Source: Clostridia bacterium
GTDB taxonomy: Bacteria > Bacillota > Clostridia > TANB77 > CAG-465
Reading direction: 5' to 3'
Assembly (NCBI GenBank): GCA_045659265.1
Contig: JAZOWO010000135.1
Span: 1-39,276, forward strand
DNA length: 39,276 bases
Part shown: positions 1-39,276 of the stretch, in pieces
Layout: every line of letters begins with the position of its first letter
Position numbering within the stretch: the first letter of the stretch is position 1
Position numbers and translations under genes: made by a program
The notes under the pieces: model-generated
What the model was told of the DNA's origin: nothing
Database searches by the model: none
What the model saw: only the letters and a program-made list of their open reading frames with translations

Positions 1-779
1 TAATTATGGATAAATATGAAGAATATTACTCAGAAATTAAAGCAAATAGAGCTGTAGTACTTGAAGTATTAAGAGTAGAAAAAACTAAGTTTAACAAGAC
101 TCTAGAAAATGGTCTTAAAGAATTTGAAAAAGAAGTATCTAGATTACAAGGAAACGCAATAAACAAAGATATGGCATTTAGATTATATGATACTTTTGGA
201 TTCCCACTAGAATTAACAGTAGAACTAGCAAGTGAAAAAGGAATTACTGTTGATGAAGAAGGATTCAAAGAAAAATTCAAAGAACACCAAGAAAAGAGTA
301 GAGCTGGCTCTGAAGCTAAATTTAAAGGCGGTCTTGCTGGAAATGGTGAAATGGAAACTAAGTACCACACAGCAACTCACTTATTAAATGCAGCACTAAA
401 GAGAGTAGTTGGACCAGATGTACATCAAAAAGGTTCAAACATAACAGCTGAAAGAATGCGTTTTGACTTCTCATGTGATCACAAATTATCTGAAGAAGAA
501 AAAGCAGAAGCAGAAAAACTAGTAAATGAATGGATAGCAGCAGCTATAGATGTTGTGGTAGAAGAAATGCCTAAAGATGAAGCTATTAAATCTGGAGCAG
601 AGTGTATGTTTATAGAGAAATATCCAGATGTTGTAACAGTATACACAATTGGAGATGTTTCTAAAGAACTATGCGGTGGACCTCACGTTAAGAATACAAG
701 TGAACTTGGTAAATTTGTAATTAAAAAAGAAGAAGCAAGTTCAGCAGGAGTAAGAAGAATAAAAGCTATTCTAGAATAG
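1..779 (+). CDS. alaS: Alanine--tRNA ligase, 3' part (runs off the left edge); short form ending after the editing domain
   Basis: Motifs FRLYDTFGFPLELT, HTATHLL, RFDF, ELCGGPHV and SSAGVRRIKA; the frame is open at the window edge. Confidence 0.95.
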   Translation, partial: IMDKYEEYYSEIKANRAVVLEVLRVEKTKFNKTLENGLKEFEKEVSRLQGNAINKDMAFRLYDTFGFPLELTVELASEKGITVDEEGFKEKFKEHQEKSRAGSEAKFKGGLAGNGEMETKYHTATHLLNAALKRVVGPDVHQKGSNITAERMRFDFSCDHKLSEEEKAEAEKLVNEWIAAAIDVVVEEMPKDEAIKSGAECMFIEKYPDVVTVYTIGDVSKELCGGPHVKNTSELGKFVIKKEEASSAGVRRIKAILE

Positions 780-788
780 GAGTAAATT

Positions 789-1127
789 ATGGATTGTATA
801 TTTTGTAAAATATTAAATGGAGAAATTCCTAGTAAAAAAGTTTATGAAGATGAATTTGTTTACGCATTTTATGATATAAATCCTATGGCACCAGTACATG
901 TAATAGTTATACCAAAAGAACATATTGAATCTGCAAATAGCATAGATGAAACTAATTCAATTAATGTTGCTAAAGTATTTGAAGCAATACCACAAGTAGC
1001 AAAAGAATTAGGTTTAGAAGATGGCTATAGAGTAATAACTAACATTGGTGAAAATGGTGGACAAACAGTTAAGCATATACATTTCCACATACTTGGTGGA
1101 ACAAAGCTTGCTGGTAAGTTAGTATAA
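789..1127 (+). CDS. Histidine triad (HIT) nucleotide-binding protein
   Basis: N-terminal DCIFCKI, GQTVKHIHFHILGG triad; RBS AGGAG upstream. Confidence 0.95.
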   Translation: MDCIFCKILNGEIPSKKVYEDEFVYAFYDINPMAPVHVIVIPKEHIESANSIDETNSINVAKVFEAIPQVAKELGLEDGYRVITNIGENGGQTVKHIHFHILGGTKLAGKLV

Positions 1128-1158
1128 AAGCGGTGGTTCAGCCGTTAAAGTGGAACTT

Positions 1159-1194
1159 AAAAAGAGGTTAGAGCTAAGCTTTAACTTCTTTTTT
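1159..1194 (+). terminator. Rho-independent terminator after alaS-HIT
   Basis: AAAAAGAGGTTAGAGC-TAA-GCTTTAACTTCTTTTTT hairpin plus U-tract. Confidence 0.8.
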
Positions 1195-1220
1195 GCAACT
1201 TTATTTAATATTACTGTTAT
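1194..1220 (+). promoter_or_regulatory. Putative ECF-sigma (autoregulatory) promoter
   Basis: TGCAAC-N16-GTTAT directly upstream of the ECF sigma gene; resembles the AAC...(C)GT pattern of ECF promoters. Confidence 0.45.
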
Positions 1221-1242
1221 GTATATATGAAAGCAGGTAATT

Positions 1243-3066
1243 ATGGAAAAGAATTCAGATGAAAAGATATATATCGAATATTTAAATGGAAATAATGAGT
1301 CGTTAGAAAAGTTATATGCACTGTATAAAAACAAGCTTGTATACTTTGTAAATAACATTGTAAAAGACTATGAAAAGGCAGAAGATATTGTACAAGATAC
1401 CTTTATATATGTAATTGAAAATACAAAGAAAGAAGATGTATCTTTTAAGTATTACATATATTTGGTAGCCAAAAGTAAAGCTCTTAATTATATAAACAAG
1501 GAAAATAGAAGAAAAGAAATAGTAGATAAATACTTTAGTGGAAACGAAGAAGTTTTGGAAGAAGATTTGTTAGATGTTATAGCCACTAAAGAGAATAAAG
1601 AAAAAGTATTAAGTGCTATAGATGAACTTGAAGATAAATACAAAAATGCAATATATCTTGTATATATAGAAAAAATGTCATATGAACAAACGGCTGAAAT
1701 TCTTGGACAAACTTTAACTAATACAAAAACAATTATATATAGAGGTAAAAACAAGTTAAGAAAAATCCTGCTTAAGAAAGGATTAGATGATATGAATAAA
1801 GTTACAAAAGTGTTTATTTTAGCAGTGCTAATCATGTTGGGTATGACAGGAGTAGTATTTGCAGGAATTAAGATATACAAAATGTTTAATACTAATTATA
1901 AAGTATCAATGAAGCCTACTTTTGAAAGCACTATAGACAAAAATACAGCTAATAATCTATGGGTAGGAACATTAGATCTAGCTTGGAGTGAATTAAAAGA
2001 CACTTTAGGAAAAGAAAAAATTGAATTTGAAGAAAGTATAGATATAGTAAATGAACTTAATAATAGCTCATTTGGAAAAGAAAATTTAGATAAAGAAGAC
2101 TATGTTGTAAATGTAACAAAAACAGATATGAATGGATATAAAATAGAAGCTGAACTAAATAAGACACTTACATTTATAGAGTCTTTTGATAATCTTACTG
2201 ATGAAGAAGATAAGCCATTTGGTAAAGGCACAGAAAATGTAAAATGGTTTGGGATAAATAACGCAAGTAAAGAAAAACTAAATAAAAATGTACAAGTTTT
2301 ATTCTATGATGAAGGAGATAATGAGAATAAAGAATTTGCAGTTAAATTACAAACACAAGAAGGCGATGAAATTATATTATATAAAACAAAATCAGATAAA
2401 TCTTTTGATGAAATGTATAAAGTAGTGAAACAAAAAGCGGAGCAATATAAAGGTAGTAAGAAATTCACAAATGATGACGAAATATTGATTCCATATGTAA
2501 GAGTAAATGGATTAATTAGTTATAACGAACTTTATGGAAAAACAATAAAGGATACAAATGGATTAATCATGTATGATGTTGTACAAAAGGTTAATTTTTA
2601 TCTAAATGAAAAAGGTTGTAATTTAAAGAGTTCATTAAGTATGGCAACGGAATATTTAAGTGCAGGAAATAGATATTTTTATTATACAGACACGTTCGTA
2701 ATATTCATGAGAGAGGGAGAAACAGATAAACCATATTTTGCACTTAAAGTAGATGATGACAATATAATCGAGAAAAAAGAAGAAAGCAATTTACCTAAAA
2801 TAGTAGATTTTACAGTTGTAGAACCTAAATCAGCTACTAATATACAAAAAGGTGAATATAAATTTTTCGAGGATGAAAAGTATGAATACTATTATGAAAG
2901 TAAAAAAACAAAATATGTTGTAGTATTCTTTAATAATGGGGATATGATAACAGTAGAAGAAGCGCTTAAGAATGGTAAAATAACAATTAATATCTTAGAT
3001 GATTATGGTGTAGAATATATTAAGAAGGAAAAAGTAATAGGTAAGTGTGGAACAATAATAGAATAG
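1243..3066 (+). CDS. ECF sigma-70 factor fused to a TM helix and a large extracytoplasmic, serpin-like domain
   Basis: Region 2 (AEDIVQDTF) and region 4 (MSYEQTAEILG..TKTIIYRGK) in aa 1-180; hydrophobic VFILAVLIMLGMTGVVFAGI; serpin-like VVQKVNFYLNEKG...FVIFMRE..T..PYF. Confidence 0.8.
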   Translation: MEKNSDEKIYIEYLNGNNESLEKLYALYKNKLVYFVNNIVKDYEKAEDIVQDTFIYVIENTKKEDVSFKYYIYLVAKSKALNYINKENRRKEIVDKYFSGNEEVLEEDLLDVIATKENKEKVLSAIDELEDKYKNAIYLVYIEKMSYEQTAEILGQTLTNTKTIIYRGKNKLRKILLKKGLDDMNKVTKVFILAVLIMLGMTGVVFAGIKIYKMFNTNYKVSMKPTFESTIDKNTANNLWVGTLDLAWSELKDTLGKEKIEFEESIDIVNELNNSSFGKENLDKEDYVVNVTKTDMNGYKIEAELNKTLTFIESFDNLTDEEDKPFGKGTENVKWFGINNASKEKLNKNVQVLFYDEGDNENKEFAVKLQTQEGDEIILYKTKSDKSFDEMYKVVKQKAEQYKGSKKFTNDDEILIPYVRVNGLISYNELYGKTIKDTNGLIMYDVVQKVNFYLNEKGCNLKSSLSMATEYLSAGNRYFYYTDTFVIFMREGETDKPYFALKVDDDNIIEKKEESNLPKIVDFTVVEPKSATNIQKGEYKFFEDEKYEYYYESKKTKYVVVFFNNGDMITVEEALKNGKITINILDDYGVEYIKKEKVIGKCGTIIE

Positions 3067-3161
3067 TATAAATACAAGATAAAGTAATAACATTAATATA
3101 GTTATTACTTTATTTGCATTTTTCGACAAATTCATATATAATATGCTCACTAGGTGGTAAT

Positions 3162-4085
3162 ATGTTAAGACTAGTTGTAGTAAATCCTGTTTGTGGTAAC
3201 GCAAAAGGTGAGAGATACTTAAAAGGTATAAAAAAGGTATTTGAGAATATTAAAAAAGATGGATTAATACCAAATGATGAAGTTGTATTTGAACTAACAA
3301 AATGTGTAGGGGATGCAACTGTAATTGTTAAGGAATATATTAAGAAGTATGCTAAAGAGGAAATTGTGGTATATGTTGTAGGTGGAGATGGAACTTTAGG
3401 TGAAGTTGCTACTGCATGTATAAATGTACCTAATATTTCTATCGTAGCAATCCCAAAAGGCACAGGAAACGATTTTTCTAGAATGCTAAACGAATATACC
3501 GGGATGAGAAAAATAATACGTAGAAGCCTTGTAAACGAGCCTGAAATGGTGGACAGTATATTGTTTAACAAAGATAAGATTTGCATTAATGTATTAAATA
3601 CAGGATTAGATGCTGCTATTGCAGATAATATGAATTTATTTAGAAAATGGAGATTTTTATCTGGTAGTATGAAATACAAATTAGCAATTGTGTATACATT
3701 ATTTAGAGCTAAACAGTATAGACTAAAGATAAGAGTAGACGATAAAGTATTTAAAGGTAAATATACTCTTGCAGCTATAGGTAATAGCAAATATTATGGT
3801 GGTGGAATTAAGATTTTACCTAATGCAGATATGTCTAATGGAATACTTGAAGTATGTTTAATTGATGCAACAACAATGCTTCAAAAATTAAACTTCTTAC
3901 CTAAACTTATGAAAGGTAAGCATGAGGGACTTCCTGTTGTGCATATGTTAGAAGGTAAAGAAATTAGTGTTGTATCATATAAAAAGATACCAGTAAGTAT
4001 TGATGGTGAAATAATACACACTAATAGATTTAAGGCTAAAATATTAGAAAAAAGTATCAAAATAATAAAAACACTTGACAAATAA
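3162..4085 (+). CDS. Diacylglycerol/lipid kinase family protein (YegS/DgkB type)
   Basis: [30 protein letters not shown] and IDGE motifs; start moved to ATG 3162 behind RBS AGGTGG. Confidence 0.9.
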
Positions 4086-4103
4086 TGATAAATAATATAA
4101 AAT
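4075..4103 (+). promoter_or_regulatory. SigA promoter for the tRNA pair
   Basis: TTGACA-N17-TAAAAT ending 12 nt before tRNA-His. Confidence 0.7.
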
Positions 4104-4114
4104 AATTTGTGTTC

Positions 4115-4192
4115 GGTGGATATAGCTCAGTTGGTTAGAGCGCCAGGTTGTGGCCCTGGAGGTCATGGGTTCGACTCCCATTATTCACCCCA
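4115..4192 (+). tRNA. tRNA-His (GTG)
   Basis: Cloverleaf with G-1, acceptor GTGGATA/TATTCAC, anticodon arm CCAGG-TTGTGGC-CCTGG, T loop TTCGACT, encoded CCA. Confidence 0.97.
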
Positions 4193-4205
4193 CAAAACAA
4201 TATAT

Positions 4206-4280
4206 TGGGATGTCGCCAAGTGGTAAGGCACCACACTTTGACTGTGGCATTCGTTGGTTCGAATCCAGCCATCCCAGCCA
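4206..4280 (+). tRNA. tRNA-Gln (TTG)
   Basis: Acceptor TGGGATG/CATCCCA, anticodon arm CCACA-CTTTGAC-TGTGG, TTCGAAT, encoded CCA. Confidence 0.97.
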
Positions 4281-4288
4281 AGTAACAT

Positions 4289-4328
4289 ATCTCGGAAACG
4301 CTTAAACATAGCGTTTCTGAGATTTTTT
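4289..4328 (+). terminator. Terminator after the tRNA pair
   Basis: ATCTCGGAAACGCT...AGCGTTTCTGAGAT plus T-run. Confidence 0.75.
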
Positions 4329-4460
4329 AATATGTGATTCACATATTTTTATATTTTAAATAAAAATATGTTCATAAAATAGAAATGATATAACAAAAGT
4401 TGATTGAATAATATATTTTATTATAATATAATTAGGTTAGAGGGGAGTATAATTTAACTT

Positions 4461-5573
4461 ATGAAAAATTATTATGATATATTAGAAGTAAGTCCTAATG
4501 CATCAGAAGAAGTTGTAAAAATGGCATATAAAGCATTGGTCAAGAAATATCATCCAGATGTTATGGGCGAAGCAGGAAATAATAAAATAAAAGAAATAAA
4601 TGAGGCTTATGAGGTTTTAATCAATCCGGAAAAAAGAAGACGATACGATATAATTAACGGGAATATTAATGAAAAAGAACAAGATGCTGAAGATGTAAAT
4701 ATAAATAATTATACTCAAGCTAATTACTCATATACTCAGACAGAAGAGAATGTAGATAAACAGGTGTTTAACAGTGACAGTTTAAATCAAAATAATACTA
4801 CATTAGTTATTAATCATAAGTGGATAAGTTTATTTGTTCTTTTTTTGTTTGTTTTGAGTATACATTCCATAGTGTCAACAATAAGCAGGTTAGAATCAAA
4901 TATGAATTTATATCCTGAAGTTAATAATAGCGGTGTTAATATTAGTACACCGGATATAAATATAAGCAACAATAATGTACAGAATGTTGTCGTAAATGCA
5001 AAAACATTTAAATTAGGATCTCCACAAGAATATGTACAAGAAGTAATGGGCGTACCAGATAGGATTGATGATTATAGTTATTTTTCATATTGGTATTATG
5101 GTTCGTCTGAAATAAAGTTTGATGAGAATGATAAAGTTTGTGGATGGGATAATAATGGTAATTTAAAAGTAAATCAAGGAAAGCAAGCAACAAATAACAC
5201 ATTCTATTTAGGCTCTACTCAATCACAAGTGATTAATGCAATGGGCACACCAAATAAAATAGATGATTATAGTTATTTTTCATATTGGTATTATGGTTCA
5301 TCTGAAATAAAGTTTGATGAGAATGATAAGGTTTGTGGATGGGATAATAATGGTAATTTAAATATAGCACAAACCCAAAAGGTAGCTAATAGTACATTTA
5401 AATTAGGATCAACAAAAGAACAAGTTGCAAATGCGATGGGAATACCCGATGGAATAGATGATTATAGTTATTTTTCATATTGGTATTATGGTTCATCTGA
5501 AATAAAGTTTGATGAGAATGATAAAGTTTGTGGATGGGATAATGGAAGTATCCCTTTAACTATCGGATATTAA
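4461..5573 (+). CDS. J-domain (DnaJ-type) membrane protein with three 65-aa C-terminal repeats (BamE/SmpA-like pattern)
   Basis: NYYDILEV..KKYHPD..INEAYEVL J domain; TM WISLFVLFLFVLSI; 3x FxLGS.qeqV..aMG.Pd.IDDYSYFSYWYYGSSEIKFDENDKVCGWDN. Confidence 0.85.
   Translation: MKNYYDILEVSPNASEEVVKMAYKALVKKYHPDVMGEAGNNKIKEINEAYEVLINPEKRRRYDIINGNINEKEQDAEDVNINNYTQANYSYTQTEENVDKQVFNSDSLNQNNTTLVINHKWISLFVLFLFVLSIHSIVSTISRLESNMNLYPEVNNSGVNISTPDINISNNNVQNVVVNAKTFKLGSPQEYVQEVMGVPDRIDDYSYFSYWYYGSSEIKFDENDKVCGWDNNGNLKVNQGKQATNNTFYLGSTQSQVINAMGTPNKIDDYSYFSYWYYGSSEIKFDENDKVCGWDNNGNLNIAQTQKVANSTFKLGSTKEQVANAMGIPDGIDDYSYFSYWYYGSSEIKFDENDKVCGWDNGSIPLTIGY
5067..5543 (+). repeat. Three near-identical 87-nt coding repeats with a 195-nt period
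   Basis: Copies start at 5067, 5262 and 5457 (GATGATTATAGTTATTTTTCATATTGG...GGATAAT) and differ at only 1-2 positions. Confidence 0.95.
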
Positions 5574-5715
5574 TTATATAGGCTCTATAAAAGTAATAGT
5601 TATTACCAATGAAAAACAATTAAATTTAATATAATTGTTTAACTAAAATTAATTTAACAAAACCAGATTTATCTGGTTTGTGGAGAGCTACTATCCAGCT
5701 ATACCAGCCAAGTGT

Positions 5716-5741
5716 GAACACTCGTAAGAGTGTTCTTTTTT
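5716..5741 (+). terminator. Terminator after the displaced tRNA-Gln 3' fragment
   Basis: GAACACTC-GTAA-GAGTGTTC-TTTTTT. Confidence 0.75.
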
Positions 5742-5786
5742 GTATATTATATAAGAATAAACCTACACAAATTATAGTGTGTAGGT

Positions 5787-6026
5787 TTATTCTTTAATAT
5801 CTATGTTTTCAAAAATCGGATCATTGAAGAAATCTTTTAGTTTTATATCTAACGCTTCACATATAAATTCGATTATATCTATTCTTAAAAAATTTCTTTT
5901 TCCGGCTAAAAATTTTGATAGAGTAGCTCTAGATATTCCAGCAAGAAAACTTAATTTAGAAACAGTTAAATTTCTTTCGGCTATTAAATTGTTTATTCTT
6001 ATTCTAATTGCTTGTGCTAAATCCAC
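5787..6026 (-). CDS. XRE-family helix-turn-helix regulator
   Basis: LTVSKLSFLAGISRATLSKF..IEFICEALDIKLKDFF; GTG start at 6026 behind AAGGAG; terminator-like inverted repeat at 5759-5788. Confidence 0.85.
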   Translation of the reverse strand: MDLAQAIRIRINNLIAERNLTVSKLSFLAGISRATLSKFLAGKRNFLRIDIIEFICEALDIKLKDFFNDPIFENIDIKE

Positions 6027-6138
6027 GAAAACCACTCCTTATACAACACGGTTGTTTATATGGATTGTATCAAAGTTAATTAAAAGTTTTGTTGACAATT
6101 GCCAACAAGTAAGTTATTATTTAATAAAGGAGAAAAAT

Positions 6139-6537
6139 ATGGAAAAAAATAAAGTGATAGATTATTTAAAAGATTTTTGGAGAGATATTGTAAATATTGA
6201 AGGAAGGATAACAGGAAAAGACTTTTTTATAACTTATCTATTATTAGCGTTAGTTTCAATTGTATTGTTTGTAAGTGTAATAGGTATAGTTTTATTACCA
6301 ATTTTCTGGCTAATATGCTTAGTAGGAATATTTACAATGGCTATGAGAAGATTAAACGATATAGGAAAAAGCAGATGGTATATAATACTGCTATTTATCC
6401 CGTTTTTAGTTAATATAATTTTCTTAATATATTTATGGTGTAGTCCAAGTAAAAGTATTGGCGAAAACGAGAATGAAGAAGTAAAAGTTTCAAGTGAAAC
6501 GGAAAAAACTAAAAAGAGAAAGAAAATTATTTTTTAG
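6139..6537 (+). CDS. DUF805-family inner-membrane protein
   Basis: EGRITGKDFF and RRLNDIGKSRW motifs with TM helices; ATG 6139 behind AAGGAG. Confidence 0.8.
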   Translation: MEKNKVIDYLKDFWRDIVNIEGRITGKDFFITYLLLALVSIVLFVSVIGIVLLPIFWLICLVGIFTMAMRRLNDIGKSRWYIILLFIPFLVNIIFLIYLWCSPSKSIGENENEEVKVSSETEKTKKRKKIIF

Positions 6538-6556
6538 TTAAAAGTGAGGTAAGTTT

Positions 6557-7048
6557 ATGATAATTAATACGGATCCGATTAAAGATTTAGGTTTTATGAT
6601 GATTATAGGCACGTGCTTTATTGGTGCAACTCTTTGTACTACAAATGTGTTTATGAATGGAGAAATAGACCAAGTTTTACGTCTTGTACTGTTAGTCGGC
6701 GCAGTTATTTCTTTAATATTAGGAATAATAACTACAATAAAATTTAACAAAAGTTCAAAAGAAAAAAATAAAATTATAAAGGGATTACTAAAGTATAAAA
6801 AATTTATGGTTGCTACTAATCAATATACAATCACAGCTATTGCAGAAGAATTTGACGAAACAGAAGAAGATGTAGAAAAATTTATACAAAAAGCTATAGA
6901 TGAACATATACTTTTAAATGTTTATTTATCTAAAAAAACAAAAGAATTATTATTAATACATAAAAAGAATACTTCTAATAAGGCAAAGATTAATCAACAA
7001 AACGTTAGTGTAGAAAATAATGTTATTATAAATGAAAAGAGCGAGTAA
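6557..7048 (+). CDS. Hypothetical membrane protein (2 TM plus a possible winged-helix C-terminus)
   Basis: RBS GAGGT; two hydrophobic segments; TITAIAEEFDETEEDVEKFIQKAI helix pattern. Confidence 0.6.
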   Translation: MIINTDPIKDLGFMMIIGTCFIGATLCTTNVFMNGEIDQVLRLVLLVGAVISLILGIITTIKFNKSSKEKNKIIKGLLKYKKFMVATNQYTITAIAEEFDETEEDVEKFIQKAIDEHILLNVYLSKKTKELLLIHKKNTSNKAKINQQNVSVENNVIINEKSE

Positions 7049-7054
7049 ACGGGG

Positions 7055-7531
7055 ATGAATCTTATGGATAAAAATCAAAATATTAACATAAATTTTAATA
7101 TTAAAATTAATAGAAACAAACTTATTTTAATTATCGTATTATTAATTGGGGTTCTAATAGCAGTTAGATGTTATAATGTAAAAGATTATATAGGTGAATG
7201 GGAAGGTACATATGTTAATCAATATTCAGATGGAACAAAGGGATTAGTACCCGGAAAGATAGTCGAAGATTATATTGTGAAAATAAACTTTTGGGGAGTT
7301 GTAGAAATAGAAAATTATTGGGGGCTATTTGAACAAAAAGAGAAAAATGGATTATACACTGAAAGTTTTTCAAATAAATCAAACTTATCAGGCTACCTAT
7401 TTAAAAAACACGGTAAGACATATTTAAAATATAATGAATCGGATAATAAAAAAATAGCGGAACTTGAATGGATTAATTATAATAAAATAAATATGATTTT
7501 ATCAGACTATGAAGTAAGTTTAACAAAATAA
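7055..7531 (+). CDS. Hypothetical membrane-anchored/exported protein
   Basis: N-terminal TM LILIIVLLIGVLIAV followed by a YIGEW motif typical of small beta-barrel domains; the start may be ATG 7064. Confidence 0.6.
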   Translation: MNLMDKNQNININFNIKINRNKLILIIVLLIGVLIAVRCYNVKDYIGEWEGTYVNQYSDGTKGLVPGKIVEDYIVKINFWGVVEIENYWGLFEQKEKNGLYTESFSNKSNLSGYLFKKHGKTYLKYNESDNKKIAELEWINYNKINMILSDYEVSLTK

Positions 7532-7542
7532 GGAGACAATAA

Positions 7543-7752
7543 ATGAATGATTTAAGATTACCGCTTTGGGGTGCAGTGCTTTTAGTAGTATTTTTCTTTT
7601 GCATGGGAATGTGGCAAATTGCATTAATTAATATAGGATTATTAGTAGTTCAGGTACTAGGAAAAGTCTTTTTTGATTTGGATGGAAGAGCGACTGTATT
7701 TTTGTTAGCGATAGTAATTTTGTTAATTGCATGGATTGCTGGTGCGTTTTAA
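7543..7752 (+). CDS. Small hydrophobic membrane protein
   Basis: RBS AAGGAG; almost entirely hydrophobic 69 aa; followed by a terminator at 7791-7824. Confidence 0.65.
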   Translation: MNDLRLPLWGAVLLVVFFFCMGMWQIALINIGLLVVQVLGKVFFDLDGRATVFLLAIVILLIAWIAGAF

Positions 7753-7905
7753 TATATGAAATATAATAAGTTTGAAAATATTAAATAACTAAAAGGATGC
7801 TGGTGATTACACCAGTATCTTTTTATACATATATTTAACTTTTTTCAATTGACAAATCATTAATTTTTTTGCTAGTATATATAGTATACATAAGGGGGAA
7901 TATAT

Positions 7906-9579
7906 ATGGAAAATACAAAGAATAAGTCAAGAGTTATATGGATTGTGTTAGCTTTTGTATTATTATTAGCTATAGCAGTAGCTGGATATTTTTATTCAAC
8001 AGCAACAACTACTGTAAATGTATATAGAAAAATAGTAACTGGCACAGTAAATAACGTTTTTGACACACAAAAAACAACAAAAAGAACAAAAACAAGTGTA
8101 GACATGATGATAGATTGTGATATGGATTTAATAGACACAGAGCTATATAAGGTGCCTACAATTAAAATAATGAAGGATACAACGTTAGCATTTAATGTTC
8201 AAGCGGATCCTGAAACTAATAAGGCAGTAGTTCATGTAAAATCTAAATATGAAAATGAAAAATTATTAGATGCATCAATTTTTATGAATCTTAAAGAATC
8301 TAAAGCATATTTATATGCGAAAGATCTTATAGATAACTACATAGAGTTTGAATTAGAAGAACAAGAAACAACAACTGAGCCAACTGAAGAAGAAAAAGTA
8401 AATAAAATAGCTATGGCAAAAGCTGAAATGATTCTAAAAGAAGAACTTTCTGAAATAATAACTGAAGATATGTGTACTACAGAAGATGGTGTGCATGTAT
8501 TAAGAACTACAAGTACAAAACTTATAGAAAACCTAAAACTGGTTCTCGGAGAATTGAAAGCAAATGCAGAATTTTTAGAATGTTATGAAAATCCTGAAGA
8601 AATAAAGGAAGCTTTAGATTCAATAAAGAAAATGTTAGATACAGATTTAGTCGAAGAATTTAATATAGAAGTAAGATTGGAATTAAGCTTTTTATTAAAA
8701 ATGAAATCTTTAACAGTTAAATTGTATAATAAAGATATGGATATAGCATATACATTAAATGATGAAGCATCTGTATTTAATGTAAAAGCAAATGGTAAAG
8801 ATGTTGCAACAGCTAAATTAGAAGTTGTTGATGGAGAAACTACAGATAACATTAAAGCTTCTTTGGATATAGCAGAACTAGGTAAGTGTGCGGTAACTGT
8901 TGAAATATCTACTAAAGAAATTGAAGCTATAGATGAAGTTGATACAACTAAAGTTAAGAACTTTAATCAATTATCTATGTTCGATCTAATGGGCCTTGCA
9001 GCAAAATTAGAACAAGGTAAAATGGGCGAAGTAATAGAACTATATAACGATTATAATCAAGCTATTATAGATAAAGCAAATCAAGCTGTACTAAATACTA
9101 ATGTTGCTACAATAAATGACAAATTAACATTAGCATATGTTGATTTAAAAATGGAATATATGTCAGTTGCAGATTTTACTTCATTAAAGAACATTACTGT
9201 TGAAGGCAAAAAATACGCAAACGTAGAAGCATATTATAAAGCGATAGTACCAGAAATAGATGAAAAATCATCTAAATATGAAGTGCCAGAAGGATATGAG
9301 TTAATAATAAGCGCTAATGGTTCTGCAGCAGTTCAAAAGAAAGAAGTTAGTGGAAGTAGTGATCCTATAATAGATAAAGCAAATCAAGCAATAGAAACAA
9401 CAAATCTAACACAAGCGCAAAATCTTGCATCTTTAATATGGGCAGAAGCTTATATGGATGGATTAACAGGAAAAGCTTTAGAAAATAAAGTAAAAACTGA
9501 ATTAGCTAAAGACGGAATAACAGAAGATAAATATGAAATAATAGTAACAGACAAGGGAGTTACTATAAATAAAAAATAG
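7906..9579 (+). CDS. Membrane-anchored surface protein with two C-terminal IIDKANQA (pilin-helix-like) modules
   Basis: RBS AAGGGGG, upstream TTGACA promoter, N-terminal TM, repeated IIDKANQA; terminator at 9614-9641. Confidence 0.7.
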   Translation: MENTKNKSRVIWIVLAFVLLLAIAVAGYFYSTATTTVNVYRKIVTGTVNNVFDTQKTTKRTKTSVDMMIDCDMDLIDTELYKVPTIKIMKDTTLAFNVQADPETNKAVVHVKSKYENEKLLDASIFMNLKESKAYLYAKDLIDNYIEFELEEQETTTEPTEEEKVNKIAMAKAEMILKEELSEIITEDMCTTEDGVHVLRTTSTKLIENLKLVLGELKANAEFLECYENPEEIKEALDSIKKMLDTDLVEEFNIEVRLELSFLLKMKSLTVKLYNKDMDIAYTLNDEASVFNVKANGKDVATAKLEVVDGETTDNIKASLDIAELGKCAVTVEISTKEIEAIDEVDTTKVKNFNQLSMFDLMGLAAKLEQGKMGEVIELYNDYNQAIIDKANQAVLNTNVATINDKLTLAYVDLKMEYMSVADFTSLKNITVEGKKYANVEAYYKAIVPEIDEKSSKYEVPEGYELIISANGSAAVQKKEVSGSSDPIIDKANQAIETTNLTQAQNLASLIWAEAYMDGLTGKALENKVKTELAKDGITEDKYEIIVTDKGVTINKK

Positions 9580-9613
9580 TAATATGTTAGAATATAATTA
9601 AAATATAAAAGGG

Positions 9614-9641
9614 AAGAGCCGGTGATTTCACCGGCTCTTTT
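9614..9641. terminator. Terminator between convergent genes
   Basis: AAGAGCCGGTGA-TT-TCACCGGCTCTT-TT. Confidence 0.8.
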
Positions 9642-9660
9642 GCTAGGGGAGATATTTAAG

Positions 9661-9987
9661 TTATCCGCGATATGCAGGATTTCTTAAATTGCTTGTGCGT
9701 TTGAAAACTGCGTATACTTCGCCGCGGGGATAAGCTCTGTACTGCTCCTTAGGACCGGGGTTCTTACTGGTGTAGTAAGTGGAATCGTAGTAAGGAACAT
9801 CGTTTCTGATGTCGCTTAAAACTTGTGCCTTAGCCTCTTCAGCAGTTCTTGCGAATACAGTAGTACAACTTCTGGTACCGATGTAAACCCAATACTCTTT
9901 GAGGAACTCAGGTTCTTCAGGGGTGTAGGTGCGAACGGGGGTAGTAGTGCGATTCTTTCTTCCAAACAGTTTGCTAAAAAATTTCAT
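9661..9987 (-). CDS. Hypothetical protein (GC-shifted orphan)
   Basis: RBS AAGGAG; own promoter TTGATA-N17-TATAAT (10142-10114, minus strand). Confidence 0.6.
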   Translation of the reverse strand: MKFFSKLFGRKNRTTTPVRTYTPEEPEFLKEYWVYIGTRSCTTVFARTAEEAKAQVLSDIRNDVPYYDSTYYTSKNPGPKEQYRAYPRGEVYAVFKRTSNLRNPAYRG

Positions 9988-10202
9988 GATGTTTTCTCCT
10001 TAGTGCTATAAAAAAATATTTTTTGTGCTAAATCAAATGACCAATCCGAAGAGAAACCTCCTTCGTTATTCCTCTTAAATTATTAATTGAAACAAATGAT
10101 TGTACATATGAATATTATACCATAAAAACGGAGAAATATCAAATTTTCAAAAGGTTTGGACAAGCGAAGATAACATAAAAAGCACTCTTTTTAGAGTGCT
10201 TT

Positions 10203-10565
10203 TTATGAGTATACTTTATCGATATATCTGTTTGTAACTTCGCCAGTACTTTTCATATAGAAAACAATCATGCGTGCTTTTATAGTTTCGCCTTCTTTTG
10301 CTTCCCATAGGGGCATACTTCCAAACATTCCGGTATATCTTATAGTATCTTTTCCGGTGAGATTATATTCTTCAGAGTATACAGTTATTTTTACTTCGCG
10401 TTGCGCTGTGCCTGCAAACCATTGGCGTTTATCCAAATCTGTGATTACAACTTGAATGTCTTTAGCATAAGAAACAGGTTGCTCTTTTGGAACATAATCG
10501 CTATTACATGCAGAAAGAATAAGTACAATAGATGCTAAAAGAATGAGTGATATAATCCGCTTCAT
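10203..10565 (-). CDS. Hypothetical lipoprotein
   Basis: Signal peptide with lipobox LSAC; RBS AAGGAG; promoter TTGTAT-N17-TATAAT (10640-10612); terminator at 10177-10204. Confidence 0.75.
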   Translation of the reverse strand: MKRIISLILLASIVLILSACNSDYVPKEQPVSYAKDIQVVITDLDKRQWFAGTAQREVKITVYSEEYNLTGKDTIRYTGMFGSMPLWEAKEGETIKARMIVFYMKSTGEVTNRYIDKVYS

Positions 10566-10732
10566 AATATCTCCTTATAATTTTTTTAGGACAAATGTAT
10601 TTTCTGCCGGTATTATACCATAAATAATAAAAGAATACAAATAAATAAAGATAAAAGTATAGAAAACTTTACATAATTATGGTATAATAACGAGGTCAGA
10701 ATTATATGCCAAAAAATAACTATTGAAGGAGT

Positions 10733-11143
10733 ATGAAAATGAAAAAGATTTTGATAGTAGAGGATCAACCGGAACTAAAGGTTGAGATGCTGCTTAGGTT
10801 GCTCGAAACGAATAAAATTAAGTTCGAATATGAAATTGTAAATAGCGTTACTTCTGCTAAACGCTATCTGCACAAAAGAGCAAACGAGGTAGATGTAATT
10901 ATCATGGACCTCGGACTACCTACGTTTGATGGAGAACTGGTAACTAATCTTTTAGAAGGAGTACGCCTCATATATGATCTTGAGGACTTCGACGTAAAGG
11001 TTCCGGTTGTTATCAATTCTACAACATCTATTCCAAATTTTGAAAGACAAAAAGCGGATTGGGAAATGATGGGGCTTGAAATCTATAAAACAGATTTCAT
11101 ATTAAACATGAGACAGTGGTTTATTAAATTTCTTAGTGAGTAA
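10733..11143 (+). CDS. Stand-alone response regulator receiver domain
   Basis: ILIVED, IIMDLGLP phospho-acceptor Asp, VVINST; no output domain; RBS AAGGAG. Confidence 0.8.
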   Translation: MKMKKILIVEDQPELKVEMLLRLLETNKIKFEYEIVNSVTSAKRYLHKRANEVDVIIMDLGLPTFDGELVTNLLEGVRLIYDLEDFDVKVPVVINSTTSIPNFERQKADWEMMGLEIYKTDFILNMRQWFIKFLSE

Positions 11144-11176
11144 ATAAAGGTCTTGGCTTTAGCCAAGACCTTTATT
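11143..11176. terminator. Bidirectional terminator
   Basis: AATAAAGGTCTTGGCT-TT-AGCCAAGACCTTTATT between convergent stop codons. Confidence 0.8.
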
Positions 11177-11639
11177 ATTTTTGTATTTTATTATTTTTTC
11201 CAATAATTGCAACTGTAACACCAAGACCGCCTTCAGTGTAATCGGCAATGCTAAATTCTTTAATGTATGGATGAGAAGATAAGTATTCGTGAACTGCTTC
11301 TCTTAAAACTCCGCCATTACGTCCATGGATTATTCTAACACGTCCTAATTTTGCAAGAATTGCTTGATCTATATATTTATCTAAATCTGCTATAGCAGGT
11401 TCTTTGTGCATATGTCTTAATGTTATTTCATTAGGAACTTCAGATGTTTCAAGTGTAATAGTATGAGTAGATTTCTTTTTTGAAATCTCGCTTTCATTTA
11501 CATATTCTATATTAGATATGTCTGTAGTTATTACAGAGTTTTCGTATCTTAATGTAACTTTGTTTTTAGATATTTTTTCTACTTTATATATTCTATTAGA
11601 ATTTGCTATTCTACAATATTTGCTTTCTAGATTGTTCAT
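11175..11639 (-). CDS. Smr/MutS2 C-terminal domain protein
   Basis: LDKYIDQA..VRIIHGRNGGVLREAVHEYL..HP..EGGLGVT Smr signature. Confidence 0.9.
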   Translation of the reverse strand: MNNLESKYCRIANSNRIYKVEKISKNKVTLRYENSVITTDISNIEYVNESEISKKKSTHTITLETSEVPNEITLRHMHKEPAIADLDKYIDQAILAKLGRVRIIHGRNGGVLREAVHEYLSSHPYIKEFSIADYTEGGLGVTVAIIGKNNKIQK

Positions 11640-11723
11640 TGTGTTTACCTCGTATAAAAGTATACCATAGAATATATCTTATAGCAAATCATAAAAAAAT
11701 GAGGAGAAAATATAATTTAATAG

Positions 11724-12884
11724 GTGAGAATGTTGTTAAAAAAGAAAAGATATATTTATGTTGTTTTGTTATTGCTACTTACAGTATTAAGTAATAATGT
11801 GTTTGCAGTGGAAAAAGAAGAGTTAAATATAAAATCTAAAGCGGGTATTGTGTTAGAACAAAGTACGGGTAGAGTTTTATGGGAAAAGAATAGTAAGGAA
11901 AAATTGAAAATTGCCAGTACAACAAAGATATTAACGGCTATTGTAGTAGTAGAAAATATAGACTTAGCTTCTAAAGTTGTTATATCTAAAAAAGCTGCGT
12001 TAACTGGCGGCTCTACGGTGGGACTTGTTTCTGGTAAGGAGGTTACGGTTAAAAGTTTGTTGTATGGTCTATTGCTTAAAAGTGGAAACGATTGTGCAGT
12101 TGCTCTTGCAGAACATGTTGGAGGGAACGTAGATGAATTTGTAAATATGATGAATAAAAAGGCTTATGAAATTGGAGCAAAAGATACGTATTGTACAAAT
12201 CCACATGGTTTAGATACAGAAGATAATTATTCTACTGCTTATGACATAGCTAAAATAACTTGTTATGCAAAAAACATAGACATTATATCTAAAATTATGA
12301 ATACAGAAAGTATTACTGTAAATTTTGGAAATACAGCGAAGTTTTTAGCAAATACAAATAGATTGTTAACTACATACGAATACTGTAATGGTGGGAAAAC
12401 AGGATACACAGCTATTGCTAATAGGTGCTTAGTAGCAACAGCTAAAAAAGATAAATTACAAGTTGTTGCCGTAATTCTTGGAGCAGATACGACAGATATA
12501 CGTTTTAAGGAAGGAAAAGAGCTTCTTAAATATGCAATAGAAAATTATTCAATGGTAGATATGAAAAGCATAGCTAAATATTATGTGAGAGTGAATGTTA
12601 TAAAAGGAATATCTGACTTGTATACAGATAATTCTAGCGTGGATATTTGTATTCCACTTAAGACTGGAGAGTTAGAAAAAGTGTATGTTAAACAAGATAT
12701 AATAACAGAGATAAAGGCACCGTTAAATATTGGAGATTTTATGGGTAATGTTGGTTTGTACATAGGAGAAGATAGGGTATATTCTAAGGATATATATGCT
12801 AAATATAGTATAAGAAAAAAAGGAGTAAAAGATTATATTATATTAGCTTTAATGGGCATGTTTCAAAATGACAGTATAGATTAG
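11724..12884 (+). CDS. D-alanyl-D-alanine carboxypeptidase (peptidase S11, DacB/DacF-like)
   Basis: SxxK (ASTTK), SxN (SGND), KTG and NPHGLD motifs; N-terminal signal/TM; the start may be ATG 11730. Confidence 0.92.
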   Translation: MRMLLKKKRYIYVVLLLLLTVLSNNVFAVEKEELNIKSKAGIVLEQSTGRVLWEKNSKEKLKIASTTKILTAIVVVENIDLASKVVISKKAALTGGSTVGLVSGKEVTVKSLLYGLLLKSGNDCAVALAEHVGGNVDEFVNMMNKKAYEIGAKDTYCTNPHGLDTEDNYSTAYDIAKITCYAKNIDIISKIMNTESITVNFGNTAKFLANTNRLLTTYEYCNGGKTGYTAIANRCLVATAKKDKLQVVAVILGADTTDIRFKEGKELLKYAIENYSMVDMKSIAKYYVRVNVIKGISDLYTDNSSVDICIPLKTGELEKVYVKQDIITEIKAPLNIGDFMGNVGLYIGEDRVYSKDIYAKYSIRKKGVKDYIILALMGMFQNDSID

Positions 12885-12954
12885 AAAAAAACGCTAAATA
12901 ATTGACTTATATATACTTATTAAGATATAATTAACAAAAGAAAGAAGGGGTAAA

Positions 12955-13950
12955 ATGGGCGATATATATTTAACTAAAATTGAAAGAAAAACTATATTCA
13001 CAAGATCATTAATATATGTTCTTGTGCTGTTTCTTGTCGCGGATTTAACAGTAACAGGTCCATTTTATTTTAATTTTATTCCATGGCTGTTCTTGTTTAG
13101 TTGTTTTATAAGCTTAAGGGAAGTGGACAAAACATTAACAGGAATAATAGGAACATTTACAGTGTTTATGGCAAGCCTTATGACGCATGGAATGGGAGTA
13201 GAAACGCTACTTGTAACAGCAAATGCGGCGTTGCAAATCGTGTTAGGTATGCTTACATCTAAAGGAATATTTCAGTTTATACTTGAGTATAGATTAGTTA
13301 AATATTTAAGAAAGAGAGTAAAAGCTATATTATTAACAATTCTTACAGTGTTTTTTATAGTTGCATGTGTAACATTGAGTTTTCTAGAAGGAGATTTATT
13401 CACATATCTTAAAGCCAAATCTAATGTGGACAAATATATAGAAAAAACATATGGGGTTGAATATAAATTTAAGAATGCAATACACAACAGAAATTATATT
13501 GGTAGATATGCTTTTGTTGTAGAAATAGATGGAGAAATAGTTCAGTTATTACCAAGCGTAATTGGTACATTTAAGGATATAAATCAACAAGAGAGATTAG
13601 ACAAAATAAATGAAGAGTTTAAATGGCAAACAAACGCAGATATAGGAGATGCGGTTGCTAATTTAACATATATAACTGGGAAAAGTGTTAGTTATAAGTA
13701 TGAATATACAAAAGTGGGAGTTAAACCGGATGCGTTAATGATAGAGGTAACAATAGATTCTGAAGATACGGATGTAGTATACAATGAAATTGCGACTGTG
13801 CTTAATCGTTTGTTATCGTTAGAATATAACGTGCACGAAGTGGTTGTAACACTAAATAATACAAGTTTATATATATCTAAAGATAATTTTGAGTTAATAA
13901 CACCTGAATATATTGAAGGTGGATTTAAAATAGAAGATTTAGATGAGTAA
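12955..13950 (+). CDS. Hypothetical membrane protein (multi-TM N-terminus, soluble C-terminal domain)
   Basis: About 5 hydrophobic segments; upstream TTGACT...TATAAT promoter and RBS. Confidence 0.7.
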   Translation: MGDIYLTKIERKTIFTRSLIYVLVLFLVADLTVTGPFYFNFIPWLFLFSCFISLREVDKTLTGIIGTFTVFMASLMTHGMGVETLLVTANAALQIVLGMLTSKGIFQFILEYRLVKYLRKRVKAILLTILTVFFIVACVTLSFLEGDLFTYLKAKSNVDKYIEKTYGVEYKFKNAIHNRNYIGRYAFVVEIDGEIVQLLPSVIGTFKDINQQERLDKINEEFKWQTNADIGDAVANLTYITGKSVSYKYEYTKVGVKPDALMIEVTIDSEDTDVVYNEIATVLNRLLSLEYNVHEVVVTLNNTSLYISKDNFELITPEYIEGGFKIEDLDE

Positions 13951-14818
13951 CGAGGTGGCTATGGAAAAGAAAGAGAAAAAAATGCCTAAAGAATATGCTG
14001 CCATCGTTTCATTATGTATATTCTTTACAATAGTAACAATAGTAGGTGGCGTAAGATTATTTTTTGTGCTTAGCGCGAAAAATACAAAGGTAGATTTAGA
14101 AAATATAGATATAATTGAACAAAATACAAATTTGGATATCAATAGAATGAATCTTGCTATTTCTAATACTTTGGAGGAGCAATATGGCGTGGATATATAT
14201 TATGGTGAAGGTGTAAATGCAGCAAGTGTAAATGCTACAGTTATAACAGATAAATCTGAAATATTTTCTATGCTAAGAGCAATAACAAGAGCTCTTACTA
14301 AATATCCGGATGATATCATAAGAGAAATAGAATCTAAAGGATATATGGTAAGTATTCATTTAGTGGACAAGTTTACAAATAATATTGAGGCACTAGCAAA
14401 TAGAAACTCAATTGGACATTTTAATATATATATAAGCGATAGTATAGAAATTGAAAGAGCGTTTCATCACGAGTTTTATCATATACTAGATTATTATATA
14501 AAACTTGAAACAGCTGAAAGATATGCTATGTGGAATAAATATAATCCACGTGGATTTAAGTATTCAAATAATGTAAATTCATTAACAACAAAGTATGTAT
14601 ATAGCGGCCAAAGTGGAGCACACTTTGTAACAGCATATGCTAAATATTCAGAAAAAGAAGATAGAGCAGAAACATTTGCAGAAATGATGACTGCTAATAA
14701 GATGGAAAAATTCTTTGATGAAGGAGAAAATATTAAGTCTAAAATGAACTTAATAATAAAAGTGTTAAATAGTTCATTTGAAAGTATTAGAAAAAAAGAA
14801 ACTTTAGCTTGGGAATAA
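13943..14818 (+). CDS. Membrane-anchored putative zinc metallopeptidase (zincin)
   Basis: HHEFYHILD (HExxH) with downstream YA...EDRAETF; N-terminal TM. Confidence 0.75.
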   Translation: MSNEVAMEKKEKKMPKEYAAIVSLCIFFTIVTIVGGVRLFFVLSAKNTKVDLENIDIIEQNTNLDINRMNLAISNTLEEQYGVDIYYGEGVNAASVNATVITDKSEIFSMLRAITRALTKYPDDIIREIESKGYMVSIHLVDKFTNNIEALANRNSIGHFNIYISDSIEIERAFHHEFYHILDYYIKLETAERYAMWNKYNPRGFKYSNNVNSLTTKYVYSGQSGAHFVTAYAKYSEKEDRAETFAEMMTANKMEKFFDEGENIKSKMNLIIKVLNSSFESIRKKETLAWE

Positions 14819-14829
14819 CGGAGGAAAAA

Positions 14830-16533
14830 GTGGTAGGATTAAACGAATTAAAATATGTAGATACACCAGCTAGATATACAGGCGGAGAAGCGAGAAGTGT
14901 AATAAAAAATAAATATCAAGTTACTAGTAGGATTGCGCTTGCGCTTCCTACTATGTATGAACTTGGCTTTTCGGACAACGACCTTAATAAGTTGTATTAT
15001 ACATTAAACTTAAGAAGGGATACTTGGGCGGAAAGAGTTTTTGCACCAGTTATAGATTACGAATCACTTATAAGAAATAAAGATGAAAAGCTTGCAACAT
15101 TAGAGTCTAAAACAGCTTTAAGAGATATGGATGTAATAATATTTATCGTTTCAAATGAATTAATGTATACAAATATACTTAACATGTTAAATATGGGTGG
15201 TGTACCTTGTTTAAGAGAAAGAAGAAAAGAAGGATACCCGCTAGTAGTATTGACAGGAAATGCGGTATTAAATCCTAAACCTATGGAAGATTTTACGGAT
15301 TTATACATTATAGGTGAACCTAATAAGGTAATAAATGAAGTTATGGATGCGTATAAGCGCGGTAAAGAGGGAATTAATGTAACTAAAAAAGATATACTTG
15401 AATCGATGAAATATATTCCTGGGGTATATATACCAGATGTAACAGATGATGAGCAAATTGTTAACATGGTTTATGAAGATGTTAATGAGGAACAATACAT
15501 TAAAAACTATGTTTGCCCGTCTATTCCAGTAATGGATAATAAATCTAAGATAACCTTGACAAAAGGTTGTAAAAGAGATTGCATAAATTGTTCTAATAGA
15601 TTTACTTATGGTAATATGCAAAATGTTAGTGTGGATAAGGCTGTAATTAAAGCAGGTAAGCTAATGGATACAACGGGTAATTTGAATATAATGTTAGAAT
15701 CGGATTGCCATTTGGATTACAGTGGATATCCAGAAGTTATATACAGGTTAAAAGATATAGAAAAACCTAAAATGAAAACATTATCTTTTTCTAATATTAG
15801 ACTAGATAGGGATAATTTGTGGGTGCTAAAACATATAGATATAAAAGGAAACTATCCAACAATAATGGTTGGTGCACCTACTGAAGTTTTAAGAGAAAAA
15901 ATTGGTTTTGGTATGAATGAATCTGAGGTACTTGATGTAGCTCGTGAAATATTTAAATCGGATTTTGACAAAGTTCGTTTAGAATATATTTTAGGCATTC
16001 CAGGTGAAAACTATGAGGATTTCAAAGTGATGCTAGATACAGCTAACAAAGTGTGTGATGTGTATAAAGAAGTATACGCAAAATCTCCAGATAAGTATAT
16101 TGTGGAAATCAAGCTTACAAACTTTAGCATAAAGCCACACACTCCATCTCAGTGGTGTGCTGTAAACAATTCTGAAAATATAGAAATAAAAACTAAATAT
16201 ATTTTAGAAAAAAATAAAAATCAAGATGTTGTAATTAATAACGAGGATGGTAAGCAAACAGAAATATCTACTTTGCTTGCGCGTGGCGGCAAAGAAGTGG
16301 GAGCTGTTATATATGAAGCATGGAAACAAGGTGCAAGATTTGACATGATGTCTGCAGCTTTTGATAAAGAAAATTGGCAAGTGGGACTTACTAAAAATGG
16401 AATAGAACTTAAAAAATATCTTGAAGAACAAAATGATAAGCTTTTATTTCCGTGGGACAATATAAAAGTTGGAACAAGTAGTGAAGAACTAAGGAGAACA
16501 TATTTAGCTAGAATAAAGCATAAAGAAGATTAA
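14830..16533 (+). CDS. B12-binding-domain radical SAM protein (TIGR03960-like), divergent
   Basis: PARYTGGE, ERVFAP, KGCKRDCINC, KPHTPSQW, AWKQGARFD, FPWDNI; GTG 14830 behind GGAGG. Confidence 0.8.
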   Translation: MVGLNELKYVDTPARYTGGEARSVIKNKYQVTSRIALALPTMYELGFSDNDLNKLYYTLNLRRDTWAERVFAPVIDYESLIRNKDEKLATLESKTALRDMDVIIFIVSNELMYTNILNMLNMGGVPCLRERRKEGYPLVVLTGNAVLNPKPMEDFTDLYIIGEPNKVINEVMDAYKRGKEGINVTKKDILESMKYIPGVYIPDVTDDEQIVNMVYEDVNEEQYIKNYVCPSIPVMDNKSKITLTKGCKRDCINCSNRFTYGNMQNVSVDKAVIKAGKLMDTTGNLNIMLESDCHLDYSGYPEVIYRLKDIEKPKMKTLSFSNIRLDRDNLWVLKHIDIKGNYPTIMVGAPTEVLREKIGFGMNESEVLDVAREIFKSDFDKVRLEYILGIPGENYEDFKVMLDTANKVCDVYKEVYAKSPDKYIVEIKLTNFSIKPHTPSQWCAVNNSENIEIKTKYILEKNKNQDVVINNEDGKQTEISTLLARGGKEVGAVIYEAWKQGARFDMMSAAFDKENWQVGLTKNGIELKKYLEEQNDKLLFPWDNIKVGTSSEELRRTYLARIKHKED

Positions 16534-16542
16534 GGAGTAAAA

Positions 16543-16989
16543 ATGAAAGTATTAGCAACAAATAGAGAATTAAACTTTAAATATGAAGTGCTAGAAACAT
16601 ATACATGCGGAATTGAACTAAAAGGTACTGAAGTTAAATCTGTAAGACAAGCAAAAGTAAATTTAAAAGATGGATTTGCACTTATAGAAAAAGGTGAAGT
16701 TTGGCTTAAGAATGTATATATTGCACATTATGAACAAGGAAATAGAAACAATGTAGATGAGATGAGAAATAGAAAACTTCTTATGCATAAAGAGGAAATC
16801 TCAAGACTTTTAGGAAAAGTAACACAAGGAGGTTTTACACTTGTTCCATATAAAATGGGATTTGAACACGGATATGTTAAAGTAGAACTTGCTCTATGTA
16901 AAGGTAAAAAACTATATGATAAACGCGAAAGTATAAAAGAAAGAGATGCTAAACTTAAAATTGCACAAGCAATGAAGAATAACATATAG
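16543..16989 (+). CDS. smpB: SsrA-binding protein
   Basis: GIELKGTEVKSVR, RKLLMHKEEI, KGKKLYDKRE. Confidence 0.97.
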   Translation: MKVLATNRELNFKYEVLETYTCGIELKGTEVKSVRQAKVNLKDGFALIEKGEVWLKNVYIAHYEQGNRNNVDEMRNRKLLMHKEEISRLLGKVTQGGFTLVPYKMGFEHGYVKVELALCKGKKLYDKRESIKERDAKLKIAQAMKNNI

Positions 16990-17000
16990 GATGTAAATAT

Positions 17001-17852
17001 ATGATGAAAAGATTTAGAAAGATATATGTAGAAATAACAAATATTTGTAATATGCATTGTAGCTTTTGCCCTGAAACAAGTAGGGCAAAGGCTTTTATGC
17101 CTAAAGATAAATTTGAGCATATTGCAAAAGAAATAGTAAAGTATACGGACTATGTATATTTACATGTAAAGGGTGAACCTTTAATACATAAGGAACTGGA
17201 AGATATACTTAACATTTGTAATAAATATGGTCTTAAGATAAACATATCTACAAATGGTACAATGTTAGAGAACAAAAAAGATATAATAAAAAGTGCTAAT
17301 ATACGTCAATTAAATTTATCTTTGCATAGTTTTGAGAAGGATGAAAATACTAGCGCAGAAGAACTAGAAAGGCTAAATAATTACATAGAAAATGTAGTTA
17401 GTATTTCTAACGAATTAGCAGACAATGGCACAATAATTAGATATAAACTATGGAATCAAACAAAGAGTTCTAATAAAGAAATATTGGAGTACTTAGAAAA
17501 AGTATATGGTGTGAATCTTGTAAACGAACCATATGAAAGAGATAAAAAGTTAAGAGAAAATGTTTTCTTAAGTATAAAAACACCTTTTGAATGGCCAGAC
17601 TTAAAGAAAGAAAAAGAGAATGAAAAAGGAACATGTTATGGACTTAAAGCGCAAATAGCAATACTTGTAGATGGAACTGTAGTGCCATGTTGTGTAGATA
17701 ACAACGGAGATATTCCTTTAGGGAATATATTTAATGATTCTTTAGAAAATATATTAAATAGCAAAAGAGCACAAGATATTATACAAGGCTTTAAGGACAA
17801 TAAATGTGTTGAAGAACTTTGTAAAAAATGTGAGTATAGGGATAGTATATAG
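17001..17852 (+). CDS. Radical SAM protein with SPASM/twitch domain
   Basis: EITNICNMHCSFC, KGEPL, STNG, C-terminal C...DGTVVPCC...LGN...CKKC. Confidence 0.9.
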   Translation: MMKRFRKIYVEITNICNMHCSFCPETSRAKAFMPKDKFEHIAKEIVKYTDYVYLHVKGEPLIHKELEDILNICNKYGLKINISTNGTMLENKKDIIKSANIRQLNLSLHSFEKDENTSAEELERLNNYIENVVSISNELADNGTIIRYKLWNQTKSSNKEILEYLEKVYGVNLVNEPYERDKKLRENVFLSIKTPFEWPDLKKEKENEKGTCYGLKAQIAILVDGTVVPCCVDNNGDIPLGNIFNDSLENILNSKRAQDIIQGFKDNKCVEELCKKCEYRDSI

Positions 17853-17861
17853 AGGTGTAAA

Positions 17862-18341
17862 ATGAAACTGTTAAAAAAGATTTTAAGTATACTGTTAACA
17901 TTAGTGGCGGGGTGGTGCATAATAGTAGTAGCTTTAGCACTTGTTTTTCTTCTTATAATATGGCTTCTACAAATAACTGGTGGTAACAATGGTCCTAAAC
18001 ATGGCTATTACAAAAAAGAAGAGTTTTGGGATAAAGAGGGATTTCAAGATTTTACGGATTACTGTAAATATTATTACGAAGATAAGTATGACGCAAAGTT
18101 TGCTGAAGATGAAAAATATAGCAAAGTAGAAGAAGAGGATATACCAAAAGTATTAGAATACTTTGAAGAATTTGAACATTGGATGTTGCCCAAAAGAGCA
18201 AATGAATATGATTTTGATAAAAGTCAAATAACGATAGGAGATTATGTTCGAATAGAAGGCAAAGGTAAAGATATATCTTTTAATGTGTATCTTTATGATA
18301 TAGAAACGAATATATTATACTATATACATAATAACATTTAA
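17862..18341 (+). CDS. Hypothetical membrane-anchored protein
   Basis: RBS GAGGT; long N-terminal hydrophobic segment; C-terminal YLYDIETNILYY. Confidence 0.65.
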   Translation: MKLLKKILSILLTLVAGWCIIVVALALVFLLIIWLLQITGGNNGPKHGYYKKEEFWDKEGFQDFTDYCKYYYEDKYDAKFAEDEKYSKVEEEDIPKVLEYFEEFEHWMLPKRANEYDFDKSQITIGDYVRIEGKGKDISFNVYLYDIETNILYYIHNNI

Positions 18342-18353
18342 TGTGTATAATTA

Positions 18354-18370
18354 TGTCGAAATGTGTCGAT
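18354..18370 (+). promoter_or_regulatory. Tandem Spo0A-box-like sites
   Basis: TGTCGAA (18354-18360) and TGTCGAT (18364-18370); 0A-box consensus is TGNCGAA. Confidence 0.4.
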
Positions 18371-18399
18371 GAAAACCTTGAAAAATAAAGGATTTTGTA

Positions 18400-18428
18400 T
18401 TGACAAGTGTAGTGAGGTAAGGTATAAT
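18400..18428 (+). promoter_or_regulatory. Consensus SigA promoter of the type III TA operon
   Basis: TTGACA-N17-TATAAT ending 15 nt before the first repeat. Confidence 0.85.
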
Positions 18429-18442
18429 TTAAGTACATTAAA

Positions 18443-18607
18443 ATTCGGTTAGGAACGAGCCGTTAGATTAAGTTCTATAAACGAGTTCCCTGAAATCATT
18501 CGGTTAGGAGCGAGCCGTTGAGTTAATCTCATAAACGAGCTCCCTATAATACATTCGGTTAGAAACGAGCCGTTAGATTAAGTTCTATAAACGAGTTTCC
18601 TGAAAAA
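18443..18607 (+). ncRNA. Type III TA antitoxin RNA array (ToxI-like), 3 x 55 nt
   Basis: Tandem repeats at 18443, 18498 and 18553 with a predicted pseudoknot, lying between a promoter and a terminator upstream of a ToxN-like gene. Confidence 0.9.
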
Positions 18608-18612
18608 TTTAA

Positions 18613-18655
18613 TAGGGGGATACTTATATTTATATAAGTGTCTCCCTACTTTTTT
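18613..18655 (+). terminator. Intra-operon terminator between antitoxin array and toxin
   Basis: TAGGGGGATACTTATA-TTTA-TATAAGTGTCTCCCTA-CTTTTTT. Confidence 0.85.
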
Positions 18656-18674
18656 GACTACCAGGAGGAAATAT

Positions 18675-19211
18675 ATGAGAGAAATAAGAAAAAGTAAGGT
18701 TGAAAATTTAGAGTTTTATATAGTAAAGGAGGAGTATATAAAGTTTTTGAGTAAATATGATTCGCATATTGCATATAATAAAGAGGAACATCGACCGTAT
18801 GTTGGAGTAGTATTAGAAATAGAAGATAAAAAGTACTTTGCACCTTTATCTTCACCAAAGGAACAGCATAAGAAATACAAAGAGAATTTTACGTTTTTCA
18901 AACTTGAAAATAACAATAAAGAGCTGGGTATTATTAGATTTGCGGACATGCTTCCTGTGCCAATAGAATGTTTGAGTAAAATGGATTATTGCAAAAAGAG
19001 TTATGGCTATAGAAGATTACTTTCTGAACAATATACACAAATAAACATAACAAAAAATAAAGAACGTATTAAAGAAAAGGCAAAACAAATATATGATATA
19101 GTAACAAGCAATAGTTGTACAGCTAAAGCAAGATTTTATAAACAACTTAGTTGCAATTATAGCTTTCTTGAAGAAAAATGCGAAGAGTATCGAAAAATGT
19201 ATTTAACTTGA
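18675..19211 (+). CDS. toxN: Type III TA endoribonuclease toxin, ToxN/AbiQ family
   Basis: FYIVKEEYIKFL, RPYVGVVL, YFAPLSSPK, LGIIRFADMLPVP; ATG 18675 behind AGGAGG; repeat-terminator-toxin architecture. Confidence 0.88.
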   Translation: MREIRKSKVENLEFYIVKEEYIKFLSKYDSHIAYNKEEHRPYVGVVLEIEDKKYFAPLSSPKEQHKKYKENFTFFKLENNNKELGIIRFADMLPVPIECLSKMDYCKKSYGYRRLLSEQYTQINITKNKERIKEKAKQIYDIVTSNSCTAKARFYKQLSCNYSFLEEKCEEYRKMYLT

Positions 19212-19340
19212 CATAACAAAAACCGTAGTGTATAATTCTATCGGCAGATTTGGAGCTATCTAACATAATTGTTAGATAGGAATTACTAGGGAAAACTATT
19301 TATATATATATTAATTAATAAGACAAAAGGAGACATATAG

Positions 19341-20774
19341 ATGAAAAGGTATGATTTAATCGTTGTAGGCGCAGGGCCTTCCGGAATCTTCCTTTGCTAC
19401 GAACTCATGAAAAGAAAACCGGATTCAAAGGTTCTCTTGATTGATCAAGGTAGACGGGTAGAGAAAAGAGTATGCCCTGTGGCAAGTGGAGGTAAGTGCG
19501 TAAAGTGCAAACCGTTTTGCCATATCACAAATGGTTTTTCGGGTGCAGGAGCGTTCTCAGATGGAAAACTGAGTCTTTACGACCATGAGGATGAAGAAAT
19601 CCGCGTTGGTGGTTCGGTACAAGAGTATCTTGGTGTGGAATATACCAAAGAACTCATAGACTATACAGACAGCATTTATCTGGATTTTGGTGCAGATACG
19701 AGGCTTGAGGGTGTATCTGATGAAGATACAATTAACGCATACAAAGAACGAGCAAGAAAGTATGGCGTTGACCTTATTTCTATTCCTATCAGACACTTGG
19801 GAACGGAAAAGTCTCATGAACTGTATAAGGCTATGCAGGATGAACTCGAAAGACTCGGCGTAGAAATCCTTATGGAAACTGTAGTAGAAGACCTTATGGT
19901 AAAGGAAGGTGTGGTAACTGGTGTTATGACACACAGCTCTAACTTGGATACCTTTAAGGAAACCTACTATGGTGACAAGGTCGTTATTGCTGTGGGTCGT
20001 AAAGGCGCCAAGTGGCTCTCTGAGATGTGTGCAAAGCACGGTATCAAAAACAGATCTGGTGTCGTAGACATCGGTATCCGTTATGAGCTTCCTGACCACA
20101 TTATGGCTGAGGTAAACAAGGCTATGTATGAGGCTAAGTTTGTTGCAAGACCTAAGCCGTATGAAGACAAGGTAAGAACGTTTTGCCAGAATCCTAGCGG
20201 ATTTGTATCAGCAGAGGTATATGATGGTGGACTTACGCTTGTTAACGGACATTCGTACAAAGAGAAGAAGAGCAACAACACCAATCTTGCCATTCTCTGT
20301 TCACATCATTTCAGTTATCCATTTGACCAACCACTTCTTTATGGAAGAAACATTGCCAAAAACTCCAATCTGCTGGCAAATGGACAGGTACTGGTACAAA
20401 GACTTGGGGATATCTTAAGTGGTCACAGAACACATGAGTACTGGCTTAAGAAAAACAGTGTAGATCCTACACTTAAGACTGCGGTCGCGGGTGATGTGAC
20501 ACAAGCTTTGGGCTACAGAACTATGACCAACATTTTGGAGTTCATCCGTATGGTGGACAATGTTGTTCCTGGTTTTGCAAGCTCAGACAATCTCCTTTAT
20601 TCGCCGGAAATCAAATTCTATTCCAATGAGATTATCATTGATAGTAATTTTGAAACTAGCGTAAAGGGTCTGTATTCTATTGGAGATGGCGGTGGACTTA
20701 CGCGCGGACTAATGCAAGCATCCATTTCTGGAGTGCATCTTGCACGAGTTCTCGCTAAGGATATCGAGTCTTAA
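19341..20774 (+). CDS. NAD(P)/FAD-dependent oxidoreductase with an N-terminal Cys cluster
   Basis: VVGAGPSG Rossmann motif, CP..CVKCKPFC, GAGAFSDGK, RTFCQNP, GDGGGLTRG; promoter TTGACA-N17-TATAAT at 19208-19236; double hairpin terminator at 20783-20835. Confidence 0.88.
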   Translation: MKRYDLIVVGAGPSGIFLCYELMKRKPDSKVLLIDQGRRVEKRVCPVASGGKCVKCKPFCHITNGFSGAGAFSDGKLSLYDHEDEEIRVGGSVQEYLGVEYTKELIDYTDSIYLDFGADTRLEGVSDEDTINAYKERARKYGVDLISIPIRHLGTEKSHELYKAMQDELERLGVEILMETVVEDLMVKEGVVTGVMTHSSNLDTFKETYYGDKVVIAVGRKGAKWLSEMCAKHGIKNRSGVVDIGIRYELPDHIMAEVNKAMYEAKFVARPKPYEDKVRTFCQNPSGFVSAEVYDGGLTLVNGHSYKEKKSNNTNLAILCSHHFSYPFDQPLLYGRNIAKNSNLLANGQVLVQRLGDILSGHRTHEYWLKKNSVDPTLKTAVAGDVTQALGYRTMTNILEFIRMVDNVVPGFASSDNLLYSPEIKFYSNEIIIDSNFETSVKGLYSIGDGGGLTRGLMQASISGVHLARVLAKDIES

Positions 20775-20936
20775 AATAGAAGAAAAGGGTTAGCTAATGC
20801 TAGCCCTTTTTTGTGCCTTTCGAGGCGCTTTTTTTATGCCATTTTCCTTGCAATAATGGCTAAAATATAGTATAATTAAATAGTGTATAATTAAAGGGAT
20901 TATTGCGCCTAAATTAAAGACACGTTCGGAGGTAAA

Positions 20937-21725
20937 ATGAAACGATTTATAAACGACATTAAAAAATATTATAAATATACAGTGTATGCTGCAAAGGCTG
21001 AACTAAAATCTGAAGTCGCAGGTTCATACTTAGGTTGGATTTGGTGGTTCTTAGAACCGTTTTGCTATATGTTAATATACGCATTCTTATGTACATATAT
21101 TTTCAATGCAAAAGAAGAAAACATATTAGCATTTGTATTTATAGGAAATACAATATGGACATTTATTAACAAGTGTATGACAGCGTCTGTAAAGACAATA
21201 TCTTCAAACAAGAATATAGTTACTAAAGTCTATTTGCCAAAATTTATATTGGTTTTAGTTAAGATGTTAGTAAACTTCTTCAAGTTATTAATATCTCTTG
21301 TGTTAGTAGCAGTAATAATGTTAGCAACAGGAGCTACAATTGGTATTACAATGCTTGAGCTTATACCGGTATTAATATTGTTATTTATATTAACATTTGG
21401 CGTATGCGTAATACTTGCAAACTATGGCGTATTCTTTGAAGATCTTGTAAATGTAGTAAACATATTATTAAAATTTACATTCTATTTTTCTGGAATATTC
21501 TACTCTGTATCTACAAGAATAAAGGCTCCATATGGACCAATGCTTGCTAGAGTTAATCCAGCAGCGTTTTTAATAGAACAAGCAAGAGCTGTGTTTTTAC
21601 ATGGTAAACATTTAAATATAGAATGGTTTGTAATATGGCTAGTGATTGGTATAGTAATATCAATACTAGGAGTTAGATTAATATACAAACACGAAAATGA
21701 TTACGTAAAGGTAATGAATGGGTGA
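20937..21725 (+). CDS. ABC-2 exporter permease (TagG/Wzm-like)
   Basis: SYLGWIWWFLEP, KVYLPK and NP motifs; 6 TM helices. Confidence 0.9.
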   Translation: MKRFINDIKKYYKYTVYAAKAELKSEVAGSYLGWIWWFLEPFCYMLIYAFLCTYIFNAKEENILAFVFIGNTIWTFINKCMTASVKTISSNKNIVTKVYLPKFILVLVKMLVNFFKLLISLVLVAVIMLATGATIGITMLELIPVLILLFILTFGVCVILANYGVFFEDLVNVVNILLKFTFYFSGIFYSVSTRIKAPYGPMLARVNPAAFLIEQARAVFLHGKHLNIEWFVIWLVIGIVISILGVRLIYKHENDYVKVMNG

Positions 21726-22477
21726 TAGGCATGAGTGAAAAAAAGAAAAATGCGATATCTGTAAAGAACTTACATATTAGCTACAGAAATATAAAGAAAA
21801 CTTCTATAAGAAAAGCGTTTCTTAAAAAGAAAACTGGCAAAGTAGAATACTTTGAAGCGGTTAAAGGAATAAGCTTTGATATAGAGCAAGGTAAAATAGT
21901 TGGTATAGTTGGTAAAAACGGTAGTGGTAAATCTACATTATTAAAAGCTATAGCAGGAATATTTGCTGCGGATAAAGGCAAAATAAATTTATATAATAAT
22001 ACAATTTCACTTCTTTCAATAGGAGTTGGGTTCCAACCTAAATTAACAGGATATGAAAATATATTCTTATCTGGAATGTTATTAGGTTTTACAGAAGATG
22101 AAATTAAAAATAGAATAGATAGTATTATTGAATTTTCAGAACTTGGTAATGCTATAAATAAACAAGTATCGACATATTCAAGCGGAATGTATTCTAAATT
22201 AGCTTTCTCTATTACAGCTATGTTAGAAACAGATATTGTTTTAATAGATGAAGTATTTAGTGTGGGAGATATTAAGTTTAAAGAAAAAAGCTACAACAAG
22301 ATGAAAGAGCTTATTTCAAAGGAAGACAGAACGGTTGTTATAGTATCTCATAGTATGAATGCATTAAGAGAATTATGTAATGAAATAATTTGGCTTAATG
22401 ATGGTGTTATTATGGAACAAGGCTCTCCAGAAGATATAATACCAAAATATGAAGAATATATGAGAAATTTAGATTAA
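21722..22477 (+). CDS. ABC exporter ATP-binding protein (TagH/Wzt-like)
   Basis: Walker A GKNGSGKST, signature TYSSGM, Walker B VLIDE, VSH. Confidence 0.92.
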   Translation: MIGMSEKKKNAISVKNLHISYRNIKKTSIRKAFLKKKTGKVEYFEAVKGISFDIEQGKIVGIVGKNGSGKSTLLKAIAGIFAADKGKINLYNNTISLLSIGVGFQPKLTGYENIFLSGMLLGFTEDEIKNRIDSIIEFSELGNAINKQVSTYSSGMYSKLAFSITAMLETDIVLIDEVFSVGDIKFKEKSYNKMKELISKEDRTVVIVSHSMNALRELCNEIIWLNDGVIMEQGSPEDIIPKYEEYMRNLD

Positions 22478-22499
22478 TAAAGATATATAAGTTAAAGGT

Positions 22500-25400
22500 G
22501 TGAGAGTGTTGAAAATAAAAAAAGTAATAGTAGATTTGATGAAGAAAAACGTTTTATTTAGAAAAATTGTAAGAGGTACATCTTTACATATACATAAATT
22601 CAAATATACGCTTTGTAAAAAGAAATATAAATTAGATGATAAAACTGTATTATTTGAAGTGTTTGCGGGGAAAAGTTATGCGTGTTCGCCAAAAGCAATA
22701 TATGAAGAAATGTTAAGATTAGATCAGTTTAAGGATTATAGATTTGTTTGGGCGTTTTCTGATGTGGATGCGCATGATATTAAAAAAGATCCAAGAACAA
22801 CAATTGTTAAATCTAAGTCTAAAGAGTACTATAAGTATTGTTCAATAGCAAAATATTGGATAGTAAATTTCTTATTGCCAGAATACATAACAAAAAAAGA
22901 AGGACAAATGTATGTACAATGTTGGCATGGAACTCCGTTGAAAAAGTTAAGATGTGATATTGAGACAACTAATTCGGCATTAAACTCTGTAAAAGAAATA
23001 AGAAAAAGAAACGACAGAGATGCAGCAAGGTTTGATTATTTTATCTCACCAAGCGAATTTTGTACAGAAAAATTTACATCTGCATTCAACTTAAAGAAAT
23101 TAGGTAAAGAAAATATTTTAATAGAAAAAGGTTATCCTAGAAATGATAGATTATTTAATTACACAAAAGAAGAAGTAGATGCGCTTAAAGATAAATTTAA
23201 TATCCCTAAGGATAAGAAAGTTATATTATATGCACCTACATTTAGAGATAATCAACATGAATCAGGAGTAGGATATACATATTCATTAAATATAGATTTT
23301 GACAAGCTAAAAGAAAAATTAGAAAAAGATTATGTAATAATTTTTAGAACACATTATTTTGTAGCTAATTCTTTTGATTTTGAAAAATATAAAGGATTTA
23401 TCTATAATATGTCAAATCATGATGATGTGAATGATTGTTACTTATTAAGTGACATTATTCTAACAGATTATTCAAGCGTATTTTTTGATTTTGCTAATTT
23501 GAAAAGACCTATGTTATTCTATATGTATGATTTAGATGAATACAAAGATGATATGAGAGGTTTCTATGTAGACTTAAAAGAACTTCCAGGTCCTATTGTA
23601 AAAACACAAGAAGATTTAGAAAAAGAAATATTAAATATTGATTCATACGCTGAAAAATACAAAGAAAAATATGAAGCGTTTAATAAGAAGTTCAATTACT
23701 TAGATGGTAATAATTGTAGCAAAAAAGTAATAGAAGAAATATTTAAGGAAGAAGTAAAAAAAGATGCTGAGCCAATTGTTTGGTTGTTTGGTGAAAATGA
23801 AGGAAATACATCAAATAATAACTCATATTTTATGTGGGAACAAGTAGTAGAAGTTAAAGATGAAATAGAAAAATATTTTGTTGTAAGCAAGACAAAAAAC
23901 AATGTGGAAAGAATCTCTAAATTAAGTAAATATAAACAAGAACATGTAATTTGGAAAAATAGTGCTAAGCATTGGAAATTATACTTTGCAGCAAGCATGT
24001 ATTGGGTTTCTTTAAGTTATAAAGATGTAATGCCAAGCAAATTGTTAATGCTAAAAACAAAAATGGGTCCTAAGAAACCAATAATATATTTACAACATGG
24101 AACATTAGCAATAAAAAAAGTAGGATATACAGGTAATTCATATGGTAACAGCATGTTTAGATTTATGGTATATAATGAAAAAATTATACCAGCATTAAAA
24201 GAATATAACGAATTTAAGGATTACCAACTATATAAACAAATATATCATCCAAGATATAAAGAATTATTAAGAATAAGTGATGAATATAAAAAGAACAAGA
24301 CGGATGACAAAAAACAAATATTATTCTTTATGACATGGCGTGAATATTTTGGTAACAATAAACAAACAGATGAGTTTATAAACAAGATTGAAAAGTTATT
24401 AACAAACAAAAAAATGCAAAATTATCTTGTGAAAAATAATTACAGCATAAAGCTTTGCTTACATCAATTCTTTAATGAAACAAATAAATTAAATAAATTG
24501 AAGAAGTTAAGTAATGTTTCGGTAGTAACTCCAAAACAAGTAGATGTTATGTATGAATTAGCAACAAGTGATGTCTTAATTACAGACTATTCTTCAGTTG
24601 GGTTTGATTTTTCATTCTTAAATAAGCCGGTTATATTATATCAACCAGATTTAGAGACTTATTTGAAATATAGAGAAACATATTGTACTATTGATGAGTT
24701 AAAGAAATATAGCGTTCAATCAGTTGAAGAATTAATAAATACTATAGTAGAAGAAAAATATAAAGTGAATGAATTCTTCCGTACACGTTTGCCAGAGACT
24801 ATAGATTATGCTTATGTACGTCGTGGTGATCATATTACAAAATTATATGAAGACATAAGAACAATACAAAGAAACGATGTCACTTTTATAGGATATAATT
24901 TCTTTGGAAGAGGCGGAACAGTATCTGCTACTAAGGCGTTAGCAGAAGCGCTATTAGAAAAAGGATATATGGTTCAATTATTCTCGTTAAAGAGAACAAG
25001 AAGTGAAAATATTGTAATGCCATCAGGATTAAATGCTACTAGCACGTATGGTGGACCTATAAGAAGAAAGGTAGAACTATTAAAAAGATTAGATAGAATA
25101 AAGAGTCATTATTCTTATTTGAAATATGATTGCAATAAAAAATATCTAATACCTTATGCGGGGTACGCATTAAAAAGATTTTTGAATAAGACTACAAGTA
25201 ATACTATAGTATCTACAAGAGAAACACTACATTTATTCTTAAACGATGCAACAAGTAAACATATAAAAAATAAGGTATATTTCTTCCATACAGATGCAAA
25301 TGTTGCAGATACAATGTATCCAAACTTAATGCCTGAAGTAGAAAAAATTACATTAGATAAATGTGCATTTGTTACAAACAAAAATTATGAAGCTTATATA

Positions 25401-26030
25401 AATAATTTCAAAATGGATGGAATGAAAGAATATGCAATAGTAGGTAATTGTTTACAAAGCTATAACATGGTAGAGCTAGATAAAATTAAGTGTGTAGGTA
25501 AAAAGAAAGTATACACTGGAATAACAATGCTTAGAATGGCTAATGATAGAGCTCAAGATGTTGAAAAAATAATAGAATATGCAAAATATTTAAGAGAAAA
25601 TAATATAAAAAATATTAAAATTGAAGTGTTTGGAATGGGACCATTAGCTGAATCTTTTGCTAGTCAAATAAAAGAAGAAAAGCTAGAGAAATATATAGAA
25701 TACTGTGGTTTTACAGATAATCCAAGCGAAGAGATAAGAAAGAGAGACTTCTTGGTAGACTTCTCTAAACACCAATCATTTGGTATGACATATATTGAAG
25801 GAATTCTAAACGGCAAAAAAGTGTATGCTACTGTAACAAATGGTTCGAAAGAAGTATTAAAAGATATACCAAATAGTTATTTTGAAACATTTGAAGAATT
25901 AACAGATATGGTAAATAACCTTGGAAATATAACTACAAATGAATTAAAAGAAAACTATAAAATAATATCTGATAATTATTCTAGAGAATGTGTTGCGAAT
26001 AAGTTCTTAAAATTAATTGAGGGGAAATAA
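22500..26030 (+). CDS. Multimodular CDP-glycerol glycerophosphotransferase (2 TagF-like modules) plus a GT-B/GT4-like glycosyltransferase
   Basis: Module 1 WHGTPLK, GYPRND, YAPTFR, TDYSS; module 2 LQHG, HPR, TWR, TDYSS; module 3 GRGGT and QSFGMTYIEG. Confidence 0.88.
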   Translation: MRVLKIKKVIVDLMKKNVLFRKIVRGTSLHIHKFKYTLCKKKYKLDDKTVLFEVFAGKSYACSPKAIYEEMLRLDQFKDYRFVWAFSDVDAHDIKKDPRTTIVKSKSKEYYKYCSIAKYWIVNFLLPEYITKKEGQMYVQCWHGTPLKKLRCDIETTNSALNSVKEIRKRNDRDAARFDYFISPSEFCTEKFTSAFNLKKLGKENILIEKGYPRNDRLFNYTKEEVDALKDKFNIPKDKKVILYAPTFRDNQHESGVGYTYSLNIDFDKLKEKLEKDYVIIFRTHYFVANSFDFEKYKGFIYNMSNHDDVNDCYLLSDIILTDYSSVFFDFANLKRPMLFYMYDLDEYKDDMRGFYVDLKELPGPIVKTQEDLEKEILNIDSYAEKYKEKYEAFNKKFNYLDGNNCSKKVIEEIFKEEVKKDAEPIVWLFGENEGNTSNNNSYFMWEQVVEVKDEIEKYFVVSKTKNNVERISKLSKYKQEHVIWKNSAKHWKLYFAASMYWVSLSYKDVMPSKLLMLKTKMGPKKPIIYLQHGTLAIKKVGYTGNSYGNSMFRFMVYNEKIIPALKEYNEFKDYQLYKQIYHPRYKELLRISDEYKKNKTDDKKQILFFMTWREYFGNNKQTDEFINKIEKLLTNKKMQNYLVKNNYSIKLCLHQFFNETNKLNKLKKLSNVSVVTPKQVDVMYELATSDVLITDYSSVGFDFSFLNKPVILYQPDLETYLKYRETYCTIDELKKYSVQSVEELINTIVEEKYKVNEFFRTRLPETIDYAYVRRGDHITKLYEDIRTIQRNDVTFIGYNFFGRGGTVSATKALAEALLEKGYMVQLFSLKRTRSENIVMPSGLNATSTYGGPIRRKVELLKRLDRIKSHYSYLKYDCNKKYLIPYAGYALKRFLNKTTSNTIVSTRETLHLFLNDATSKHIKNKVYFFHTDANVADTMYPNLMPEVEKITLDKCAFVTNKNYEAYINNFKMDGMKEYAIVGNCLQSYNMVELDKIKCVGKKKVYTGITMLRMANDRAQDVEKIIEYAKYLRENNIKNIKIEVFGMGPLAESFASQIKEEKLEKYIEYCGFTDNPSEEIRKRDFLVDFSKHQSFGMTYIEGILNGKKVYATVTNGSKEVLKDIPNSYFETFEELTDMVNNLGNITTNELKENYKIISDNYSRECVANKFLKLIEGK

Positions 26031-27085
26031 TGAAAAGTAAAATTAAATTAAAGTATATACTATTAGCGATCGGAGTACTATGTATAGTTGCAGGATTAAT
26101 ATTAATTTTTACAACTCCACTAGGAAGTGTTTTGGCAAGAAAAGCCGAAACATTCCAATTGTTAATTGATAGACAAATTGGTGATGCACATAGACTAGAA
26201 ATGACAAATGCCTATGGAAACAATTCAGCATACCATCCATCTGTTATAAATTTTAATGAAAAATGGAATGGGTATAAGTATTGGATGTCACATACGCCAT
26301 ATCCGAATGCAGATGATGGGCAAGAAAATCCACATATAATGGTAAGTAATGATTTGGAAAACTGGGTAGAGCCTAAAGGCTTCAAAAATCCGTTAGAGCC
26401 AGCACCAGAAAATTTTATTCATACTAAAATATATAATTCTGATTCTGAATTAGTATATAATACTGAAACAAAAGAATTAGAATGTTGGTGGAGATTTGTT
26501 GATGATGTTGAAGGACTTTTAATAATATACAGAAAAACAACCAAAGATGGTATTAATTGGTCAGAAAAAGAAGTGGTTCTAAAGTCTGAAGATAGAAATA
26601 AAAATGATTGGATTTCTCCAGCGTTGGTTTTTGAAGATGGTAAATATAAGATGTGGTATGTAGGAGCTAATTATATTCTTTACTACATTGAAACTGATGA
26701 TCTTGAAAATTGGACAGAGCCAGTAGAGATAAATGTGGAATACAAAGATCCTAAGTTATTATCTTGGCACATAGATGTTATTCATGAGAATGGATTATAT
26801 GAAATGGTAGCTAATGCGTTTATCAAAGGTAAAACTAGGAGAACTCTAAATTTATATTATACAAATTCTAAAGATAATGTAAATTGGAAAAAAGCAGAAA
26901 TAATAATGAGACCTGCTAAACGAACAAATAATTGGGACAACAAAGGATTATATAGAGGATCATTAATGTATGATGGAGAGGATTGCTACTTATTCTATAG
27001 TGGTATTTCTAAAAAATCAAAATATGTGTATGAAGGTGTTGGAATACTTAAGGTTAGTGATAGATGGAGAAATAGCGCTAACTAA
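26030..27085 (+). CDS. Membrane-anchored beta-propeller protein (glycoside hydrolase-like)
   Basis: N-terminal TM; HPSV, YWMSHTPYP, ENP and Asp-box-like SNDLENW/TKDGINW/SKDNVNW repeats. Confidence 0.7.
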   Translation: MKSKIKLKYILLAIGVLCIVAGLILIFTTPLGSVLARKAETFQLLIDRQIGDAHRLEMTNAYGNNSAYHPSVINFNEKWNGYKYWMSHTPYPNADDGQENPHIMVSNDLENWVEPKGFKNPLEPAPENFIHTKIYNSDSELVYNTETKELECWWRFVDDVEGLLIIYRKTTKDGINWSEKEVVLKSEDRNKNDWISPALVFEDGKYKMWYVGANYILYYIETDDLENWTEPVEINVEYKDPKLLSWHIDVIHENGLYEMVANAFIKGKTRRTLNLYYTNSKDNVNWKKAEIIMRPAKRTNNWDNKGLYRGSLMYDGEDCYLFYSGISKKSKYVYEGVGILKVSDRWRNSAN

Positions 27086-27120
27086 TATACATATTAAATA
27101 ATAATAAAAGGAGTAATTTT

Positions 27121-27534
27121 ATGAGAAAAATATTAACATATGGAACATATGACGTTCTTCACAGAGGTCATATAAACCTATTAAAAAGAGCAAAAGAAAG
27201 AGGAGATTATCTAATAGTTGGAATTTCTACAGATGAATTCAATGCTATAAAAGGTAAAAAATCATACTATGATTACGAAACAAGAAAAGAAATGTTAGAA
27301 GCAATCAAGTATGTAGATGAAGTTATACCAGAATGTGCATGGGATCAAAAACCAGGCGATATAGCAAAATATGGTGCTGATGAAGTAGTTATGGGAAGCG
27401 ACTGGGCTGGAAATGAAAAATTTGAAGCTTTAAGAGAATACTGTGATGTATACTATCTTCCAAGAACAGAAGGAATAAGCTCAACACAAATTAAATCTGA
27501 ATTGCATTTAATGGATGATAAGGCTGGTGTTTAA
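27121..27534 (+). CDS. tagD: Glycerol-3-phosphate cytidylyltransferase
   Basis: TYGTYDVLHRGH, STDEFN, MGSDW, RTEGISST. Confidence 0.95.
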   Translation: MRKILTYGTYDVLHRGHINLLKRAKERGDYLIVGISTDEFNAIKGKKSYYDYETRKEMLEAIKYVDEVIPECAWDQKPGDIAKYGADEVVMGSDWAGNEKFEALREYCDVYYLPRTEGISSTQIKSELHLMDDKAGV

Positions 27535-28636
27535 TATAAAGAAGCTAGTTATTAAAATGGCTATATTTGTATTAAATGTAATGTATCTTCCATTTAAATG
27601 TCTAAAAACAAAACATAAGCTTACATATATAAGTAGACAATCAGATACACCATCTATAGATTTTGATTTGTTATATAACAAGATGAAAGAACTAGATAGT
27701 GATTTAGTACAAGTAATGCTTACTAAGAAAATAGGAAAAGGAATAGTAGGAAAACTAAAGTATGGTTTACATACTTTAGTACAAATGTATCATATAGCAA
27801 CTTCTAAAGTTGTTGTAATAGATACATATATAATACCTGTAAGTGTGCTTAAACATAAAAAGAGTCTAAAAGTAGTGCAAATATGGCATGCTTTAGGAGC
27901 TATTAAGAAATTTGGATATCAGTCAATTGGTAAAGGAGAAGGTAGCTCAGAAGTAGTAGCACATACTATGAAAATGCACGCAGGATATGATGCGGTAACT
28001 ACTTCAAGTAGAGTTACAGCTAAATTTTATGCAGAAGCTTTTAATACAGATATAAGCAAAATAAAAGTTGTTGGAATGCCTAGAGTAGATGATATTTTAG
28101 GAGACAATAGAGATACTGAAGTGTTAGATAAAAATCCAGAATACAATGGTAAGAAAACAATATTATATATTCCTACATTTAGAAAAAATGACACAGTCTA
28201 CACAGAAGACATTATAAAATTAGTAGATACAAATAAATATAATTTAGTAATAAAATTACACCCGTTAGATAGTACTAAAGTAGATGATAAATACCTAGTA
28301 AAAGGTGGTTTTTCAACATACGATATGATGAAGTTTGCAGACTATATAATAACAGACTATTCTGCAACAGCAATAGAAGCAAGTGTACTTAACAAACCAT
28401 TATTCTTGTATGTTTACGATTTAGACAACTATAACGAAGTTAGAGGACTAAATGTAAATCTTACAGAAGAATTAAAAACAAGTACCTCTAAAGAATTTAA
28501 AGATATATTAGAAATAATAGAAAACAATACTTATGACTATAAATCTTTAGAAGCTTTTAAGAATAAATATGTTGAAACACACAACATAAACAACACAGAA
28601 AGTGTTTGTAATTTAATTAATGAATATTTGAAATAA
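27515..28636 (+). CDS. CDP-glycerol glycerophosphotransferase family protein (TagB/TagF)
   Basis: QIWHALGAIKKFG, GMPRVD, YIPTFR, KLHP, TDYS. Confidence 0.9.
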   Translation: MIRLVFNIKKLVIKMAIFVLNVMYLPFKCLKTKHKLTYISRQSDTPSIDFDLLYNKMKELDSDLVQVMLTKKIGKGIVGKLKYGLHTLVQMYHIATSKVVVIDTYIIPVSVLKHKKSLKVVQIWHALGAIKKFGYQSIGKGEGSSEVVAHTMKMHAGYDAVTTSSRVTAKFYAEAFNTDISKIKVVGMPRVDDILGDNRDTEVLDKNPEYNGKKTILYIPTFRKNDTVYTEDIIKLVDTNKYNLVIKLHPLDSTKVDDKYLVKGGFSTYDMMKFADYIITDYSATAIEASVLNKPLFLYVYDLDNYNEVRGLNVNLTEELKTSTSKEFKDILEIIENNTYDYKSLEAFKNKYVETHNINNTESVCNLINEYLK

Positions 28637-28637
28637 A

Positions 28638-28718
28638 TAGTTGAGGTAGAGAATTAGTGACACTACGCACCTAGTAATAGGTCAAAAGAAATGCGGGGAC
28701 AGTCACACCCGCCAACTA
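28638..28718 (+). ncRNA. Candidate structured RNA of unknown family
   Basis: Four stems plus complementary loops (GTGAC/GTCAC) and a GNRA loop in a GC-rich patch; directly followed by a terminator. Confidence 0.55.
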
Positions 28719-28719
28719 G

Positions 28720-28746
28720 AAAAGACACCGAAAGGTGTCTTTTTTT
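28720..28746 (+). terminator. Rho-independent terminator
   Basis: AAAAGACACC-GAAA-GGTGTCTTTT-TTT. Confidence 0.85.
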
Positions 28747-28879
28747 ATCCATAAAATAATAAATGTTAAAATTTTTTGTCGAATTACGCGGTCGATTTTT
28801 CTTGCAAAAGTATAAGTCCGGTGGTAATATATTGCTATTATTTTAATCTAAAGTTTTTATTCTGAAAGGTTTGAATCAA

Positions 28880-29068
28880 GTGAGAAAAAACAATTTGTTT
28901 AAATTTGGTTACAATAATTATCAAGGAAAATTAATAATAGACAATAATATATTTTCATATATAGTAAGAATAGGTAAAGCTATGAATGATAATATATTTT
29001 ATGATATAAGCTTAGAATTTATAGGACAAAAAAATAGAACCGATAGCAAAGTACTTGAAACCAGTTAA
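28880..29068 (+). pseudogene. Small ORF or remnant resembling the C-terminal half of a polyvalent-protein nuclease-like domain (LPD3/PBECR type)
   Basis: FGYNNYQGKLIIDNNIFSYIVRIGKAMNDNIFYDI beta-meander pattern; GTG start behind AAAGGT; upstream TTGCAA-N17-TAATAT. The family resemblance is from recall only. Confidence 0.35.
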
Positions 29069-29165
29069 GGTTCTTCACTCAAATCAAGTTCTATTAGAAG
29101 AAGTTATTACCTTAAATGAAGAAATCCAATATTTCAACATTAGTAATAAAGCTTCGTATGATAAA

Positions 29166-29194
29166 AGTATAACATCCTAAAATACACTTGTCAA
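29166..29194 (-). promoter_or_regulatory. Minus-strand SigA promoter with no downstream CDS
   Basis: Reverse complement reads TTGACA-N14-TGT-TATACT (17-nt spacer, extended -10). Confidence 0.65.
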
Positions 29195-29239
29195 TATATC
29201 TAAAGGGACTATGTTAATATATTGTTCACAACTTCCACA

Positions 29240-29268
29240 TTGACTTTACACAAACAATTGTATATAAT
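29240..29268 (+). promoter_or_regulatory. SigA promoter of glyA-topA-CDF
   Basis: TTGACT-N17-TATAAT. Confidence 0.7.
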
Positions 29269-29292
29269 ATGGTGAGCGTAGGAGGATGGTTT

Positions 29293-30522
29293 ATGTATAG
29301 TAATTTAGAAAAAATGGATAAAGAGATTTATGATATAATTAAAAAAGAAGAGAAAAGACAAAGTGAAAATATTGAGCTAATAGCATCAGAAAACTTTGTT
29401 AGCCCAGCTGTTTTAGAAGCTGTAGGTAGTATTTTAACAAATAAATATGCAGAGGGCTATCCAAATGCTAGATATTATGGTGGATGCCATAATATAGACG
29501 AAATAGAAGCTTTAGCAATATCTAGAGCTAAAGAATTATTTGGCGCAGAGCATGTAAATGTACAACCACATAGTGGATCACAAGCTAATATGGCGGTATA
29601 TATGTCAGTATTAGAAGTGGGAGATACAGTTCTTGGAATGGACTTATCTAACGGTGGGCATTTAACACATGGAAGTAAAGTAAACTTTTCAGGAAAGTTA
29701 TATAACTTTGTTGCATATGGTATAAATGAAAATGGATATATAGATTATGAGGATGTTCTAGCTAAAGCATTAGAATTTAAACCAAAGATGATAGTTGCAG
29801 GAGCAAGTGCCTACCCAAGAAGTATAGATTTTGCTAAATTTAGAGAAATAGCAGATAAAGTAGGAGCATACTTAATGGTAGATATGGCACACATTGCTGG
29901 TCTTGTAGCAGCTGGTGAACATATGTCTCCAGTACCTTATGCAGACTTTGTTACAACTACAACACACAAAACTTTAAGAGGACCTCGTGCAGGATTAATA
30001 CTTTGCAAAAAAGACTATGCAAAGAAATTAGATAAAACAATATTCCCAGGAATACAAGGTGGACCTTTAGAACATGTTATTGCTGGTAAAGCAGTATGCT
30101 TTGGTGAAGCATTAAAACCTGAGTTTAAGGAATATGCACATAATATAATACTTAATGCAAAAGCATTAGCAGATGCATTAATTGGATACGGATTTAACTT
30201 AGTATCTAATGGAACAGATAACCATTTGATGCTTATAGATCTAAGAAATAAAGGAATAACTGGTAAGGAAGCTACAGAATGGCTAGATAATGTTGGAATA
30301 ACAGTAAATAAAAATTCTGTACCAAATGACCCAGAAAAACCAACTGTAACAAGTGGTATCCGTGTAGGAACAGCTGCTGTTACAACTAAAGGATTAAAAG
30401 AAGAAGACATGAAGGTGCTTGCAGAAGCTATGGACTTAACTTTAAGAAAAGATAATACTGAAGAAAATATAGCTTACGCAAAAGAATTAGTAGCAGTATT
30501 ACGTGGGAGGTATACAGCTTAA
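29293..30522 (+). CDS. glyA: Serine hydroxymethyltransferase
   Basis: [32 protein letters not shown]; ATG 29293 behind AGGAGG. Confidence 0.98.
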
Positions 30523-32612
30523 TGGCTAACAAATTAGTAATAGTGGAATCACCATCAAAAGCAAAAACTATAAAAAAATACCTAGGAAGCGATTATGATG
30601 TAATCGCTTCTCAAGGCCATATTATAGACTTACCTGCAAGTAGAATGGGTGTAGACACAGAAAATGGCTTTAAACCTGAATATATTAAAATGAAGGGTAA
30701 AGCAAAATTAATAAAAGATATAAAAGACCTTGCCAAAGGTAAAGATAAAGTTCTTATCGCAACCGACCCTGACCGTGAGGGAGAAGCAATAGCATGGCAT
30801 TTAAGAAATGAACTTAAAATAAAAGAAGCAGAAAAGTGTAGAATAGAGTTCCATGAGATAACAGAAGGAGCAGTAACGACTGCAGTTAAAAGTCCAAGAA
30901 CTATAGATATGAACACTGTAGATGCTCAACAAGCAAGAAGAATATTAGATAGACTTGTTGGTTACAAAATCAGTCCGCTTTTATGGAAAAAAGTAAAAAG
31001 AGGATTAAGTGCGGGTCGTGTGCAATCTGTTACTCTTAGAATAATAATGGATAGAGAACAAGAGATTAGAGATTTTGTTCCAGAAGAGTATTGGCTACTT
31101 GATGTAATACTAGAAAAAGATAAAGAACCTAAACTTGTTTACGCTAAGTTCTACGGCGACGTAAACGGCAAAATAGAGCTTAAAGAAGAACAACAAGTAA
31201 ATAATATAGTAAATAGTATAAAAGGCGGTAAATACACTGTTACAGACGTTAAAGTAACAGAAAAAAGAAAGAGTCCACCGCCACCATTTACAACATCATC
31301 GCTTCAAATAGATGCTTCAAGAAGATTAGGCTTCCCAGTTAAGAAGACAATGATGGTTGCGCAAAAGTTATATGAAGCTGGATTTATTACATATATGAGA
31401 ACAGACTCTACAAGAGTTTCAGACGATGCAATAAAAATGGCAAAAGCATATATTTGCAAAACATATGGTGAACAATATTACTTAAACAGAAACTATAAGA
31501 CTAAAGAGGGCGCACAAGATGCCCACGAAGCTATACGTCCAACGCATTTGGGAAGTTTGTCAGCTGTAGAAACTGAACTAGGACGCGATGAAGCAAGACT
31601 TTATACATTAATATTTAATAGATTTGTTGCAAGTAGAATGGAAGCTTGTGTATATGACTTTACTAAAGTAACACTTAATGTAAACGATTATATATTCCAT
31701 GCAACAGGTTCTGTAATTAAATTTGATGGATTTATGGCGTTATATAAAGAGTCTAAGGAAGATAACAAGAAAGTAGAAGAAGAGGATTTAGATGAAGAGT
31801 CTAAAGAACTTCCAAAACTTGAAATTGGAGATGTACTAACAGAAAATAAATTAAACTTTGCACAAAAGTTTACTGAACCACCTTCAAGATATAGTGAAGC
31901 AACACTAGTTAAAGTAATGGAGGAAAAAGGTATAGGAAGACCAAGTACATACGCTCCAACAATCTCTACTTTAATAGATAGATTCTATGTAGAAAAAGAC
32001 GGCAGAATGTTAGTTCCAACTGAACTTGGAGAAGTAGTAAACAAGATAATGGTTGAGCACTTTGAAGATATAGTTGACATTACATTTACTGCAGATATGG
32101 AATCTAAACTAGATGGAGTAGCTGAGGGAACAACAGATTATGTAGCAATGCTTACAAACTTCTATGAACCATTTGTAAAGAATTTAGAGAAAGTAGAAGG
32201 AAGCATTGAACATGTAAAACTAGCAGATAAAGAAACAGATGTAGTATGTGAACTATGCGGAAGAAATATGGTTATTAAACGTGGTAAATTTGGAGAATTC
32301 TTAGCATGTCCTGGTTATCCAGAATGTAAGAATGCAAAACCAATTGTAAACAGTATTAAAGAACCTTGTCCACATTGTGGTGGTAAAGTTTTAGTTCGTA
32401 AGAGTAAAGCTAAGAAAACATTCTATGTATGCGAAAATAATACAAATGATGAAAACAAAAAATGTGATTATATATCTTGGAACAAACCAGGAGCTCCTGA
32501 GAAAAAGTTTGTAAGAAAAGCTACAAAGAAAACAGCAGCAAAAACAACAACCAAAAAAACAGCTGCAAAGAAAACTACTACTAAGAAGACTACTAAAAAA
32601 GCTAGTAAATAA
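30522..32612 (+). CDS. topA: DNA topoisomerase I
   Basis: IVESPSKAK, ATDPDREGE, SAGRVQS, ITYMRTDS, zinc ribbons, Lys-rich tail; TAATG overlap with glyA. Confidence 0.98.
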   Translation: MANKLVIVESPSKAKTIKKYLGSDYDVIASQGHIIDLPASRMGVDTENGFKPEYIKMKGKAKLIKDIKDLAKGKDKVLIATDPDREGEAIAWHLRNELKIKEAEKCRIEFHEITEGAVTTAVKSPRTIDMNTVDAQQARRILDRLVGYKISPLLWKKVKRGLSAGRVQSVTLRIIMDREQEIRDFVPEEYWLLDVILEKDKEPKLVYAKFYGDVNGKIELKEEQQVNNIVNSIKGGKYTVTDVKVTEKRKSPPPPFTTSSLQIDASRRLGFPVKKTMMVAQKLYEAGFITYMRTDSTRVSDDAIKMAKAYICKTYGEQYYLNRNYKTKEGAQDAHEAIRPTHLGSLSAVETELGRDEARLYTLIFNRFVASRMEACVYDFTKVTLNVNDYIFHATGSVIKFDGFMALYKESKEDNKKVEEEDLDEESKELPKLEIGDVLTENKLNFAQKFTEPPSRYSEATLVKVMEEKGIGRPSTYAPTISTLIDRFYVEKDGRMLVPTELGEVVNKIMVEHFEDIVDITFTADMESKLDGVAEGTTDYVAMLTNFYEPFVKNLEKVEGSIEHVKLADKETDVVCELCGRNMVIKRGKFGEFLACPGYPECKNAKPIVNSIKEPCPHCGGKVLVRKSKAKKTFYVCENNTNDENKKCDYISWNKPGAPEKKFVRKATKKTAAKTTTKKTAAKKTTTKKTTKKASK

Positions 32613-32627
32613 TAATTAGGAGAGTTT

Positions 32628-33494
32628 ATGACAAATAATAAAAGTAATGAGGTAAAAAGAGTAGGGGCTATAGGAGTTATAGCCAATCTCTTTTTGCTTA
32701 GTATAAAATTTGTAGTGGGATTTGTATTTAAATCTCAAGGATTAATAGCAGATGCAATAAATAGTTTTGGAGATGTATTTTCATCTTTAGTAACTTTTGT
32801 TGGTGGAAAGGTTTCATCTAAACCAGCAGATGATGATCATGAATTTGGACATGGTAAAGCAGAATTTGTAGCATCGTTATTAATTGGAATATTTATGGTA
32901 TTCGTAAGTTTCAAAACAATTAAAAGCGGATTCAATTCAATTATAAACAAAGAGGGATTAACATTCTCATTAATATTACTTGTAGTTCCAGTAATAACAA
33001 TTATAGTAAAAGCTTGTCTTTTAGCATATTGCAAAAAGCTAGCTAAAACAAACAATTCGTTATTACTTGAAGCAAATGCAAAAGACCATAGAAACGATAT
33101 ATTATTATCTCTTGGTGTACTTGTTGGAATAGTTGCAAGTATATATGGATATACATTTGTAGATGGATTAGTAGGTATTGCTATTTCTGGTGTTATAGTA
33201 GTAACAGGAATAGGGATAATAAAAGAATCTTATGATGTATTAATAGATAAATGTATTGATGCAGATATTGTAGATGAAATGAAAAAGAAAATAGAAGAAA
33301 TACAAGGGGTTAATCATATAGATAGTATTAAGTCTAAACCAACTGGAACTCTTCATATGATGGTAATTAAAGTATCTGTAAATCCAGATATGACGGTAAG
33401 AGAAAGCCATAAGATAGCAGGAATAATACGTGATACAGTATGTAAAAACGATAATGTCTATGATGCAGTTGTACATATAAATCCAGATGAATAA
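32628..33494 (+). CDS. Cation diffusion facilitator (FieF-like) transporter
   Basis: ADAINS, KPADDDHEFGHGKAE, DHRND, VHINP; terminator at 33523-33551. Confidence 0.92.
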   Translation: MTNNKSNEVKRVGAIGVIANLFLLSIKFVVGFVFKSQGLIADAINSFGDVFSSLVTFVGGKVSSKPADDDHEFGHGKAEFVASLLIGIFMVFVSFKTIKSGFNSIINKEGLTFSLILLVVPVITIIVKACLLAYCKKLAKTNNSLLLEANAKDHRNDILLSLGVLVGIVASIYGYTFVDGLVGIAISGVIVVTGIGIIKESYDVLIDKCIDADIVDEMKKKIEEIQGVNHIDSIKSKPTGTLHMMVIKVSVNPDMTVRESHKIAGIIRDTVCKNDNVYDAVVHINPDE

Positions 33495-33602
33495 GATATA
33501 TAAATTAAAAATATAAAGGAATAAAGCAGCACAAAACTTGTGTTGCTTTTTGTCGTTTTATGGTATAATGTGTGTATGTTAACATATTAAAGAGGTAATA
33601 AT

Positions 33603-34190
33603 ATGAAGAAACCAAAGAAGAGTGGAGCGGCTCTTTTAATAGATATAATAATAGAAATATGTACAATTCTATTTGTATTTTGCTTTATAGTATATTACAC
33701 GGGATATTTTAAGAATGATGTTGTGCTATATACAGGAGTAACTGCGTTCACGATTGTATACCAATTAGGATTAAGATTACTTTTTGGAGTTTTAACAACT
33801 AGCTTTAAGGATAAATTAACTACTAAGCAATTCCTTTTTAAGGAAAGAAAATTTGAGAAAAAGCTATACGAAACATTAAAAGTAAAGAAGTGGAAGAAAA
33901 GAGCATTAACATATGATCCAGAAGCTTTTAATTTAAGGAAGAATACTAAAAAACAAGTTCTACAAACTATGCTTAAATCTGAACTAGACCACTGGATAAA
34001 TGAATTAATTTCGCTATCTACTTTGTTATTTGCGCTTATCTGGGGAGAATTTGGAATATTCTTAGTTACATGTATACTAGCAATGTTATTTGATGGACAG
34101 TTTATATTAATTCAAAGATTTAACAGACCAAGAGTAGAGAGATTAATTGAAAAAGAAGATAAAATTAAAGGTAAAAAGAAGATAGCATAA
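33603..34190 (+). CDS. CrtO-like (glycosyl-4,4'-diaponeurosporenoate acyltransferase family) membrane protein
   Basis: E.KLYE.LKVKKWK, SELDHW and IQRFNRPR motifs. Confidence 0.7.
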   Translation: MKKPKKSGAALLIDIIIEICTILFVFCFIVYYTGYFKNDVVLYTGVTAFTIVYQLGLRLLFGVLTTSFKDKLTTKQFLFKERKFEKKLYETLKVKKWKKRALTYDPEAFNLRKNTKKQVLQTMLKSELDHWINELISLSTLLFALIWGEFGIFLVTCILAMLFDGQFILIQRFNRPRVERLIEKEDKIKGKKKIA

Positions 34191-34202
34191 AGGAGATAGA
34201 AT

Positions 34203-35228
34203 ATGAAAAAAAGTATAAAAATATTAATAATTATAATTGTAGTTATAGGAGTGTTTATTGGATTAATGTATTTAAATCCTATTATAAATGATTGGAAATT
34301 GAATAATGAAAGAATAAATGATAGCAAAACATTAACTAGATATATTGAAAATCATGACCAATGGCATACATACGCAATGAATGAAACATTTGAATTTTTA
34401 GGATTTGCACAAAAAGGAATTGAAACAGAAGTTTTAAAAAATACTCGAGTTTTGTATTATGATTATAGAGATGATGGTAATGGATGGATATTAGTATTAG
34501 ATAATAATAAAATATATGAAACAGTTTGGGGTACAGATAGAATATATAGTAATAATAAACAATATAAAGAAGTAGAGTTAGATGTAGAAGTAAAAAGGAT
34601 TGAACAGCATAACACTGATATGTATAACGATATATATGTAATAAGTAAAAATGATAAATGCTACAGACTGGATAAAAACTCTATGGAATTGAATGAGATA
34701 GATGATAATTATTTAATTTATATTTTATTAAAAGATGAAACAATAAAAAAAGTAATTACAGATTTCCATAATAATGAAGATGTATACACAGAATATTTAG
34801 TATTAAAAACTGACGGACAGGTATATAAACAATCATATGGATTGACATTTAATCATAAGACAAATAAAAGCGAGTACCCACTTTTAAAAGAAGAAGTATA
34901 TTTATCTAGTGCAGAATACGGAAAAATTATAGATGTAGAATGGGGAAATAATATATGTAATTCCGCTAATTCTACAATTTCAAACGAAGAAAGAGGAATT
35001 ATAAAAATTGTAAGTGATAATGGATTGTATTATTTAAAACAAACTAATACAGAAGAAACGAAAAAATATGCAGATATAAAACCTATTTTCGAAATGTCTA
35101 AAAGCGAAATATATGAAAAATATAAAGAAGATATTCTTACAATGAATTGCGACTATGTATTTACTAAAGATGGTAATGTAATTAATACAGGCTATCTATG
35201 TAACCCGTTAGATAAAGAGGTTAAATAA
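34203..35228 (+). CDS. Hypothetical membrane-anchored protein
   Basis: RBS AAGGAG; N-terminal TM; beta-rich body (LVLKTDGQVY). Confidence 0.65.
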   Translation: MKKSIKILIIIIVVIGVFIGLMYLNPIINDWKLNNERINDSKTLTRYIENHDQWHTYAMNETFEFLGFAQKGIETEVLKNTRVLYYDYRDDGNGWILVLDNNKIYETVWGTDRIYSNNKQYKEVELDVEVKRIEQHNTDMYNDIYVISKNDKCYRLDKNSMELNEIDDNYLIYILLKDETIKKVITDFHNNEDVYTEYLVLKTDGQVYKQSYGLTFNHKTNKSEYPLLKEEVYLSSAEYGKIIDVEWGNNICNSANSTISNEERGIIKIVSDNGLYYLKQTNTEETKKYADIKPIFEMSKSEIYEKYKEDILTMNCDYVFTKDGNVINTGYLCNPLDKEVK

Positions 35229-35237
35229 TAAATAAAA

Positions 35238-35274
35238 AAATAAAGCCGTTAAGAAAAATCTTAACGGTTTTATT
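35238..35274. terminator. Bidirectional terminator between the hypothetical gene and tRNA-Lys
   Basis: AATAAAGCCGTTAAGA-AAAA-TCTTAACGGTTTTATT. Confidence 0.8.
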
Positions 35275-35350
35275 TGGTGCGCGATCGGGGACTCGAACCC
35301 CGGACCAATAGATTAAGAGTCTACTGCTCTACCAACTGAGCTAATCGCAC
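35275..35350 (-). tRNA. tRNA-Lys (CTT)
   Basis: Reverse complement GTGCGATTAGCTCAGTTGGTAGAGCAGTAGA-CTCTTAA-TCTATTGGTCCGGGGTTCGAGTCCCCGATCGCGCACCA. Confidence 0.97.
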
Positions 35351-35476
35351 ATCAGCTACGATATTTATTATAACAAAAAGAAAATAAAATGTAAAGTATA
35401 AATGTAAAATAAAATAATAAAAAAGTAAACAAAAGAAAGAAAAACGGTACAATCAATAGATTGTACCGCTAGAAAT

Positions 35477-35929
35477 TTAACGAAGAGCCTGTACATAGTG
35501 GGGAATAGCACTTTGTATTTTTTCAAGTCTTTCGTTAAGTTCTTCGAGAGATTGTGGCTGGTCGGTAGAAGCAGCGTATGCATCATAGTTGGCGATTCTG
35601 TTTTCAAGAAGTTTTACCAACTCTTTAAGCATTTCTAAACGCTTAGTAAGTTTTTCACGTTCGATTGTCCGCTTATCAAAAGCTTCTTCCCAACGATTGC
35701 TACGAATTGCTTTCCCTCTATAGGAACTGTTAACAACCTTAGCATATATTGCTTCAGAAACAGTTGTTGAGAGAATGTTTTCTGCTATGCCACGCCAAAG
35801 AATGTTGGAGACGAGTCTCCCAGAGATTCCGTGATTAGCGCCGACATGTTCAAATGTTACATAGCTACCAGATAAATATTCCTTTGCCATTAACCATATT
35901 GACCTTCGGTCAACGTCTTTCGATTTCAT
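35477..35929 (-). CDS. Hypothetical HTH-like/coiled-coil protein, paralogue A
   Basis: ATG 35929 behind AAAGGA/GGAGG; shares MA.EYLSGSYV and SNILWRGIAENI with its neighbour; promoter 36010-35982; terminator 35445-35468. Confidence 0.75.
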   Translation of the reverse strand: MKSKDVDRRSIWLMAKEYLSGSYVTFEHVGANHGISGRLVSNILWRGIAENILSTTVSEAIYAKVVNSSYRGKAIRSNRWEEAFDKRTIEREKLTKRLEMLKELVKLLENRIANYDAYAASTDQPQSLEELNERLEKIQSAIPHYVQALR

Positions 35930-36057
35930 TTTTCCTTTAACCTCCAAATTTATTTGTGGTACTACTTTTAACTACGGGTATATTATAACACACTTTACAT
36001 AAGAATACAAGGAAAAATCCTGACTACATATTGTAATCAGGATTTTATTTCCTTTTG

Positions 36058-36522
36058 TTAGGACAGGGCTTCGATTTTTCTTATGACTTCGTCGAGTTTA
36101 TCTTGAAGTTCTTCTTTTGATGGGCCTTCGTCTTCATTTGTAAAGTAGCTATCGTAGCTTGCGAGTGCATGCTCGTAATACTCTTTAAGGGCCTCGAGAT
36201 TAAGAAGTTTTTCTTGGATTTTTGCTTCACGTTCTTGTTCACGGATAAACTCATCGCGTCTGTCAAAAGCTTCATCCCACCGCATCTTTCGCTGATACCA
36301 ACCGATAGAGGGCTTGTCTACAACTTTATTGTAGATACATTTTGCTACTCTTGTGTCGATAATATTTTCAGCGATTCCACGCCAAAGGATGTTGGAAATG
36401 GTTGTTGCGGTTGTCCGGTATTTCGTAGCTATCGTTTTTAACGATACATATGAACCAGAGAGGTACTCACTGGCCATTCTACGAATTGTGCGTTCGTCGA
36501 CATTCTTTACTACAAGTGCCAT
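36058..36522 (-). CDS. Hypothetical HTH-like/coiled-coil protein, paralogue B
   Basis: RBS GGAGG; promoter TTGAAT-N17-TATAAT (36601-36573); terminator 36013-36046. Confidence 0.75.
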   Translation of the reverse strand: MALVVKNVDERTIRRMASEYLSGSYVSLKTIATKYRTTATTISNILWRGIAENIIDTRVAKCIYNKVVDKPSIGWYQRKMRWDEAFDRRDEFIREQEREAKIQEKLLNLEALKEYYEHALASYDSYFTNEDEGPSKEELQDKLDEVIRKIEALS

Positions 36523-36710
36523 GTTTTAAACCTCCAAAATTATTTGGTTTCCGTGCTATCACCACTATTTTAATTATAACATTTTTTTAGCATAAATTCA
36601 ACAATTTGTTTTAATAAAATGAATTGTATGGATTGGCTAGTCTAGTTGAAATAATATTCATATTGTGATATAATTTATAAAGTCCTAATAGAATATTAAA
36701 GGGTGGATTT

Positions 36711-37631
36711 ATGAAAGTAGAATATAATAAAATTAAAGAATATATAGACGAATCAAAGGTTAGATTTAACGAACCAATGGAAAAACATACTACATTAAAA
36801 GTAGGAGGACCAGCAGACATACTTGTATTACCAGAAAATGTACAAGATGTAATCGATGCTATGGAATTCGCTAAAAAATACGCAGTTCCTGTAACTGTTA
36901 TAGGTAATGGAAGTAAACTGCTTGTATTAGACGGTGGAATTAGGGGATTAGTAATTAAACTAGGAAGCAAATTCTCAAATGCAGTTGTAGATGGTGAATA
37001 CATAACAGCTGAAGCTGGGCTTAGCATGCCTCGTTTAGCAATACTTGCTAAGGACAACGGTTTAGCCGGATTAGAATTTGCATCAGGCATACCAGGGTAT
37101 CTTGGCGGCGGAGTATTTATGAACGCTGGAGCATATGGCGGTGAGTTATCTAATGTAATAGAAGAAGTTACATATTTAGATAAAAATAATGAAGTTAAAA
37201 CATTAACAAAAGAAGAATTAGAATTTGGATATAGAAAAAGTTTCTTCAAAAACCACAAAGAAGAAGGAAATATAATTCTTCAAGCTAAATTTAAATTAGC
37301 ACAAGGAAACAAAGAAGAAATTGAAGCAAAAATGAAGGAAAATAACGATTCTAGAAAATCTAAACAACCTTTAGAGTATCCAAATGCAGGAAGTACTTTC
37401 AAAAGACCAGAAGGATATTTTGTTGGAAAGCTTATAGATGATTTAGGACTAAAAGGATATAGAATAGGTGGAGCAGAAGTTTCAACTAAGCATTCAGGCT
37501 TTATAGTAAATGTAGATCATGCTAAAGCAAAAGATGTAAAAGATTTAATAGATTACATCAAAGAAAAAGTATTTGAGGCAAATAAAGTAAAACTTGAAGA
37601 AGAAATAATAATACTTGGAGAGGAAGTTTAA
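36711..37631 (+). CDS. murB: UDP-N-acetylmuramate dehydrogenase
   Basis: HTTLKVGGPAD, GIPGYLGG..MNAGAYG, KQPLEYPNAGSTFKRP, KHSGFIVN. Confidence 0.97.
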   Translation: MKVEYNKIKEYIDESKVRFNEPMEKHTTLKVGGPADILVLPENVQDVIDAMEFAKKYAVPVTVIGNGSKLLVLDGGIRGLVIKLGSKFSNAVVDGEYITAEAGLSMPRLAILAKDNGLAGLEFASGIPGYLGGGVFMNAGAYGGELSNVIEEVTYLDKNNEVKTLTKEELEFGYRKSFFKNHKEEGNIILQAKFKLAQGNKEEIEAKMKENNDSRKSKQPLEYPNAGSTFKRPEGYFVGKLIDDLGLKGYRIGGAEVSTKHSGFIVNVDHAKAKDVKDLIDYIKEKVFEANKVKLEEEIIILGEEV

Positions 37632-37638
37632 TAGAAAA

Positions 37639-39039
37639 ATGAAAGCATTTTTAGAGTGGTTAAAACCAGGAATTAGAGTAAAACGTTATGTTATACTACA
37701 AATAATATCTGTTGTGTTATTAGGTTATACAACATATAAATGTTTTGGCGAACAAGGCCACGGTAAAGAAAGAATTATAGCATATATAGCATTAATTACT
37801 ATATCGCTATTTACTACAGTATATTCGTTTATACTAGCGCAAAGAAGTATTCTTAAAATTACATTAAAGAATATGGCATATAAAGAGAAAAACGGAGATA
37901 TCCGTAAATTGTTATTTACAGAATCTATGCTTAAAAAAGGACCTAAAGTTGTTATTATAGGTGGAGGAAAAGGCTTATCTAACATATTAAGTGGTCTTAA
38001 AGAATTTACATCAAATATCACATCAATCGTAGCTACTTTTGATGATGGTGGTTCTACAGGAAGAATAATGCAACAAATAGATACATTACCTCCTGGAGAT
38101 ATTCGTAGAAGTATAATAGCATTATCTGAAGTTGAACCTTGTATGGAAAAACTTTTAAGTTATAGATTTAAAGATGGTAAAATAGATAACCATTCTTTAG
38201 GCAACCTAATGATAGTTGCTATGACAGAAGTTATGGGTGGTTTTGCACCAGCTGTACAAAAAATAGCTGAAATATTTAGAGTGAAAGGTAAGATATTACC
38301 AGTATCTTTAGATAAAGCAAAACTTTGTGCAAGTTTAGAAAATGGCGAACTTGTTGTTGGTGAAGATAATATTAGACCAAGAGCTTTAGAAGCTAAAAGT
38401 AGAATTAAGCAAATATTCTTAAAGGATACTGAAGCAGATCCTGCTCCAGGGGTACTTGAAGCTATAAAAGAAGCAGATGTTATAGTAATTGGACCAGGAA
38501 GTCTATACTCTAGTGTTATTTGCAACTTACTTGTAAATGATGTAAGTAAAACAATAATACAAAGTAAAGCTAAAAAGGTTATGATTTCAAACATAATGAA
38601 CGAACCAGGAGAAACTACTGGTTACACATTAGCAAAACATGTAAACGAAGTTGAAAGATATCTAGGTAAACAAGCATTAGATTATGTAATTGCTAACAAC
38701 GGCGAAATTACAGAGGATATGATATTAGACTTTAACCAAGGAGCTTCAACTCCAGTAACAATAGATTTAGAAAATATTAAGAACAGAACAATATCTGTTA
38801 TAGAAGAGGACTTAGTTATTACAGCTCCAAACTCTATTTTACATGATAATTTAAGAGTTGCTGAAATAATAGTAGAAATTGCTAAAACTAAGGGAATAGG
38901 TTCTTTAAACTTATTAAAGAAAAAGAATTCTAAGAAAAAGAAAAAGATAGTTAGTAGAATAAGTCCTGAAACTAAAGAAAAAATAATTAACGCTGAGTTA
39001 GAAAGAAGAAAAAGAACGGAAGAAGAACAAAATTCCTAA
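37639..39039 (+). CDS. yvcK: YvcK/GlmR (CofD-like) UDP-GlcNAc-binding gluconeogenesis/morphogenesis factor with N-terminal TM helices
   Basis: WLKPG.RVKR, VIIGGGKGLS, DDGGSTG, PPGDIR, HSLGNL, GPGSLYSS, PGET. Confidence 0.88.
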   Translation: MKAFLEWLKPGIRVKRYVILQIISVVLLGYTTYKCFGEQGHGKERIIAYIALITISLFTTVYSFILAQRSILKITLKNMAYKEKNGDIRKLLFTESMLKKGPKVVIIGGGKGLSNILSGLKEFTSNITSIVATFDDGGSTGRIMQQIDTLPPGDIRRSIIALSEVEPCMEKLLSYRFKDGKIDNHSLGNLMIVAMTEVMGGFAPAVQKIAEIFRVKGKILPVSLDKAKLCASLENGELVVGEDNIRPRALEAKSRIKQIFLKDTEADPAPGVLEAIKEADVIVIGPGSLYSSVICNLLVNDVSKTIIQSKAKKVMISNIMNEPGETTGYTLAKHVNEVERYLGKQALDYVIANNGEITEDMILDFNQGASTPVTIDLENIKNRTISVIEEDLVITAPNSILHDNLRVAEIIVEIAKTKGIGSLNLLKKKNSKKKKKIVSRISPETKEKIINAELERRKRTEEEQNS

Positions 39040-39056
39040 AATGAGGGGAAAAACAC

Positions 39057-39276
39057 ATGATATATAAAAGAACAAATAAAACCTTGACTGATGATACAAG
39101 GGTAGAATACGTAGAATCAAACAATCAAGGAATATATATAAATACTTCTGTTACGGGTGCAAATTTTGCACCCTATCATGGTATATATATAAATCAATCG
39201 GTGGAGCAGAATGATATATACTTATCTAAAATGATAGAGACTGTCATAATAGGCCATGATAGATATAATATAATGG
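39057..39276 (+). CDS. Probable glycogen debranching enzyme N-terminal domain protein (partial, runs off the right edge)
   Basis: Not in the ORF track; ATG 39057 behind GAGGGG; EYVESNNQGIY..TSVTGAN..PYHGIY resembles the EWL.TNG.GGYA...GAN.R.YHGLL motif. Confidence 0.6.
   Translation, partial: MIYKRTNKTLTDDTRVEYVESNNQGIYINTSVTGANFAPYHGIYINQSVEQNDIYLSKMIETVIIGHDRYNIM

Follow-up and report, generated by a model that had tools for sequence, protein, structure and literature searches.

Organization of the locus

The window analysed here is a stretch of 39,276 nucleotides from a Clostridia bacterium (contig JAZOWO010000135.1). Near its middle, on the forward strand, lie a promoter, three tandem repeats, an intrinsic terminator and a gene for a ToxN-like protein (Table 1). 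An initial annotation had proposed all of these elements, and each was found where it had been placed. The promoter has both hexamers of the sigma-70 consensus, 17 nt apart, as claimed. From the promoter spacing, transcription probably starts at ~18435, which would leave a leader of just ~8-10 nt before the first repeat. That the repeats have an exact period came from two observations: Tandem Repeats Finder (TRF) reported an array at 18443-18605 with period 55, 2.9 copies and a score of 240, and the S1 motif CGGTT starts at 18446, 18501 and 18556, a spacing of exactly 55 nt. No plus-strand ORF of at least 40 aa overlaps the repeats in the window.

The terminator, also as annotated, is the one found, against 0.3 expected in shuffles. 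Its stem was recovered in a fold of the region as well, and the stem with its T run lies 26 nt upstream of the toxin ATG. In the homologous loci inspected, a terminator occupies the equivalent place. By analogy with the role described for terminators in type III loci (Blower 2012, PMC3401426), it would set the ratio of antitoxin to toxin transcripts. An RBS and an ORF of 178 aa follow, so that the toxin gene stands 3' of the array as stated. A scan of 18000-19500 against Rfam (E up to 10) gave no match on the repeats, and Rfam holds no curated precedent with which their fold could be compared; the scan also returned chance miRNA-like matches, on the terminator only.

Table 1. Features of the locus and their positions in the window
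Feature	Position	Strand	Remarks
Predicted membrane ORF, 159 aa	17862..18341	+	ORF list; no Pfam match
Sigma-70-type promoter, TTGACA-17 nt-TATAAT	18400..18428	+	12/12 consensus matches
Putative antitoxin unit 1	18443..18497	+	CM 55.2 bits
Unit 1, S1	18446-18450/18458-18462	+	
Unit 1, S2 (pseudoknot)	18452-18456/18485-18489	+	GGAAC/GTTCC
Unit 1, S3 (hairpin)	18464-18467/18474-18477	+	TAGA/TCTA
Unit 1, conserved motif	18478-18484	+	TAAACGA
Unit 1, tail	18490-18497	+	A-rich
Putative antitoxin unit 2	18498..18552	+	CM 57.4 bits
Unit 2, S1	18501-18505/18513-18517	+	
Unit 2, S2	18507-18511/18539-18543	+	GGAGC/GCTCC
Unit 2, S3	18519-18522/18528-18531	+	TGAG/CTCA
Unit 2, tail	18544-18552	+	
Putative antitoxin unit 3	18553..18608	+	CM 62.7 bits
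Unit 3, S1	18556-18560/18568-18572	+	
Unit 3, S2	18562-18566/18595-18599	+	GAAAC/GTTTC
Unit 3, S3	18574-18577/18584-18587	+	TAGA/TCTA
Unit 3, tail	18600-18608	+	
Intrinsic terminator	18613..18655	+	16-pair stem 18613-18648 and T run; between array and toxin gene
RBS, AGGAGG	18663..18668	+	Direct read; 6 nt 5' of ATG
toxN-like gene, 178 aa	18675..19211	+	ORF and homology; ATG 18675, stop 19209-19211

The toxin

The 178-aa product is predicted to be a toxin of the ToxN/AbiQ family with endoribonuclease activity. It matches the Pfam model ToxN_toxin (PF13958) over the full length of the model (1-159 of 159; E 2e-41; 142 bits, cut-off 25), and AbiQ is its best PADLOC model (1.6e-44). Among PDB sequences, it matches 4ATO (2.6e-23), 7D8O (1.6e-17), 2XD0 (5.7e-17) and 4GLK (1e-12). 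Its AlphaFold model (pLDDT 89.8) superposes on the same four structures with TM 0.75-0.84; the Foldseek comparison with 4ATO gave E 3e-13 and TM 0.80/0.84. Profile search, PDB matches and predicted fold thus agree with the identity that had been proposed. Outside the family there were weak matches to PADLOC REase_II (E 6e-4) and to four PDB chains (E 0.017-0.2). We rejected membership in the cptIN or tenpIN families, as the main sequence matches are ToxN/AbiQ models and chains and ToxN is the sole Pfam match; CptN is a distant fold match only (Foldseek E 3.5e-4, TM 0.59).

The active site of ToxN Pa comprises Tyr29, Lys33, Thr52, Ser53 and Lys55 (Goeders 2016, PMC5086642). In the alignment, S59, S60 and K62 of the window toxin fall on T52, S53 and K55, and R40 falls on K33, which makes them the putative catalytic residues. 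S60, K62 and R40 are invariant across 33 aligned homologues, the residue equivalent to T52 is Ser in the window toxin and Phe or Tyr in many relatives, and Tyr29 falls in an alignment gap. The toxin also has a basic N-terminal extension (residues 1-11), a feature of toxins with long units that was found in 0/12 short-unit toxins, and two short insertions in its C-terminal helices.

Fold of the repeat units

In the window, S1 of every unit is CGGTT/AGCCG with one G.U pair, and all three stems of each copy read as the initial annotation had given them. Unit 2 has a hairpin loop that is 1 nt shorter and a linker that is 1 nt longer. Over the first 50 alignment columns of the three units, 12 columns vary, of which 10 make up five compensated base pairs and the remaining two are the hairpin-loop indel; the other unpaired columns there carry no difference. 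Every unit boundary contains A-A-U or A-A-C. A covariance model (CM) built from homologous units finds these three units and no others in the 1.39-Mb genome, with E values of 2e-8 to 6e-7.

From uncultured gut Clostridia we assembled a set of 51 distinct homologous arrays; their 129 distinct units were aligned with MAFFT blind to structure. Over S1, S2 and S3, pairing holds in 95.9% of 1762 cells; shuffles average 83.8% and 0/500 reach the observed value, while registers shifted by 1-3 columns pair in 24.4-53.7%. The alignment shows covariation for all three stems. S2 changes on both sides at 5/5 pairs, although many of these changes separate the three unit classes and were each passed down to many species, so that the independent events are far fewer than the cell counts. 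S3 changes on both sides at 3/4 pairs. In S1, 1/5 pairs changed on both sides and one further pair varies as U.G/U-A/C-G, and arrays with TGGTT/AGCCA, AGGAT/ATCCT and GGGTT/AGCCT add to this, all of it representing few independent compensatory events. The covariation check that had been suggested for homologous arrays therefore came out in favour of S2 and S3 as compensated stems, and the crossing of S1 by S2 that defines a pseudoknot is, computationally, paired in 97-99% of cells. The loci L043-L129 were ascertained with a 20-mer of unit 3, which fixes S1 and the 5' strand of S2 of unit 3 there; this bias does not touch the 63 units whose loci came solely from protein similarity, and these pair in 98.7% of cells. 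The CM is also specific: its 71 matches all lie within the window and 23 long-class loci, with 0 matches in 25 other ToxN loci and 0 in 19 decoy loci that hold the 18-base core by chance.

Could the repeats be an antitoxin with a different fold, either a nested one, with the 5' end paired to the linker and S1 unformed, or one in which S3 is a neutral insertion? The minimum-energy fold from ViennaRNA pairs UUCGG with CUGAA rather than S1 in units 1 and 3, single units have modest Z-scores (-1.7 to -2.2), and neither the sequence nor the length of S3 is conserved. However, the nested helix is paired in 52.8% of cells, the level of shuffles and shifts, and it cannot form in unit 2; we rejected it on these pair counts. 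S1, on the other hand, is paired in 99% of cells with its closing pair seen as A-U, C-G, U-A and G.U, and the S3 hairpin is present in 129/129 units in addition to its covariation. We consider such another fold improbable. The three-stem fold, which beats both the shifted registers and the rival helix, is thus borne out in homologues: the alignment supports a unit that is an H-type pseudoknot with a 5-bp S1, whose 7-nt loop pairs downstream into a 5-bp S2, and with S3 inserted in loop 3.

Units are 55 nt long in the window, and those of the aligned relatives span 42-59 nt. Variable in sequence and 3-6 bp long, S3 stands at the start of loop 3, and the conserved UAAAC(G/A)A follows directly 3' of it. 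All 117 loci have at most three units. As had been noted for the window, these are not identical: S2 (and S3) differ by compensated changes, and the differences are specific to the position in the array, each position being conserved across species.

Membership in the type III family

The locus has a ToxN homologue, a terminator and a tandem array 5' of that terminator, which are the features that Blower 2012 used to call toxIN loci, together with the promoter (12/12) that was preferred there but not strictly demanded. Characterised ToxI and antiQ units are 36, 34 and 35 nt long, and monomer length in the family has been termed 'quite conserved' (Goeders 2016, PMC5086642), while Table 2 of Blower 2012 (PMC3401426) lists toxIN repeats of 31-62 nt; the initial annotation was right both on the length of the characterised units and on the existence of longer classes. 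With 55 nt and a third helix, the window unit lies outside the subclass of two-helix ToxI RNAs of 34-36 nt, but its length falls in the 31-62 nt range, so the subclass is excluded and the family is not. We regard the locus with good confidence as a real type III system whose long unit is a new structural form within a known family. Members of this clade may already be among the long-repeat toxIN loci of Blower 2012, or among the candidate RNAs HMP2_3156, HMP2_5421 and HMP2_14852 described upstream of ToxN in Clostridiales and Leptotrichia (Fremin & Bhatt 2021, PMC8040213).

Repeats in a 5' untranslated region with a terminator at their end could also be a cis-acting leader or attenuator of toxin expression rather than a trans-acting RNA antitoxin. 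The units are tandem and modular, though, and the layout agrees with every type III criterion given in Blower 2012 (PMC3401426). Furthermore, among arrays found by RNA pattern, the toxin is lost or truncated in ~29 of 87, and such persistence of arrays after toxin loss is unexpected for a pure leader. A cis-acting role is therefore very improbable.

Short-unit relatives and known systems

Relatives of the toxin at 34-45% identity, from ToxN loci of the same bacterial order (L029-L031, L130-L148), have units of 33-40 nt in which S1 and S2 are arranged in identical topology. Units of the 40-nt class lack the hairpin, with the layout S1-loop-S1'-UAUAAAU-S2', and share AGCCU-UAUAAAU with the long class. 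As this is the same topology minus S3, the long unit resembles a classical ToxI knot whose loop 3 has received an additional hairpin. Both the 40-nt and the 33-36-nt arrays likewise start their units with AUU-AGG, have linkers of 11-13 nt and comprise about three units, often non-identical, with compensated changes in S2. They differ from the long class in lacking S3 and in having an S1 of 3-4 bp instead of 5 bp, and their toxins differ in lacking the basic extension. In a quick tree, the long-class toxins form one group (SH-aLRT 87).

The closest solved toxin, at 33% identity, is that of ToxIN from Bacillus thuringiensis pAW63 (4ATO), which has a 34-nt ToxI in 2.9 copies. It resembles the window in its Firmicute host and in the sequence of its parts (promoter, then about three repeats, a terminator and the toxin), and its A-rich cut site is A/AAAA (Goeders 2016, PMC5086642). 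The window module differs in being chromosomal instead of plasmid-borne, in its 55-nt unit with the extra loop 3 hairpin and longer S1 and S2, and in the basic extension and two C-terminal helix insertions of its toxin. ToxIN of Pectobacterium atrosepticum (2XDB/2XDD) and of E. coli (7D8O) have a 36-nt ToxI in 5.5 copies and form a triangular 3:3 ring. The window shares with them the toxin family and fold and a pseudoknot antitoxin with single-stranded tails; its S60-P61-K62 aligns with the SPK motif S53-P54-K55 of ToxN Pa, and A-A-U or A-A-C in its linkers resembles the AA/AU site of that toxin (Goeders 2016, PMC5086642). The window unit, however, is 19 nt longer, and where those systems have near-identical repeats of which one suffices, the window has three non-identical, position-specific units.

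AbiQ/antiQ of Lactococcus lactis (4GLK; 35 nt, 2.8 copies) has about three repeats, as in the window, and S59, at the position of ToxN Thr52, is like Ser51 of AbiQ (Goeders 2016, PMC5086642). The window unit is longer with an expanded fold, and an anti-phage role has been demonstrated for AbiQ only. Long units in few repeats are also found in TenpIN (cryo-EM 2026, PMC13682666) and CptIN (4RMO), whose repeats measure 39-57 nt and 40-48 nt, respectively (Blower 2012, PMC3401426, Table 2), and the tenpI repeats are non-identical and functional (PMC13682666). These systems differ from the window in toxin family and in their 2:2 rings, with two units instead of three. The window units are half again as long as the studied antitoxins of the ToxN family.

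The solved complexes of the ToxIN family all contain antitoxins of 34-36 nt. The long-unit clade, present in dozens of species of uncultured gut Clostridia, illustrates a way for an RNA antitoxin to gain length, with a helix inserted in loop 3 while tails and pseudoknot core are kept, and how the toxin changes alongside by gaining a basic N-terminal tail and helix insertions. Units of 33-36, 40 and 52-59 nt form a natural size series with which one could ask how RNA size sets ring geometry, how specificity stays separate among several ToxIN paralogues in one genome, and why three non-identical units keep a fixed order.

Proposed mechanism and role

Taken together, the locus very probably encodes a type III toxin-antitoxin module, chromosomal in location and with three-stem antitoxin units, that belongs to the ToxIN (ToxN/AbiQ) family. 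We propose that its strong constitutive promoter would drive a transcript of three tandem units, that the terminator would stop most transcripts, and that a minority would continue into the toxin gene. Cleavage of the precursor by the toxin would fall in the A-rich linkers, and each freed unit, keeping single-stranded 5' and 3' tails, would bind two toxins head to tail until toxins and units close an inactive protein-RNA ring. A failing supply of antitoxin, as may follow when a phage blocks transcription in the host, would leave toxin free to degrade RNA. We infer processing, ring assembly, toxicity and a role in phage defence from the studied ToxIN and AbiQ systems, by analogy with which the module may be active and anti-phage; the cut sites and stoichiometry are guesses.

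A more specific picture, which we put forward tentatively and think rather unlikely to hold as a whole, is that the array is a fixed set of three different antitoxin RNAs and not a redundant repeat: one copy of each unit, all from a single transcript, would join three toxins in one ordered hetero-ring, the distinct S2 helices would prevent mispairing in the precursor, and S3 would be gripped by the basic tail of the toxin. If true, this would imply a ring geometry, or a handle for degradation or phage sensing, unlike the solved ToxIN triangles with 34-36-nt antitoxins.

The locus is accessory and chromosomal. The module and the 159-aa ORF upstream share one indel and are absent from four genomes of the same genus, in which the site is empty; housekeeping genes flank the cassette, a simple indel, and other defence genes do not adjoin it. 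We rejected the 159-aa ORF as a third component, as it stands beside the module only in the window genome (G000) and in G084. Among intact long-class toxins with upstream sequence (L003-L025), an array is present in 23/23. On sequence identity, a close mobile relative of the toxin is absent from the phage and plasmid records searched: four phage records matched, all at no more than 35.5% identity, and 208 plasmid records matched, all below 60% and at no more than 39.2% among the 15 matches listed.

This setting bears on the possibility that a genuine ToxIN module serves something other than phage defence, as a selfish addiction or stabilisation cassette, or as a decaying module that persists only because loss of the antitoxin ahead of the toxin would kill the cell. 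The insertion between housekeeping genes, away from defence genes, fits such a role, as do the homologous arrays with a missing or truncated toxin. In a near-identical strain (run X2), the deletion of one base at 18743 frameshifts the toxin, which is thus dispensable there, and a role in retaining plasmids is reported for ToxIN of B. thuringiensis (PMC4615649). In the window, by contrast, the promoter, terminator, RBS and ORF are intact, as are the conserved residues of the active site. ToxIN Pa and AbiQ, which have been studied, act in abortive infection (Goeders 2016, PMC5086642), and 144/401 genomes of the order have ToxN homologues, often several of them, a pattern that fits the turnover of defence genes. 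We therefore regard a non-defence role, its decaying variant included, as an appreciable possibility but not the probable one.

Searching for further arrays

Scanning genome contigs for the core pattern of the window units returned 11 stretches, of which one is a true array (L036, the relative in G084); the other ten were rejected, each having one match, no toxin and no CM match. The nine single matches in metagenome contigs are all chance, with 0 CM matches. Two pattern scans of viral contigs gave 0 matches and a blastn search of the phage collection with the array as query gave none, so that no phage-borne antitoxin mimic was found with these queries. A toxin-alone search of genome contigs gave 131 pattern matches and 0 confirmed. 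RNA libraries yielded a single contig that overlaps the locus, X1 (182 nt), which spans 18553-18609 and then continues into unlike sequence; it therefore belongs to a relative, and we rejected it as a sign of transcription of the locus, which contigs cannot prove.

How the arrays are looked for matters. Among 25 distinct long-class upstream regions (L002-L025 and L027, with L001/L002, L006/L007 and L003/L036 being duplicate pairs), TRF reported an array of period 54-56 in just three distinct loci. As most long-unit arrays are missed by a tandem-repeat finder at the settings used, surveys may undercount type III systems.

Locus anatomy and toxin

The region 18200-19500 was read directly and scanned mechanically for each element. 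The promoter, period-55 repeats, terminator and ToxN/AbiQ-like gene that the initial annotation had named were all present where it had placed them. One terminator-like site was found in 1.2 kb (0.3 expected), and an ORF scan of the window gave no plus-strand ORF of at least 40 aa overlapping the repeats.

Features of the module, its upstream neighbour and the antitoxin stems (window positions; for stems, columns of the unit alignment A1)
Feature	Position	Strand	Basis or remark
Radical SAM/SPASM protein gene, upstream neighbour	17001-17852		Pfam
Sigma-70 promoter, TTGACA-17-TATAAT	18400-18428	+	perfect, 12/12 consensus
Antitoxin tandem array	18443-18605	+	TRF: period 55, 2.9 copies
Intrinsic terminator, 16-pair stem then T run	18613-18648 (stem)	+	terminator scan
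RBS AGGAGG	18663-18668	+	direct reading
Toxin ORF, ATG start, 178 aa	18675-19211	+	ORF scan
S1	A1 columns 4-8 with 16-20		
S2	A1 columns 10-14 with 46-50		
S3	A1 columns 22-25 with 35-38		

That the 178-aa protein is a ToxN toxin held in an HMM search against PF13958 (Pfam ToxN_toxin; E 2e-41, 142 bits against a cut-off of 25, whole model covered), and the PADLOC AbiQ model matched at 1.6e-44. Its closest solved relative is ToxN of B. thuringiensis (4ATO, 2.6e-23), followed by those of E. coli (7D8O) and P. atrosepticum (2XD0) and by AbiQ (4GLK). An AlphaFold model built from a 33-sequence alignment (mean pLDDT 89.8) superposes on all four with TM 0.75-0.84, CptN (4RMO) and MazF being far weaker structural matches. 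The active site of ToxN Pa, the P. atrosepticum toxin, is reported to comprise Tyr29, Lys33, Thr52, Ser53 and Lys55 (Goeders 2016, PMC5086642). S60 and K62 of the window toxin correspond in the alignment to Ser53 and Lys55 and do not vary across the 33 homologues, R40 stands in place of Lys33, and Tyr29 falls in an alignment gap; the Thr52 position is occupied by Ser in both AbiQ (Ser51) and the window toxin (S59). We regard the locus grammar, toxin family and toxin fold as established.

Covariation supports a three-stem antitoxin unit

From sequence alone, each 55-nt unit had been proposed to contain a stem S1, a pseudoknot stem S2 and an extra hairpin S3, and all three were found in the units of the window. 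With S1 5' strands starting at 18446, 18501 and 18556, the spacing of the units is exactly 55 nt; in unit 2 a hairpin loop shorter by 1 nt is offset by a linker longer by 1 nt. Of the first 50 alignment columns, 12 vary between the three units. Ten of them account for five compensated pairs, of which S2 has two and S3 three; a loop indel accounts for the remaining two, and no other unpaired position varies.

ToxN-like genes abound in the bacterial order to which the window genome belongs (144/401 sampled genomes) and occur in 5/12 other genomes of the genus. The nearest relative, the same-genus genome G084 (toxin 72% identity), has the same three units at 53-54 nt, and 22 further loci (L004-L025; toxins 50-58% identical) have three units of 42-59 nt. 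At the settings used here TRF reported one array (L024) among these 22, owing to the strong divergence between units. A 20-mer taken from unit 3 of these loci and searched as an exact word retrieved 87 more stretches (L043-L129), nearly all from uncultured Clostridia MAGs. The loci with three regex-defined units provided 51 distinct arrays, with 153 units, 129 of them distinct, which MAFFT aligned cleanly without reference to structure (A1).

In A1, standard pairs filled 95.9% of the 1762 cells of the three stems, compared with 83.8 +/- 0.5% after column shuffling (0/500 shuffles reached the observed value) and 24-54% when the 3' partners were slid by 1-3 columns. Both-sided changes occurred at 5/5 pairs of S2, whose variants include GCAC/GUGC, ACAC/GUGU, GUAC/GUAC, UCAC/GUGA, GAUAU/AUAUC, AAUAU/AUAUU, GAAAC/GUUUC, GGAAC/GUUCC and GGAGC/GCUCC, and at 3/4 pairs of S3. 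In S1 the closing pair is A-U or C-G and the fourth U.G, U-A or C-G; in units missed by the regex, the closing pair can also be U-A or G.U, and the fourth changes from U-A to A-U. As the 87 loci had been found through a word of unit 3, we repeated the count for those loci that protein similarity alone had identified; in their 63 units 98.7% of cells were paired, and the per-helix picture was unchanged. These cell counts far exceed the number of independent events, since many of the compensated cells reflect differences between the three unit classes that were passed on by descent. A nested helix, preferred by ViennaRNA for units 1 and 3, was rejected because its share of paired cells (52.8%) did not exceed that of shuffles or shifts.

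R1, a covariance model with S2 and S3, matched nothing in the complete 1.39-Mb genome apart from the three units of the window. Across 49 sources it gave 71 matches, confined to the window and 23 loci of the long class (S3-bearing units), with none in the 25 other sources and none in 19 chance-match decoys; the 87 pattern-found loci yielded 237 matches. Judged by comparison of homologues, the pseudoknot-plus-hairpin structure of the unit is supported by covariation, as the initial annotation had anticipated.

Architecture and origin of the unit

From 5' to 3', a unit consists of AUU, the 5-bp S1, 0-1 nt, the S2 5' strand, 1 nt and the S1 3' strand, then U, the S3 hairpin, UAAAC(G/A)A, the S2 3' strand and an A-rich linker of 11-13 nt. 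Its loops 1 and 2 span just 0-1 nt and its loop 3 is A-rich, as an H-type pseudoknot requires if its stems are to stack. S3 is 3 to 6 bp long and not conserved in sequence. Conservation in A1 is highest at unpaired positions, a pattern consistent with tertiary or protein contacts. In the sister clade (long-class loci other than the window and G084), the S3 of unit 2 is usually a 6-bp stem with a GNRA tetraloop (GCGA, GAAA, GUGA or GCAA); units 1 and 3 have short S3 stems with U/A-rich loops. The sister-clade leader carries a conserved 5' hairpin, TTGATAAAnnAATTTATCAA, before unit 1 and ∼45 nt after the -10 box (e.g. L008, L012), and similar hairpins precede short-unit arrays; the window and G084 have none, their unit 1 starting ∼8-10 nt past the predicted transcript start.

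Twenty further ToxN loci were taken from the same bacterial order, the best tblastn alignments among those listed being 34-45% identical to the window toxin. TRF found 33-40-nt repeats (∼2-4.4 copies) in 14 of the 20; for L130 and L146 it gave nothing but spurious periods of 21 and 30 nt. Units of L130, L138, L142 and L149 were read by eye; no array is visible in L146, where the stretch ends at a contig end. TRF also gave 36-nt repeats in L029-L031 (genomes G095, G347 and G159), three copies preceding ToxN homologues of 43-45% identity that are fused to a C-terminal extension of ∼180 aa (ORF 359 aa; open frames 380-393 aa).

Short units start with AUU-AGG as long units do, share the S1/S2 crossing topology and have linkers of equal length, and they covary too (AGG/CCU with CCCU/AGGG becomes CGG/CCG with CCCC/GGGG in L030). 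The 40-nt class reads AGGU-loop-AGCCU-UAUAAAU-S2', a long unit minus S3. Because of this shared start, topology and linkers, and of the 40-nt class, our preferred interpretation of the 55-nt unit is a knot of the classical ToxI type whose loop 3 has gained a hairpin at its beginning and whose stems are somewhat lengthened. A quick maximum-likelihood tree of 71 toxins places the 46 long-class rows in one group (SH-aLRT 87), which also holds two extra rows (one at a contig edge, one with regex-missed units) and adjoins the 36/40-nt and 33-35-nt groups.

The aligned long-class toxins (21/21) share a basic extension of ∼6-8 residues (MKxxKKxKxxKL) at the N terminus, and most of them, including that of the window, further carry a pair of short insertions within the C-terminal helices (the second is one residue longer in L045); neither feature occurs in the 12 short-unit relatives of the toxin alignment. 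Since the long class is one clade, this association is one correlated event and not statistics. The basic tail, disordered at residues 1-7 in the AlphaFold model, may contact S3.

Three ordered, non-identical units

By nhmmer, 91 of 117 loci have three units, 14 two, 7 one and 5 none, and no locus has more. In L004, L045, L057, L108 and L122, where nhmmer counts two, the covariance model still finds a divergent unit 1; in L067, L125 and L127 it also gives two. In sister-clade arrays, a unit shares 84-91% identity with its positional counterparts in other species but only 52-74% with units at other positions. The units of the window and G084 are much more alike, all closest to sister unit 3. 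That the monomers are non-identical, as first suggested, is nonetheless borne out by the five compensated pairs and by S2 helices (GGAAC, GGAGC, GAAAC) that differ within each array yet recur at the same positions in both genomes. As short-unit relatives and, as reported, tenpI (PMC13682666) also have non-identical units, heterogeneity itself is not new; what is notable is a fixed order with three distinct pseudoknots. Solved ToxIN complexes are described as 3:3 rings (Goeders 2016, PMC5086642; Manikandan 2022).

Proposed mechanism and relation to known systems

By analogy with characterised systems (Blower 2012, PMC3401426; Goeders 2016, PMC5086642), the terminator would limit transcription of the toxin gene, the toxin would cut the array precursor into units, and these would bind toxins head to tail in a closed inactive ring; loss of the labile RNA would free the toxin, leading to abortive infection or addiction. 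We predict cutting at A/A(U/C); A-A(U/C) occurs in every linker and after the leader, and published cut sites include AA/AU, A/AAAA and A/AAA (Goeders 2016, PMC5086642).

We found three solved ToxIN-family complexes (2XDB/2XDD, 4ATO and 7D8O). The E. coli complex, 7D8O, reportedly has a 36-nt unit. Those of 2XDB/2XDD and 4ATO are given as 36 and 34 nt (Goeders 2016, PMC5086642), so that solved units measure 34-36 nt, whereas those of the window have 55 nt and a third helix. Long toxIN units had already been seen, as the initial annotation noted, since Table 2 of Blower 2012 (PMC3401426) lists repeats of 31-62 nt. A 2021 microbiome RNA survey mentions unnamed candidate RNAs upstream of ToxN (PMC8040213). 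A full-text literature search found no description of a three-helix ToxI fold, its covariation or ordered non-identical ToxIN units; the supplements of Blower 2012 and PMC8040213 could list clade members.

Genomic setting

An antitoxin-toxin pair predicts that intact toxins keep the array and that arrays can occur without a toxin. An array accompanies each of the 23 intact long-class toxins whose upstream sequence is available (L003-L025), and the sole array-less toxin, L028, is a pseudogene with three stops; by a rough count, ∼29 of the 87 pattern-found arrays have no toxin match or an ORF <160 aa, and six more are cut by contig ends. Orphan or remnant arrays (L051, L058, L072, L079, L082, L083, L092, L105 and others) retain one to three units plus terminator, the toxin gene being deleted, replaced or cut short; some are a lone unit 3 directly after another gene's stop. 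Contigs of the public run X2, ∼98% identical to the window, lack one base at 18743, a frameshift at about codon 23 that would inactivate the toxin of that strain and leave the array intact.

Comparison across L152-L155, L160 and L161 showed that 17862-19206, a 159-aa membrane ORF plus the module, is a 1.35-kb indel, absent from four same-genus genomes with flanks 88-91% identical and shared by G084; the ORF adjoins the module only in the window genome and G084. At empty sites ∼25 nt separate the terminator of the radical-SAM gene from the resident promoter that serves the oxidoreductase gene downstream. The toxIN locus is accessory. Its upstream neighbours are of housekeeping type, the radical SAM/SPASM gene and an ORF at 16543-16989 that we take by eye to be SmpB-like; no other defence gene adjoins the module, and searches of phages, plasmids and viral contigs found no close relative of toxin or array.

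Several arrays are flanked by a recurrent inverted motif (TTCACTTAGTGTAC / TTCACCGAGTGAAC type), upstream in L008 and downstream in L071, L079 and L093; in L071 and L093 it stands in place of terminator and toxin. This motif may represent an operator or the end of a mobile element. A second 12/12 consensus promoter (19208-19236) begins within the last codons of the toxin, whose stop TGA (19209-19211) lies inside its -35 TTGACA; since empty sites have it too, it belongs to the FAD-dependent oxidoreductase gene (19341-20774), whose 5' UTR contains a 10-bp hairpin with a TAAT loop (19256-19279).
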